Source of the DNA: a virus
Taxonomy: Duplodnaviria > Caudoviricetes
Direction: 5' to 3' (one strand)
DNA length: 52,343 bases
Virus record (IMG/VR): IMGVR_UViG_3300037761_000202
Span: 1 to 52,343 of that record
Of this stretch, positions 1-52,343 are shown one piece after another. Within the stretch, counting starts at the first letter, position 1. The number at the start of each line of letters is the position of its first letter. Made by a program: the position numbers and the translations under genes. The notes below the pieces were generated by a model. It searched no databases. It worked only from the letters and a program-made list of their open reading frames with translations, and had not been told where the DNA came from.

Positions 1-127
1 ACGTGGTAGCCGAGCCAACGGCGGCGCCCGCCGATAGTTACTCCGGCGTACCACTTTGCATTCTCGGCATGCCACCAGACGCCCTTGAATCTCGACGTAC
101 CCCGCGACTTCCGCATGTTCCGAAGAT
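1..127. repeat. 127-bp terminal direct repeat (copy 1; copy 2 at 52217-52343), circular-assembly overlap
   Basis: Positions 1-127 are identical to 52217-52343; the repeat falls inside a CDS; 127 is a common assembler k-mer. Confidence 0.95.
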
Positions 128-389
128 TCTGCTGGCTGGTGGCTGCCCGAAGGTTGCTCCGGCGGTTGTCCAGTCCGTCGCCGTTGCGGTGGTCCACCTG
201 CGGCCAGCCCGTTAGGAAGGTGTGCATGAACTGGGTGGTCCAACGGCCGTCCGGCAACATCATGCGTCGCCGTGCGTACGAGTTGACGCCGTCCGTTTGC
301 GCGGCCCACCGATACTGGCTGACCAGAGCGACGTCGGCGACGTCGACAAGGGCCACCAGCCCACGGCTAAGGGGGATCTGGATCGTCAC
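1..389 (-). CDS. HNH-AP2 homing-type endonuclease, 5' part (continues across the circular junction to 52078; about 175 aa)
   Basis: Manual translation from GTG 389: MTIQIPLSRGLVALVD...MHTFLTGWPQVDHRNGDGLDNRRSNLRAATSQQNLRNMRKSRGTSRFKGVWW; HNH motif DHxNG-x4-N-x2-SNL followed by AP2; GTGA overlap with the RHH stop. Confidence 0.9.
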   Translation of the reverse strand, partial: MTIQIPLSRGLVALVDVADVALVSQYRWAAQTDGVNSYARRRMMLPDGRWTTQFMHTFLTGWPQVDHRNGDGLDNRRSNLRAATSQQNLRNMRKSRGTSRFKGVWWHAENAKWYAGVTIGGRRRWLGYH

Positions 390-571
390 GACTGGCCCTC
401 CTCCCCCGGTGGCTCGCGGCGGTGGCGTGCGACGTAGCGCTCCAGCCCGCGGCGCACCACCTCCGGGACGGTCTCCTTACGCTCGGCAGCGGTGCCCATC
501 GCGGCATGCCACAGCTCGTCGGGTATCCGGATGCTACGACGCGGGTGGCCGTAGCTCGGGTCATTGGCCAT
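386..571 (-). CDS. Ribbon-helix-helix DNA-binding protein
   Basis: MANDPSYGHPRRSIRIPDELWHAAMGTAAERKETVPEVVRRGLERYV; RxIRIPDELW...VVRxxLxxY is the Arc/CopG-like pattern; probably leaderless (TACCCT 6 nt upstream). Confidence 0.8.
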   Translation of the reverse strand: MANDPSYGHPRRSIRIPDELWHAAMGTAAERKETVPEVVRRGLERYVARHRREPPGEEGQS

Positions 572-589
572 ACCGCCAGGGTACGCCAA

Positions 590-671
590 CTGTCACGACA
601 GCGCATCAGCCTAATGTCATGACAGCTCTAACCGAAAGTACTAGCCTCAGACCTTGCAGCTGTCGTGACAG
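590..671. promoter_or_regulatory. Three palindromic operators TGTCRYGACAG (590-601, 614-625, 660-671)
   Basis: CTGTCACGACAG, ATGTCATGACAG, CTGTCGTGACAG; first and third are exact inverted copies and each sits in the spacer of a divergent promoter. Confidence 0.75.
629..646 (+). repeat. Second copy of putative recombinase core site TAACCGAAAGTAnnAGCC (other copy 47351-47368)
   Basis: 12-bp exact AT-rich match plus AGCC (16/18) to the site inside the repressor gene, same orientation. Confidence 0.6.
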
Positions 672-682
672 CCATGTACAGT
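654..682 (+). promoter_or_regulatory. Strong housekeeping-sigma promoter for the rightward early operon
   Basis: TTGCAG-N17-TACAGT with an operator in the spacer. Confidence 0.75.
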
Positions 683-689
683 AGAGATA

Positions 690-1110
690 CAAGCAAGGGA
701 ACACAGAACTTCACAGAGGGTCCCAGGCCAAATGAGAAAAGCGGCCACCGCGGGTAGAACCGCCCCGGGACGAAGGAGGACCTGCAGCCTCCTAGCTGGC
801 GCGGCTGACCCGTCACGCGGCGATGTGCTCCCCGGACTGGCTCAGCGGGAACCGGGGATAGGCCGAGGTCGCCCCCATCAATGAGCCCTACACCCGCGCC
901 AGCTAGGAGGATGCAGGAACGCAGGGTCCTGCAGCCTCCAGCACAGCCAGCGCCCAGCGAACCCGACACCGGGGGAAGCCGCGCGGCACGGCAAGGTCAC
1001 GGTCTGGGCGTGGCCGCTAGTCGTAGCCGCTATACCCGCTCCGCTTGCGGACCATGCGGATGAAAGAGCAGCGTCGCTGGCTGTGCCGGTGGAGGCAGGA
1101 CCGAGAGAGG
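690..1110 (+). ncRNA. Putative long structured leader RNA or ncRNA
   Basis: No credible CDS; 781-804 pairs with 894-917 (23/24); 925-952 pairs with 1075-1102 with two bulges; both 5' arms share CCTGCAGCCTCC. Confidence 0.55.
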
Positions 1111-1121
1111 ACAGGAACGCT

Positions 1122-1346
1122 ATGACCATCTACACCTTGTTTTGCAACAGCGGTTACCTGGGTGCCTTCCGGGAGCGTGAGGCTGCGCAGGCAGCCGCCC
1201 GGGCGAGGGCCGAGTACCGCGACGAGCCGTACCCCGACGAGGCTGTGACCTGGGAGGAGGACGCGACGGGCCGTAAGACCCGCTGGATCATGAGCGTCGG
1301 TGGCAGCTGGAGCGGCTACCACGTCACCGAGGATCAGCTGGGCTGA
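1122..1346 (+). CDS. Hypothetical early protein (74 aa)
   Basis: ATG 1122 after GAGAGGACAGGA; GC3-biased codons. Confidence 0.75.
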   Translation: MTIYTLFCNSGYLGAFREREAAQAAARARAEYRDEPYPDEAVTWEEDATGRKTRWIMSVGGSWSGYHVTEDQLG

Positions 1347-1502
1347 CCGGGCCGGGGTTCCGGGTGCCGGAGCTCCACCGTCGGCCACACTGGCACCCAC
1401 CACCCACCACCCACCACCGAGAGGTTGATCTTGATGCGTACGTACTGGTCCGAGACGCTGGGCCGAGTCACCATCCCCACCGACGACACTGAGGAGACCA
1501 CC

Positions 1503-1925
1503 ATGACCAAGAGCTTCGAGTCCGCCAGCACCCCGATCAGCATGGGCGGCTGGAAGTACAACCCGAACGACGCGCAGGACGTTGCCGACTTCGAGAACTT
1601 CGGCGCCGACGAGCTCCGGGGCCTGGAGCGTAACGACGGCTACGACTTCTCGCAGCACCCGGCTATCGACCCCGGCGAGACCGACTGGGGCATCCTGACC
1701 GCCTACGACACCGGCCGGGAGATCCGCCCGGCGACCTCCGCCGAGCACGCCCGGTCGGTGGCGGCCGGCGAGACCGGCGCCTACGCCGATGACGAGCTGG
1801 GCACCGTGTTCGTGGCCGGCGGGCCGGAGTCGGACGACGCCGACGAGGGCTGCCCCGGGCATGAGTCGCTGGGCGGTGCCCACATGGGCGAGTCGGTCTA
1901 CTGCGATGGCACCTGCCAGGCCTGA
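1503..1925 (+). CDS. Acidic hypothetical protein with C-terminal CxGH...YCDGxC motif
   Basis: RBS GAGGAG before ATG 1503; ends CPGHESLGGAHMGESVYCDGTCQA. Confidence 0.8.
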   Translation: MTKSFESASTPISMGGWKYNPNDAQDVADFENFGADELRGLERNDGYDFSQHPAIDPGETDWGILTAYDTGREIRPATSAEHARSVAAGETGAYADDELGTVFVAGGPESDDADEGCPGHESLGGAHMGESVYCDGTCQA

Positions 1926-2005
1926 CGCTGCCCGGTCCTCACCCGCTCCGGCGGGCGGGGGCCGAGTGGTGGAGCAGACCCACCACCCGACCGAAGGAGT
2001 AGATC

Positions 2006-2473
2006 ATGACCTACCCACTCACACCCACAGCACCCACCATGCCCACCGCACCCATCCAGCCGGCCCAGCCGGTACGGCGTAGGCCTCCCGCGTGGCTGGT
2101 GGTCAGCTTCACCGGCCTGGCTAGCCTGCTCATCGGGATCGGCATCGGCGGCAGCGGCGACGCCACCGCCCCCGCGGCCACCAGCCCGCCGCCCGCAGCG
2201 GTCGTCACCGTCCCGGCCGCGTGCCTGGACGCCCTGGACGACGCTGAGGAGCTGATGGCGATCACCAGCGAGTTCGCCGGCATCGTCGAGGGCCTGCCGA
2301 TGATGGTCTACGAAGCGGCCCAGGCCGGCGCGTCGTACGACACCGCGGCCATCGATGGACTGACTGCACGGCTGGAGGAGATCACGGTGGAGGTGGAGGG
2401 GCTGACCGCGCGGGTCAGCTCGTCGGGGTACCGGGACCAGGCGGCCCAGTGCCGCGACGCGGCCGGCGAGTAG
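2006..2473 (+). CDS. Single-pass membrane protein with Cys-bracketed extracellular helical domain
   Basis: RBS AAGGAG; TM WLVVSFTGLASLLIGIGIGG; VPAACLDALDDAE...AAQC. Confidence 0.8.
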   Translation: MTYPLTPTAPTMPTAPIQPAQPVRRRPPAWLVVSFTGLASLLIGIGIGGSGDATAPAATSPPPAAVVTVPAACLDALDDAEELMAITSEFAGIVEGLPMMVYEAAQAGASYDTAAIDGLTARLEEITVEVEGLTARVSSSGYRDQAAQCRDAAGE

Positions 2474-2568
2474 CCGCTAGGAGCGGTCCCGGGGCGCACC
2501 CTGGGACCGCCCCCCAAATCCGTGGGTGCGCTACGAGAGCAACGAAAGCAGGAAGGGAGGCGCTGACC

Positions 2569-2946
2569 ATGGCGCACAACGAGGACAAGGGGCCGGTGAT
2601 CGTCACGCTGACCTGCGAGGCGCGTGAGGGTACCGGCACCGTGGAGATCAGCCGGGCTGAGTGGGATGCGATGACGCCCGCCCAGCGTCGGGCGAGGGTC
2701 GAAGACGAGGCGGATCAGCACGTCAACGACCAGGGCGGCTACGGCTGGTGCATCGACGACTCGGACGATGATGCGTCGGTAGGCGAGCCAGGCAATCCGG
2801 AGCCGGACCCGCTGCGGGAGCTGGCCGAGTGGCTGGTGTCCCTGGAGGAGCTGCTGCCGGAGGTGACCACGACCGCCGCGGAGACGCGGCTGGCGGAGGC
2901 GACTATCCGCGCTCGGGAGGCGCTGGGCCGGACCGGGGAGAGGTGA
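2569..2946 (+). CDS. Hypothetical acidic protein
   Basis: RBS GGGAGG before ATG 2569; MAHNEDKGPVIVTLTCEA... Confidence 0.75.
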   Translation: MAHNEDKGPVIVTLTCEAREGTGTVEISRAEWDAMTPAQRRARVEDEADQHVNDQGGYGWCIDDSDDDASVGEPGNPEPDPLRELAEWLVSLEELLPEVTTTAAETRLAEATIRAREALGRTGER

Positions 2947-3181
2947 CGGCGACGAACCGGCCCCGACCCGGCTGGTACTCCACCAGCCGCCGCTCCTCCA
3001 GCAGGATCATCGCCCGCTGGATCGTGGACCGGCTGGTTGAGTACAGCTGCATCAGGTCCGCGAACGGCAGCGGGGCACCCGGCGGGTACTGCCCGCGGCG
3101 GATGCGCGCCTGCAGGTCGTCCGCGATCTCGCGGCCGGTCATGCGGATCAAGGTTTGACTCCCGGTCTGGCTACCGACCAT
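2903..3181 (-). CDS. GntR-family winged-helix regulator (DNA-binding domain only)
   Basis: REIADDLQARIRRGQYPPGAPLP...YSTSRSTIQRAMILLEERRLVEYQPGRGRFV; RBS GGGAGG. Confidence 0.9.
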   Translation of the reverse strand: MVGSQTGSQTLIRMTGREIADDLQARIRRGQYPPGAPLPFADLMQLYSTSRSTIQRAMILLEERRLVEYQPGRGRFVAVTSPRSGPAPPERG

Positions 3182-3216
3182 CGTCGCGACACCTCCCATC
3201 CGGTGCAAGCCCTGGG

Positions 3217-3246
3217 TTGACTGAGCGCACTCAGTGCACCTACCCT
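3217..3246 (+). promoter_or_regulatory. Rightward promoter overlapped by palindrome ACTGAG-CGCA-CTCAGT (probable GntR operator)
   Basis: TTGACT-N18-TACCCT; palindrome 3220-3235; divergent from the GntR gene. Confidence 0.6.
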
Positions 3247-3414
3247 AACGGCAGGTACCCCCCGGTCTGGCGATTGGCGGGGTGGCCGCCCGGCGTCGGG
3301 CCGGGGCCACGTGCAAGGGGCACCGCCCCCGGCCCGGCACCGGCGGGCCGCAGCCGTCCCGGCCGCCCTGTCCGACGGGTGGGCGGCCGGGACAGACCCC
3401 GACGGGAGGTGGCA

Positions 3415-3582
3415 GTGGGCGAGCAGGACGAACCTCGGGGCCGCGACGACTGGCCTACGGGCTGGATCGTGACCGCGCTGCATCACGGTCAGAGTGTGTG
3501 GCCGGAGCTGACCCGCCGATGGCGGGAGCAGCGGCCGGTCAACGGCGTGGACATTGCTCGCGATGTGCCGGAGGGGGGTTAG
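3415..3582 (+). CDS. Small Trp-rich hypothetical protein (55 aa)
   Basis: GGGAGG then GTG 3415; followed by a hairpin. Confidence 0.55.
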   Translation: MGEQDEPRGRDDWPTGWIVTALHHGQSVWPELTRRWREQRPVNGVDIARDVPEGG

Positions 3583-3607
3583 GCGGGCTGACCCTGGGCA
3601 CACGGAG

Positions 3608-3645
3608 GGGAGCCCTCCCGGGCCACCAAGTCCGGGAGGGCTCCC
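3608..3645. terminator. GC hairpin between convergent genes
   Basis: GGGAGCCCTCCCGG...CCGGGAGGGCTCCC 14-bp stem, no U-tract (common in actinomycetes). Confidence 0.6.
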
Positions 3646-3698
3646 ACTCACCCACCACCCGCCGCGCTCCGCCAGCGCAGCCGAGTTATGCCATTCGG

Positions 3699-3914
3699 TC
3701 AGGGGCGGAAATCACCCTTGTCCGCGTTCGGCGGCTTCGGGTCCTCCGACTCGTTGGTGTTGCCGCCCTTGTTGACGCAGATCCACCCGCCGTCGGACGG
3801 GTTCGCGGTCGCTTCCTGCCCGGGTGGGCAGGTGATCGGGTCTGCGTGCGCCGGGCTCGCGCCGGCGCCGACACCGGCGGCGACCAGCGCCGCGATGATG
3901 ATCAGCTTTCGCAT
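3699..3914 (-). CDS. Small secreted protein with two Cys
   Basis: Signal peptide MRKLIIIAALVAAGVGAGASPAHA-D; mature region TCPPG...GWICV. Confidence 0.8.
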   Translation of the reverse strand: MRKLIIIAALVAAGVGAGASPAHADPITCPPGQEATANPSDGGWICVNKGGNTNESEDPKPPNADKGDFRP

Positions 3915-3936
3915 GGTGCTCTCCTCTACCTCGGTC

Positions 3937-4173
3937 CTATTGTCTCGCGGCCCGCCGACGCTTGCGCCGGTAGGCCAGCCAGAAGTGAATCGGAACCCAC
4001 AGAACGAGAGCGCCGATGGCAGCGAAGGCGGCCTCCATCGGGACCGCGCCTACGATCTCGGTGGTCCATGGCCGAGTCGCCGGGCTAGCGTCGCACGCGG
4101 CCAGGATCTCCATGCCGATGACCAGCCCGGTCAGGCCTAAGAACGCGATCCGCCAACGGGTGGCCGCGCTCAT
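3937..4173 (-). CDS. Two-TM membrane protein with basic C-tail (holin-like)
   Basis: Two hydrophobic segments, ends YRRKRRRAARQ; TGATG coupling to the upstream gene. Confidence 0.7.
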   Translation of the reverse strand: MSAATRWRIAFLGLTGLVIGMEILAACDASPATRPWTTEIVGAVPMEAAFAAIGALVLWVPIHFWLAYRRKRRRAARQ

Positions 4174-4487
4174 CAGCGTTCCCGCGTGAACGTCACTTCG
4201 CACCAGCCGTCAGCGGTCGAGACAGCCTCGAACTTCGGCCAGCCGTGCTTCATCCCGATCAGCTCCAGCTGGGGCACCAGCGCGGCATGCACCATCGGAT
4301 ACCGCAGTGTGACGGCCGGGCCGGACGCCGCCACCTGTAGGGCCTGGTCGATCGCGCCAGCTTGCCAGCCGGCCGCGAACGCCGAATCGTCGTACGGGCC
4401 GCCCTTGGACTGGCAGACCACGAACGGCATGACCAGCTCCATGCCGTCGCCGTCGTCGTTGGGCTGGTAGTCGGTCGGCTCGCTCAC
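4173..4487 (-). CDS. Hypothetical protein
   Basis: GTGA-coupled; LVMPFVVCQSKGGPYDDSAFAAGW. Confidence 0.75.
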   Translation of the reverse strand: MSEPTDYQPNDDGDGMELVMPFVVCQSKGGPYDDSAFAAGWQAGAIDQALQVAASGPAVTLRYPMVHAALVPQLELIGMKHGWPKFEAVSTADGWCEVTFTRER

Positions 4488-4810
4488 CGCGCCGGCTCCA
4501 GCTCGCGGGCGCCGGTCAGCTCCGGCTCCACGCCACTCTCGTCGATCACGCACGCCTCATCTGCCCAGACCGTGCCGGGTAGGCCGCACACGCCCCAGTG
4601 CCGGTGTTCGGCCATGAACCCGCCGGCCGCCCGGGCGATGGGTGCGTGCCGGTCGCACGAGGCCAGCGAGACGTCGCCCCACGAGGCGGACATGGTCCGC
4701 ACGTGCACGGTGGCCGGCTCGCCACACGGCGGGCCGTGCCCGGTCGGGCCGTGGTACTGGCAGACGCCGCGGTAGTCGGTGCTGGCCGGGCCGACGCCGG
4801 GCTCGCTCAC
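4484..4810 (-). CDS. Cys/His-rich hypothetical protein
   Basis: GTGA-coupled to the holin; CQYHG...CGEPATVH...SCDRH...VC. Confidence 0.7.
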   Translation of the reverse strand: MSEPGVGPASTDYRGVCQYHGPTGHGPPCGEPATVHVRTMSASWGDVSLASCDRHAPIARAAGGFMAEHRHWGVCGLPGTVWADEACVIDESGVEPELTGARELEPAR

Positions 4811-5052
4811 CGCTGGGCCTCCTGACGCGCCGCCCGGTCCGCCATGCCCCGCAGCTCGTGCGCGGTCAACGACGGTAGCGGCGCCGGCTGCGGGATGCCG
4901 TACACCGCGCCGTAGATGCCGACCACCGCGGACGCGACCAGCACCCACTCCAGCGGCGTCACGGTACCGTCGGCCAGCGCGGTGCCCAGCGCGCCCAGCC
5001 CGGCGAGCACCCCGCCGGTGATCGCCTTGGCCTGCTCCCGTGGTGTGGCCAT
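4807..5052 (-). CDS. Holin
   Basis: KAITGGVLAGLGALGTALADGTVTPLEWVLVASAVVGIYGAVYGIP, actinophage holin pattern, in the lysis cassette. Confidence 0.75.
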   Translation of the reverse strand: MATPREQAKAITGGVLAGLGALGTALADGTVTPLEWVLVASAVVGIYGAVYGIPQPAPLPSLTAHELRGMADRAARQEAQR

Positions 5053-5066
5053 CGTCCTCGTCTCCC

Positions 5067-5423
5067 TCAGTCGCATCGTAGGCTCGGCGGCTCCGGCACC
5101 GGGTTCGCGGCCAGCGCAGCCCGGTAGGCGTCACTGGCGTCCAGGTAGGCGGCCAGCGCCGCCGCAAACTCTGCCTCATCCGCCGCCGCGACGGCCCGGA
5201 CCAGCCGGTCCAGCGCGTCGGCCCGCACCCCGGCCAGCTGACCGAGCAGGGAGGTCCGCGCCACGCTGGCGTCCCCCCACGCCTGGGTGCACGCGATGAT
5301 CCGGTCCTGCTCCCTGGCCAGCTGCTCCAGCCGCAGGAAGCCGGGCACGAACACGACCGCCAGCATGAGCAGCATGACCGCGTACGGGTGACCGCTCAGC
5401 CAGCGGACAATCCGGCGGATCAC
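5067..5423 (-). CDS. N-terminal TM plus helical lysis-associated protein
   Basis: TM then Ala-rich helix, ends PVPEPPSLRCD. Confidence 0.7.
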   Translation of the reverse strand: MIRRIVRWLSGHPYAVMLLMLAVVFVPGFLRLEQLAREQDRIIACTQAWGDASVARTSLLGQLAGVRADALDRLVRAVAAADEAEFAAALAAYLDASDAYRAALAANPVPEPPSLRCD

Positions 5424-5427
5424 GGCG

Positions 5428-5517
5428 TCAGCTCGCCAACCACAGCATGAACGACACCACCGCCGCCGCGGTCAGGTAGATGATCGTGACCGGGTACCGC
5501 TTAGTCAGCGTTCCCAT
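5428..5517 (-). CDS. 29-aa single-TM peptide (not in ORF track)
   Basis: MGTLTKRYPVTIIYLTAAAVVSFMLWLAS; GAGGAGG upstream; fills the gap in the lysis operon. Confidence 0.6.
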   Translation of the reverse strand: MGTLTKRYPVTIIYLTAAAVVSFMLWLAS

Positions 5518-5707
5518 TGCGTCGCCTCCTCGCCTCATCGACCCTCATAACCACGGGTGAGAGCAGGATCGCGCCGAGGAAGCTCAGCACAGCCGCCCGG
5601 GCGCCGCCGAGCGTGATCTCCCACATGGTCAGCGCCAGCGCCACGCTCACCACGGCGGTGTCCCGGACCGGCCGGCTCACCCACCGGTCCTCGACGCCTG
5701 GGGTCAT
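5501..5707 (-). CDS. Two-TM membrane protein (holin/antiholin candidate)
   Basis: ATGA overlap with the endolysin stop; two hydrophobic helices, basic tail. Confidence 0.7.
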   Translation of the reverse strand: MTPGVEDRWVSRPVRDTAVVSVALALTMWEITLGGARAAVLSFLGAILLSPVVMRVDEARRRRNGNAD

Positions 5708-6738
5708 GCCGCCAGCCGCCGGGCGAGCTCGTCCACCACCGCGGCCGCGTCCCGCTCGCCGCTGGTGGCCTGCCGCACCAGCTCCGCCAACTCCGCCCGC
5801 TCCGCCGCCGCCGCCGCCTCGGCGAGCTCCCGCGCCGTGTCCATCTCCGCCAGCCGGATGCTGACCTCCAGGTGGTGCTGGTCGATCCTGGCCAACACGG
5901 CCAGCGTGTCGCTGCCGGTGACCGCGGCCAGCACCGCCTCCAGCAGCTCCCGGTCGCGGATCTGACCCGGTGCCGAGCCGTCGTGGACCTGCCGCAGCAG
6001 CGTCCCGTAGGAGGCGCCGGCGGTCGGGTTCTCCCGCTGCCACACGTCGGCCGCGGTCCTGGCGCGGCCGGCCGGCGCCGAGCCCATGGCCGCGTAGCCG
6101 AGCAGCCCGGCGGCGACCCGCGACCAGTTGTCGGGCAGGGTGTCGTCGGCGAGGGCGGTGATCTGCGCGCCGCTTCCGTCGCGGTTCAGGCTCTCGGTCC
6201 ACATGCTGTCTCCCTCGATCAGCTCGGCGACCCGGCCGCGGAAGGCGGCCATGCCGAATGTCGGGTCGCTCTTGTCTCCGGGCTGGTGCTCCTTGTGCCC
6301 GACCAGCCGGCCGGCCAGCCAGCCCATCCGGGTGCAGATCGCCGCCCAGCCGCGGGCGTACGCCTCGTACTGCACAGCCGGCCATGGCTCGGTCCGGTTG
6401 TCGTTGTTGGCTTCCACCCCGAGCAGGTTGGTGTTGCCGAGCCCGGCGGCGGGGCCGGCCCAACCGGTCAGGGCGGTGTTGCACCGGCCCGACGCGAGCA
6501 CATGCCACCGGCCCGTGCGGTCGACGCAGCAGTTGGCGATCGGCCCGGCCAGGGTGGCGTGGCCGTCGCGGACGATCCGCACCTGGTCCTCATCGGCCTG
6601 GCTGGCTGGTGCGGCGGTGGCGTGGACGATCCCGTACTGGGGCGCCCACGGCTCAAACCCGCGCGTCTGCCACCCGATGTGAGGCACCACCTGCAGGCCG
6701 GCGTCGGCGAGCACGTCGACCAGCCACAGAGCACGCAT
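5704..6738 (-). CDS. Endolysin, N-acetylmuramoyl-L-alanine amidase (Amidase_2)
   Basis: GWQTRG...IVHATA...GVEANN...GHKEH...KSDP Zn-amidase motifs, directly after the tail genes. Confidence 0.9.
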   Translation of the reverse strand: MRALWLVDVLADAGLQVVPHIGWQTRGFEPWAPQYGIVHATAAPASQADEDQVRIVRDGHATLAGPIANCCVDRTGRWHVLASGRCNTALTGWAGPAAGLGNTNLLGVEANNDNRTEPWPAVQYEAYARGWAAICTRMGWLAGRLVGHKEHQPGDKSDPTFGMAAFRGRVAELIEGDSMWTESLNRDGSGAQITALADDTLPDNWSRVAAGLLGYAAMGSAPAGRARTAADVWQRENPTAGASYGTLLRQVHDGSAPGQIRDRELLEAVLAAVTGSDTLAVLARIDQHHLEVSIRLAEMDTARELAEAAAAAERAELAELVRQATSGERDAAAVVDELARRLAA

Positions 6739-6751
6739 CGCCCTACCCCCG

Positions 6752-7192
6752 TCATCCGTAGGCGTACTGGCACCACATCAGCGCCGGTGTGAGCGCGGCC
6801 GCGTCGAGCCGGCAGGAGCCCGTCCCGCCGTTGCGTTCGGCGGTGACCACAAACGTCTGGTTGCCGGTGGAGGCCGCGGTCCAGAACGCCATCAGCGGCA
6901 GCGGGCCGTACCCGAAGCTGGACGTGCCGCCGCCGATCTGCTGCCCGAGCTGCATCGTGGTCCCGGACACGTCGGTCGGCTTCAACCGGCACACGATCTG
7001 GTCGGTCGCCACGTCGCTGCCCCACCGGGCCATGCACCACACCTGGTAGGTCCGGCCGGCCACCAGCGGCCGGTCCGCCAGCGTCATCACGACCACTTCG
7101 GTGGTGAACGCTGAGCTGTCCGAGGTGACGATCGTCGGGGTGCCGATCATCTCCCCGGGGATGCGTCCGTCCACATAGAGTGTGCCGGCCAT
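6752..7192 (-). CDS. Minor tail protein
   Basis: Last gene of the tail module, beta-rich. Confidence 0.65.
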   Translation of the reverse strand: MAGTLYVDGRIPGEMIGTPTIVTSDSSAFTTEVVVMTLADRPLVAGRTYQVWCMARWGSDVATDQIVCRLKPTDVSGTTMQLGQQIGGGTSSFGYGPLPLMAFWTAASTGNQTFVVTAERNGGTGSCRLDAAALTPALMWCQYAYG

Positions 7193-7196
7193 GCCG

Positions 7197-10007
7197 CTAC
7201 CCCCAGGGTCCGATCACGGTCTGGTGCCACATCTCCACCGGCGCGGCGGTGGCGTGAGCCTTGACGATGCCGTTCACTGAGCGGACCACGGTCAGCGTCT
7301 GGGTCCGGTTCGGGAAGGTACCGGTCGCCGAGCCGGCGGCGGTCACGGTCATCCGCTCGCCGCCGATCTTGATGTCGTAGTCGACGCCCTCGTGGCCCCA
7401 GTCCGCCCCGCCGCCGCAGTGGATGTCAGCGCCGGTCTCTGTGGTGTCCAGCGCCTCGCCCAGCGTGGTCGAGTCCGAGCCGGTGACCCCGTAGGCCTGG
7501 TCGCCGACGACCGCGACCAGGAACGGACGCGCGGCGGTGGTGTGCAGATCGATCAGCCACTCGTCCACGGTGATCGTCTCGGTGATGCCCAGGACGATCT
7601 GCTCGATCTGCTCGGCCGGCATGCCGGCCGGCGGGTTGGCGATGACGATCAGCGCGCCCTCGGCCAGCGCCTGGACTGCGGCGAGCAGCGCCGCACCGTC
7701 CGTCCGCAGGCTCAGGCTGCGCATGTTGATGCGGATGGTCGGGTACCGGTCCTCATCGTGCGTGCCGTGCCACGCCCACCAGCCGGACACCGACGCCAGC
7801 TGCACGTCGGACGCCACCTCGAACAGCTCCCGCTTCGCCACCCGCCCGGCGCTGTCGACCCCCCGCGGGCCGGTGGTGATGACCGTCCGGTGCTCCCCAC
7901 CGTCCGGCCGCGCGGCGGTCACGTCGTTCGCCAACCCGAAATCGTCCGGGGTCGGGTCGAACGGCGGGCTGATGTGAGCCTCAGCCCAGTCCAGCGTCAG
8001 GTCCGCCGGCCGTGGGAGGTAGAGGCTGGTCAGCGCGTTGAAGTGCAGCCCGACCGCGGCCTGCTGCTCCACCAGGATCGGCGCGCGCGAGCCGGCCGCC
8101 TCAACCTTGGCGCACTCCCCTAGAACGCCCAGGAACTCACCCGGACGCTGCGGACCCATCATCGCCGACTCCGGAGCCGTACCGACCGAGACCCCGGAGA
8201 CGGCCAGCGTCACCGGCAGCGTGTTGGTGATGCCAGCGGTCAGCGACGTCCGCACACCTACCGCCCCGGCCGCCGGCAGTGACGAGTCGACCGCCTCCCC
8301 CGACCAGTTGGATGGTTGGGGACCGGCCGCGTCCCAAAGCTTCATCCGCAGCACGCTGCCGCGGCCCTGTGCCCGGATGGCGATCACCGTCGTGTCGTCA
8401 TACGCGACGCTGCCGTCCACGCCGGTCAGCGCCAGCAGGGTGGCGATGCCGCCCACCGTGGCCGAGATGGACCCTGAGACCGTGCCGCCGGTGAAGAACC
8501 GTCCCGAGAAGCTGTACCGGTTGTTCGCGTCGAGCACCCTGGCCACGATCGCGGCGAACATCAGGTCACCGGGGCCACCGGTGAGCACGTCGGCGACCCG
8601 GACCAGGACCGTCTTGTCGAAGTCGGCCACGGACACGTCCAGGATGCACTCCCGGCCCGACTCCAGGGTGTCAACGTCGATCGTCGCCTCACCCGGGGTT
8701 ACCGCGTAGTCGGCCGCGTCACCGCCGGACGTGGTCCAGCCGGCGCCCCAGCCGGATGACTCCGTGCGGTCAAACGTGTCCACGGCCACCCGCGCGCCGA
8801 AGGTCAGGCTGATCCCTTCGTCCAGGCACAGCCGCTCCGTACGGTCCAGCGCCGTCTCACCGGCCCAGCCCTCAATCGGGGAGACGACCCCCGGGGCTAG
8901 ATCAAACGTCGGCTGGATCAGCTTGAAGTGGTTCGGGTCGGACGCGACCGCCATGTGACCCAACCCAACCGGATCCTTGCCGGACGGGGACGCGAACAGC
9001 GGCCGGGGGCGGATGCGGGTGACCCGGCCGACCGGGGCGCCGGACGCGAACGCCTCCCAACTCCCGCGCGCCAGCAGCTCCACGATCTGAGTGCCGGGCG
9101 CGTCAGGGTCGTTGTAGACCACCACCCCGCCTAGCTGCCACTGCCCGTCGTCGACGTTGGCCGCTGTCGAGGTGTGGGTGACACCGGTGGTGCCATCGTT
9201 GTCCGTGACCACCTGCAGCTTGCCACCTGAGCTGATCTTGAGCGACCAGTCGGTGTCCTCACCGTCCGTCTTCCACTCGCACAACCAGCACTCGCCGGAG
9301 CCGGCTGGCGCGCGGAACACGACGTACACGGCCCACGGCGGCCCGTGCGGGGCGACCGAGCCGCCCGTCCCCCACCCGAAGTAGCCGCTGACCGGCCACT
9401 CGGGCAGCGGGTCCGAGCCCGGCAGGGTCGCGTCCTGGGCGAACTCGGGCAGCGGGGCCACGTAGGCGATCCCGGTCTGGCTGGGCACCAGGTTGGTGGT
9501 CCGGCGGGTGTCGCTGCCGTCCTCCAGCGGCAGGTAGCCGTGCAGCCGCTCTCCCATGGACAGGAAGTAGCGGCGAAGCGCCGACTGGACCGGCGAGCTC
9601 GCCACCCCCAGCCGGCGTAGCACCCCCGCCGCCTGCAAAGGCACCCACCGGTCACGCTCCGACACGTCCCACCGCGGCGGCCAGGACACCACCTCCTGGA
9701 CCGTCCGCACCGTCGACGTTGAGCCGACCAGCCCCGCCGACAGCCGCACCGGCGTGTTCGGCCCGATCAACCCGAACAGGTCCGACAACGGGTTACGCGT
9801 GGCGTACCGGTTGCTGACCGCCGGGTTGACCTTGCTCTCGCCGTTCTGCAGGGTCAGCGCGAGCGAGCCGGCGTCGGCCGAACCGCCCTCGTTGGCGATC
9901 CCGCGGGTGACCTGGGCCGGGTCCTCCTCCTTGGTGTCGGCGGTGATGTCATGCCACTGCCCGGAGTAGAAGATCTCGACGGTCCGCGTGGTCAGCTCGG
10001 CCATCAC
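7197..10007 (-). CDS. Minor tail/baseplate hub protein with inserted lectin-like (LamG/ConA-type) domains
   Basis: 936 aa after TMP; YLPLEDGS, VDDGQWQ, DTFDRT..SGWG, NDVTAARPDG, DIKIGGERMTVT..VVRSVNG motifs typical of actinophage minor tails. Confidence 0.8.
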   Translation of the reverse strand: MMAELTTRTVEIFYSGQWHDITADTKEEDPAQVTRGIANEGGSADAGSLALTLQNGESKVNPAVSNRYATRNPLSDLFGLIGPNTPVRLSAGLVGSTSTVRTVQEVVSWPPRWDVSERDRWVPLQAAGVLRRLGVASSPVQSALRRYFLSMGERLHGYLPLEDGSDTRRTTNLVPSQTGIAYVAPLPEFAQDATLPGSDPLPEWPVSGYFGWGTGGSVAPHGPPWAVYVVFRAPAGSGECWLCEWKTDGEDTDWSLKISSGGKLQVVTDNDGTTGVTHTSTAANVDDGQWQLGGVVVYNDPDAPGTQIVELLARGSWEAFASGAPVGRVTRIRPRPLFASPSGKDPVGLGHMAVASDPNHFKLIQPTFDLAPGVVSPIEGWAGETALDRTERLCLDEGISLTFGARVAVDTFDRTESSGWGAGWTTSGGDAADYAVTPGEATIDVDTLESGRECILDVSVADFDKTVLVRVADVLTGGPGDLMFAAIVARVLDANNRYSFSGRFFTGGTVSGSISATVGGIATLLALTGVDGSVAYDDTTVIAIRAQGRGSVLRMKLWDAAGPQPSNWSGEAVDSSLPAAGAVGVRTSLTAGITNTLPVTLAVSGVSVGTAPESAMMGPQRPGEFLGVLGECAKVEAAGSRAPILVEQQAAVGLHFNALTSLYLPRPADLTLDWAEAHISPPFDPTPDDFGLANDVTAARPDGGEHRTVITTGPRGVDSAGRVAKRELFEVASDVQLASVSGWWAWHGTHDEDRYPTIRINMRSLSLRTDGAALLAAVQALAEGALIVIANPPAGMPAEQIEQIVLGITETITVDEWLIDLHTTAARPFLVAVVGDQAYGVTGSDSTTLGEALDTTETGADIHCGGGADWGHEGVDYDIKIGGERMTVTAAGSATGTFPNRTQTLTVVRSVNGIVKAHATAAPVEMWHQTVIGPWG

Positions 10008-10495
10008 GCCACCGCCGGCACGGGACGCCCGAGCGCGGGCGTGCCCCGCACGGTGAACTGCATGTCGATCCGCGCCGGGTCGTCACCCAGCTCAATCCCC
10101 CGGCCCAGCGCGGCCACCCGAACGGGCCACACGTCCATCGGGTTATCCGCCACGTCCCCGCCGTACAGGTGCAGCACGTGACCTTTCGTACCCTCCGGAA
10201 GGGTCGAGGAGACATCCCCACCGGTCCGGTCGCCGTAGAACACCAGCCGCGAGTCATCCACGAACAGCGACCCGTGCAGTTGCACCTCGAAGTCGTCGCG
10301 GTACGCCTGGCCGGAGCGGACGCGGCGGCGCACGTGCCAGCCGACCACCGTGGCGACCTGGCCGGTCAGGTCGATACCGGCGTCGATCTCGGCCCGGGTC
10401 GGCCACGCCAGTACGGCGATCGACTCCACCCAGTAGATCCGGGTTTGCCCGGCGGCGATGTAGCGGGTGGTGGCCGCGAGCGGTGTCGGACTCAC
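10004..10495 (-). CDS. Paralog of the major tail (tube) protein in the distal-tail position
   Basis: AGGAGG then GTG 10495; colinear motifs shared with 14456-14959 (RYI, TRxExDAGxDL, GGDVxxNxxDxxPVxVA, DPA, TPA). Confidence 0.85.
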   Translation of the reverse strand: MSPTPLAATTRYIAAGQTRIYWVESIAVLAWPTRAEIDAGIDLTGQVATVVGWHVRRRVRSGQAYRDDFEVQLHGSLFVDDSRLVFYGDRTGGDVSSTLPEGTKGHVLHLYGGDVADNPMDVWPVRVAALGRGIELGDDPARIDMQFTVRGTPALGRPVPAVA

Positions 10496-10551
10496 GCCAC
10501 ACCTCCTAGATCGATTCGCCGGGTTGGACCGGTGGCCGTACCATCCGGGGC

Positions 10552-10797
10552 ATGACCACCACGCAGAGTCCCACCACCACCACCGCCAACCCGTGGATGA
10601 CCATGGGTTGGTTCCTCGCCGTCGCCGCCCTGATCGGCGGGGTGATCGCCGTGGCCACTGCCGCGGACCCCGACTCCACCGGCTACAGCCCGGTGTGGGC
10701 AAACCTCGGGATGGCGTTCGTGATCGTCGGCGGCTCGTTGGCGGCCGGGCTGCTCGCCGCGGGCGCGGTCAACTGGCAGCTCCGCCAGCAGGACTAA
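10552..10797 (+). CDS. Two-TM membrane protein, antisense moron within the tail operon
   Basis: Two TM helices; TACCAT 7 nt before ATG (leaderless promoter). Confidence 0.75.
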   Translation: MTTTQSPTTTTANPWMTMGWFLAVAALIGGVIAVATAADPDSTGYSPVWANLGMAFVIVGGSLAAGLLAAGAVNWQLRQQD

Positions 10798-13598
10798 CGC
10801 CCGCGGACGTCGCTGCGGAATGAGTCGCTGACCAGCATCTTGTGCCGGACTGCCCAGGTCACCAGGTCCGCCAGCCGGGAGTCGGCGTGGGGTCCACCGT
10901 CGAAACGGATCGTGATCTCCCGCTCTCCACCCGCGCCGCCGACCGGCCAACGGCCGGTCGCGTTGAACGACGCCAGTTCCGCCCGGTTCGCCTCCGCCAC
11001 CGGGCGGCGGACCACAAACTCACGGTTGGTCAGTCTCGCGTCCACCTGGTCGACGCCCTCCGGGCCGTTGACCTCGCCGCCGTGTTGGAAACCCACCCGC
11101 TGGGAGCCGACCGGCGCTGTTATCGACTGGTGAATGTCGATGTCGACCCGGCGGGGAATCCGATCCAGCGCAAACTTCAGGTTACGGGCGTTGCGTTCGG
11201 CCGCGGTCAGCCCCGGCGTACGGATCGACGTCGACACCGCCGACGGGATCTGGTCGTACGCCTCGGCGTAGCGCTCGATCGCCTTCTCACTGAACCCGGC
11301 CTGGCGCATCTGCTCGACGAACTTACGGCGCAACTTCTCCGTCTCCGTGGTCAGATCCTCGGCCCCGGCGCCAGCCTCGGCCATCGTGGAGATGACGTCC
11401 AGGTGTGAGCGGATCAACGCCCGCACGTTGTCCCGGTTGGACAACGCGGCCTCGCCGTTGCCGTCCAGCTTCGCCCCGTTTTCGGCAGCCTCCTCGGTCA
11501 GCCGGCGCATCGCGTTGGCCGCGGCATCCTGGGCCTCCTCGACGTCGAACAATCCGACGAACAGGGCGTCGAGCGCCTCGTCCAGCTCCTTGATGCCCTC
11601 CGCCAGATCCCCGGCGGTGTCAGCGGTCACCTCAAACGCGCCCACCAGCCGCTGCTCCTGCTCGGTCAGCTCCCGGGCACTGTCGGCACCCTCACCCCGG
11701 GCCTGGTTCAGCAGCTCGTGCAGCTTCTGGGCGTCGCCGACCCGGGCGCCCTCATCCTGGACGACCTCGATGATCTCCTCGATGGCGCGCCGCTGGGAGT
11801 CAGCCGCAGCCCGGGCCTTACCCCGCTCAGAGCTGGCCAGCCCGATCCCCTCGCCCAGCTCCTCCTCATGACGCTTGGCAGCCTCAAGCCGCTGGTTCAG
11901 GAAGTCGAGAGCGGCCGCCTCGCCCAGTGCCGCATCGACGGCCACGTCCATCCCGACGTTCGCCCGCTCCAGGTTCTGAGTGAAGTCGTTCAGCTCACGC
12001 CCCGACACGCTGAACACGCCGGTCGCCTTACGGTTCGCCAGCTCGTTGGCCAACCAGACACGGGTGTTGTCGGTGACCGCCCCGGTCTGGTCGTCCAGCG
12101 TGGTCGACAGATCCTTGACCTTCGCCCGGGCGTTGGCCTGGCTCACCGCGTAGGCGCTCAACGCGGTGACCGCCACCCCCAGCGCGATACCCCACGGCCC
12201 GGCCAGGAACGACGTCACCCCACCGGACACGGACCGGAAGGCGCCGACCGCGACCGCGGCCCGGCCGCCGCTGGCGGCGATCTGGTCCATGGCCTGACGG
12301 AACTGGTGGATCTTCGGTACGGCTATCAACGCCGTGCCGCCGGCCAGTAGCAACCCGGCTGTCAGCAGCGCGAGCACCGCCAGCATGGTCCGCAGTGGCC
12401 CCGGCAGGCCGCCGATGACCCCAGCCAGCGCCGCGGTTTTGTCCGCCGCTGCGCCGACCGCCGGCAGGAACGTCTGGCCCATGCTGATCGCGAAGTCGTT
12501 GACCTGGTTGCGTGCGATGGCCAGCCGCGCCTCAACGGTGCCGTACCGGCGCTCGGCCTCCTCGGTCAGCGCCGTGTTCTCCTGCCACGCCTGGGATCCG
12601 GTCTTAAGCGAGCGGGTGAGCAGGTCACCGGAGCCGGACAGCCGGCGCAGCGCGTCCGAGACCCGAATCTCCGTCAGCCCCAGCTGACCCAGCACCGCGT
12701 TCACGTCCCCGCCGGTGGCCTGGATCTTCGCGAGCCCGGTCACGAAGCTGGCGATCGCCGCACCCGCGTCCCGCTCGTAGGCGGTCCGGAAGTCGTCGGC
12801 GGTCATCCCGGCCGTACGGGCGAAGACCTCCAGCTCCTCACCACCGGCCCGCACCGCGGAGTCGATTTCCAGGAACACGCGGCTGACCGCGGTACCGCCG
12901 GCCTCCGCCGCGATACCCACGCTGGACAGCGCCGCCGCGTAGGACAGCACGTCGGCCTCAGACAGGCCGATCTGCCGGCCGGCGCCGGAAAGCCGCAACG
13001 CCATCGACACGATCTCGGACTCGGTGGTCGCCGAGTTGTTACCCAGGTCGACGATGGTGGAGCCGAGCCGGTCAACATCCTCCGGCGCGGTCTGCATGAT
13101 GTTCATCATGCGAGCCAGCGCGGTCGCCGCATCGGTCGCGGCAAGGTTGGTCGACTGCCCCATGTCGATCATGACCTTGGTGAAGCCGGCCACGTTCTCC
13201 CGCTGGATACCGAGCTGACCGGCCGCCTCAGCCACCGCCGCGATCTCCGCGTGGGTCGCCGGCAACACGGCGGTCAGGCCACGGATCTCCTTCTCCAGCG
13301 CCGCCATCTGCTCATCGGTGCCGTCCACCGTCTTCAGCACCCCGGCCCAGCTGGACTCCCAGTCGATCGCGGCCTTCACCGCCAGTCCGAGCCCGGCCGC
13401 GATAGCCGCACCGGCGACCAGCATCCCCCGGCCGACCTTGGTCATCGCCGCGTCGACCTTGGCCTGCTGCCGCTCCAGCTTCCGCAGCTCCCGCTCGTAG
13501 GCGTTCGCTGCCCGCTTGGCCTTCTCTAGCTCCTGGGCGGTCTTACCGGTGTCGGCCTCTACTTTGATGACGAGGTCGCGCCGCATGCTACCGGGCAC
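10794..13598 (-). CDS. Tape measure protein (TP901 family)
   Basis: 934 aa, Ala-rich helical; AIDWESSWAGVLKTVDGT...LGSTIVDLGNNSATTESEI...AEAGGTAVSR; follows the chaperones. Confidence 0.95.
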   Translation of the reverse strand: MPGSMRRDLVIKVEADTGKTAQELEKAKRAANAYERELRKLERQQAKVDAAMTKVGRGMLVAGAAIAAGLGLAVKAAIDWESSWAGVLKTVDGTDEQMAALEKEIRGLTAVLPATHAEIAAVAEAAGQLGIQRENVAGFTKVMIDMGQSTNLAATDAATALARMMNIMQTAPEDVDRLGSTIVDLGNNSATTESEIVSMALRLSGAGRQIGLSEADVLSYAAALSSVGIAAEAGGTAVSRVFLEIDSAVRAGGEELEVFARTAGMTADDFRTAYERDAGAAIASFVTGLAKIQATGGDVNAVLGQLGLTEIRVSDALRRLSGSGDLLTRSLKTGSQAWQENTALTEEAERRYGTVEARLAIARNQVNDFAISMGQTFLPAVGAAADKTAALAGVIGGLPGPLRTMLAVLALLTAGLLLAGGTALIAVPKIHQFRQAMDQIAASGGRAAVAVGAFRSVSGGVTSFLAGPWGIALGVAVTALSAYAVSQANARAKVKDLSTTLDDQTGAVTDNTRVWLANELANRKATGVFSVSGRELNDFTQNLERANVGMDVAVDAALGEAAALDFLNQRLEAAKRHEEELGEGIGLASSERGKARAAADSQRRAIEEIIEVVQDEGARVGDAQKLHELLNQARGEGADSARELTEQEQRLVGAFEVTADTAGDLAEGIKELDEALDALFVGLFDVEEAQDAAANAMRRLTEEAAENGAKLDGNGEAALSNRDNVRALIRSHLDVISTMAEAGAGAEDLTTETEKLRRKFVEQMRQAGFSEKAIERYAEAYDQIPSAVSTSIRTPGLTAAERNARNLKFALDRIPRRVDIDIHQSITAPVGSQRVGFQHGGEVNGPEGVDQVDARLTNREFVVRRPVAEANRAELASFNATGRWPVGGAGGEREITIRFDGGPHADSRLADLVTWAVRHKMLVSDSFRSDVRGR

Positions 13599-13929
13599 GG
13601 CGCACCTCCTCGTTACGGACCAGCCTCACGTGCACACCACGCACCTCAGCCGGGTCACGATGCGACAACGACGCGCGCATGTTCTCCAGCTGCTCGCAGC
13701 CGTGGCACAGCTCCAACTTCGGCAGATGCGCCGCCGCGTGGCCGCCCAGCTCCGGGCGCCACTCCGCCGCGCGGGTGCCACAACCCGGGCAGGTCTCCGC
13801 CGACCGGACGAACTCCCAGATCGCCTTGCCCCGGTCGTCGGCCGACCAGGACAGAAACGCCGAGTGGGGGATCTGGTAGGCCCGGCAGACCCTCAGCTCA
13901 AGGGCCAGCTGGGCATCCCGGTCAAGCCT
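13588..13929 (-). CDS. Tail assembly chaperone, -1 frameshift extension (gpGT-like)
   Basis: Open -1 frame after the slippery site: RLDRDAQLALELRVCRAYQIPHSAFLSW...CPGCGT...CHGC...VRRAR-stop. Confidence 0.85.
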   Translation of the reverse strand, partial: RLDRDAQLALELRVCRAYQIPHSAFLSWSADDRGKAIWEFVRSAETCPGCGTRAAEWRPELGGHAAAHLPKLELCHGCEQLENMRASLSHRDPAEVRGVHVRLVRNEEVRRAR

Positions 13930-14456
13930 TTTGGGAGCACCACCGAATCCACGAACCGCGCCCGCTCATTCAAGCCGAGCACCAGCACCCGCAGCTCCTG
14001 ACGCTCACCGTCCGAGCAGTGCTCAGCCAGGAACGCAGCCCAGTCCTCGGCCGACATCCCCGCGTCGGTGCCCGCCGCCAACACCGCAGGCACGAACGTG
14101 TCGACCTCCACGTCCGCCGGGTCGCCATCCCCTTCAGGCTCTGGCTTCGGCGGGTGCTGCGCCTTCAGTGCCTCGTAGACGGCCGGGTTCAGCGCGGTGA
14201 TCATCACCGTCGCGTAGCAGGCGTCAACGACCGCCTCAGCCTCGGCCACCCGCTCCTGCGCAGCGCGGTGTTCCGGCGAATCCTTGTCGTGACGCAGCAG
14301 CGACTGCCGCGCGTGCTGCTGCACCTCCGCCAGCCGCTGCCGCGCCTCGGTCGGGTCGGCGACGCGGATCGGGTACGGCAGCGACGGCCGGGGCCGGCTG
14401 AGCAGCCGCTCCCGCTGGCTGCGGCCAGCCCCGGCCGACTTCTTACGCTGAGCCAT
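13893..14456 (-). CDS. Tail assembly chaperone (gpG-like)
   Basis: Between major tail and TMP; YEALKAQHPP, LNE...LPK before the slippery site. Confidence 0.85.
   Translation of the reverse strand: MAQRKKSAGAGRSQRERLLSRPRPSLPYPIRVADPTEARQRLAEVQQHARQSLLRHDKDSPEHRAAQERVAEAEAVVDACYATVMITALNPAVYEALKAQHPPKPEPEGDGDPADVEVDTFVPAVLAAGTDAGMSAEDWAAFLAEHCSDGERQELRVLVLGLNERARFVDSVVLPKGLTGMPSWPLS
13929..13935 (-). promoter_or_regulatory. -1 programmed frameshift heptamer C CCA AAA
   Basis: X XXY YYZ in the reading frame of the chaperone. Confidence 0.85.
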
Positions 14457-14959
14457 CAGACCAGCGCCGGCAGCGCCCAGTCGATGGCCGGCGTCCGCGT
14501 GATCGCGAAGGACACCACCACGTTGGCCGGGTCCTCCCCGGCCAGGTCGACCGACTTGGCCGCGGACGCCACGGTCACCGGGAACGTGTCGGCCAGGTTG
14601 TTCTGGACGTCACCGCCCCAGCAGAAGACCACGAACCCGGTCGTACCCCGGGGAAGCAGGGCGCGCAACGCGTCCGCACCGGTCTTCGTCATGTAGAACG
14701 TGGCGGTCGAGTTCTCGGCCGTGGTCCGACCGATCACCTTGGAGGTGAAGGCGGAGCCGGCGTCCGGCGCGTCGACGATGTTGCTCGACACGTTCCACCC
14801 GGAGGTCGCCCGCAGCTCCGGGGACAGGTCGGTGCCGGCGTCCAGCTCGGTCCGGGTCGCCTGCAGGGTGGTCGCCGCCGCGATAGCGGTGAGGAAATAC
14901 ATCTTGGACACGCCGGGGTGGATGTACCGGACCGCCGCGGTGATCGGTGTGGCTGGCAT
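14456..14959 (-). CDS. Major tail (tube) protein
   Basis: TRTELDAGTDLS...GWNVSSNIVDAPD...LLPRGTTGFVV; position before the chaperone. Confidence 0.9.
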   Translation of the reverse strand: MPATPITAAVRYIHPGVSKMYFLTAIAAATTLQATRTELDAGTDLSPELRATSGWNVSSNIVDAPDAGSAFTSKVIGRTTAENSTATFYMTKTGADALRALLPRGTTGFVVFCWGGDVQNNLADTFPVTVASAAKSVDLAGEDPANVVVSFAITRTPAIDWALPALV

Positions 14960-14961
14960 TG

Positions 14962-15153
14962 CTACTCCTCAGTGGTCGATGCCGGTCCGGCCGGCTGGCT
15001 CCTACGGCGCCGGCTGGTGGCCGGCTCGGGCTCGGGTGGCGTCGGCGGCGCGGGCGGGTCGGTCTCCTGCCAGCCGGCGGCGGCCCACACCATCACCGCC
15101 GAGTCGGGCACCTCCACCGGACCGCCGGCCTTCGGGTGGGTGATCCACGCCAT
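14962..15153 (-). CDS. Small virion-module protein
   Basis: MAWITHP...VEVPDSAV..WAAAGW; coupled to neighbours. Confidence 0.7.
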   Translation of the reverse strand: MAWITHPKAGGPVEVPDSAVMVWAAAGWQETDPPAPPTPPEPEPATSRRRRSQPAGPASTTEE

Positions 15154-15473
15154 CAGGAGATCACCTCAAACGTGACGTCCGCGGTGGCCGACCAGGTGAT
15201 GGTCACCAGGCCATCGGCCGGGTTCCGGTAGGTCGCGGTCGCCCGGATGTACCGGGCCTCACCAGCCGGCACCGCCACCGTCCGGTCAGCCACCGCCAGG
15301 TCGCCGTCCACAGTCTGGGGCGTGACCATGGTCAGGGTCACCGAACTGACCGAGTCGTTGATGGCCCGGATGATGCTGTCGGGCCGGACCTTGTCGCCGG
15401 CGCCGCCGGTGGCCGCGTTCGCGGTCGCCTCAAGGCCGGTCGTCGGGACCGGCTCCGTGCTCACTGTCGCCAT
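15153..15473 (-). CDS. Beta-rich structural protein
   Basis: RBS AGGAGGA; VDGDLAVADRTVAVPAG...GLVTITWS. Confidence 0.75.
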   Translation of the reverse strand: MATVSTEPVPTTGLEATANAATGGAGDKVRPDSIIRAINDSVSSVTLTMVTPQTVDGDLAVADRTVAVPAGEARYIRATATYRNPADGLVTITWSATADVTFEVIS

Positions 15474-15486
15474 ACTGTCCTCCTGA

Positions 15487-15903
15487 TCATCGCCAGCCCC
15501 GTCTACGCGCCGCCGACACCACCGCCCGGTCAGCCGCCCGGACAAACCCGCCCCGGCCCGCCCGGATCGCCGGCAGCAGGAACGGCCGGCCCTCCTGGGT
15601 CACCCACCGGTCCCGATGGCCGTGCACCGGATGCTTGAACGGGCCGAACTCGTACAACCGCGCATGCTCGGCCAGAGCAGCCGACACCACGAACTGCACA
15701 CCCGGCCGCTTCCGCGACCGCGACGCCCGCACCCGCAACGCCCCGGGAATCCGCGTCGACCAGTCGGCCCGGCCCCGCGCGTCGGCCAGGATCGGCTGCG
15801 CGGCGTGCACAAACTCGGGCGCCAACTCCCGGCGGATGTCGGCCGGCAACGCACCCAGGTCCACGATCAGCCGCCGCAGCTCACTAACCCCGGTGACCGG
15901 CAT
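15487..15903 (-). CDS. HK97 gp10-like neck/tail completion protein
   Basis: HARLYEFG...HPVHG...RPFLLPA. Confidence 0.8.
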   Translation of the reverse strand: MPVTGVSELRRLIVDLGALPADIRRELAPEFVHAAQPILADARGRADWSTRIPGALRVRASRSRKRPGVQFVVSAALAEHARLYEFGPFKHPVHGHRDRWVTQEGRPFLLPAIRAGRGGFVRAADRAVVSAARRRGWR

Positions 15904-15904
15904 G

Positions 15905-16360
15905 TCAGCCCCCGTCGAACGCGTCGACCAGAACCACCCACGAGATCGTCGCCGACGCGCCACCGGCCGACACGTCATCGCCCGAGGTCTGAACCTGGTC
16001 GAACGCGGCCACGAACGGCCGTGCGCGCATGCACAGCCCGCCCAGGGTCGGATCCCGCCGCAGCTCGGCCGCCAGCAGGTCCCACAGCTCGAAAGCCCGG
16101 TCCCGCACCGGCTTGGTGGTCGTGTCGCCGGTGACCACGGAGATCAGCCCGGCCACGTCATAGACCTCCCGGTCGACCATCCCGCCGGCGTCCTGCCGGT
16201 GCCAGTCCACCGAAACGGCCGCCCGCTCCATCTGCCAGCCGACCACCACCACCTCATCGGCCAGGTCCTCCACCGGCTGCCCGTCGCACACCTGGACATC
16301 CGGCATCACCGCCCGCACCGCGACCACCAACGCGTCCAACACCGCCGGGATGGTGGACAT
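15905..16360 (-). CDS. Tail terminator protein
   Basis: MSTIPAVLDALV...VRDRAFEL...LRRDPTLGG. Confidence 0.75.
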   Translation of the reverse strand: MSTIPAVLDALVVAVRAVMPDVQVCDGQPVEDLADEVVVVGWQMERAAVSVDWHRQDAGGMVDREVYDVAGLISVVTGDTTTKPVRDRAFELWDLLAAELRRDPTLGGLCMRARPFVAAFDQVQTSGDDVSAGGASATISWVVLVDAFDGG

Positions 16361-17205
16361 CAGGCGAACCCGCCGGCCTGCGCGTCGGCGCCGAGCAGCT
16401 CCACCGCCCGGCGTGGCACCGAGAACGTCATCCCGCCACCACGCACCTCGGTCATGTCGGAGGCGAGCGCCGCCGGCGGGCGGCGGATGTCGCGGCTGCG
16501 CTGGGTCGACCAGATGTGCTGAAGGATGATCCGCCCGGCGTGGGTGATGTTCGCCGGCACCTGCCGCCGGCCGGCCAGGTAGGTGACGCTCCACGGGCCG
16601 CCGGTGAACCACAGGCCGCGCGCGGCCTTGCGGATGACGATGCCGGCCTGCTCGTCCACGTCCAGATCCAGCGGGTCGTAGTCGGTGCCGCCGTCCAGCA
16701 CCGCGACCACCGAGGTCAGCGACAGCACCGGCCTGTGCCGCAGCAGCAGCGCGCGGGTGTCGCACGGGTGGATCCGGTCGACGTAGGTGCGCGCCACCAC
16801 CGGCCCGACACCCCACCCCGGATCCCGTTCGACCACCTCGGTCACCGCCTCCACGAACAGGCGCAGCTCCTCATCGTCGGCGGTCCGGTCGGCCGGGATG
16901 TTCAGGTGCTTTTTCGCGTCTACCAGCGAAAACAACAGTGCGGGGGCCGCGTCGCGGACATCGAACATGTCCGCGTGGGCGGTCACCGGGCCGGTGGTGG
17001 TCAACCGCCACCGGTGCGGACCGGCCTGCACGGTCGGGTAGTCGACCCGCAGAATGCCCGTCTCGGCCGGTGCCGGCACCGACGGAGTGACCGCGGTCAG
17101 GTCCGGCAGGGTGATCGTCAGCGTGGCGGTGGCCGGGTCGGTCAACGCGCCGTCCGAGTCGCGGATGGCCACCGCGATCTGGAAAGAGTCGCCGAGATCG
17201 ATCAC
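16360..17205 (-). CDS. Head-tail adaptor (gp6/gp15-like) with N-terminal Ig-like domain
   Basis: SLVDAKKHLNI...DDEELRLFVEAVTEVVE...YLAGR..VPANITHA; N-terminal 85 aa beta sandwich. Confidence 0.8.
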   Translation of the reverse strand: MIDLGDSFQIAVAIRDSDGALTDPATATLTITLPDLTAVTPSVPAPAETGILRVDYPTVQAGPHRWRLTTTGPVTAHADMFDVRDAAPALLFSLVDAKKHLNIPADRTADDEELRLFVEAVTEVVERDPGWGVGPVVARTYVDRIHPCDTRALLLRHRPVLSLTSVVAVLDGGTDYDPLDLDVDEQAGIVIRKAARGLWFTGGPWSVTYLAGRRQVPANITHAGRIILQHIWSTQRSRDIRRPPAALASDMTEVRGGGMTFSVPRRAVELLGADAQAGGFA

Positions 17206-19994
17206 GTGACACCTCCTGAGGTCGGCACCCGCTGGGCGATGACGGTGACGCTGGCGGTACGGGACGCGACCAGCGTGGCGGTCCCGGGCCGGGTCGGGTC
17301 GAACGCGGCCACCGTCGCAGCCAGCGCCAGGCCGAGCGGCACGTCGGCAACCACCGCATGGTCGGCGCCACCGACCGCGCCAACCGCCACGGACAGCGGC
17401 ACCGTGGCCGTGGCCAGGTAGCCGGTGGTCGTGGTGGCCACCAAGGACAGGGCGAGCGGGATCGTCGCACCGACCTGCCCGGGAAGCACCACCTCGGGCG
17501 CGTCGACCACCGGCGCGACGGCAAGCGCCAGCGGAATCCCGGCGGCCGCCAGGTAGCCGGTTGCCGTGGTCGCCACCACGGCCAGGCTCAGCGGCACCGC
17601 CGCGGTGACCTGGCCGGGGGCACCGACCACCGGCGCGACGACAACCGCGGACACACCCAGCTGGAGCGGAACCGCGGCGGTGACCTGGTGCACGGCGGTG
17701 GCGGTGGCGGCGGTGGCAACCGACAGCGGCACGTCGGCGGTCACCCGGTGCTCCGCCGCGGTCGTTCCGGCGACGGCCACCGACAGGCCGATGCCCGCGG
17801 TCACCTCACTGGCACCGGCCGGTGCGTCGACCGTTGCCGCAACGTCGAGGGCCAGCGGCACGGCCGTGGTGACAGCATGGTCCGTCTCGACGACACCGGC
17901 GACCGTGACCACCAGACCCACGTCGGCGGTCGCCTGGTGCTCCGCCACGGCGGTCGCGGCGACCGCCAGTGTCAGCGGGATAGCCGCGGTCACCTGAGGT
18001 GTGGCGGTCACCCCGGTGGACCACACCACCAGCGCCACGCTGATCTGTTTGGCCGCGTCACCACCGGGCAGGGTGAGCGTGTCCGCGCGGACGCCGGCGC
18101 CCTGGCCGTCCAGGATCAGGTAGCCGGCCGCGCCGCCGTTGCCGCCGGCGCCCTTGCCCGCGTAGCCGTCCAGCAGCAGGTTCCCGCCGCCGACCAACCC
18201 GGGGTTGATGTCCGCGTTGGCCCAGGTGGTGCCGGCCGCGCCACCGTCGCGGATCACCGCGGCGGCGACCAGCAGTAGGTCCCCGGCCGGGATCGACGCG
18301 GTGTCGCCGGTGGCCAGGCTGGTCACGAACGCGGTGTCGGAGTCGGCCACCGCGGCGGCGGCGAACCCGAAGCTGCCGCCCTCCTGGACCCGCAGCCAGA
18401 TCGCATCGGTGGCATCGCCCGACCAGGCCGCGGTGAACACCCCGGCGACCACCTCGGACGCGGGCACGAGCTCGGCCACGCCCACGGAGCGGCGGGCCAG
18501 GTCGTTGGTCGGCAAGGTGGCCTCAACCACCCGGTTGGTCCAGCTGGACCCGCCAGCGTTGGGTGTCACCCCGAAGCTGGTGCCGCCGCCGCGGGACCAG
18601 GCGATGCAGACCAGCCGCTCCCCGACCGCGCACGACAGCGTCGCGGGGTTGATCGACACCTCACCGGAGACCAGCCCGGTGGCACTTGGCGCCGCGACGG
18701 TCGGGGCGACCGCCACGGCCAGCGGGATGTCGGCGGTGACGGCGTGGTCGGCGGCCACAACCGGCGCCACCGCCACCGACAGCGGGATCGAGGCGGTGAC
18801 GATGGCGGGGGGTATGACCGCCACCTCGTACTCGGCCCACGAGTCAGCGTCGTTGACTGCAACGGTGATGCTGCGGGAACCGCCGCCGGACGCCTTCCGC
18901 AGCCACAGCGAGTACCCCAGCCGGTCACCAGCCGACCAGGTCGTGCCCAGGGTCAGCGTCGCAACCTTGATCCCGACGGTGTTGTGCTCGCCGGAGAAGT
19001 CGGAGTCAGCCTGAAGCACCCCGGCCGAGTTGTAACGGTGGACCTGCCACTTGTAGGCCAGGGTGGCCGCGGACACGGCGGTGACCTGAAGCTGGGTGGA
19101 AATCGTGGCCGAACCGACCGCGGTCCCCACCGTCCGCACCCATTCGAGCATCTTCGTGTAGCCGCCGGATGACGTGGTACCCGAGCCGAGGGTGGTCGGC
19201 GTGCCCTGGGTTTCGGACAGGTCCCGGACGATGCCACCAGCGCCCGGCTCATCCTGGGTGGTGCGCAGGAAGTTACGCGAGACGATGGTGAGGCCGGTGT
19301 CCTCATACTGGAAATCCAGGTCGGTCGCGTTCACCGCGGCGCCGACAGCAACCGAGATCTCGTCGGCCCGGTCGAGAGTCCAGTCCTCGATGTTGACGTT
19401 GACGTCGGGCTGGAAGAACGCCCACCCTGCCGTCGGGGCCGCGGTCTGCCAGTTGTTGAGGTGGTCCTCCAGCCCGGCCGCCTCGATCTCGGCGTCACCG
19501 AACGTGTCAGCGGCCCACGGCAGTACGTTGGCCCACACGGCCATGGCCGCGTAGTCGCTGCCTGGACCCCAGCCAAACGTGATGTCGGACGTGCTCCAGG
19601 TCCCAGCGGTCGGCGCTGTCCAGTCGGCGAACGTGCCCGCGGTGTCGACGTGGGTCCAACCGCTGGCAACGTTCAGGAGGCTGAACCGGACTTGAGCGGT
19701 GCCGGTGACCTTGCGGACTATCAGCGCGTGCCAGTCGTCGGCGGTGGCGGTCGGCCCGTTGCCCCCCGAGCCGCCGGAGTACCACTGCACCTTGTTGGCC
19801 GAGCTGAGACCGATCTTCCCAACCTGGGCGCCGGTCGAATCGTAGGCGGCCAGCAGAGTCCTGTTTGTGGAGTCGTAGGCAGCCAACGGCCGAAACAAGA
19901 ACGCGATCGCGCCGAAGGCGAAGCTGTCAACGCCGCCTAACCCGGCGGCGAAGACGACAGCGTCGTCGGCGTCCAGCCGCCGGACGGTCGGCAC
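17202..19994 (-). CDS. Large head/neck fibre-like protein with lectin-like N-terminus and about 20-aa Ala/Val/Thr repeats
   Basis: 930 aa; about 13 repeats of VTAxIPLxxAVAxxVxA; TADDWHALIVRK LamG-like segment. Confidence 0.7.
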   Translation of the reverse strand: MPTVRRLDADDAVVFAAGLGGVDSFAFGAIAFLFRPLAAYDSTNRTLLAAYDSTGAQVGKIGLSSANKVQWYSGGSGGNGPTATADDWHALIVRKVTGTAQVRFSLLNVASGWTHVDTAGTFADWTAPTAGTWSTSDITFGWGPGSDYAAMAVWANVLPWAADTFGDAEIEAAGLEDHLNNWQTAAPTAGWAFFQPDVNVNIEDWTLDRADEISVAVGAAVNATDLDFQYEDTGLTIVSRNFLRTTQDEPGAGGIVRDLSETQGTPTTLGSGTTSSGGYTKMLEWVRTVGTAVGSATISTQLQVTAVSAATLAYKWQVHRYNSAGVLQADSDFSGEHNTVGIKVATLTLGTTWSAGDRLGYSLWLRKASGGGSRSITVAVNDADSWAEYEVAVIPPAIVTASIPLSVAVAPVVAADHAVTADIPLAVAVAPTVAAPSATGLVSGEVSINPATLSCAVGERLVCIAWSRGGGTSFGVTPNAGGSSWTNRVVEATLPTNDLARRSVGVAELVPASEVVAGVFTAAWSGDATDAIWLRVQEGGSFGFAAAAVADSDTAFVTSLATGDTASIPAGDLLLVAAAVIRDGGAAGTTWANADINPGLVGGGNLLLDGYAGKGAGGNGGAAGYLILDGQGAGVRADTLTLPGGDAAKQISVALVVWSTGVTATPQVTAAIPLTLAVAATAVAEHQATADVGLVVTVAGVVETDHAVTTAVPLALDVAATVDAPAGASEVTAGIGLSVAVAGTTAAEHRVTADVPLSVATAATATAVHQVTAAVPLQLGVSAVVVAPVVGAPGQVTAAVPLSLAVVATTATGYLAAAGIPLALAVAPVVDAPEVVLPGQVGATIPLALSLVATTTTGYLATATVPLSVAVGAVGGADHAVVADVPLGLALAATVAAFDPTRPGTATLVASRTASVTVIAQRVPTSGGVT

Positions 19995-20005
19995 AGGTCA
20001 GACCC

Positions 20006-20320
20006 CTACCGCAGGCCCTCGACCGGCGACGCGAACTCGCGGAAGTTCACAACAGGGTCCACAGTCTGGGCGCCCAGGTAGACCTGCCGCAGCAGCTCGT
20101 ACCGGTTGCTCACCGTCCCGACCAGGTTCGCGTCGGGTGCGTTGACCGTGTCGGTGGGATCAAACCCGAAGTTGGCGACCAAGCCCGCGACGCCCTCGGC
20201 CTGAAAGAAGGCGTTGAACTGTTCGATCTCATCGAACACCTCCCGGAGGCGCACCGAGATCCCGCCGATTCTCGTGTTGATCTGGTCCTTCGTGAGCAGC
20301 GCCTTGAATCCAGCGGCCAC
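20006..20320 (-). CDS. Hypothetical structural-module protein
   Basis: RBS AAGGAGGAG; 104 aa. Confidence 0.75.
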   Translation of the reverse strand: MAAGFKALLTKDQINTRIGGISVRLREVFDEIEQFNAFFQAEGVAGLVANFGFDPTDTVNAPDANLVGTVSNRYELLRQVYLGAQTVDPVVNFREFASPVEGLR

Positions 20321-20329
20321 AGCTCCTCC

Positions 20330-20671
20330 TTAGGTGACGGTGATCGGCGCGGCGGTGAGGTCGAGGTCGCCCGCGGAGTTATAGAACAGGTCTCCGACCA
20401 GGTCGACCGCGAAGCGGAGGTTGCCACCGGTGGGGCCAATGGTGTCCCACACGCCCAGGTGCGATACGGCCTCAGAGCTCGGACCGGTGAACGACAGCGT
20501 CGCCGCAAGCGCCGCCACCCCGCCCGATGCGGCGTTGTAATCCGGGGCCAGCCGCTGGTCGGACGTCTGGTCCGCGTTCGTGTTGCCATCCTGGATAGCA
20601 AAGAACGCGCCTTCCAGGTTCAGCCCAGCCGCATCGGCGGCTGCGTTCAGCAAAGTTGTGTCACCAGCCAT
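20330..20671 (-). CDS. Small fibre-subunit-like structural protein
   Basis: VSHLGVWD...GGNL...FYNSAGDLDL pattern seen in small phage fibre proteins. Confidence 0.7.
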   Translation of the reverse strand: MAGDTTLLNAAADAAGLNLEGAFFAIQDGNTNADQTSDQRLAPDYNAASGGVAALAATLSFTGPSSEAVSHLGVWDTIGPTGGNLRFAVDLVGDLFYNSAGDLDLTAAPITVT

Positions 20672-20681
20672 GGCTTGCTCC

Positions 20682-21212
20682 TTAGGGGAATGGGTCGCCG
20701 TCGACGCAGTACCCGATTAGCCGGGCTAGAGGGTTCCCCGTCGCAGTTGTGTCAGAGTTGTTCTTCACGCTGAGTGACCACTGGTTGGGAAGCAATCCCA
20801 AGCCGCTGCTGTGGTTGGGCCACCACCTGGTTATCTTCAGGTCAGGGTCATCTGACAGCGTGTACTCGGCATAGATCATCACGTCATTCGGATCGCCCGA
20901 TGGGCCGCTGAAGCAGTCGACCGTCACCGTTGCCGTGCCGTTGGCCGGGATGCTGCTTATCCCAGTCTGACGGCCACGCCAACCGTCAGTCCAGTGGGCG
21001 TAGCGGTCCTGAGATGGCCAGTTGAGCGGCGACCAGCCAGACGGGCAGGTCTCCTCAGAATCGATCACCCTCAGGTTCCCGGTGCTGTCCTGCCTGCAAC
21101 CGTTGATCGTCCCGTCGGCTGCCGGGATCGAAGCAATTGCTGCACCGCCCACTAACAGCAGCGCAACAACCAAGGCACCGAATCCGACGATTCGCGTTCT
21201 CATACGGCCCAC
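20682..21212 (-). CDS. Secreted Cys-containing protein (start 21212 or 21203)
   Basis: Signal peptide ending AIA-S; SIPAADGTINGC...GNLRVID...C..GW..LNW; visibly lower GC. Confidence 0.75.
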   Translation of the reverse strand: MGRMRTRIVGFGALVVALLLVGGAAIASIPAADGTINGCRQDSTGNLRVIDSEETCPSGWSPLNWPSQDRYAHWTDGWRGRQTGISSIPANGTATVTVDCFSGPSGDPNDVMIYAEYTLSDDPDLKITRWWPNHSSGLGLLPNQWSLSVKNNSDTTATGNPLARLIGYCVDGDPFP

Positions 21213-21222
21213 ATCTCCCTCT

Positions 21223-21348
21223 TCAGTTGTCCGACCCGCTGGCCAGCTCGACATCCTCAGGCTCGGGCTGGTCGGTGGGCTCCGGCTCCGGCTCGCCCAC
21301 CCCGGCCAGCGACAGATCAATCCGCGCGGTCACCTTCGCCGGCTCCAT
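21223..21348 (-). CDS. 41-aa acidic peptide
   Basis: TGATG-coupled; EPEPEPTDQPEPEDVE. Confidence 0.5.
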   Translation of the reverse strand: MEPAKVTARIDLSLAGVGEPEPEPTDQPEPEDVELASGSDN

Positions 21349-21656
21349 CACTGACCCCCATGCGCCCGGTGGTACGCGGTCAGCACGTCGTCCGGGATCT
21401 TCCCCCGAGCCGCCACCTCGTAGCCGGCACGCGCCGCCCACTCCCGCACCACGGCGTTGTCAGCGGTCACCCGCGGGACAGCGCTACGGCCCTCCGGCGC
21501 CCGCTGCCGCGCCTCCGGCTCATCGGCGGCAGCCTTGCGCACCCCGGCCGCAGCCAGCACCTTCTCCGCCGCGCGGACCCGGTCACGCTGGCCGTACGCC
21601 TCCGCGTTCGCCAGCTCATTACGGGCCTGCGCCACGTGCGGCTTCTCCTTGCTCAT
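21348..21656 (-). CDS. Protein with C-terminal Lsr2-type DNA-binding domain
   Basis: NAVVREWAARAGYEVAARGKIPDDVLTAYH matches the Lsr2 C-terminal consensus. Confidence 0.85.
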   Translation of the reverse strand: MSKEKPHVAQARNELANAEAYGQRDRVRAAEKVLAAAGVRKAAADEPEARQRAPEGRSAVPRVTADNAVVREWAARAGYEVAARGKIPDDVLTAYHRAHGGQ

Positions 21657-21664
21657 CGCGACTC

Positions 21665-21991
21665 CTAGCTGAACGTGAACGCAGTGGTCTTCTTCACGAC
21701 ACCGCCCGGGGTGACGATCGTGACCGTCACCGCACCGGCGCCATGGGCTGGGGTTGTCACCGCGACCGACGTGTCACTGGTGACGGTCAGACCGGTGCCC
21801 GGAACGTCGTCGAACAGCACCGCGACGACGCCCGACAGATTGGTTCCGGTGACGGTCACCGCCGTGCCGCCAGCGGCGGCACCGGAGGTCGGCGACAGCG
21901 CGGCAGCGGCAGTCGGCGCCGGATACGCCGGCGATGTCGTGGTCGCCGCCCTGACGACCTTGCCCAGGGTGATAGCTCGCTGGTCTGGCAT
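21665..21991 (-). CDS. IPT/TIG (Ig-like) domain protein, probable capsid decoration
   Basis: LSPTSGAAAGGTAVTVTGTNL...SDTSVAVTTPAHGAGAVTVTIVTPGG...FTF. Confidence 0.85.
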   Translation of the reverse strand: MPDQRAITLGKVVRAATTTSPAYPAPTAAAALSPTSGAAAGGTAVTVTGTNLSGVVAVLFDDVPGTGLTVTSDTSVAVTTPAHGAGAVTVTIVTPGGVVKKTTAFTFS

Positions 21992-22027
21992 GGCTTAGTG
22001 CCTCCTGAATGGACTGGGGGGGTCGGC

Positions 22028-22060
22028 TGAGGCCGAGGGGCATGCAACCCCTCGGCCTCA
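22028..22060 (-). terminator. Hairpin downstream of the major capsid gene
   Basis: TGAGGCCGAGGGG-N7-CCCCTCGGCCTCA 13-bp perfect stem. Confidence 0.65.
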
Positions 22061-22072
22061 CTCCGATCTAGA

Positions 22073-23506
22073 TCAGGTCTCGGTCCCCTGGAACGCCGGC
22101 GTGGTCAGCCCGGTGCCAGTGATCTGCTGGTGACTGTTCGCGTAGCGCCTCATGGTGTAAGCGAAGTAACCGAACAACACCAGCAGCACCCCGAGGTTGG
22201 CGACCTTCGCCTGCTCCGCGCGGATGAACTGGGGCGCGTCCGGGTCCTCCCACAGGAACGACTCGTCACGCGGCACCACCACCACCGTGTCCTGGGTGGA
22301 GCCGATGTTGATCGGGATGTTGTTGTCCACGATCACCCGCATCCCCGACGGGAGCACGCCCCGGAATCCAGAGCCGTACGTCTCGGCCAGATTCTCGCCG
22401 CCGTGGCGCGGGTCGATGCCCGGCTGCCCGATCAGCGGCCAGGTGCTGACCATCTGACTCTGCAGCCAGTACCAACGCCGCGAGTGCATGACCACCACAT
22501 CCGGGTCGGCCTGGCCCAGCAGCGCCGCCTCCGACGCCGCCGCACCCTGCAGGATGCGCGGATACAGGTCGGCGCCGGTCGGTTCCGCGTCGTCGTACGT
22601 GATGTCAGTCGCCACCGCCAGCAGACCCGTGGTCCCCTGGTTGATGATCGTGCTGTCGAGGGTGGTCGCCCACCGGCGCTGAAGGTCCCGCATGGTGACT
22701 TCTTCGATGCCGGTGCCTCGGTCGATCGCCTGCCGGCTGACCGTCTGCTGGCCGGATGCGGTCTGCACGTTCTCGGTCAGCAGCGTGTCGTCCGCGTCGG
22801 TCTCACTCACCGCGTCGTTCTCGTTGGCCTGCAGGGCCACCGAGGTGGGCGTGGTGATCCGGCTGATGTTCACGGTCATGCCTGACGATGGCAGCGGAAG
22901 CGAGGTCATCGCGTCGGCGAACGGTCGCCGAGCCGCCACCGCCGGCGCGAACATCTCGGTCAGGTACTGCGGCACGGTCAGGCCCGCGAACGCGCCGGTG
23001 CCGGTCGCCCGGGTCAGGTACTGCCCGCGCTCGACCCGCTCCTCCGACATGTGCCGGGCCAGCCGCATCTGTGCGCTCGGGTCCTGGTACAGGAAGTTCC
23101 GGGTCACGTCCATGAGGAACTCTCGGCCACCCCGGCAGTTGCCCTTGTGGTAGGTCCGCTCCTCCGACCCCACCCGGGCGACCCGGTCGTATGCCGGCCG
23201 CGCGCCCGCCGTGGTCTTCGGGTCGGCGATCCGCTCCTGAAGCCCCGCCTCGATCTCCTCCTCGGCGGCCTTCGCCCGCTTGGCGTTGGTCATCTTGGTG
23301 CCGATCCCGGCCAGCTCCTGCAGCGCCTGATCACGACGCCGGAACGCCGTATCGCAGTCGGCGTCCTCTTCCTCGGTCATGTTGGCGCGGCCCTCCTGAC
23401 GCGCCTTGGCCAGGATGGTCTTCACTTCCGCGATCGCGCGGTCGCGCTTCTTGATTGCCTGCTCCTGCTCCACCTCGATGGACAGGATGAGTTCGTCCAG
23501 AGTCAT
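22073..23506 (-). CDS. Major capsid protein (HK97 fold, N-terminal scaffold delta domain)
   Basis: Coiled-coil N-terminus then GLTVPQYL...RPFAD...VVVMHSRRW...VIVDNNIP; follows the protease; RBS AAGGAAAG. Confidence 0.92.
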   Translation of the reverse strand: MTLDELILSIEVEQEQAIKKRDRAIAEVKTILAKARQEGRANMTEEEDADCDTAFRRRDQALQELAGIGTKMTNAKRAKAAEEEIEAGLQERIADPKTTAGARPAYDRVARVGSEERTYHKGNCRGGREFLMDVTRNFLYQDPSAQMRLARHMSEERVERGQYLTRATGTGAFAGLTVPQYLTEMFAPAVAARRPFADAMTSLPLPSSGMTVNISRITTPTSVALQANENDAVSETDADDTLLTENVQTASGQQTVSRQAIDRGTGIEEVTMRDLQRRWATTLDSTIINQGTTGLLAVATDITYDDAEPTGADLYPRILQGAAASEAALLGQADPDVVVMHSRRWYWLQSQMVSTWPLIGQPGIDPRHGGENLAETYGSGFRGVLPSGMRVIVDNNIPINIGSTQDTVVVVPRDESFLWEDPDAPQFIRAEQAKVANLGVLLVLFGYFAYTMRRYANSHQQITGTGLTTPAFQGTET

Positions 23507-23565
23507 CGGACTTTCCTTTGCGTTTGCAGGGAAATGGTTCGTCCTGCCTCGCGCGCTGACCAACT

Positions 23566-23710
23566 CAGCCGGTCATCTGCCAGCCGAACGTTGCGTCAGC
23601 CCACCGCCGTCGTGGTCCTCTGCCTGGGCGAGCGGCGCCACCGGCCGTCTTCTGCAGCCGGGAACATCTGCGATAGCGGGTATTGCACCGGGGGCTGGTC
23701 TTCCGCCAGC
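23566..23710 (-). promoter_or_regulatory. Array of four hairpins with G-C(A/G)GA(A/U/G)GA-C loops in the capsid leader
   Basis: Loops CGGAAGA, CAGAAGA, CAGAGGA, CAGATGA on stems of different sequence. Confidence 0.6.
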
Positions 23711-23737
23711 ATCTAGCCCGGGACGTTCGTTGGTAGA

Positions 23738-24679
23738 TCAGACTTCGAGCAGCGCCTCCACATGCGCGAGGCTCCTGCCCTTGGCGGCCTCGGCCTGCCC
23801 CGGTGAGGGCTCATGAACGTGACGCAACTCTTCGAATCGGCGCGCCAGCTCGTCGATGTCCAGATCTACGCGCTTCAGCAGCGAAGCGACTGCGGCGCGC
23901 GCGATCGGCGGGCTCATGCGCCGGAGGTCAGTCAGGATCTCCTGCTGTCGAGCAGCGATCGACGTGTGCGGGTTCGCCCCGTAGTTGACCGCCGACACGT
24001 CGCCACGGTTTATGTCGAACCGGACGATGCGGAACTTGGTGAAATCGTCGTTCCACCAACCCTCATCGATCATGAACGCGAACGACTGCTCGGTGACAAT
24101 CTTGTCGTCGATGGCGAGCATGAGGTCTTTGACCTCGCTGCGTTCCGGGTTCAGCCAGGCGACGTCGCGCAAGCCGGTGGAGTCGCTGGACAGGTCGAGG
24201 GTGCTGCTGTTCCCGTTCCATGGGCCGCCGGTCCGGGCCAACGACAGTCCGCGGTGGTTGACGAGGAACACGACGTCGGGTTTGCCGGCCAGAGTTTCGT
24301 CGGCCGCGCCAACGGCAACCTCTTCTTCGTACGGCCCGAACATGTCCCACATTTCGTAGGAACGGTCGAACACCGTGGCGTAGCCCTCCACGCGATAGAA
24401 GCTCTTGCCGTCCCGCTCGACCGTCTGGGCAAGGAACTGTGAAGGAAACGCGAGGTAGCGCTGCCGGGCGTCGCCTAGATCCGCGCCCTGCCTGTTCCGG
24501 CGACCGTCCGCAGCAATGCCTTCAGCCAGCATGGGCAGCTTCGCCCGGAACGTTGATGGATCGGCCACTCCGTCAGCGTCTCGGGCATACGTAGCGCGGC
24601 GTGCCGCAGCGGCCGCCTGACGCTCGACCGCAGTGCCGGCGGGAGCAACGGTAGTCGCCGACATGTTCTCCTCGCTCAT
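23738..24679 (-). CDS. HK97-family prohead protease
   Basis: VEGYATVF...FLVNHRGLSLART...EQSFAF...DVSAVNYGANPHT. Confidence 0.92.
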   Translation of the reverse strand: MSEENMSATTVAPAGTAVERQAAAAARRATYARDADGVADPSTFRAKLPMLAEGIAADGRRNRQGADLGDARQRYLAFPSQFLAQTVERDGKSFYRVEGYATVFDRSYEMWDMFGPYEEEVAVGAADETLAGKPDVVFLVNHRGLSLARTGGPWNGNSSTLDLSSDSTGLRDVAWLNPERSEVKDLMLAIDDKIVTEQSFAFMIDEGWWNDDFTKFRIVRFDINRGDVSAVNYGANPHTSIAARQQEILTDLRRMSPPIARAAVASLLKRVDLDIDELARRFEELRHVHEPSPGQAEAAKGRSLAHVEALLEV

Positions 24680-25944
24680 AGCGTCTCCTCGAATGTCGGC
24701 GGCCGTGGCACCGGCACCGCCGAATACGGCGACACCCGCTCCCACCGCTCAGGCGCGACCACTTCCCGCTCGGCAGTCTCCGCACTCACCCGCGGCGCCC
24801 CGAACAGCCTCACAAACTCGGCCTCCTGCTCAGGCGTCAACGGCGGCCGGTTGTCCAGCTCCCGCGCCTCGGTCACCGTCATCCGACGGTGCTCGATCGC
24901 CTCATCCATCATCTGAGCGCGCTTCTCCGGGTCCATCCGCAACAGCGCGTCGGTGTTCAGCTTCACGAACCGGGGCACCGGCAGCAGCTTGGTGAGGTTC
25001 TTCTCCCGCCGGGCGACCGCCGGGCCAAGATGCAGGATCAGGAAGTCGAGATGCCGCGACGTGATGTTCTCGTACCGGACGCTGCCGCCGGCTGACACCG
25101 CCGCCTCGATCATGTCCGCCGGCACGCCCAAGAAGCGGGAGATGTCGGCCAGGCCGTACTTACGGCCCTCCAACCACTCCATGCCCATCTTCTCGGCCTG
25201 CAGCGGGTTGTAGTCCCAGTCCCGGCCGGTCACCAGCAGATCGCCGTGGTCCAACGTCTCCCGGTAACGCTGTTTCAGCGCCGCCGCCTCACCCGGCTGC
25301 AAGGTCCGGGCGGTGTTCTTCGCGTGTGCCTTCGGCACCGCGCCGCCGCCGAACCAGTCCAGCGCGAACTGCTGAGCACTCAGGTACTCACTCACCGACC
25401 AGGCCGCGTAGGCGATCGGCGACAGTCCCACTGGCAGACCAGCCACCACGTACTGCCGCTCGTGCCACACCTGATCCGGGGTGTATTCCTTGCCCTTCAC
25501 CCGGTAGCGCAGCTCGCCGGAGTCGCGCAGCTCCCGGACCGTCCAGTCACCCAGACTCTGCAGGTCGATCCGCGCCGGCTTGCCATTCCCGTCCCGGTCG
25601 GTGATCAGCCCCAGCACGTTGCCACCACGGTCAAGGTCCACCTGGGATGCGTACATCCAATCCTGGTAGTCCCACCGCTCACCACCCGGATCGACCAACA
25701 CCGCCGGCTTCGGCACCTCCACCGGCCGAAGCCCCTTCACCCGCCGGAACGTGTCACACGGGAACGTGGAGACCAGGTCGGCGCGGATCCGCAGGCACGC
25801 CCACACCGCCGAGTGGCGCATCGCCGAGTCTGACGTCACCGACACCACACCACGCCGGCCGGTACTACCCGGCCGCGGCGGGATGTCCCCATCGAACAGC
25901 GGCGGACCGTCGATCTTCGACGTGCGACGGTGGAACAGGCTCAT
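24676..25944 (-). CDS. Portal protein (HK97 family)
   Basis: AMRHSAVWACLRIRAD...GLSPIAYA...ISRFLGVP...LLRMD...EARELDNRPP. Confidence 0.95.
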   Translation of the reverse strand: MSLFHRRTSKIDGPPLFDGDIPPRPGSTGRRGVVSVTSDSAMRHSAVWACLRIRADLVSTFPCDTFRRVKGLRPVEVPKPAVLVDPGGERWDYQDWMYASQVDLDRGGNVLGLITDRDGNGKPARIDLQSLGDWTVRELRDSGELRYRVKGKEYTPDQVWHERQYVVAGLPVGLSPIAYAAWSVSEYLSAQQFALDWFGGGAVPKAHAKNTARTLQPGEAAALKQRYRETLDHGDLLVTGRDWDYNPLQAEKMGMEWLEGRKYGLADISRFLGVPADMIEAAVSAGGSVRYENITSRHLDFLILHLGPAVARREKNLTKLLPVPRFVKLNTDALLRMDPEKRAQMMDEAIEHRRMTVTEARELDNRPPLTPEQEAEFVRLFGAPRVSAETAEREVVAPERWERVSPYSAVPVPRPPTFEETL

Positions 25945-26150
25945 CCTGCCGGCGCCTCATTCGGCCGATAGGCGGCGATCTGGTCTACTGGCGATGACAA
26001 GATCAAGACGTCGATACCCGGTAGCCGCTGAGCCAGCTTCGCCTTCAGCTGATCCGCCTGATACATGTTCAACGGCCGCGAGCACCGCACGATCAGCGTG
26101 TCGCCGGGGCGCACCACCAGCGCTTCCTGAGACATCTCCAGTTGATCCAT
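25941..26150 (-). CDS. Hypothetical protein
   Basis: LVVRPGDTLIVR; ATGA overlap with the portal start. Confidence 0.65.
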   Translation of the reverse strand: MDQLEMSQEALVVRPGDTLIVRCSRPLNMYQADQLKAKLAQRLPGIDVLILSSPVDQIAAYRPNEAPAG

Positions 26151-26155
26151 GCCAC

Positions 26156-26329
26156 TCACCTGCCCATCCGCTCCGCCAGCTGAGAACCCGCCAGCAACAC
26201 CCCGCCGGCAACGGCCAGACCCCACCAGCCCAGCCACGTAGCCACCCCGGCACCAACACCGGCCGCGACCGCCAGCAGGCCCAGTGCGTCGAGCGTGTCG
26301 GTGATTGCGTCCTTGATTAGCTCACGCAT
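26156..26329 (-). CDS. Small two-TM protein (not in ORF track)
   Basis: MRELIKDAITDTLDALGLLAVAAGVGAGVATWLGWWGLAVAGGVLLAGS; typical gene between TerL and portal. Confidence 0.75.
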   Translation of the reverse strand: MRELIKDAITDTLDALGLLAVAAGVGAGVATWLGWWGLAVAGGVLLAGSQLAERMGR

Positions 26330-26480
26330 GGTCACACCAGTAGCAGGCGTGGACCTCGTGGTCCGTGCCGATCCGGTGGCAATGCCGGCGATGCTCGTCG
26401 CACACCCACGTCACGCATGCCTCGGGGTATCCCTGGGCGATCAGCTGGCGGTCGATCCGCTCAGTCAACGTCTCAGCCAC
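26322..26480 (-). CDS. Small Cys/His-rich protein
   Basis: GGAGGG then GTG; C..WVCDEH..HCH...HACYWCDH. Confidence 0.55.
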   Translation of the reverse strand: MAETLTERIDRQLIAQGYPEACVTWVCDEHRRHCHRIGTDHEVHACYWCDHA

Positions 26481-26507
26481 CGGACCCTCCCCCCGTACAC
26501 TCGCCAT

Positions 26508-26717
26508 ATGACCGGTAGGCCGGGAGACGGGTGCAAAGACCCGCGCGCTATGCATCCGCACTGGTGCGGTTTTTGTGGTGCCGAGCTGTTGTTTTCTTCG
26601 GTAGCTTGCCAGCGCTTTATCGCCGTTCCCCCGTGTCCCCGGTGTTCCGGACATGACTGGCGGACCGAGGTCGACGAGCTGACCGCTCCGGACTACCACG
26701 AAGCCGCCCCTCAGTAG
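26508..26717 (+). CDS. Antisense zinc-ribbon protein
   Basis: HWCGFCG...PCPRCSGHDW; TACACT 6 nt before ATG 26508. Confidence 0.6.
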   Translation: MTGRPGDGCKDPRAMHPHWCGFCGAELLFSSVACQRFIAVPPCPRCSGHDWRTEVDELTAPDYHEAAPQ

Positions 26718-29398
26718 AAGCTCTGCAGCACGTCGTAATTCGCCTCGGCCACCAGCTCACCCCACGCGCCGTGAAGCCACCGCGCCAACGTCAACGACAC
26801 AATCGGGCCGATCTGACCACCCGACACCCGCGGCGACCACGCCACAGTGTCAGCACCCTGCCGCACCTGACCCACCGCCGCCGCATCGTCCAACGGCTTG
26901 GACGGCCGCACCCGCAACGAACACTGCTTAACCGCGTCGATCATCTGCCCGCACGCCGCCGCCATCGTCATCGGAGTCATCACCGCCACATCACCCCGAC
27001 ACGGCTCCTCCGCCACCTCCGGCGCCGACAGGCCGACATCCTCCAGGTCATCCCGCAGACTCTCGTAGGTGCCACGGCCCAACGCCACACCGATCGGGTC
27101 CAACGCCTCCCGCAGCTCCGCCAACCTGGCCGGCAGCCAGTCCACACCCGGCCGGTAATCCACCAGATGCCCATGACCCAACCCGTCCGCCCGCAGCCCG
27201 AACACCGCCACCGACCCGAACTCCCGCAGCGGATCCACATCCGCGCCCAGCGCCACATCACCCACCCGGGCCGAACCCGGGTCCTGCAACGCCCGCCACT
27301 GAGCCTCCGTGATCACACCCTGCAGCATCCGCGACGTCTTCCGGTTGCCGTACGCCCGCGCGAACTCCGCCGGCTCCATCGCCGCCCGCTCAGACCGGAT
27401 CGCGTCCATCGTCACCGTGTGCCGCCACCGCTGCCCCGCCGGAGCGCACCGGCACGGCGGATCGGGGCACAGCGCCGGCATGAACCCGAAGTACGACGCC
27501 TCATCCGCCGGGTCCCACCCGTCCGGTGCCGACCACTCGAAATAGGCCACGCCCGAGCCGACATCAGCCACCGTCGCCGCGCGGCCCGCCTCCACCTTCC
27601 GGTTCAGGATCACACTCGCGTCCGTGCCAGCCGTTGAGCAAACCAGCAACTGGGCATCCGGAACCGTGATCATCGCCGGCCGCAGACCCTGCTCCCGCCG
27701 CTCATCCGCGTCATGCCAGATCTCATCCATCACCGCCTGGTGGATGCTCTTGGAGTGGCCCGAGCTCGCCGAGGTCGACAACAGCCGGATCAACGACCCG
27801 GTGGCCCAACGGACCGACTCGTTACCCATCCCCTCGTTGATCTCCAGGCGCTTACCTTTGCGGGAGACCAGCCGGGCGATCGCCGAGTTGCGGATCAGCG
27901 GAAACAGCTCGTCCAACCACTTGTCTCGGGCGTCCTTACCCGACTGGGCGGTGAACACCGACCGCTGCGGATGCGACCAGCGCGCCGAGTTGCACCGGTT
28001 GATCTGCCAGGACAGGAACAGGGTCGTGTTGTGGGTCGGGACCAAGTCCCGGCCGGCCAGGAACAGCCCGTCAGGCGAGTCAACCTTGATGCACCGGACC
28101 GGCACCGACTCCACCGGCTCAATCCGGGCGATGCTCAGCGTGGCCCGGCCCTTCCCGCCGTCAAGCGCCTTCACCCTCGACGCCTTACGCGGAAGCCTGA
28201 AGACCCGGAACGGGTCTGCCAGCGTCGGGGTGAACTGGACCCGGTACTTGGGACCGCAGTCCCGGCCGTTCAATGTGGCACGGGCCATCCGCATCGTGGC
28301 CCGCCAGCCCAGCGACCGGGCCAGGAACAGTGCCGCTTCGGCCAGCCGCTGGTTCGTGGAACAAAACTCAGCCTGGCCGCGAGTGGGCTCAACCGTGCCA
28401 TCGGTGTCCATGAGCCCCTGCAAAAGGGCCTCGCGCTGGTCAGTCCCAGCGGTCAGGTACAGGTCGGGCACGTGCTTGTTTCCGAACACCCCGAGCACCC
28501 GCAACGCCGCGGGGAACGTACGGCTATTACGGCCCGGACCCGGAGCGGAGGTGATTCCCACGGATCGGGTGTTCCCCTTGACCCCACCGGGAGGGTTGGT
28601 GGGGATGAACCCGGCCGCTGCGATCGCCTCGCACCAGTGAGCCACATCGGAGACGTGGGACGTCAGCATGGCACTAGTCGAACTGCCGTCACCGAGCCAA
28701 GCGCCCAGCAAGTACGGGTCGATCGGCAGGTAGACGTCAGCGCTCTTCAGCGGCTCTTGGATGGGGAGCACGAATCGGTACTCATTCGTGGCGTACCGCT
28801 TGCCGCCCGTGACAGACGTCCGGCGGCCGGTTGAGTACCGGGAAGTCCCATAGTCCAGCATCTGACGCGTGGTCAGGACCCGAGTCTCGAACCACCTCCT
28901 GGCCGCCCCCCGAGGCCCGAGCGACCTGCTAGAACGCTTATCGACAACGGTCCAAAGGTGATCCGCATCCGCCACCACGGAACGGCCATCCGTCGTGGTT
29001 ACCCGGTAGCACCGATGCCCCAGCATCACCGAACTGACGAACGTTGCTTCGACGGAGTGCCCGGCAGGATGGAACACCTGATCGCCAACACGCAGGGCGC
29101 CCATCGTCGACCAGCCACGGTTTGCCGTGAGGATCGGCGTAGCCACATCGAGCGCTTTCCCCTGCTGCCTAGGTACTGTGACGACCACCTCACGGTAGGC
29201 CGGCAGCCCGGTCGCCGGGTCGACCTCGCAGCCGATGTCAGCTACGTGGCGCTGCCACGGCATGAACGGCTGCGCGAGCCGGTCGGCAACCGCCGCCAGC
29301 TCGTGGCCGAACGTCGCCCGCTCAGGCCGGCGGAGCGTCGAGAACCGGGGCGGACAACTCAGCGATGAGGCGGTCTGCCTCGCCAGAATCGCCGTCAT
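26711..29398 (-). CDS. terL: Terminase large subunit containing an intein
   Basis: FMPWQ, Walker A VPRQQGK/TT split by the intein, Walker B AVMDE, STAG, ALGADV nuclease motif. Confidence 0.95.
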   Translation of the reverse strand: MTAILARQTASSLSCPPRFSTLRRPERATFGHELAAVADRLAQPFMPWQRHVADIGCEVDPATGLPAYREVVVTVPRQQGKALDVATPILTANRGWSTMGALRVGDQVFHPAGHSVEATFVSSVMLGHRCYRVTTTDGRSVVADADHLWTVVDKRSSRSLGPRGAARRWFETRVLTTRQMLDYGTSRYSTGRRTSVTGGKRYATNEYRFVLPIQEPLKSADVYLPIDPYLLGAWLGDGSSTSAMLTSHVSDVAHWCEAIAAAGFIPTNPPGGVKGNTRSVGITSAPGPGRNSRTFPAALRVLGVFGNKHVPDLYLTAGTDQREALLQGLMDTDGTVEPTRGQAEFCSTNQRLAEAALFLARSLGWRATMRMARATLNGRDCGPKYRVQFTPTLADPFRVFRLPRKASRVKALDGGKGRATLSIARIEPVESVPVRCIKVDSPDGLFLAGRDLVPTHNTTLFLSWQINRCNSARWSHPQRSVFTAQSGKDARDKWLDELFPLIRNSAIARLVSRKGKRLEINEGMGNESVRWATGSLIRLLSTSASSGHSKSIHQAVMDEIWHDADERREQGLRPAMITVPDAQLLVCSTAGTDASVILNRKVEAGRAATVADVGSGVAYFEWSAPDGWDPADEASYFGFMPALCPDPPCRCAPAGQRWRHTVTMDAIRSERAAMEPAEFARAYGNRKTSRMLQGVITEAQWRALQDPGSARVGDVALGADVDPLREFGSVAVFGLRADGLGHGHLVDYRPGVDWLPARLAELREALDPIGVALGRGTYESLRDDLEDVGLSAPEVAEEPCRGDVAVMTPMTMAAACGQMIDAVKQCSLRVRPSKPLDDAAAVGQVRQGADTVAWSPRVSGGQIGPIVSLTLARWLHGAWGELVAEANYDVLQSFY
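28028..29155 (-). mobile_element. Class-3 intein with LAGLIDADG homing endonuclease (376 aa)
   Basis: Starts ALDVATPI, ends VPTHN/T; WCT triad (DHLW, VRCIKV, PTHN); LGAWLGDG and LQGLMDTDG. Confidence 0.92.
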
Positions 29399-29603
29399 CG
29401 GCCGTCAGCTCCCCGATCAGCTCGCGGTACTCCCGCCACAGCTGCGAGCGGGCCGGCTCAGCGTCCAGCGCTGCGGCGATGCTGCGGACCGCCTGGACCC
29501 GGGCGGCGTCGACCTTCTCCAGCCGACCGGCCGACTCCAGGGCGGACAAGGTCACCTCGATGGCCTGCGCGTTCGTATCCGGCGCTGAGTCCACTTTGGC
29601 CAC
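29322..29603 (-). CDS. terS: Terminase small subunit
   Basis: Helical 93 aa directly upstream of terL; AAALD...LWREYRELIGEL. Confidence 0.7.
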   Translation of the reverse strand: MAKVDSAPDTNAQAIEVTLSALESAGRLEKVDAARVQAVRSIAAALDAEPARSQLWREYRELIGELTADDGDSGEADRLIAELSAPVLDAPPA

Positions 29604-29619
29604 CCCCAGGGGTAAGACA

Positions 29620-29860
29620 TAGCGACATCTAGATGGTTAGCGTCACTCTGGTCTATGTCCGCTTTGTTCCCAGAACGGTACTGGGAAGGTGGCCATTCCA
29701 AGATCGGGAACAAAGCGGACATAGACGATGCTGTATGTAAATCGCGAGGGATGACAGTGTCACACCTCGGCCAAACATCTAAAAAAGTCGATGCCTTCCC
29801 GAGCTGGATTGATGGTTGTCTGTCTTTAGTGGACCTACCCAGTGTCCACTGCGAACACTA
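29620..29860. other. Probable cos/packaging region
   Basis: AT-rich gap between HNH and terS; 21-bp perfect inverted repeat 29651-29671/29706-29726; palindrome 29745-29769; A6 tract. Confidence 0.6.
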
Positions 29861-30157
29861 GATGTCGTCGATGTCAGCGCTGAAGCACTTCGACAACTGT
29901 CGCTGTCGTATCAGCTGGCGCCGTGCCTCGGTGAGCATGGCCATTCCTGCGCCGCGGTTGCATCCGCGGTGTTCCGGGCCGCTGTGCTCCGCCTTGCCTG
30001 TGCCGTCCCGGTGCCCCAGGTCCCACGGCTGTCCGGGTGCGATGGGCTCGTCGCACCGGGCGCAGTCCACCTCCCCGGCCTCGACCAGTGGTCGCCACCG
30101 TTCACGCTCCCGTTGGTGCGGGGCGCCGTAGCCGCGCTCAGTCGTGGTGGCCATCAT
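29858..30157 (-). CDS. Packaging-associated HNH endonuclease (HK97 gp74-like)
   Basis: RGYG..H...CARC...WDLGH...GPEHRGCNRGAG, just before cos/terS. Confidence 0.85.
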   Translation of the reverse strand: MMATTTERGYGAPHQRERERWRPLVEAGEVDCARCDEPIAPGQPWDLGHRDGTGKAEHSGPEHRGCNRGAGMAMLTEARRQLIRQRQLSKCFSADIDDI

Positions 30158-30407
30158 CCACCGCAGCCGGGGCTGGGGCCTTGCGTGCCAGGTGGGCGGT
30201 GCCGACCTGCCGGAACTCCTCGTCGCCTGAGTAGGCGATGGCAGCACCCAGGGCTAGGGCCGGGTGGGTGTGGGAGTTGATGGCGATGGTCACCAGCGGG
30301 CGCATGTAGCGCCAGGGCAGCCCGTCTAGGAAGTCCGCCCATCTGGCTGGTGCGTGCCGGCTGAGCAGGTACTGCCGTACCTCGGGCTGGGTGGGGACTC
30401 CGCTCAT
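30138..30407 (-). CDS. Hypothetical protein
   Basis: GAGG RBS; first gene after the putative late promoter. Confidence 0.6.
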   Translation of the reverse strand: MSGVPTQPEVRQYLLSRHAPARWADFLDGLPWRYMRPLVTIAINSHTHPALALGAAIAYSGDEEFRQVGTAHLARKAPAPAAVDDGHHD

Positions 30408-30461
30408 GCGTGGTACCTCGCCGGGTCCAGCTCAGCCACTAGGGGCGAGCGTAGTAGGGCC

Positions 30462-30490
30462 ATCGTTGCAAGGATTGGTTGAGCTGTCAA
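30462..30490 (-). promoter_or_regulatory. Putative late promoter
   Basis: TTGACA-N17-AACGAT in the AT-rich gap upstream of the packaging operon. Confidence 0.45.
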
Positions 30491-30509
30491 CTTTCGCCGG
30501 GCTGGCCGG

Positions 30510-30686
30510 TCAGATCCGGAGTCGGTCAACGCCCTGATCCCATCGGAGCGTGGCGTCTTCGCCGCTATCGACGCAGGAGTCACACCATCCCCTGTGCCGA
30601 CCTTCGTGGCCGGCCGGCAGGTCGCACAACGTGACGCCGTGCGCGTGATGCAGTGGGGCGGCGCACTGGTCCCGGGACTCGCTCAT
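30510..30686 (-). CDS. Small Cys/His protein
   Basis: CAAPLHHAHGVTLCDLPAGHEGRH..WCDSC; ATGA-coupled. Confidence 0.65.
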   Translation of the reverse strand: MSESRDQCAAPLHHAHGVTLCDLPAGHEGRHRGWCDSCVDSGEDATLRWDQGVDRLRI

Positions 30687-31507
30687 GTCCTGATCCTCTC
30701 TCTCATTGCGACCCGCAGCTGGTGCGCGTCGCCGAACCGGTACCGGCCCGGGGCGTGTGCCAGCAGCTGCCGGCGGGACACCCACGACCGGACCGTGCTG
30801 GCCGGCGTAGGCCGCCCGTGCAGCGACAGCAGCGCCGCGCACTCGTCCGCGCTGAGCAGGATGCCCGCCGCAGCGGCCAGGATCACCGTGGAGCGGTCGC
30901 GGGCGTCCCAGTGGCCTCCGCAGCCGGGGCAGTGGATGAGCCGGGCTCCTGGTGGCGCGGTGAGCCGCTGGGGGCAGTGTGTGCCGTCTTCCAGCTCGGC
31001 CATGCACACCCCGGCGTCGAGGCGGGGTGGTGGCCGGTCCACGGCCGGGGTGATGCGGGAGCAGGCGTTGCTGAGCTCGTCCCAGGCGTCGGCGGCGCCC
31101 GGGCGGTAGCGCAGCCAGCCGAGTTGCCCGGCCAGCCACCGCATGGTTTCGGGGACGGTGGTTGGTGCCGTGAGTCCGCGGCGCCAGGCGATGCGGCGGC
31201 GCCACCGGCCGATGGTCTGCTGGATGTCTTCGCGGTCGATGCTGGGGTTCCACCGGAACGGTAGCCCGGTGGGCGGGCCTGGCTGCTGGTCGGCGCCGCC
31301 GATGTCGGGGCGGATCGGCTCCGGTGGCGCCAGCCCGCGGGCCCGTGGTCCCGGGTCGGCCATTCTGGCCAGGCCGGCGGCGGTGGTGAGCAGTTCGGGC
31401 CACAGGTCGGCCGTGTCGCGTAGCCGGCCGGCCAGGGTGGTCGCGCAGGCCGGGCAGACGAACGCGACGTCCGGGACCGGGCGGGAGCACGCCTGGCAGT
31501 CAGCCAC
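30683..31507 (-). CDS. Zn-finger plus C-terminal HTH protein, probable late-gene regulator
   Basis: CQAC...CPAC; GVC...CPQRL...CPGCGGHW; TPASTVRSWVSRRQL...YRFGD; at the end of the early operon. Confidence 0.75.
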   Translation of the reverse strand: MADCQACSRPVPDVAFVCPACATTLAGRLRDTADLWPELLTTAAGLARMADPGPRARGLAPPEPIRPDIGGADQQPGPPTGLPFRWNPSIDREDIQQTIGRWRRRIAWRRGLTAPTTVPETMRWLAGQLGWLRYRPGAADAWDELSNACSRITPAVDRPPPRLDAGVCMAELEDGTHCPQRLTAPPGARLIHCPGCGGHWDARDRSTVILAAAAGILLSADECAALLSLHGRPTPASTVRSWVSRRQLLAHAPGRYRFGDAHQLRVAMRERIRT

Positions 31508-31709
31508 CGTCCGACCCCAGCACCGCCGAGAGCACCAGTAGGGCCAACATGACACCCCACAGCCACATGCTGATCAGCGATATACGCCCCTGCCGGCGCC
31601 AGAAGACCTCCATCTCCCGCCAGAACCTCGCACAGTCAGCCCAGAAGTCGGGATGGCCCGGCGGCAGGGTGGTGGGCTTCGGAACCGGGTTGCTCAGCGG
31701 GTTACGCAT
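31500..31709 (-). CDS. Small protein with C-terminal TM
   Basis: LISMWLWGVMLALLVLSAVLG. Confidence 0.6.
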   Translation of the reverse strand: MRNPLSNPVPKPTTLPPGHPDFWADCARFWREMEVFWRRQGRISLISMWLWGVMLALLVLSAVLGSDGG

Positions 31710-31989
31710 GGTCGCCTCCCTCGGTGGCCGTCTCGGTCGCCATCAGGATCTGCACGTCGTCCGGGCGGTGAAGCCGCCCATTGACCAAGTAGCCGGACAC
31801 GCGGCTGAGGTTGATCCAGCGCGCGGCGGCCAGCGCGTCCAGCACCGCCACGCCGAACCCGGCGAACTCGGCCAGGTCGCACGGTAGGGCCTCCTCGGAC
31901 CAGCTGCACCCGTCGCCCATGCAGGCGTAGTCGTGCACGGCTCCGGCCACAAGCTCTACGGTGGCCGGGTCGTAGCGCTCAGCCGGCAT
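31702..31989 (-). CDS. Hypothetical protein
   Basis: GAGGAGG RBS; operon continuity. Confidence 0.65.
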   Translation of the reverse strand: MPAERYDPATVELVAGAVHDYACMGDGCSWSEEALPCDLAEFAGFGVAVLDALAAARWINLSRVSGYLVNGRLHRPDDVQILMATETATEGGDHA

Positions 31990-32185
31990 CGTTGGCCTCC
32001 TCAATCAGCCTGTCCACGAACGCGCGGAAGTCGTCATCTACGGACTGTGCGCAGGGATCGCACTGGAAGTCGTAGACGCTGCCGGCGATGTGCACGCCGT
32101 CCACCTCGATGCCGCAGTGCGGGCACTGGCCACGCCTGGTAGGCGCTGGCCGTGGTGAGGTGGCGGACCGAATCGGGTCAGGCAT
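31979..32185 (-). CDS. Small zinc-ribbon protein
   Basis: CPHCG...CDPC; GGAGG RBS. Confidence 0.65.
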   Translation of the reverse strand: MPDPIRSATSPRPAPTRRGQCPHCGIEVDGVHIAGSVYDFQCDPCAQSVDDDFRAFVDRLIEEANDAG

Positions 32186-32186
32186 C

Positions 32187-32576
32187 TCACACCTCCGGCT
32201 CGGGTGGGGCGGCGGACAGCGGGCTGTGGTCGGACAGCAGCGACCGCCACGGCTTGACACACCAGCCCGCCGGGTGCCACGCCCCCGGTGCCTGTCGCAC
32301 CAGCCGCCAGTGGCCGGGCACGTCCCGCTCCCACCGGCAGCCGTGCCCGTCGTCCACCGCAACCACCTCCGGTCCGGGCTCGGCCGGAAGCTCCCACGTG
32401 GTCGGGGCGGCGGCCAGCTCGTCCGCCCAGCGGCGCAGGCGCCACGCCGCCCGGGCGTCCGTGCCCGACGGCGGTGGGTCGCCGGCCAGCGCCAGCGGCA
32501 GCGGCCAGTCGATCCGGTCGGCAGCCCAACGCAGCGCCTCGGCGGGTGTTGTCGGCAGGTCGGTGGTGGTGGTCAT
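32187..32576 (-). CDS. Trp-rich hypothetical protein
   Basis: ATGA-coupled; WELPAEPGPEVVAVDD. Confidence 0.7.
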   Translation of the reverse strand: MTTTTDLPTTPAEALRWAADRIDWPLPLALAGDPPPSGTDARAAWRLRRWADELAAAPTTWELPAEPGPEVVAVDDGHGCRWERDVPGHWRLVRQAPGAWHPAGWCVKPWRSLLSDHSPLSAAPPEPEV

Positions 32577-34228
32577 GGTCCCTCCGTCTCGGTCGGGGTG
32601 GTGGCCGGCTCCGGGCTGCCGGGGACGGGGCGGGTGCCGGCGCGGATCTCGCCCGCCCTGCCTAAGATCCATTGCGGCACGTTGATGCGACCGGACAGCC
32701 GGCGTATCTCCTTGGCGAGCCAGGCGCCGAAGTCGGCGGCGGCGTCCCGGCGGGCGGTGGCCAGCTCGCGGTCGCACTCGCTACGGGCGCCGACCAGCTC
32801 CTCCTCCAGCCGGGCCACCTCTGCGCGTAGCCGCTCCACATCCCCGGTGGCCCCGGCCAGCCGCACCGCCAGCCGGCTGGACGCCACACGGTGAGACCCC
32901 CGGTCCGCGACCACCACGGCCAGCTCGGCGGTCAGCTCGGCATGGTCGGCGGCCCACCGGTGGTTCGCCTCTACCGTCTCAGCCAGCTCGGCGCGGGCGG
33001 CGTCGCGCTCGCCCTCCAGCATCTTCTGCACACGCACCCCGTGCGCCAGGATGCGCAGGGCAGCATCCAGCTCGCCGCGGGCAGCGTCGCGCTCGGCCAA
33101 CGCATCGTAGAGCTGGGTGGAGCGGGTATCCAGCGCCCCGACGTACAGGTCCCGGTCGGCGAGCAGGGCGCGGACCTGCCGGCCGATGTCCGGGTCCCGG
33201 GTCTCCGCCGGGCCGGTCTCCAGCCACTCGGCGAGCTCCAGCAACGGCCGGCGTGCCCAGCCGTCACCGGCCAGGTCGGCAGCCGGCTCCCCGCTTTCAT
33301 TTGCCGGCCCGGATTGTAAGTCGGGCGCGTCCGGGCGTTCCGGCTGGTCGGCTGTTTGACGGGTGCTTGACGCGTGGTCCTTCCCGGCCAGCTCCGCGGC
33401 CGTGCCGGCGTAGGAGGCCAGCGGTGGCAGCCCGCACGCCTGGATCTCCGCGTCGGTCAACCAAGACAGCGGGCCGGTGCGGTGTCGACGGTCCGGGTCG
33501 CCGGCGGGGCGGTGGCCCTGGTGCAGCTCGCACTGGCCGTGCGCTGGGTGGGTGGCCGGGCAGCGGCGCTGGTCATCCGGGGCGGGCTCGCCGAGCGCGT
33601 CCCACGCGGCGATGAGTGCCAGGTCTGCGCCGTCCGCCCACAGCGCCGGGTCGTCACCGTCACAGCACGCGCGCCGCCACTGCCCCACCGCGTCCAGCAC
33701 CCGGCCGGCGGACGGGTCCACCAACAGCACCTCGCGGACCGGGCCGTAGGCGTCGTCGAAGTAGTCCCTGGGATGGCCTGACCCGTACGACCCGTCCGCC
33801 CGCATCGGCCAAATATCGCCGTCCCGGTCGATCAGCGCCCGGCCCAGGATGGCCGGGCCGGTGGTCCCCGGGGTAGGGCCGGCGGCTGCGGTGGCGTCTC
33901 CGGCCGGCTGGGCCGGCTGGGCGGGCGGCTCCGGCTGGTCGGCCCACGGGGTGAGCTCGCCCGTCTCGATCCGGTGCGCGTCGATCTCCAGCGCGCTGGC
34001 GTAGTACCGGCTGGCGTCCGCCGCGTCCGTCTGGCCGGTGTGCCGCTGGTGCTCGGCATCGTCGCGGAGCTGGCCGGCCTTCCACCGCAGCGCGGCGGCC
34101 CACACGCGGCGGCACAGCGCATCCTCCAGCACCACCACTGGCGCCGTCGGCGGTGCCTCGACGGGCTGGCCGGCTCGCGGGCCGGACGCATGCGTCGCCG
34201 GCTGCGGGGTCGGGTCGGTGGCGGTCAT
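32573..34228 (-). CDS. 551-aa mosaic protein with C-terminal coiled coil
   Basis: DRDGDIW...YGPVREV segment, Cys/His microdomain, ERDAAR repeats. Confidence 0.75.
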   Translation of the reverse strand: MTATDPTPQPATHASGPRAGQPVEAPPTAPVVVLEDALCRRVWAAALRWKAGQLRDDAEHQRHTGQTDAADASRYYASALEIDAHRIETGELTPWADQPEPPAQPAQPAGDATAAAGPTPGTTGPAILGRALIDRDGDIWPMRADGSYGSGHPRDYFDDAYGPVREVLLVDPSAGRVLDAVGQWRRACCDGDDPALWADGADLALIAAWDALGEPAPDDQRRCPATHPAHGQCELHQGHRPAGDPDRRHRTGPLSWLTDAEIQACGLPPLASYAGTAAELAGKDHASSTRQTADQPERPDAPDLQSGPANESGEPAADLAGDGWARRPLLELAEWLETGPAETRDPDIGRQVRALLADRDLYVGALDTRSTQLYDALAERDAARGELDAALRILAHGVRVQKMLEGERDAARAELAETVEANHRWAADHAELTAELAVVVADRGSHRVASSRLAVRLAGATGDVERLRAEVARLEEELVGARSECDRELATARRDAAADFGAWLAKEIRRLSGRINVPQWILGRAGEIRAGTRPVPGSPEPATTPTETEGP

Positions 34229-34506
34229 CCGTCGATCGCCTCCCGGTCACGCAGCTCGGCGCCGACGATCCGGCCGGTATAGGCGTGCACCTCGAAGTCG
34301 TCGCTGGTGCACTTCTCGCCGGGGATCGATACCAGCGTGATGCCGACCTCTTGCCGCATCCACTCCTCAAGCACCACCTCCAGGCGGTCCCCGGGGCCGG
34401 GGTCGCCGTCGGCGTAGTTCTTGGCGTAGTCGTCGAGGTCGTCGGCGTAGAAGCCGGGCACGGTGACGTGCAGGACCAGGGTCTTCGTCGGCTTGTCAGT
34501 GGTCAT
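34225..34506 (-). CDS. Acidic hypothetical protein
   Basis: GAAAGGA RBS. Confidence 0.7.
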   Translation of the reverse strand: MTTDKPTKTLVLHVTVPGFYADDLDDYAKNYADGDPGPGDRLEVVLEEWMRQEVGITLVSIPGEKCTSDDFEVHAYTGRIVGAELRDREAIDG

Positions 34507-34673
34507 CGGGTGTCCTTTCGGGTGGTGGTGGCTCCGCACCGGCACTCGCAGGTGACGGGCCGGCGCAGGGTGGGGTCATCGTGGTGGCCGGGCGCCCGGG
34601 CGCAGACGTGGTACACGGCGGCGGTCAGCACCGGCCAGCGGTGGCCGCACAGCCCGGCGGCGGTGGTGCTCAT
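34503..34673 (-). CDS. 56-aa Cys/His protein (not in ORF track)
   Basis: MSTTAAGLCGHRWPVLTAAVYHVCARAPGHHDD...CECRCGATTTRKDTR; ATGA overlaps at both ends. Confidence 0.65.
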   Translation of the reverse strand: MSTTAAGLCGHRWPVLTAAVYHVCARAPGHHDDPTLRRPVTCECRCGATTTRKDTR

Positions 34674-35008
34674 CGGCGCCGGTCCCGGTCATCCTCGCCA
34701 CCGTCGCCGGGCTGGGACCCGTCGCGGACGTAGGCGGCGCCCATCTCGGCCAGGCGCAGCCACATCGCGCCGATACGGTCGATGCTGGCCTCAGCGGCGC
34801 TCCGCGACAGCGGGCTTATCACCCGGGCCAGCAGCTGGCCGGCGGAGTCGAGCGCCCGGGCGCGGATCTCCGGCTCGGACATGCCGGCGTCGAACGTCAG
34901 TTCTTCGGCGTCGATGGCGTTGCACCAGCGGCAGTCCGGGTCGGTGTCGAAGTGGCCGGTGTGCGCGAAGTCGGTGGTGGTCGGGTCGGGTGGCTGGTGG
35001 GTGGTCAT
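34670..35008 (-). CDS. Hypothetical protein
   Basis: GGAGA RBS; HTGH...CRWC. Confidence 0.7.
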   Translation of the reverse strand: MTTHQPPDPTTTDFAHTGHFDTDPDCRWCNAIDAEELTFDAGMSEPEIRARALDSAGQLLARVISPLSRSAAEASIDRIGAMWLRLAEMGAAYVRDGSQPGDGGEDDRDRRR

Positions 35009-35053
35009 CGGGTCTCCGTTCCGGTGGTGATGGCCTTGCGGTGGGCGAGCCGG

Positions 35054-36709
35054 CTAGGCACGCCAGTGGGCGGACGGAGGTTCCGCCCGCACGGTGGGGG
35101 GGTCGAGCGTGAGTGTCTGAGTGTGCGTCTCTATAGACGCACTCGCACACTCAGACGACTGCGCGTCGCGCAGTGGCCGCGCAGTCGGCACACTGGCACG
35201 GTGGGTATGCAGAATGGAGTTACGGGGACCACCCTCAGTAACGATGGCACCATCTCGAATGCCGATCTTGATAGCTGCACGAACCGCGTCACGAGAGTGG
35301 TCGGACTCGGCCATCCCCCGTTCGATGGCCCGGAAGGACAGCTGAGGCTCCCGGTCGAGCAGAGCCAGCACATCAGCAAGCGCCTCCCGGGCCGCCGAGT
35401 CCTTCCGGCTTCCACCGCTGATACTGAGATGGCGAGTGGCCGTATCGAACGCCAGCCCGGTCTCCGGCTGGTCCACGTCCCGCCCGTAGGCGGACAAGAA
35501 CCGCCCCGAAGCCGGATCATCATCCTGCCGGACCAGTCGCCACTCCACGTCCGGCCAGTCACGTAGCCGGGAGTCGCCCCGGGAACGTTCAGCGGCGTGA
35601 CCCATGTGATGCACCACGCACGCCTCACCGATGTCAGCCTCTGCCAGCAGCGAGTCCAGGGCGACCAAGAACCGGCCAGCTTCGCGGTGTTCGTCCAGAC
35701 CGAGTGAGTCAAGCACGGGCCGTAGACAGTCCAGCACCAGATAACTGACCTGCCGCTGGCGTAGCAACGTAGCCCAGCGGGCACGGTTGGCGTGGTCGAG
35801 GATGTCGAAGGCGGCCGCCGAGCCACGCATCGGCAACACCACCACCTGGTCGTCATTTTGGATCCTCTGGTCGGCCAGCCATCCGTCCAGCTGGTGGGGC
35901 GACATTTCGAAGTCGAGCACCGCTACCGTTCCGACCACCGGCGTGACGGTGTGCTGACCGAGGAATCTGTCCCCGTCGACCAGCGACCGGACCAGGTTGC
36001 CGACCAGGGTGGTCTTACCGGCCTTGAACTGAGCTGCCAGCATGACCCGGGAGCCGGTGGGCTGCCATCCCTCGATCCGGTACGTGGTCTCCAGGCGGGG
36101 GCGGGCCAGACGCTCCCGCAGGGTCAGCACCTCCGGCGGGTGGGCGGGTGGTCGTTCCTCGGCGTCGAGGCGCCGCTTCGCTTCACGCCGCAGCCGCTGC
36201 TGGGCGATCTCGGCCCGCAGCGCCAGCCCCCATTCGTCAGGGTCGTGCTCGATCTGACCTGCTGGCGCGGTCGCGCTGGTTGTGCCGTTGCTGCGGGCAG
36301 GTACGCCGCGTGGTTGTTGGGCGCCACTGTCCAGGCCTGAACGGATGGTGGGGCCGATCTCCCGCGGGTCCAGCCCGACCAGCTCAGCGGCGGCGGTCAG
36401 CTCGCGCACCACCGTAATCTCATCCAGCTCTCCGCCGGCGACCAGCTGACCGAGGCAGAAGGCAGCTCGGTTCAGGTTGGCGTTTCGGGTGCCGTTGGTA
36501 GCTGATTTCACGCGCTCGATTTCGCCGGCCAGCGCGGTGGCGGCATAGCCCCCACTCTGGCCGAGAGGGTACGGGGCGGCTACCGCGGGCCCTACGGGCG
36601 TAGGTGGGTCTGGTCGCGCCCAGGGCGGCACCCAGTCCGGGTGCATCGAGACAGGCCAGGTCTGCGCTGCTTCGGCATCGGGCGGTTCCCACGGTAGCCG
36701 TTCGGTCAC
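35054..36709 (-). CDS. AAA_25/RepA-like replicative helicase with N-terminal primase-C-terminal-like domain
   Basis: GTRNANLNRAAFCLGQLV; Walker A AQFKAGKTT; LDFEM; LVLDC; VHHMGH; RGDSRLRDWPD. Confidence 0.88.
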   Translation of the reverse strand: MTERLPWEPPDAEAAQTWPVSMHPDWVPPWARPDPPTPVGPAVAAPYPLGQSGGYAATALAGEIERVKSATNGTRNANLNRAAFCLGQLVAGGELDEITVVRELTAAAELVGLDPREIGPTIRSGLDSGAQQPRGVPARSNGTTSATAPAGQIEHDPDEWGLALRAEIAQQRLRREAKRRLDAEERPPAHPPEVLTLRERLARPRLETTYRIEGWQPTGSRVMLAAQFKAGKTTLVGNLVRSLVDGDRFLGQHTVTPVVGTVAVLDFEMSPHQLDGWLADQRIQNDDQVVVLPMRGSAAAFDILDHANRARWATLLRQRQVSYLVLDCLRPVLDSLGLDEHREAGRFLVALDSLLAEADIGEACVVHHMGHAAERSRGDSRLRDWPDVEWRLVRQDDDPASGRFLSAYGRDVDQPETGLAFDTATRHLSISGGSRKDSAAREALADVLALLDREPQLSFRAIERGMAESDHSRDAVRAAIKIGIRDGAIVTEGGPRNSILHTHRASVPTARPLRDAQSSECASASIETHTQTLTLDPPTVRAEPPSAHWRA

Positions 36710-37326
36710 TCGGGCACCTCCCATGTGTAGACGGTGCTGTAGCCGGAGGTGTTCAACGGGTTGCACCACTGCCACCGGCGTCCGTTCGCACCGACCGACG
36801 GTGGGGCGAGCACATACCCTCCGGCCCCGCGGTAGTCAACACCTGGCTTAATCCCAGCTGAGTTGCCGGCGCCGGTCGGCTCGATGTAGATGTGCATCCC
36901 GCCGCGGGGCGTGAGCACCCGGCCGGCGTACTGCTCGGGGAATAGTCGGTCACTCTTGAGCCTGGCTAGAGACCGGTAGCCGGTTGGGCCGTCGACGTCA
37001 ATGACGTCGTACCTCCCCCCGGTGGGCAGGCCTATGTTCGCTGCCGGGGTACGTGCCCACCATTCGCGGATGACGTCCGGCTCGGCCGACGCGTCCTGAA
37101 ATCCGTGGGTGGTGATCGGCCGTTTCCCGCCCGGTTCGCACGGGAACACCGGCATTCCCTGCTCGGCGTACCAGAGTGCAGCGGTCAGTAACGCGCCCGG
37201 TTGGTCGAGCCGGGCGCGGACCGCTGCGGCGCGCCGGTCGGCTTCGGCGGCGAGCTGTTCGAAGCGGGGCATGTCCAGGGCGCGTAGGGCGGTGGTCATC
37301 GCCTGGTCTAGCTCGGCGTCGGTCAT
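36706..37326 (-). CDS. Bifunctional DNA primase/polymerase (Prim-Pol)
   Basis: GMPVFPC..GGKRP...ANIGLPTG..DVIDVDG...TPRGGMHIY...DYRGAGGYVLAPPS. Confidence 0.92.
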   Translation of the reverse strand: MTDAELDQAMTTALRALDMPRFEQLAAEADRRAAAVRARLDQPGALLTAALWYAEQGMPVFPCEPGGKRPITTHGFQDASAEPDVIREWWARTPAANIGLPTGGRYDVIDVDGPTGYRSLARLKSDRLFPEQYAGRVLTPRGGMHIYIEPTGAGNSAGIKPGVDYRGAGGYVLAPPSVGANGRRWQWCNPLNTSGYSTVYTWEVPE

Positions 37327-37919
37327 CAGCCGTTCTCGCCGTGTTCGAAGCGGGCTGAACGGGCTGCCGTGTAAGCAGCCATCTCGGCAAGTTCGTAATC
37401 AACCGGCCCCGGGTCGAGGTATTTGGCGCCGCCGCCGCCGTATCCCTTCAGCGCAGGCAATCTCCCTCTGTCATGTGAAATCAGTTCAGTGCAAGGAAGT
37501 CCCAATTCGTAAGTGTCGGGAAAGCACAGCATGTCGGCCCATGCGACGTGAAGGCAGATCACCCACTCTCCGCAGCAGTGCTGTTCCCGCGTCAAGACAA
37601 AGTGCTGCGGCAAGCCGAGGCGAACGTCAGGGACCGGCCCCAGGATCATCAGCCCGAGACCGTCAAGTTCTAGCGCCGCCTCCATGTATTTCGTCGCTTC
37701 CGACCGAAAGGTTTTCTCGTCCCCTTTCACCTCCACCCATAGGTGCGATTGCGGCAGATAAAAATCGGGAAGGTAACGTTGCCCGGACGGCAGTTCGAAG
37801 CCTTGCGGCTCGTACTCCCAACGGATCCCGAGTTGGTCGAAGAACACCGCCCAGCGCGCCTCCAGCCGGGAGCGGAATCGGCATCCGGCGTACCTGGTTT
37901 GAATCGCCTTGATGTTCAC
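37326..37919 (-). CDS. PD-(D/E)XK nuclease-like protein
   Basis: FRSRLEARWAVFFD..WEYEPQG...YLPDFYL...VEVKG; lower GC. Confidence 0.8.
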   Translation of the reverse strand: MNIKAIQTRYAGCRFRSRLEARWAVFFDQLGIRWEYEPQGFELPSGQRYLPDFYLPQSHLWVEVKGDEKTFRSEATKYMEAALELDGLGLMILGPVPDVRLGLPQHFVLTREQHCCGEWVICLHVAWADMLCFPDTYELGLPCTELISHDRGRLPALKGYGGGGAKYLDPGPVDYELAEMAAYTAARSARFEHGENG

Positions 37920-37977
37920 GTGCCCCGCCGCGTCGTGAGCGCGGTGCCCGGCAGACCGGGCGGGGCGGGTTGTGCGA

Positions 37978-38394
37978 TCAGAACGGCGGCTGTGCTTTGC
38001 CGATGTCCGCCGGGCCGGTCACCGTGGTGGCCTGACGGCTATCCAGATACGACACCCCGAGCCCGATGTCGGCGTCGGTCGGGTCTTCGATGCGCCACGG
38101 TGCGTTCTGCCCCGGCTTGGCCGCGCCCTGCCCGAGCCGGCCCAGCACCCGCTCGCCGATCAGGCTGCGGGTCTGGCCGATCAGCGCACGCGGGAAGATC
38201 AGCGTGTCGCGGTACTCCTGGGGGCCGTCGGGCGCGTCGATGATCGTCACATCGGCCCGGACCGTGTCCTTCTCCCCGAGCGTGGTCATGATGCCGGTCT
38301 CGAAAGCGTGAGGCTCGACCAGCAACAGCCGGCCCTTGTGCTCGGCCCACTGGATGCCGGTCGCACTGGCCGGCTTCTTGAACGGATTGCTCAC
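37978..38394 (-). CDS. Putative single-stranded DNA-binding protein
   Basis: GRLLLVEP...VLGRLGQG..KPGQNAPW; ends PPF; next to the exonuclease. Confidence 0.6.
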   Translation of the reverse strand: MSNPFKKPASATGIQWAEHKGRLLLVEPHAFETGIMTTLGEKDTVRADVTIIDAPDGPQEYRDTLIFPRALIGQTRSLIGERVLGRLGQGAAKPGQNAPWRIEDPTDADIGLGVSYLDSRQATTVTGPADIGKAQPPF

Positions 38395-39353
38395 TCTTGC
38401 ACTCCTTCTCTTTCTCCTGCTGGCACACCCTGCGCCAGAAGCTGCTTCTTACGGCCGGCGGCCGCCTGGGTCCACTCCGCCCGCCAGTGCTCGGCGTGCT
38501 GCCGCCAGATCGTCTCTAGGTGCTCCACCGAACCGGCCGCGGCGATCAGCTCCCCAACCGGTGTGAACTGCCGGGCGAACTCGTGCCGGCTGGTGCGCCA
38601 CTGCCACACCCGGCTGGCCACATCCACCCCCGCCCGGCCGTCGGCCAGGTTCACCCACCAGATGGCACACTCGCCAGCACCGGCGGGCAGGTGGATGACC
38701 AGCCCCCAGTCACGGCTGACCGCAAGGTCTTCCCGGCCCCCGGTGTCTGGGCGGTAGCGGGCTGAACCGGCGTACACCGCGAGTTGCATGGCGATCTTCG
38801 CGTGGGCGTAGTCGACCCGCCCGGTCTTGATGTCGGCGACGTAGCGCCGCCCGCCCCACGACACGATCCGGTCGAACGTCCCACCGACCTGCAGATCGTC
38901 GTCGACCACGAACACCTCCAGCTCCTGCATCACCAGCTCGGCGGTGGCCTGCCGGTAGGCGTCGATGTCAGGCTGTGAGCTTGGTGGGATTGTGACGTCC
39001 ATGCCACGGTCCAGCTGCTCGGTGATCGCATGCAGCGCGGTTCCGGTGGTGGCGGCGGTGGACTGGCCGGCGTAGTCGGCTGCCTCTTTGCACACCTCGT
39101 TGAGCGTGTTCTTGTCTCCGGCGGCAGAGGCGGCTTTCAGAACAAGGTCGGGGCGGGCGGCCATGCCTGCCGCGACGTTGCGCTGCTTCCACAGCTCCAG
39201 TGCCCACCGGTCCTCCAGGACGTCGATGAACGTGGTGCAACGCCGATACGGGATCGGTTTGCCACCTGCTTGGGGGATCACCAGCGGGCGTCCCCACCGG
39301 TCCCGTGGCACGGTGGGGGCCGGTGGGACTAGTGTCTGGTTCATGTGGACCAT
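38391..39353 (-). CDS. Cas4-like/RecB-family exonuclease
   Basis: RDRWGRP, GTALHAITE, VGGTFDRI, ADIKTG, MQLAVYA. Confidence 0.85.
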   Translation of the reverse strand: MVHMNQTLVPPAPTVPRDRWGRPLVIPQAGGKPIPYRRCTTFIDVLEDRWALELWKQRNVAAGMAARPDLVLKAASAAGDKNTLNEVCKEAADYAGQSTAATTGTALHAITEQLDRGMDVTIPPSSQPDIDAYRQATAELVMQELEVFVVDDDLQVGGTFDRIVSWGGRRYVADIKTGRVDYAHAKIAMQLAVYAGSARYRPDTGGREDLAVSRDWGLVIHLPAGAGECAIWWVNLADGRAGVDVASRVWQWRTSRHEFARQFTPVGELIAAAGSVEHLETIWRQHAEHWRAEWTQAAAGRKKQLLAQGVPAGEREGVQE

Positions 39354-39838
39354 CACGGGCCTTCCGGTGTGCCGTAGCCGGCGTGGGTGAGCAGCGGACA
39401 CGCCTGGGCCAGGTGGATGCGGACCGGCCCGAGCTCGCCGAAGCACCACCGGCCCAGTCCACCGAGCCCGTCCGTACGGGTGCCGCTCGCGCACAGCGCC
39501 TCGTACTGCCAGCCGGGCATGATCGCCCACCAGCGGCCGGCGTTGGCGGCACCGATGCCCTTGCGCTGTAGCACCAGCACACCCACCTCAGCCCGGGCGT
39601 GGACCCGCTCGGTGTCGGTGTCGTTCAGCCAGTCGGACACCTGACCGTCACTGGCCAGTCGCGCCGCGGCTCCGCCTTTCACCTCCCAGCAGATGCCGGG
39701 GGTACCGGTTATGTCACCCGCGTCCTTTGTGCCGCGCAGCGATCGGCGTTCCGCGTGGGGGAACCCGGCGGTGCGTAGGTAGCGGACCACGGCGGTCTCG
39801 GCGGCGGTGCCGATGTCCTTCGGCCGGCGGGCGGTCAC
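39353..39838 (-). CDS. Holliday junction resolvase (archaeal Hjc-type)
   Basis: KDIGTAAETAVVRYL...AERRSLRG..DAGDI...EVKG; AGGAGG before GTG. Confidence 0.8.
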   Translation of the reverse strand: MTARRPKDIGTAAETAVVRYLRTAGFPHAERRSLRGTKDAGDITGTPGICWEVKGGAAARLASDGQVSDWLNDTDTERVHARAEVGVLVLQRKGIGAANAGRWWAIMPGWQYEALCASGTRTDGLGGLGRWCFGELGPVRIHLAQACPLLTHAGYGTPEGP

Positions 39839-40066
39839 AGCGTCCTCCTGTCTGGCGGTACGTTGCTGGCGCCGATGCGCAGTGCGCGTACCAGCTCGCC
39901 GTGGGCGGTCGCGGTGGTCCGGCGCCCATGTCCGGCCGTCGACCTGGTAGGGCGAGTGCTGCTCGTACACCAGCCACCGCCAGCGGCGCCACAGCCACCG
40001 GTCGCGCATGACGACTAGCCGCACGCCTCTGTAGTCGCTGGTGCTGTGGACGTGGCCCGCGGTCAT
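39835..40066 (-). pseudogene. Small gene with apparent 1-nt insertion at about 39925
   Basis: High-GC3 frame switches after ACA TGG G; the corrected frame ends in a GTGA overlap with the resolvase start. Confidence 0.6.
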
Positions 40067-40260
40067 GGCCGGCCCCGGGTGGACAGTGCGATGACCGCGC
40101 CCCGCCACGCCCGGGCGTGGCGCAGGTGCAGCTGCCGGCCGGTGTTGCATGCCGGGCGAGGGCCGCGGGTGATGTCGGGCGGGTCCTGGCATACGGGGCA
40201 GCCGTCGGTGTGCCGGGCGCATGCGGCGGTGGCGAGGGCGAGTACCGCGGTGGCGCTCAT
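40063..40260 (-). CDS. Small Cys/His protein
   Basis: HTDGCPVC...CNTGRQL; ATGA-coupled. Confidence 0.65.
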   Translation of the reverse strand: MSATAVLALATAACARHTDGCPVCQDPPDITRGPRPACNTGRQLHLRHARAWRGAVIALSTRGRP

Positions 40261-40706
40261 GGCAGCCCCACCTTCAGCCGGGCGGCTATCGCCTCAGCGT
40301 CCGGCAGCTCCACCGTCACCACACCGCCCGGTGACGGCGCGGGAGCCGGCGTCTGCTCGGCTGCTGCGGTGGCCCCGGCGCGGCACAGCTCGCACCACCG
40401 GGAGTTGGGGTTTTCCAGCGCGTCCGCCCGCGGCCAGCCGATGCCCGGGTGTTCGACCCATTCGCGGGGCCACGCCATTCCGTCGTGGCCGTAGAGGGTG
40501 CTGAGGTCGTTCCCCTGCCGGTCGCGGGGGCCGCCGGGCTTCCAGGTCCACACCCGGCCGAGCGCGTCGGTGATCGGCGGGTGCTCGGCGACCTCCATCT
40601 CGGCGATGACCATCCGTAGCGCCAGCCACTCGGTGACCAGCGTGGAGACGGCCCGCTGAGCTTGCGTGATCGTCTGGCGGTCCGCTTCGCTGAGTCGGGC
40701 GGTCAC
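40257..40706 (-). CDS. Hypothetical protein
   Basis: GGAGG then GTG; DALGRVWTW...WCELC. Confidence 0.7.
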   Translation of the reverse strand: MTARLSEADRQTITQAQRAVSTLVTEWLALRMVIAEMEVAEHPPITDALGRVWTWKPGGPRDRQGNDLSTLYGHDGMAWPREWVEHPGIGWPRADALENPNSRWCELCRAGATAAAEQTPAPAPSPGGVVTVELPDAEAIAARLKVGLP

Positions 40707-41290
40707 GGCAGCCTCCACGTCCGGGCGTGGCCGGCGAGTTGTACCGGCCGGCCGAGCCGGTGAGCCCACCACGTCGGGTCGAGCTGCACCGCCACCCGGC
40801 GGTTGGCGAGCCTGACCCGCCGCCAGTAGGCGGGGATCCGCACGGCCATGCTGTGCCGGCCGGGGGCGGGTAGCGGGTGGCCGGCGGCGTAGGCGGCTGG
40901 CCGCTGGTGCTGGTCGGCCTCGCAGTCGCGGCCCTCCCACCACGGCCTGCAGCGGGTTGAGTCGCAGCTGGGGTTGGGGCACCGGTCGTCGACCGGGCGG
41001 GTTGAGCGCCACGGCGGCGGCTCCACTGCCGGCGGGGTGTCGTAGTTGAGCAGCGCCGCGGCGGTGGCCAGCTCTCGCTGGTCGGCGCGGAGCGCGGCCC
41101 GCCATGCCCAGCCGGCTACCGTCCACCGGGCTACGCGTAGGGGGCTGAGGATCAGGGTCAGGGTGGGGCGCCACTGCGGGGCCGCTGGGGCGTGGGTGGT
41201 CGGCGCGGTAGCCCGGCCGCGGGTGCCGGACCACAGCCACAGCGCGGCGATTGCCGCGGTGGCCAGCATGACGATCAGCTTCTGGATCAT
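40703..41290 (-). CDS. Membrane-anchored hypothetical protein
   Basis: N-terminal TM; CPNPSCD..C. Confidence 0.65.
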   Translation of the reverse strand: MIQKLIVMLATAAIAALWLWSGTRGRATAPTTHAPAAPQWRPTLTLILSPLRVARWTVAGWAWRAALRADQRELATAAALLNYDTPPAVEPPPWRSTRPVDDRCPNPSCDSTRCRPWWEGRDCEADQHQRPAAYAAGHPLPAPGRHSMAVRIPAYWRRVRLANRRVAVQLDPTWWAHRLGRPVQLAGHARTWRLP

Positions 41291-41820
41291 GGCAGTGTCC
41301 TTTCCGACTGGTTGGCGGCGGCGCGTTCCTTGCGCTCCCGGCGGTTGCGGGCGCGGCGGGCGCGGTACAGCGCCTCGGCCATCTGGCAGGCCGCATCGAC
41401 CGGCTCGCCACGCTTACGGTGGCCACGCGCGCCGGTGGTGGTGCCGCAGTTGCTGCGCCGCAGCGACTCGTGGTGGCACTCGTGGCTGCAGAACCGTTGG
41501 TCGGCGCGGCGGGGCGAGAACAGGCGGGGGCACTGCTCACACAGCCGCATCTTCGTGCTCAGCCGCTCGCGCAGCTGCCCTCCCCAGACCCCGTGTGTGG
41601 CGTGCTGGTCGTCGGCGTCCTGGCGGCATTCAGCCACCACCGGGCAGCGGGCGCACACCGCCACCGCCTGGTCCACCTGAGCCTGAGCTGCGGCGGTCAG
41701 CTTCTCGCCGGGCAGGAAGAACAGCTCAGGATCCTCGTCGCGGCACGCGGCACGCTTCCGCCAGTCGACGGCGGGTTCGGTGCTGAGCAGGTCGGCTGAG
41801 ACCCGGTCACGCAGCTGCAT
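41287..41820 (-). CDS. whiB: WhiB-family transcription factor with two extra Cys modules
   Basis: WRKRAACRDEDPELFF...VCARCPVVAEC...GVWGG; then CEQC...FCSHEC and CGT..G..GH..RGEPVD..C. Confidence 0.9.
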   Translation of the reverse strand: MQLRDRVSADLLSTEPAVDWRKRAACRDEDPELFFLPGEKLTAAAQAQVDQAVAVCARCPVVAECRQDADDQHATHGVWGGQLRERLSTKMRLCEQCPRLFSPRRADQRFCSHECHHESLRRSNCGTTTGARGHRKRGEPVDAACQMAEALYRARRARNRRERKERAAANQSERTLP

Positions 41821-42157
41821 GGGTCACCGCCCCGTTGGCTTCGATCTCCGCGTCGAGCTGCTGCAGCTCGGCGGCGAGCCGGGCGCGCCGGTGCTCCCGC
41901 GTCTCCGCGCTGAGTCCGCACATGACCGTGACCGTCTGGGTTTCGCCGATCGGGGTGGCGGCGGACAGGTAGCGGCGGCCGTGGAGCAGCCGCTCGACGG
42001 GTTCGGGCAGGCCGATGGCGCCGGCGAGCCTGGTCACGGCGGCGGTGTCGTCACGCTCGCAGTGGAGGGTGAGCGTCGCGTCGACGACGCCGTACACGTG
42101 GCGCACGGCGGATGCGACAGTGGCGAGCCGGATGGCGATGTCGGTGCTGGTGGTCAT
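41807..42157 (-). CDS. Hypothetical protein
   Basis: GAAGGGA RBS; C-terminal coiled coil. Confidence 0.7.
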   Translation of the reverse strand: MTTSTDIAIRLATVASAVRHVYGVVDATLTLHCERDDTAAVTRLAGAIGLPEPVERLLHGRRYLSAATPIGETQTVTVMCGLSAETREHRRARLAAELQQLDAEIEANGAVTHAAA

Positions 42158-42564
42158 CGTGGTCCCTTCGGGTGAGTGCCGGGCGGCGCGGCGGCGTCGG
42201 TCGCAGGCACCGCGCCACCCGGCGGGTCCAGGTAGCCCCACTCGATCCGGGTCACCACGGTGTCGAAGCCGCAGCGCATCTTCGCGCAGAACATCGACGC
42301 GAACTCGGTCGTGGTCCAGCCAGAGAAGCCCTCCCGGATCACGTCGTCAGCAGTGATGTCCCGCAGCCGCTCCCGCCGCACGTCGACCACCTCGACCTCG
42401 GCCAGCCGCACCAGAGGCTCACCCGGCCGGCGGCCCTGAACCTTGCGGCACAGCGTCAGCCGGTCGCCTGGGCACAGGAACTGCCACCCCAGCCGGCGGG
42501 TGACGGTTTTGGTCCTGCCGACCACCTGGGGCTCGGTCAACGCGACGGACATGAGCCGGCTCAT
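42154..42564 (-). CDS. ASCH-domain protein
   Basis: RTKTVTRRLGW..LCPGD...VRRERLRDITADDVIREGF...VTRIEW. Confidence 0.85.
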   Translation of the reverse strand: MSRLMSVALTEPQVVGRTKTVTRRLGWQFLCPGDRLTLCRKVQGRRPGEPLVRLAEVEVVDVRRERLRDITADDVIREGFSGWTTTEFASMFCAKMRCGFDTVVTRIEWGYLDPPGGAVPATDAAAPPGTHPKGPR

Positions 42565-43004
42565 GGCGCACCTCGCACGGGTGCCCGGCCGGTCCGGTAG
42601 GCCACGTGGCCACGGCGGGCGGGTAGCTGGGTGCCGCCGGCGCGGTGACGGCCGGCGGCGGGTCTCCGGTTGCCCGCCGCCGGCCGCGCCCGGCCCGCCC
42701 GGTCTACACCCGGGCGGGAGTTGTGGGCGGCGCCCGCCGCCGCGCACCCCGTGACGGGGGCGGGCGCCGCGGCCCCGGCTGCTACCGCCTGCCCACGGGA
42801 GCCGGGGCGTCCACCCGCCGGCAGGGGGCGCCGGAACGGGCGGAGCAAGATGGTGGTGGCGTACACCGCGCCGAGTAGCGGCAGCGGCCCGGCGGCGACC
42901 AGCAGCGCCAGCCCGGCGGCCACGCCGGCGAGGATGGCGGCGGTGGCAAGGGTGGTGGTGGCGGCGGGGTGGGTGACCCACACGGCCACGTGGCGGCGGA
43001 TCAC
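42561..43004 (-). CDS. Two-TM membrane protein with low-complexity tail
   Basis: Hydrophobic N-terminus; coupled to neighbours. Confidence 0.6.
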   Translation of the reverse strand: MIRRHVAVWVTHPAATTTLATAAILAGVAAGLALLVAAGPLPLLGAVYATTILLRPFRRPLPAGGRPGSRGQAVAAGAAAPAPVTGCAAAGAAHNSRPGVDRAGRARPAAGNRRPAAGRHRAGGTQLPARRGHVAYRTGRAPVRGAP

Positions 43005-43231
43005 GACGTACCGTCCTCACCGGTGGCGCAGGCCCAGTGGACCTCTACCGCCACCGCGTTGTACGGCAGCCAGGCGGCGGCCTTACGCCGCGCCTCCGGG
43101 TCGTCGCCGGGGCCGAGCATGACCAGCGTCGTGTAATCGCCGGCGACGAACGGGGCACTGCACGCCGGGCATGGGCGGCCGACGCCCGGGTGGTCTGGGC
43201 TCTTGGGGCCGAACTTGCGGCTGGTGGCCAT
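43001..43231 (-). CDS. Small zinc-binding protein
   Basis: CPAC...VHWAC. Confidence 0.7.
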   Translation of the reverse strand: MATSRKFGPKSPDHPGVGRPCPACSAPFVAGDYTTLVMLGPGDDPEARRKAAAWLPYNAVAVEVHWACATGEDGTS

Positions 43232-43236
43232 GGCCG

Positions 43237-43623
43237 TCACCAGTTCCCAGTGAGTAGCACCGCAGCGACCAGCGCGGCGACGAGCAGCAGGAAGGCGGCC
43301 GCGTCGCCGATGGTGGTGCCGCCACGGTCGGGGGGCTCCAGCGCGGCGAGCACAGCGGCGCCGGCGGGGGTGATCTCGTACACGGAGTAGCGGGTGCCGG
43401 GCTCGCGTACGGCGCCGGTGCGGATTAGTCCGCGGCGCCGTAGCGCGTCGATGGTGCCGCGCAGCCGGTAGGCGTAGACGTAGCCATAGATGTACGGCCG
43501 GGCGGGGTGGGTCAGCTCGTCGCGGCGCAGGTCTCCGGCGGCGGCGGCGCGTAGTGCGCGGCGCATGGGTGGGGTGAGCTGTTGGGCGACCTGGGCGGCG
43601 CCCGGCGGGATCTGGGTGGTCAT
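43237..43623 (-). CDS. Winged-helix-like protein with C-terminal TM
   Basis: TIDALRRRGLI...YEITPAGAAVL; C-terminal hydrophobic helix. Confidence 0.65.
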   Translation of the reverse strand: MTTQIPPGAAQVAQQLTPPMRRALRAAAAGDLRRDELTHPARPYIYGYVYAYRLRGTIDALRRRGLIRTGAVREPGTRYSVYEITPAGAAVLAALEPPDRGGTTIGDAAAFLLLVAALVAAVLLTGNW

Positions 43624-44048
43624 GAACGGGCCGCCTCGCTGTCACCGCGAACCTTGATCGTGAGCCCGTAGGCGTAGTAGAACGGGTTTCCGCAGGACCA
43701 GCCGACCTTCAGCTCCAGCACCGATCCCGCGTCCGCGAGGATGTGCCAGCGCGTGTATCCGTCGGTGGTGGCGACACCGGTGATTACGTGGTCTGCGCCG
43801 GGGAGATGATGAACGATCTCCTCGATATCGGTGTAGGCGCAGCAGTCGCTTTCCCCTGACAGGATCGCTACTCGACCGTCATCGAGATACAGGCGTGTCC
43901 GCCGCCCGGCATCGGGGCCCTCTACGCGCACGATGCGGTGCCCGACGACGGCCTGGGCCAGCTCCGCCACGCTCTCCGGCATGGTCCCGTCGTCTTCGTC
44001 CTCGTCGACTCCGTGGTCGATGTAGGCGCTGTAGTCGACGCTAGTCAT
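43620..44048 (-). CDS. Conserved actinophage hypothetical protein
   Basis: VVGHRIVRVE...SDCCAYT...WSCGNPFYYAYG. Confidence 0.75.
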   Translation of the reverse strand: MTSVDYSAYIDHGVDEDEDDGTMPESVAELAQAVVGHRIVRVEGPDAGRRTRLYLDDGRVAILSGESDCCAYTDIEEIVHHLPGADHVITGVATTDGYTRWHILADAGSVLELKVGWSCGNPFYYAYGLTIKVRGDSEAARS

Positions 44049-44049
44049 G

Positions 44050-44430
44050 TCAGTCCCCCTCGGGGTTGTCGGTGGTGTTGTCGCGCAGCGGTTTGCGGGG
44101 TCCGCCGTTCTGGTGCTCGGCCGGGTAATCGCGGTCGCTGTGCCAGTCGCCGGCCGGCCGGCCGGTGGCGCCGGCGAACGGTGGCCGGGTCGGACGGTGG
44201 GCGCCGAGCCGGTCGGGGTGGGAGTCGGCCCGGTCCCGCTGGTCCGCCGCCCGGTGGCGGGCGAGTGCCAGCGGGATGAGCAGCGGCAGCAGCAGCAGCC
44301 GACGTAGGCAGCCCCGGGGCGGCTTGCCACCGGCGGCGCGGCCGTGGTTGTGTCCGGTGCCGTAGAGCCGCCCGTCTCGGTAGCCGCGGCGGTAGTCGGG
44401 GTGGTCTTTGCGGGACCGGTCGCGCCTCAT
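44050..44430 (-). CDS. Membrane-associated hypothetical protein
   Basis: YRRGYRDG...GCLRRLLLLPLLIPLALA. Confidence 0.6.
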   Translation of the reverse strand: MRRDRSRKDHPDYRRGYRDGRLYGTGHNHGRAAGGKPPRGCLRRLLLLPLLIPLALARHRAADQRDRADSHPDRLGAHRPTRPPFAGATGRPAGDWHSDRDYPAEHQNGGPRKPLRDNTTDNPEGD

Positions 44431-44726
44431 CGGGCACCTGCCAGCCGCGCGGCGTACGCCTGGTACTGCCGTGCGTAGCGCCGCCGTTGACTGGCTGCGT
44501 GAGCTGACTTGCACGGCCGGCACCGGCAACCCCACTGGCTGTAGGTGTGGTCCCGGCCGTGTGGCCGCAGCGTCGGGTCAGCCGCAAGCCGGGCCGTCCG
44601 GGCCGCCTTCATTCGAGCATGGAGCTCGGCGTGGCCGCGCCGGCACCGGCCACACCGGCAGCCGTAGTTCTGGTAGCCGCTGGCGCCGTGGGTGAAGCCG
44701 CCCTTCGGCGCGCGTGGGGCGTTCAT
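44427..44726 (-). CDS. Protein with duplicated HG-x-Y-x-GCRC-x2-C zinc motif
   Basis: HGASGYQNYGCRCGRC and HGRDHTYSQWGCRCRPC. Confidence 0.8.
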   Translation of the reverse strand: MNAPRAPKGGFTHGASGYQNYGCRCGRCRRGHAELHARMKAARTARLAADPTLRPHGRDHTYSQWGCRCRPCKSAHAASQRRRYARQYQAYAARLAGAR

Positions 44727-44914
44727 CGTGCACCTCGCGGTCCGTCGGGTCCGCCCGGGTGGGGTGTGGGGCGCGGCCAGCCGTCGTGAGGGTCGCGGTC
44801 CGGGTCGGGGTTGGGCTTGGGCAGCGCGGTCAGGGTGGTGGCCGTGGCCAGGATCAGCCCGGCGGCGACCAACGACCAGCCGGCCAGCGACCAGCCGATC
44901 AGCGCGGCGGTCAT
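44723..44914 (-). CDS. Small single-TM protein
   Basis: MTAALIGWSLAGWSLVAAGLILA; ATGA-coupled. Confidence 0.6.
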   Translation of the reverse strand: MTAALIGWSLAGWSLVAAGLILATATTLTALPKPNPDPDRDPHDGWPRPTPHPGGPDGPRGAR

Positions 44915-45021
44915 GACCCACCACCGGCGATGTCGATCACGGCAACGGCGGCCAGGAACGCCGAGATGGCGATCAGCCACAGCGCGGCGGCGATCAGCGC
45001 GGCGGACAGCCAGCGGCTCAC
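44911..45021 (-). CDS. 36-aa single-TM peptide (not in ORF track)
   Basis: MSRWLSAALIAAALWLIAISAFLAAVAVIDIAGGGS; GTGA/ATGA overlaps at both ends. Confidence 0.6.
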   Translation of the reverse strand: MSRWLSAALIAAALWLIAISAFLAAVAVIDIAGGGS

Positions 45022-45356
45022 CGGACACCCCCCGCCGCGGCTGCGTCGCGCTCCAGGTCCGCGATCTCAGCCTCAAGGCGCCGCCGCTCCGCGCGCAGCT
45101 TCTCGGTGCCGGTGTGGGCGAGCATCAGCATTACCGGCAGCGCCACCGGCCAGGCCACCAGGCAGACGCCCGCCGCCCAGACGGCGCGGCGGAACGCGCC
45201 GGTCCACCCGTTCTCCACCGTGTACCGGTGGCCGTACTCGCCTCTGCGCTCGACGAGGCCACGCCGGGACTGGTCGCCGAGGATGCGCACGAACACGGCC
45301 CGGCCGATGATGGCGCCGACGATGAGCCAGCCCCAGATGACCAGCAGGGGAGTCAT
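45018..45356 (-). CDS. Two-TM membrane protein with coiled-coil tail
   Basis: Two hydrophobic segments; ATGA-coupled. Confidence 0.7.
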   Translation of the reverse strand: MTPLLVIWGWLIVGAIIGRAVFVRILGDQSRRGLVERRGEYGHRYTVENGWTGAFRRAVWAAGVCLVAWPVALPVMLMLAHTGTEKLRAERRRLEAEIADLERDAAAAGGVR

Positions 45357-45832
45357 CGCGCACCTCGCACACGCTCGCGGCGGAGCGCGTCAGCAACCGT
45401 CACCGACGGGTCGTCGGCCATCCATGGGCGCAGGCGGTCCATCTCGGTCTCGTACTGGTCCCGCTTGACGGTGGCCCGGACGATGTTCTGCTCGCGCTCA
45501 TCCAGCCCGGCCTCGATCTCCGCCCACACAGCGGACTCGGTGCGGACGTAGTAGTAGCTGTCGTCCTCGGTTCGCCGCACTGCGATCGCTGACGGGAGCT
45601 TGAGCCCGGACAGCACTGGCTGATCCTGGTCGTCCTCATCGTTGGTGAGGCTGTTCAGGATGTCCTTGACGATCCGCTTGATCTGCTTGTGGACCAGCTC
45701 CCTGGCCTCAAGCTCGATGTCGCCGCCGTGGTCCGACTCGGCCCGTTGCGTGACGTCGTCCACAGTGCAGCGGCCGGTCTCGGCCAGGACCGCGTGCGCG
45801 GTCTCGCGTAGGCGGTTAGTCAGCTTGCTCAC
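45353..45832 (-). CDS. Hypothetical protein (coupled partner of the upstream HTH-like gene)
   Basis: AAGGA then GTG with GTGA overlap. Confidence 0.75.
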   Translation of the reverse strand: MSKLTNRLRETAHAVLAETGRCTVDDVTQRAESDHGGDIELEARELVHKQIKRIVKDILNSLTNDEDDQDQPVLSGLKLPSAIAVRRTEDDSYYYVRTESAVWAEIEAGLDEREQNIVRATVKRDQYETEMDRLRPWMADDPSVTVADALRRERVRGAR

Positions 45833-46545
45833 TGCTGTTCCTTCCACACCTCGTTGAAGTGGCTCAGCCACGCTGTGGCGGCGGGTAGTTCGTCGAGCCG
45901 AAACTGTTGGTATGGCTCGATTAGGTTGGGGATTTCCTCGGCCGCTGGCATGGCGGCGATGGTCTTGACCGCGTTGAAGAACGGGTAGAGGAGCGCGGTA
46001 CGTCGGTCCCGTTCCGCCTCGGCGGCTGGGTCGGGCACGTAGCCCAGTTCGGCGTTCAGCGCGTCGACCTCGGCACGGTGTTGCCGCCGTTCCGCGCGCT
46101 CGGCTTCGTGCTCGGCGATGGCCTCGTTGATCGCGGCCGCGATCGGGGCGGGTAGCGGGTCGACGGGGGGCTGCGGCCTTTCAAGATCGACCCTGGTGGG
46201 AATTCCCGTGGAAGTTGACCTTGGAGAGCGGTTCCTGATCTCGTCAGCCGTAGCGCCGACCAGCTGAGCCAGTTCGCCCTCACGGCGGCGCTGTGCCGGT
46301 GGCAGCGCGGCCTCTTCCGCGCGGACCTGCTCGACCACGCTGGCCGCGATCTCCCGGGTCGGGCGCATCGACAGCGCCCGCATGATCGGGGTAACCCGGT
46401 CGCTCCACCAGTCGGCGAAGCTGTCGTAGCCGAGGGTCAGCCAGGCTTCGTGCTGGACGATCCACTCGTAGTCGTCCTGGGCGTCGGCGAGGTTGCCGAT
46501 GAACGACTCTTCGCGGCGCGCGGCTTCCTTGACGTCGGCGCTCAC
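45829..46545 (-). CDS. Putative DNA-binding protein
   Basis: EAWLTLGYDSFADWW motif then HTH-like REGELAQLVGATADEIRN. Confidence 0.7.
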   Translation of the reverse strand: MSADVKEAARREESFIGNLADAQDDYEWIVQHEAWLTLGYDSFADWWSDRVTPIMRALSMRPTREIAASVVEQVRAEEAALPPAQRRREGELAQLVGATADEIRNRSPRSTSTGIPTRVDLERPQPPVDPLPAPIAAAINEAIAEHEAERAERRQHRAEVDALNAELGYVPDPAAEAERDRRTALLYPFFNAVKTIAAMPAAEEIPNLIEPYQQFRLDELPAATAWLSHFNEVWKEQQ

Positions 46546-46700
46546 CGGGGGTCTCCGTCGAGCCGGGGGCGCCGCGAGCTGTGAAGATAGCCGGGGTCGT
46601 CAGGGTCGTCGATCCAGTAGGCGCCGGGTTCGTCTTCCCATACGTCGGCGCCGTCGATGGTGCCGATCAGTCGCGGGTAGGTGTCGACGGGGGCGCTCAT
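46542..46700 (-). CDS. Small acidic protein
   Basis: MSAPVDTYPRLIG...; coupled at both ends. Confidence 0.6.
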   Translation of the reverse strand: MSAPVDTYPRLIGTIDGADVWEDEPGAYWIDDPDDPGYLHSSRRPRLDGDPR

Positions 46701-46930
46701 CGCGCACCGCCGGCCGGCTCGGCCGTGGGCTGGGCGGTGAACCACAGCCGGAGCGACTCGGCGTTGATTGAGATGTCGGTCCGGTCGGTGATCTCCCGGG
46801 CCAGGTCTCGCCAGCTGGTCGGCGGCTTGAACGGCGGGCCGTCCACCGCGCGACGCTCGCGCACGAACTCCAGGAGTGGAACTCCTAGTGCCGCCTCGAT
46901 GAGGCGGTACCGGTCGGAGGGTTGGGTCAT
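46697..46930 (-). CDS. Cro-like HTH protein
   Basis: SWRDLAREITDRTDISINAESLRLWF; divergent from the repressor; leaderless. Confidence 0.75.
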   Translation of the reverse strand: MTQPSDRYRLIEAALGVPLLEFVRERRAVDGPPFKPPTSWRDLAREITDRTDISINAESLRLWFTAQPTAEPAGGAR

Positions 46931-47058
46931 AGCTAAAGAGTTTGGCACTGCCAAGCATGCTTGGCAAGGTGAACCGCGTCCCCCGTTCGGGTAGTTTGGT
47001 GTAGCCAAACTGCCTAGGGACCATTGCCAAACTTCTTGCAAGTGGCAATACTCTTGGC
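46931..47058. promoter_or_regulatory. Lysis/lysogeny switch: divergent leaderless promoters and TTGGCA/TGCCAA operators
   Basis: Leftward TTGCCA-N17-CAAACT; rightward TTGCCA-N17-AATACT; palindrome TGCCAAGCATGCTTGGCA 46949-46966; AGTTTGG-N5-CCAAACT 46993-47011. Confidence 0.8.
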
Positions 47059-47499
47059 ATGGAGGAAGTGACAGCTATACGGCACGAGATCCCGCCGGAC
47101 CAGTTCCGCTACCGCGTGCTTCTCGCCCGTCTCCACGCCGGCCTGACCACTCGCGAAGCGGCCGACCGCTGCGGCACCAACTCGGCTAGCTGGTCAAACT
47201 GGGAGCGCGGCACCATGCCGCGCGACCTGCTGAACACCGTAAACAAGATCAGCGACGGACTCGGGATCGACCGGGATTGGCTGCTGTTCGGTGGCCAGCT
47301 GGCAACCGAGCGCCGACACCCCCGCGACCTTAATCATCGTTCCGGGCTGGTAACCGAAAGTATGAGCCCCCGCGCCAACACCCACCCCGCCGGCTCGGCC
47401 GTACGGCCCCCGCCAGCATCCACCACCCGGACAACCCGCCGACCCACAGCCACCACCGCAACCGGCCGCACGCGCAGACCCGCATGGCAGCACGGATGA
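47059..47499 (+). CDS. Immunity repressor (XRE HTH) with long disordered C-tail
   Basis: RLHAGLTTREAADRCGTNSASWSNWERG..P...ISDGLGIDRDWLLFG. Confidence 0.9.
   Translation: MEEVTAIRHEIPPDQFRYRVLLARLHAGLTTREAADRCGTNSASWSNWERGTMPRDLLNTVNKISDGLGIDRDWLLFGGQLATERRHPRDLNHRSGLVTESMSPRANTHPAGSAVRPPPASTTRTTRRPTATTATGRTRRPAWQHG
47344..47369 (+). other. Candidate attP core inside the repressor gene
   Basis: GGGCTGGTA-ACCGAAAG-TATGAGCCC: 9-bp imperfect inverted arms around an 8-bp asymmetric spacer, just after the HTH. Confidence 0.55.
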
Positions 47500-47567
47500 C
47501 ACCCGCCCGGGTGGCCACCACACCCCGGGTGCGACCCGCCCCACCCGGCCCGGCCCAGCGTCCGAGC

Positions 47568-48362
47568 ATGGACGACACCCCCCACATCAACGCCTGGCTG
47601 GACCACCTCGCCGCCGTCGGCCACCCCGCCACCACCCGCGACACGTACCGCTGCGTGCTCACCCGCGCGTCCCGGGAGTTGCCCCACGGCCTTGGCCAGG
47701 CGCTGCGGGAGGAGCTGGTCGCCTGGCTGGGCACCCACCGGTCCCTGGCCACCCGCGGCGCCTACCGGGCCGCGCTGACCTCCTTCTACCGCTGGGTCAT
47801 CAGCACGCGGCGACTCAAGGGCGCCAACCCGGCCGCCGACCTGCCGCGGATAAAGCGGCCGCGCAGGCTGCCCCGTCCGGTCGAGCATCACGAGCTCGCG
47901 CTGATCCTGGACCGGGCGGCCGAGCCGGTCAGGACGTGGGCGGTGATCGCCGCCTACGCGGGCGCGCGGTGTTGCGAGATCGCCCGGCTGGACCGGGCCG
48001 ACGTGAGCGAGCGGTCGCTGAGGTTGCACGGCAAGGGTGATGAGGAGCGGTCCGTGCCGGCGCACCCGCTGGTGTGGGCGGCGCTGCGTGACCTGCCGGC
48101 CGGGCTGGTGGCCGGCGGGCAGAACCCGTCGCAGGTGTCCCACCGGGGCAGTGCGCAGTTCCGCAAGCTCGGCGTGGCCGGCGGGTTGCACCGGCTGAGG
48201 CACTGGCACGCGACACACGCACTGGCGCACATCGGCAACCCGAGGGTGGTTCAGGAGCTGCTGGGCCACAAGTCGATCACGACCACGGCGGTGTACACCG
48301 CGGTCAGCGATGCGGCGATGCGCGCGGCGGTGCTGGCGCTGCCGCCGCCGGGTGGCGGCTGA
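47568..48362 (+). CDS. int: Tyrosine integrase/recombinase lacking the arm-binding domain (alternative start 47496)
   Basis: AYAGARCCEI (R), HGKG (K), HRLRH, LLGH, AVYT; about 264 aa. Confidence 0.92.
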   Translation: MDDTPHINAWLDHLAAVGHPATTRDTYRCVLTRASRELPHGLGQALREELVAWLGTHRSLATRGAYRAALTSFYRWVISTRRLKGANPAADLPRIKRPRRLPRPVEHHELALILDRAAEPVRTWAVIAAYAGARCCEIARLDRADVSERSLRLHGKGDEERSVPAHPLVWAALRDLPAGLVAGGQNPSQVSHRGSAQFRKLGVAGGLHRLRHWHATHALAHIGNPRVVQELLGHKSITTTAVYTAVSDAAMRAAVLALPPPGGG

Positions 48363-48384
48363 TAGCCGACCCGGACCCGCATGG

Positions 48385-48412
48385 TTGACAACGTGCCATG
48401 ACGTAGTACGCT
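48385..48412 (+). promoter_or_regulatory. Promoter of the ParB-ParB cassette
   Basis: TTGACA-N16-TACGCT; strong RBS GGAGAGGAGG before 48468. Confidence 0.65.
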
Positions 48413-48467
48413 GCCTAGCGGCAGGGGCCACGGGGGCTCCGCCTCAACAAGGAGAGGAGGAAGTTGG

Positions 48468-49457
48468 ATGCCTACGGCAACCGCTTCCCCGGAGAGGTCC
48501 AAGACGGTCGTTGAGATCGAGCGCCTTGGGTTCAAGTACACGGAGGTCGCCCAGTTCGACGTGACCCGGCTGGGCGCCGACAAGAAGGCGCGGGCCGCCC
48601 GGCGGGTCCAGGTGCGCGAGAGCGCGCACTACGCCCCGCGGGAGTCGATCGAGCGGTACGCCGTCCAGATGGCGCACTCGGAGTTCCCGCCGATCGTCGT
48701 CACCACAGACGACTACATCGTCGACGGGAACACCCGGATCGAGGCCACCCTGCTGCGGGACAACAAGTTCTTCCCCGCATTCGTGCTCGACGTGCCCTAC
48801 CGGGGCGGCAGCGAGAAGCAGGCCAACGAGCTGCACGCCCTGGCCGCGACCCTCAATTCGATGAACGGCACGCCGCTTACCGCCAAGGAGGTCCGCATCC
48901 AGGCCAAGGCGTTCATCCAGCTGGGCTGGAAGGCGGAGCAGATCGCCCGGGCGATCGGCGTCAAGCCGTCCTCGGTGACCGCCGTGAAGAAGGAGATCGA
49001 CGCGGCGGCCAAGCTTCAGCGGGTCGGCATGGACCCGAACGGGTCGCTGCGGGGTGCGTCGCTGCGGGCGCTCGGGGCCAAGGATGCGCTCACCCTGAAC
49101 GACGTGCCGTTCAAGGAGCTGGCCAAGCTGTCGGCAGACGCCGGGCTGAACATGAGCGAGATCGCGTCAACGGCCAAGGAGATCAAGGCTATCGGTTCAG
49201 ACACCGGGCAAGTCGACAAGCTGGCAGCGTTGCGGACCGAGCTCGGCGACCGTATCCGGGAGCACAAGCTGACCGGCAGCACCAAGCCGCCGAAGGGCCG
49301 CCAGCTCCGGCAGCACCTGGGGTTCGTCCTGAACTACGAGGGCCGGGAGTCGGAGCTGATCGAGACCGACCCGAACGTGGTGGGCCAGCACTACGCTGCG
49401 ATCGAGAAGGCGATCAAGATCCTGACCGCCCTGCTGGAAGCGCAGCGGGCGAAATGA
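48468..49457 (+). CDS. ParB/Srx-fold protein with HTH
   Basis: YAVQM...FPPIVVT...IVDGNTRIEA; NG.PLT; AEQIARAIGVKPSSV. Confidence 0.8.
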   Translation: MPTATASPERSKTVVEIERLGFKYTEVAQFDVTRLGADKKARAARRVQVRESAHYAPRESIERYAVQMAHSEFPPIVVTTDDYIVDGNTRIEATLLRDNKFFPAFVLDVPYRGGSEKQANELHALAATLNSMNGTPLTAKEVRIQAKAFIQLGWKAEQIARAIGVKPSSVTAVKKEIDAAAKLQRVGMDPNGSLRGASLRALGAKDALTLNDVPFKELAKLSADAGLNMSEIASTAKEIKAIGSDTGQVDKLAALRTELGDRIREHKLTGSTKPPKGRQLRQHLGFVLNYEGRESELIETDPNVVGQHYAAIEKAIKILTALLEAQRAK

Positions 49458-50707
49458 GCACCGGCGACGGGTACGCACTGGACATCGTGACCCCGGTGCG
49501 CCACGTCGCCACCGCACTGGACGGGGCGGCTCCGGCCGCCCTGTCCGTCGCGGATCTGGCGGCGACCTACACCCACCCGATCCCGGCTGACCTGACCCGG
49601 GTCAAGCTGCACGAGGGTCGGGCCACGGACGCCGAGGCGGTCGAGTTCCTGATCGAGCGGGCGTTGGCCGCGCTGAAGCACCGGGGCAAGTCCAGCCGGG
49701 CGAAGCCTCAGATCAACTCGGATTCCAGCGGCGGCTACTCGCTGGCCGTGCCGTTCGACGCGTTGGAGTACGAGGGGGAGAAGCTGGTCCGGCTGGTCAA
49801 GGCGGACGCGCGGGATGAGGAGCGGGCTTGGCGCGCGGTGTACAACGACATGCGCGAAGACCGTTCGTTCTATGTCAGCGTGGCCGGGGCTCGCGGTGGG
49901 GTTCAGGAGCGGCAGTACCGGCTGCACCCGCTGGCCAGGGTGATCCCAAAGATCCCGGAGAAGGAATTCTTCGAGCTGGTCGCCGACATCAAGCGGCATG
50001 GCGTGAAGGTGCCGCTGGTCACGTTCGACGGGTCCGTGCTGGACGGCCGGCACCGGCTGGCCGCTGCGGCGGCGTTGAAGCTGCCTGTGCGGATCAGTGA
50101 GTTCACCGGCACTGAGGACCAGGCCCGTGATCACGTGATCTCTCTGAACGTGAAGCGTCGTCACTTGACCATCGCGCAGCGGGGCCTGATCGTCATCGAG
50201 CTGTACCTGCCGGAGGCCGAGGCCAAGGCCGACAAGCGGCTGGAGGAAGGGCGCAAGAAGGGCGGCAAGGCCCACTTCCAAGATCACGATGCTCTAGACT
50301 CAAATGAGTCTAGAGCATCTCAGGCGACTAAGGCGATCGAGGAGGCCGCGCAAGCGTCCCAAGGCCTCGCAACCGTTGGCACCCTGGCCCGGATGGCACC
50401 CGTACGCAACGCCCCCAAGACCCAGGAACGCATCCGGTCCGGTGAGATCAAGAGCGGTTCGGCCGCGCGTCGCGAGGCGCTGAAAGAGACCGGCAGCAAC
50501 GAACCAGAGAAGCCGGCAGCCGTCCGGCAAGAGACCGCTTACCGGCTGCTCGGGCGCGCACTGGACAAGGTGAGAGGCGCGTGCGAAGCGTTGGAGCGGG
50601 GCGACATCGGCAAAGGTGGCGGAACAGCCCCGGGCGACATTGTGGACCGCATCAACGAGATCCGCACGTACCTGGACCGGGCGGAGCAGCTAACCAGCCG
50701 GCCCTAG
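49454..50707 (+). CDS. ParB N-terminal-domain protein with about 150-aa N-terminal extension
   Basis: HPLARVIP...LVADIKRHGVKVPL...VLDGRHRLAA...VISLNVKRRHLTIAQR; ATGA-coupled. Confidence 0.85.
   Translation: MSTGDGYALDIVTPVRHVATALDGAAPAALSVADLAATYTHPIPADLTRVKLHEGRATDAEAVEFLIERALAALKHRGKSSRAKPQINSDSSGGYSLAVPFDALEYEGEKLVRLVKADARDEERAWRAVYNDMREDRSFYVSVAGARGGVQERQYRLHPLARVIPKIPEKEFFELVADIKRHGVKVPLVTFDGSVLDGRHRLAAAAALKLPVRISEFTGTEDQARDHVISLNVKRRHLTIAQRGLIVIELYLPEAEAKADKRLEEGRKKGGKAHFQDHDALDSNESRASQATKAIEEAAQASQGLATVGTLARMAPVRNAPKTQERIRSGEIKSGSAARREALKETGSNEPEKPAAVRQETAYRLLGRALDKVRGACEALERGDIGKGGGTAPGDIVDRINEIRTYLDRAEQLTSRP
50288..50319. repeat. Perfect 32-bp palindrome inside the second ParB gene
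   Basis: GATGCTCTAGACTCA-AA-TGAGTCTAGAGCATC. Confidence 0.9.
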
Positions 50708-50715
50708 ACGCAAGG

Positions 50716-50753
50716 CGACCCCGGCAGCCAGCCGTAGCTGACCGCCGGGGTCG
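50716..50753. terminator. Hairpin between convergent genes
   Basis: CGACCCCGGC...GCCGGGGTCG. Confidence 0.55.
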
Positions 50754-50779
50754 GGGGCCCGCTGACAACGGGCCAGAGT

Positions 50780-51031
50780 CTACGCCCACCTCGGCCGCCA
50801 GCGGACCAGCTCGTCCGCGGCCACCAACCGCGGCAACCGGCCCGCCGGCAACACCGACCGGGACGTCACCAGACCAACATCAGCCGCGCCGTCCGCGCAC
50901 ACCCGCACCAGATCCGGCCACCGCCACACCACATGCTCCACCGTCCAACCGCGGCCCTGCGCCACCTCCGTCAAGTGCCGGATCACCCGGTCCAGCTGGT
51001 CACGCTGCGGCACGTAGAGCGCTGCCCGCAT
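50780..51031 (-). CDS. Small protein resembling a non-catalytic serine-recombinase N-terminal domain
   Basis: MRAALYVP...AQGRGWTVEHV...ADVGLVTS; GGAGG RBS; no YxRxS. Confidence 0.6.
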   Translation of the reverse strand: MRAALYVPQRDQLDRVIRHLTEVAQGRGWTVEHVVWRWPDLVRVCADGAADVGLVTSRSVLPAGRLPRLVAADELVRWRPRWA

Positions 51032-51165
51032 GGCGACGCCTCCCCCTCTCCCGCCACCAGAGTGATCGCCGGAGGTGCGCGCGTGGGGGTCATCCGGACG
51101 GCTCGGCCGGCTGTCGGGTTCCGGACTGGCCGCCCCTATGTAGAGACCCTGGTACAGTGAGGCCC

Positions 51166-51432
51166 GTGCAAGTGACTGTAGCCACGGCGAAGGTCCTGGC
51201 CGCGTTCCTGGACGCGCAGCCCCGGTACGGCCTGGAGCTGATGAGGGAGACCGGTCTGCAGTCCGGGACGCTGTACCCGATCCTGGCCCGGCTGGAGCGC
51301 GCCGGCTGGGTCGACTCCGCCGCGGAGGACGTGGCGCCGCAGTCCGTCCGCCGGCCGCGCCGCCGCTACTACCGGCTGACCGGGAAGGGCGACGCAGCCG
51401 CCCGCCTTTGCAGAGCCGCCCTCGCCCTTTAG
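51166..51432 (+). CDS. PadR-family regulator
   Basis: YGLELMRETGLQSGTLYPILARLERAGWV...RRRYYRLTGKG; TACAGT 7 nt before GTG (leaderless). Confidence 0.9.
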   Translation: MQVTVATAKVLAAFLDAQPRYGLELMRETGLQSGTLYPILARLERAGWVDSAAEDVAPQSVRRPRRRYYRLTGKGDAAARLCRAALAL

Positions 51433-51875
51433 GGCCGCCACTCCGGCTGGTAGTCGGGGTGGTCGTCGTCGACCACACCGAGCGACCGGAGGGTGGACAG
51501 TGCCAGCCCGTACTCGCCTGGTCCGGTCCCGGCGTCGTCGATGCTGGCCATGCAGTCGTCCACGATCTGCCGATCGGCAGCCACCCGGCGCAGCACCCGC
51601 GCCGGGTCATGGGCGGCGATGTGTTCAGCCTCCGCTATCCACCCCCGGGCCATCTCCGGGCAGCCGTCCAGCTCGTCGTCGCACTGCCACACCTGCACGT
51701 TCACGTCTCGCCGCCACTCCGGGCTGCTATCGCCGATGTCGGGGCCGTCGCCGACGCGGACTTGTGGCCCGTATGGGGCGTTAGTCACCGCCTGCCAGCG
51801 CTGCAGCGCCTCGGCACGCCTGGCCACCTGCTCAACCTCGGCCAGCCGGGCGAGCAAAAACTCCACCAGCGTCAT
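51429..51875 (-). CDS. DUF6221-like protein
   Basis: LVEFLLARLAE...AEHIAAHDPARVLR...DHPDYQPEWRP. Confidence 0.8.
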   Translation of the reverse strand: MTLVEFLLARLAEVEQVARRAEALQRWQAVTNAPYGPQVRVGDGPDIGDSSPEWRRDVNVQVWQCDDELDGCPEMARGWIAEAEHIAAHDPARVLRRVAADRQIVDDCMASIDDAGTGPGEYGLALSTLRSLGVVDDDHPDYQPEWRP

Positions 51876-52078
51876 GGCTCACTCCGATCAACGCACTGCC
51901 GCGGATGCGCATCCTCGTACAGGAACGCGACGCTGAGGCCCATCCCGAACACGGCGAAGACCAGAACGACACCCATAGCCACCCTGGCAGCACCCCAAAG
52001 GCCGGTCGCGCCGGTCGCGAAGCTGAACCCGACCGCCAGGCCCCCGACCAGCAGCCCGGTGATGACCAGCCAGCCCAT
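51872..52078 (-). CDS. Two-TM membrane protein
   Basis: Hydrophobic; TGATG/ATGA coupling. Confidence 0.7.
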   Translation of the reverse strand: MGWLVITGLLVGGLAVGFSFATGATGLWGAARVAMGVVLVFAVFGMGLSVAFLYEDAHPRQCVDRSEP

Positions 52079-52343
52079 CAGTCCACACTCCGATCAAGAT
52101 CAGTCCGGGGCGCCAACGCTCCACGCTCGCCGGGCAGCGGGAAGTTCAGGCTGGCGAACTCGCCGAAGTGACGACGGGCCGCAGTGTCGTACGCCCGGGC
52201 GGCATCCGCCTCGTCGACGTGGTAGCCGAGCCAACGGCGGCGCCCGCCGATAGTTACTCCGGCGTACCACTTTGCATTCTCGGCATGCCACCAGACGCCC
52301 TTGAATCTCGACGTACCCCGCGACTTCCGCATGTTCCGAAGAT
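52078..52343 (-). CDS. HNH-AP2 endonuclease, 3' part (AP2 domain)
   Basis: SRFKGVWW...KWYAGVT...RWLGY..DEADAARAYDTAARRHFGEFASLNFP. Confidence 0.9.
   Translation of the reverse strand, partial: LRNMRKSRGTSRFKGVWWHAENAKWYAGVTIGGRRRWLGYHVDEADAARAYDTAARRHFGEFASLNFPLPGERGALAPRTDLDRSVD
52217..52343. repeat. 127-bp terminal direct repeat (copy 2)
   Basis: Identical to 1-127. Confidence 0.95.

What the first reader, a model, noticed from the sequence alone, without database searches (positions are those of the whole stretch)
690..1121. 430-nt structured leader with two long stems sharing an interchangeable 12-mer
Seen: no credible CDS follows the strong promoter. Domain 1 is closed by 781-804/894-917 (23 of 24 bp) and domain 2 by 925-952/1075-1102. 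Each encloses more than 85 nt with sub-hairpins, and a smaller domain GTCCC...GGGAC lies at about 720-771. Both 5' arms contain CCTGCAGCCTCC (781, 928), so the domain-1 3' arm GGAGGATGCAGG can instead pair with 928-939, giving mutually exclusive folds just upstream of the first RBS. Inference: RNase III-excised small RNAs, an RNA antiterminator in the spirit of HK022 put, or an attenuator.
Basis: partly seen in the sequence, partly recalled or inferred. Interest (0 to 1): 0.7.

Follow-up and report, generated by a model that had tools for sequence, protein, structure and literature searches.

The report
Modular structured leader RNA of actinophages
The 430 bases between a repressor-controlled phage promoter and its first gene do not code for protein but form a chain of separately folding RNA domains that related soil and sediment phages mix and match, much like the abundant but unexplained early RNA of mycobacteriophage L5.

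Summary
781-807/891-917 (25 of 27 paired) and 925-952/1075-1102 (24 of 28) are the two best inverted repeats of the whole 52-kb phage genome. The shared 12-mer and the small domain at 720-771 are also real.

The region is non-coding and matches no Rfam family. Fifteen other phage contigs carry the same kind of leader behind unrelated promoters and operators. Each has a first domain, which is a nearly invariant 52-nt three-stem domain in 14 of 16 leaders. One or two "modules" of at least six sequence types follow. Each module is closed by a 20-31-bp helix that ends in CAGG (25 of 25) and starts with CCTG (21 of 25). Helix arms change in a compensatory way, and interiors are at least as conserved as the arms.

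Best reading: a transcribed, modular structured leader or ncRNA whose long helices are RNase III or stability elements. It is analogous to, but not homologous with, the L5/D29 Pleft non-coding RNA.

The "interchangeable 12-mer" switch is 12.5 kcal/mol uphill and not conserved, so an attenuator is unlikely.

One lead remains open. Domain 1 carries a hairpin whose flanks equal actinobacterial type I-E CRISPR repeats, which suggests an RNA decoy.

No expression data exist.

The parts
386..568 (-). Divergent Arc-like (ribbon-helix-helix) repressor gene
   Evidence: PHROGs phrog_6506 Arc-like repressor, E 5.7e-11. No Pfam hit.
591..672 (.). Three operator-like 12-mers TGTCAyGACAGC (591-602, 615-626, 661-672). 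The third lies between the -35 and -10 hexamers.
   Evidence: Direct-repeat family D1 and inverted repeats I3 and I5. The exact core TGTCRYGACA occurs only at these 3 places in the genome; the other 3 of the 6 matches carry a mismatch.
653..681 (+). Promoter-like TTGCAG-17 nt-TACAGT. The predicted start of the RNA is about 688-690.
   Evidence: Read from the sequence. The same TTGnnn-16/17-TAnnnT layout stands in front of 16 of 16 leaders. It is not called by the consensus scan.
688..717 (+). 5' A/C-rich segment. The part next to the start (AyAAGmAAG) is similar in most relatives.
718..773 (+). Small three-stem domain (SD). P1 is 720-724/767-771, P2 is 726-729/743-746, P3 is 750-753/760-763. 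The 24 nt at 741-764 are invariant in 12 of 14 copies.
   Evidence: Consensus fold and pair counts. Covariance model R1 finds one strong copy per phage genome.
774..793 (+). Pre-hairpin: linker AGGAGG (774-779) can pair with CCTCCT (788-793) of the 5' arm, with the CCTG word in its loop.
   Evidence: A hairpin of 6-7 bp is predicted in 8 of 9 first modules examined; in L020 a different pairing is the MFE. It costs +14.8 kcal/mol against the full fold.
781..917 (+). Module 1 (type A): closing helix 781-807/891-917 and an 83-nt interior with nested hairpins.
   Evidence: There are 8 homologues.
825..865 (+). Hairpin inside module 1. Its flanks GTGCTCCCCG (825-834) and CGGGGAT (853-859) equal type I-E CRISPR repeats. 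ATAGGCCG (858-865) follows, and ATGAGCCC lies at 881-888.
   Evidence: These positions are invariant in 8 of 8 type-A copies.
906..939 (+). Junction between the modules, which can form the alternative hairpin 906-918/927-939.
   Evidence: Inverted repeat I6. Forcing it costs +12.5 kcal/mol.
925..1102 (+). Module 2 (type B): closing helix 925-952/1075-1102 with bulges and a 122-nt interior.
   Evidence: There are 7 complete homologues plus one cut by a contig end.
1103..1121 (+). Unpaired purine-rich linker with the ribosome-binding site GAGAGAGGA (1103-1111).
1122..1346 (+). First gene of the operon (74 aa, no known family).
   Evidence: GC by codon phase 0.60/0.55/0.85. Relatives at 86-96% identity. 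No Pfam or PHROGs family.

Best explanation
Bases about 688-1121 are the non-coding 5' part of the transcript made from an Arc-like-repressor-controlled promoter of a temperate actinophage. The RNA folds as three independent units in a row. The first is a 52-nt three-stem domain. The other two are larger modules, each closed by a 25-28-bp helix.

The units are cassettes. Related phages keep the small domain and combine one or two modules of at least six types behind unrelated promoters.

Proposed mechanism (inferred, not shown):
- The long, nearly perfect helices are cut by the host's double-strand-specific RNase III, or they block exonucleases.
- The modules therefore accumulate as stable small RNAs.
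- The downstream mRNA is separated from the leader.
- The conserved interiors and the invariant small domain are the working surfaces that bind a host or phage partner.

The dense folding also shields a long untranslated RNA from Rho.
For: Shown:
- The helices are far beyond chance and dominate the ensemble.
- There is no conserved reading frame. 1-nt and 2-nt indels separate close relatives inside module 1. The ATG at 732 is absent from most copies.
- No Rfam family matches and no tRNA is found.
- 16 leaders in 16 contigs all lie directly behind a TTGnnn-16/17-TAnnnT motif, in one orientation.
- The promoter and operator sequences differ between them while the small domain stays nearly invariant.
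- 25 of 25 complete modules end in CAGG. 21 of 25 start with CCTG, 3 with CCTA and 1 with CTTG.
- All have closing helices of 20-31 pairs.

Compensatory change:
- SD P1 changes G-C to A-U in 3 copies and C-G to U-G in 5 of 12 distinct rows.
- The type-A stem has 2 pairs changed on both sides; 1 of 500 shuffles reaches the covariation score.
- In type B an inner hairpin changes CCCG/CGGG to CCGC/GCGG. The inner half of the closing helix is replaced yet stays complementary.
- Type-A interiors are 93-95% identical between lineages and the arms 85-89%.

Other support:
- U-G pairs in SD P1 and in the type-A interior fit the + strand.
- A published analogue exists. L5, D29 and StarStuff make abundant, stable, processed non-coding RNAs of about 100-500 nt from the roughly 500 bp between the early promoter Pleft and the first gene (PMC5712189, passages read).
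Against: - There is no RNA evidence at all: no RNA run is listed.
- RNase III cleavage is untested, and the phage has no RNase III gene of its own.
- Within each module type most paired columns never vary. For example, 17 of 19 pairs of the type-A closing helix never vary, so within-type covariation is thin.
- Much of the between-type evidence could reflect swapping of whole hairpins rather than stepwise compensation.
- In the closing helices G-U pairs (about 6 independent) are not commoner than A-C mismatches (about 5) (and my reading). The helices alone therefore do not tell RNA from DNA, nor one strand from the other.
- The host is unknown.
- A close relative with the same operators has only a 38-nt leader (L004), so the leader is dispensable for the promoter.
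Confidence: 0.45

Rival explanations
1. Processive antitermination. The invariant small domain acts in cis on RNA polymerase or on a phage or host factor, in the manner of lambda nut or HK022 put. This lets transcription run through the long hairpins and the intergenic hairpins of the operon.
For: - The small domain always lies 14-39 nt behind the -10 hexamer, downstream of many different immunity-type promoters. That is the layout of nut and put sites (recalled knowledge).
- It is two hairpins in a closed junction, with 24 nt invariant in 12 of 14 copies.
- G+C-rich hairpins follow the first genes in relatives.
Against: - There is one copy per genome in 4 of 4 complete relatives carrying SD that were searched.
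- Nothing known matches it.
- L023 and L024 replace it with an unrelated first domain yet keep modules A and B.
- The long helices lack U-tracts. Mycobacterial RNA polymerase is reported to need a U-tract for intrinsic termination (recalled, paper not read).
Confidence: 0.15
2. RNA anti-defence cassettes. The modules are decoy RNAs made first in infection. Module 1 in particular mimics a type I-E CRISPR repeat hairpin and ties up Cas6e or Cascade subunits, like the RNA anti-CRISPRs (Racr).
For: - The pattern GTGCTCCCCG-N(4-10)-CGGGGAT, taken from 825-859, hits 14 of 401 sampled Actinomycetota genomes. Three carry it 24, 56 and 32 times. In the two whose arrays TRF resolved the period is 61-62 bp, and in the third the listed copies lie 61 bp apart. 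In all three a Cas6e-family gene is on the same contig.
- The reversed control pattern hit 2 of 401 genomes.
- These positions are invariant in 8 of 8 type-A copies.
- Solitary repeat units sit directly behind strong promoters and near variable small genes (PMC10651486, passages read).
- Cassette shuffling and the variable first genes resemble anti-defence loci.
Against: - Only 17 of 29 repeat positions match.
- The loop is 16 nt against about 4-5 in the repeats.
- The handle after the hairpin matches 5 of 8.
- The likeness was noticed post hoc.
- 0 of 47 spacers from those arrays match this phage family.
- No repeat-like hairpin was seen in the other modules.
- A pattern from the small domain gave single chance hits, not arrays.
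Confidence: 0.12
3. Attenuator or riboswitch. Mutually exclusive folds (junction hairpin or pre-hairpin against the closing helices) decide whether the operon is read.
For: - The complementarity is real.
- A 6-7-bp pre-hairpin between linker and 5' arm recurs in 8 of 9 first modules examined and follows the arm sequence between module groups.
Against: - The alternatives cost +12.5 and +14.8 kcal/mol and have pair probability about 0.
- They displace only 6-13 of about 25 pairs.
- There is no terminator-like site on the + strand.
- The ribosome-binding site is unpaired in every fold.
- The shared 12-mer is absent from C-D and C'-E leaders.
- No riboswitch family matches.
Confidence: 0.07
4. DNA-level element. 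The hairpins are miniature inverted-repeat transposable elements, recombination sites, or a replication or packaging signal that merely lies in the leader.
For: - The elements have terminal inverted repeats with conserved ends.
- Their number varies between relatives, and a relative has none.
- The mismatch pattern does not favour RNA.
Against: - There are no target-site duplications at 781/917 or 925/1102.
- There is no second copy in the genome.
- The type-A core is found only at this same locus in 5 other stretches of viral contigs, plus 1 chance hit in a coding region.
- It was not found in 401 sampled Actinomycetota genomes, apart from 3 marginal hits of about 30 nt.
- The elements always have the same orientation and order behind a promoter.
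- Interiors are more conserved than arms.
Confidence: 0.07
5. A small protein or leader peptide is encoded, for example 732-884 or 881-1063.
For: - ORFs of 50 and 60 codons exist.
- Module 1 shows GC 0.84 in one codon phase.
Against: - That phase has stops at 793 and 859.
- The ATG at 732 is missing in 10 of 14 copies.
- Frame-shifting indels separate close relatives.
Confidence: 0.02

Closest known systems
Pleft-derived non-coding RNAs of cluster A mycobacteriophages (L5, D29, StarStuff), PMC5712189
   Same: - A non-coding stretch of about 430-500 nt lies between a repressor-controlled early promoter and the first gene of a temperate actinophage.
- It is strongly structured. The L5 leader folds with z = -5.2 and this one with z = -3.05.
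- In L5 the RNA is the most abundant phage transcript. It is stable and processed to species of 100-500 nt, and its function is unknown.
   Different: - There is no homology. Model R1 scores at most 7.6 bits on L5.
- L5 has stoperator sites in the leader and no 25-bp closing helices.
- The present family is modular and shuffled.
Lambda N leader (nutL followed by an RNase III hairpin) and T7 early RNase III sites (recalled, not read here)
   Same: The order is early promoter, small factor-binding hairpin, long double-stranded processing hairpin, then the ribosome-binding site of the first gene. The helices are long enough for RNase III.
   Different: - No boxA/boxB likeness is seen.
- The modules have large conserved interiors, which a mere processing site does not need.
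- Cleavage has not been tested.
HK022 put RNA (recalled)
   Same: A cis RNA of two hairpins lies just behind an early promoter.
   Different: - It is closed by a third stem.
- There is one copy per genome.
- No similarity was detected, and no function test exists.
RNA anti-CRISPRs / solitary repeat units (PMC10651486)
   Same: A repeat-like hairpin directly behind a strong phage promoter, outside any array and without cas genes.
   Different: - The likeness is partial (10 + 7 nt).
- The loop is enlarged.
- The hairpin is embedded in a 137-nt module.
Bacterial MITEs such as Correia elements (recalled)
   Same: The units are 110-180 bp with inverted ends of about 25 bp. They lie in transcripts, and their hairpins would be RNase III substrates.
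   Different: They are single-copy, show no duplicated target, and keep a fixed place and orientation.

Membership tests
Any Rfam 15 family (riboswitches, ribozymes, 6S, Y RNA, phage RNAs) | Match to a covariance model | tested here: not met
   - Window 500-1500 at E up to 10: 3 weak hits, none inside 690-1121.
- Whole window at gathering score: 0 hits.
- Leaders of L005, L013, L018 and L019 at E up to 1: no hit in the leaders.
RNase III processing hairpin | About two turns (20 bp or more) of nearly continuous double strand in a transcript | tested here: met
   25 of 27 and 24 of 28 pairs here. 20-31 pairs in the closing helices of all leaders examined.
RNase III processing hairpin | Cleavage by RNase III, with staggered ends in vivo | not testable with these tools
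   No RNA run is listed.
Intrinsic-terminator attenuator or riboswitch | G+C-rich stem followed by a U-tract | tested here: not met
   0 terminator-like sites on the + strand of 300-1600. The helices are followed by AAC or ACC.
Intrinsic-terminator attenuator or riboswitch | Competing folds of similar stability, conserved among relatives | tested here: not met
   The alternatives cost +12.5 and +14.8 kcal/mol. The shared 12-mer occurs only in A-B leaders.
nut/put-type antitermination site | Cis RNA element shortly downstream of the early promoter | tested here: met
   The small domain starts 14-39 nt after the -10 hexamer in 14 of 14 leaders that have it.
nut/put-type antitermination site | boxA/boxB or the put two-stem fold; suppression of downstream terminators | tested here: inconclusive
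   There are two hairpins, but inside a closed junction. No similarity to anything known is seen. Function is not testable here.
Racr / solitary repeat unit | High identity over the whole length, and the same fold, as a CRISPR repeat | tested here: not met
   17 of 29 positions match. The loop is 16 nt against 4-5. The handle matches 5 of 8.
Racr / solitary repeat unit | Behind a promoter, not in an array, no cas genes | tested here: met
   One copy only.
MITE | Terminal inverted repeats with target-site duplication and many copies | tested here: not met
   Inverted ends are present. There is no duplication at the flanks, no other copy in the genome, and none elsewhere in viral contigs.
Retron msr-msd | Adjacent reverse transcriptase | tested here: not met
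   PF00078 gives 0 matches in the genome.
L5/D29 Pleft non-coding RNA | Sequence or structure homology | tested here: not met
   R1 scores at most 7.6 bits, E 0.22, on the L5 right end. The fold has no comparable closing helices.
L5/D29 Pleft non-coding RNA | Long non-coding, structured stretch between a repressor-controlled early promoter and the first gene | tested here: met

The most novel reading that the evidence does not exclude
The leader is an array of exchangeable RNA anti-defence cassettes, the first molecules the phage makes. Each module is a decoy for a different host factor. Module 1 presents a type I-E CRISPR repeat hairpin (825-865) to Cas6e or Cascade. The universal GUCCUG...CAGGAC closing helix is the common processing or stabilising handle that lets cassettes be swapped between phages.
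Probability: 0.12. Interest if true: 0.85.

Novelty: new variant of a known kind. Interest (0 to 1): 0.6.

Why it matters
Actinophages are known to make very abundant early non-coding RNAs (L5/D29) whose role has stayed unexplained. This family has clear domain borders, a nearly invariant 52-nt core and naturally shuffled modules. Those features provide ready-made deletion and swap variants for testing what such leaders do: processing, antitermination or counter-defence. It also adds a set of structured RNA motifs that are absent from Rfam.

Tried and rejected
- **Expression:** The look-up of sequencing runs listed no RNA holder, so expression could not be examined.
- **Public contigs laid on 600-1400:** contigs of four DNA runs only re-found the known variant classes. 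They also gave one relative with 645 other letters between module 1 and gene 1, and one 3' arm ending in TAGG.
- **Over-degenerate patterns:**
  - GCGGCCACCGCGGN{4,8}CCGCC in genome contigs gave 120 stretches. None resembles the leader by blastn.
  - GGGGAAGCCGCGCRG in viral contigs gave 119 stretches. Only already known relatives are similar.
  - 4 of 6 metagenome matches to the small-domain word are chance.
  - L155 is a chance 18-mer inside a coding region.
- **Host search:** the portal protein finds only 30-35% identical matches in 4 of 401 Actinomycetota genomes. R1 finds nothing in 5 genomes. The whole leader finds only 3 marginal matches of about 30 nt in 401 genomes.
- **Spacers:** 0 of 47 spacers from the type I-E arrays match the phage family.
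- **Isolated phages:** no DNA similarity of 1-6000.
- **HDV-like ribozyme:** I recalled a resemblance between the 5' arm of module 1 and the core of an HDV-like ribozyme. I rejected it. No Rfam match exists, no partner for the first ribozyme stem is present, and the segment is a helix arm with compensatory changes.
- **Literature:** three searches found no description of this family. Only listings were seen, apart from the two papers named. The supplementary table of Racr candidates (PMC10651486) could not be seen and may bear on the type I-E lead.

Full report
**Setting.** The window is a complete virus record of 52,343 bp with direct terminal repeats and 70% G+C.
- It carries a portal gene, a DnaB-like helicase whose nearest relatives in isolated phages are mycobacterial prophages at 37-40% identity, and an HNH gene.
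- It also has a tyrosine integrase at 47484-48359 and a ParB-like gene. It is therefore a temperate actinophage, without close cultured relatives.
- The finding lies in a divergent control region. An Arc-like repressor gene (386-568, minus strand) points left.
- Three copies of TGTCAyGACAGC (591, 615, 661) are the only exact copies of that core in the genome.
- A TTGCAG-17-TACAGT promoter-like site (653-681) points right.
- The first credible gene starts at 1122 behind GAGAGAGGA.

**Observation.** Both long stems, the shared 15-mer, the small domain and the alternative pairing are present as described.
- The two stems are the best two of 19 inverted repeats in the whole genome.
- The best repeat has 25 matches. 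In 100 dinucleotide shuffles the mean was 10.4 and the maximum 17.
- The MFE fold contains all three units (z = -3.05; minus strand -1.88). The closing pairs have probabilities above 0.99.
- Domain 1 encloses 83 nt, slightly fewer than stated.
- The tool's sigma-70 scan calls no promoter here, so the promoter is my reading.

**Not coding, not a known RNA.**
- The ORFs in the region (30, 50 and 60 codons on the + strand, 113 on the minus strand) are not conserved.
- The ATG at 732 is present in 4 of 14 copies of the small domain.
- Close relatives differ by 1- and 2-nt indels inside module 1.
- Codon-phase G+C is flat over the leader as a whole (0.74/0.65/0.64), against 0.60/0.55/0.85 to 0.63/0.52/0.93 in the genes behind it. 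Module 1 alone reaches 0.84 in one phase, but that phase has two stops.
- Rfam gives nothing and ARAGORN gives nothing.

**Relatives.** I searched with the neighbouring proteins and with words from the region. This gave 15 further contigs with a leader of the same kind, 16 in all. All have TTGnnn-16/17-TAnnnT directly upstream (16 of 16). The operator-like repeats around these promoters are unrelated between groups.

14 of 16 leaders begin with the small domain (SD). Its 24 nt at window 741-764 are identical in 12 of 14 copies. L023 and L024 have an unrelated purine-rich first domain instead.

One or two modules follow the first domain:

| Combination | Leaders |
|---|---|
| SD-A-B | window, L016 (cut by contig end), L022 |
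| X-A-B | L023, L024 |
| SD-A | L019, L146, L148 |
| SD-B | L005, L012, L021 |
| SD-C-D | L013, L014, L017, L020 |
| SD-C'-E | L018 |

- L004 has the same operators and promoter as the window but only a 38-nt leader. L006 also lacks the elements.
- A covariance model of SD finds exactly one strong copy in the window and in each of 4 complete related genomes that carry SD. It finds none in L004 or L006-L011.
- Contigs from other sediment and soil samples cover SD and module A much more deeply than the flanks, and they run on into different upstream sequences. That fits cassettes shared by many phages.

**Evidence for structure.**
- All complete modules have closing helices of 20-31 pairs. 25 of 25 end in CAGG. 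21 start with CCTG, 3 with CCTA and 1 with CTTG. SD closes with the similar GTyCC...GGGAy.
- In SD, P1 changes G-C to A-U in 3 copies and C-G to U-G in 5 of 12 distinct rows. P2 and P3 never vary, so they say nothing either way. 4 of 500 shuffles reach the covariation score.
- In type A, two pairs of the closing helix change on both sides (C-G to A-U in 3 copies, A-U to G-C in 1). 99.7% of cells pair, against 36-49% when the partner is slid. 1 of 500 shuffles reaches the score.
- The outermost 7 pairs could not be put in one column register. Read by hand, A-U and a G/A mismatch in the window become G-C and U-A plus a bulged A in L019.
- In type B, the window lineage and the L005 lineage share the interior (for example CAGCGAACC-hairpin-GGGGAAGCCGCGC). 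An inner hairpin changes from CCCG/CGGG to CCGC/GCGG. The inner half of the closing helix is wholly different yet complementary.
- In type C, an A-U pair present in L013 is lost on one side in L014 and on both sides in L020.
- Type-A interiors are 93-95% identical between lineages and the arms 85-89%. The interiors are therefore not mere spacers.

These data sets are small, and most paired columns are invariant. The case rests on the sum of these observations, not on a formal covariation test.

**Alternative folds.**
- Forcing the junction hairpin 906-918/927-939 raises the energy from -204.4 to -191.9 kcal/mol. The two modules then rearrange into a four-way junction, because their outer 12 bp are interchangeable.
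- Forcing the pre-hairpin 774-779/788-793 gives -189.6 kcal/mol. Both have pair probability about 0.
- The shared 12-mer exists only in A-B leaders.
- A 6-7-bp pre-hairpin between the linker and the 5' arm, with CCTG in its loop, is predicted in 8 of 9 first modules examined. In L020 another pairing is the MFE. The pre-hairpin follows the arm sequence: GGAGG/CCTCC-like in types A and B, CGAAGC/GCTTCG in types C and C'.
- It can only be a transient folding intermediate, or a hairpin left after cleavage. I do not read it as a switch.

**RNA or DNA, and which strand.**
- For RNA of the + strand: the fixed place and orientation behind promoters, U-G pairs in SD P1 and in the type-A interior, one contig with a G-U in place of G-C at the helix base, and the lower z-score of the + strand.
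- Not decisive: in the closing helices G-U (about 6 independent cases) and A-C (about 5) are equally common.
- Against a mobile DNA element: no flank duplication, a single copy, the type-A core only at this locus in viral contigs, and nothing convincing in 401 Actinomycetota genomes.
- No reverse transcriptase and no RNase III gene is found in the phage.

**Mechanism.** I commit to a transcribed, modular leader whose units act as RNAs.
- Shown: it is non-coding, structured, modular, conserved, and lies behind a promoter motif.
- Inferred: the 25-28-bp helices are substrates of host RNase III or barriers to exonucleases. The modules therefore accumulate as small stable RNAs, and the mRNA for gene 1 onward is separated from them.
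- Also inferred: the invariant SD and the conserved interiors bind a partner.

The rivals and their odds are listed separately.

**Comparison with known systems.** The closest known case is functional, not homologous.
- L5, D29 and StarStuff transcribe about 500 non-coding bp between Pleft and gene 89 into the most abundant phage RNA. It is stable and processed to species of 100-500 nt with a common 5' end. It is toxic when cloned, has no canonical terminator, and has no known function (PMC5712189, passages read).
- The L5 leader is also strongly folded (z = -5.2). It shows no similarity to SD (7.6 bits) and has no long closing helices.
- The order small hairpin domain, then long double-stranded hairpin, then ribosome-binding site resembles the lambda N leader. 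The helices resemble T7 RNase III sites. Both comparisons are recalled, not read here.

**An open lead.** Inside module 1, GTGCTCCCCG (825-834) and CGGGGAT (853-859) flank a 7-bp stem with a 16-nt loop.
- The pattern with a short loop hits 14 of 401 sampled Actinomycetota genomes. In three it occurs 24, 56 and 32 times as 29-nt CRISPR repeats. The period is 61-62 bp in the two arrays TRF resolved, and the listed copies of the third lie 61 bp apart. A Cas6e-family gene lies on the same contig in all three.
- The other 11 hits are single. The reversed control hit 2 genomes.
- The words are invariant in all 8 type-A copies.
- The 8 nt after the hairpin match the repeats' handle at 5 of 8 positions. 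The handle word of one array (ATGAGCCC) occurs 23 nt further on, at 881-888.
- Phage RNA anti-CRISPRs are solitary repeats behind strong promoters (PMC10651486, passages read).
- The likeness is partial, and I noticed it after the fact. No spacer links those genomes to this phage (0 of 47).
- I therefore hold it as the most novel reading, at about 12%.

**Verdict.** The feature is real and conserved. It is not an artefact, not a gene and not a known RNA family. It is a new, modular variant of the structured early-leader RNAs of actinophages. What it does is unproven. The attenuator reading of the shared 12-mer is unlikely.

Noticed in passing
window 29651-29726: A perfect 21-bp inverted repeat (GTCTATGTCCGCTTTGTTCCC / its complement) with 34 nt between the arms. 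It is unusually A+T-rich for this genome.
   Followed up: no
window 26711-29395 (-): An 894-aa ORF with weak homing-endonuclease and LAGLIDADG matches in its middle (residues 313-386). This suggests an intein inside a large phage protein.
   Followed up: no
window 46980-47480: A second control region lies next to the integrase. A + strand ORF from 47051 reads by eye like a helix-turn-helix repressor; this was not tested with a tool. Upstream there are repeated TTGGC/GCCAA words.
   Followed up: no
window 636-648 and 47351-47363; relatives: A word like CCGAAAGTAyGA lies about 8-10 nt upstream of the -35 hexamer of most leader promoters, and again behind the repressor-like ORF at 47.35 kb. It may be the -10 region of the leftward promoter, read on the other strand.
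   Followed up: partly
window 1388-1433 and 1926-2005; L013, L014, L018, L020: Intergenic cassettes recur in front of several genes of these operons. Examples are CCACACTGrCAGAC...ACCGAAGGAG-N-ATG and TGACGCTGCCCGGTCC...GGAGCAGACCCACCACC. They recall the start-associated sequences of cluster K mycobacteriophages (recalled). The window also has a CCACCCA run at 1395-1421.
   Followed up: no
L019 3070-6995: The 100-kb relative carries an array of 27 tRNA matches at or above the Rfam tRNA gathering score, on the strand opposite its leader.
   Followed up: no
L023 2568-2657 and L024 2566-2655: An unrelated purine-rich first domain replaces the small three-stem domain in front of modules A and B.
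   Followed up: no
window 917/1128 in run X4, record 17: A contig in which 645 other letters lie between the end of module 1 and gene 1. This is a relative with different content in place of module 2.
   Followed up: no
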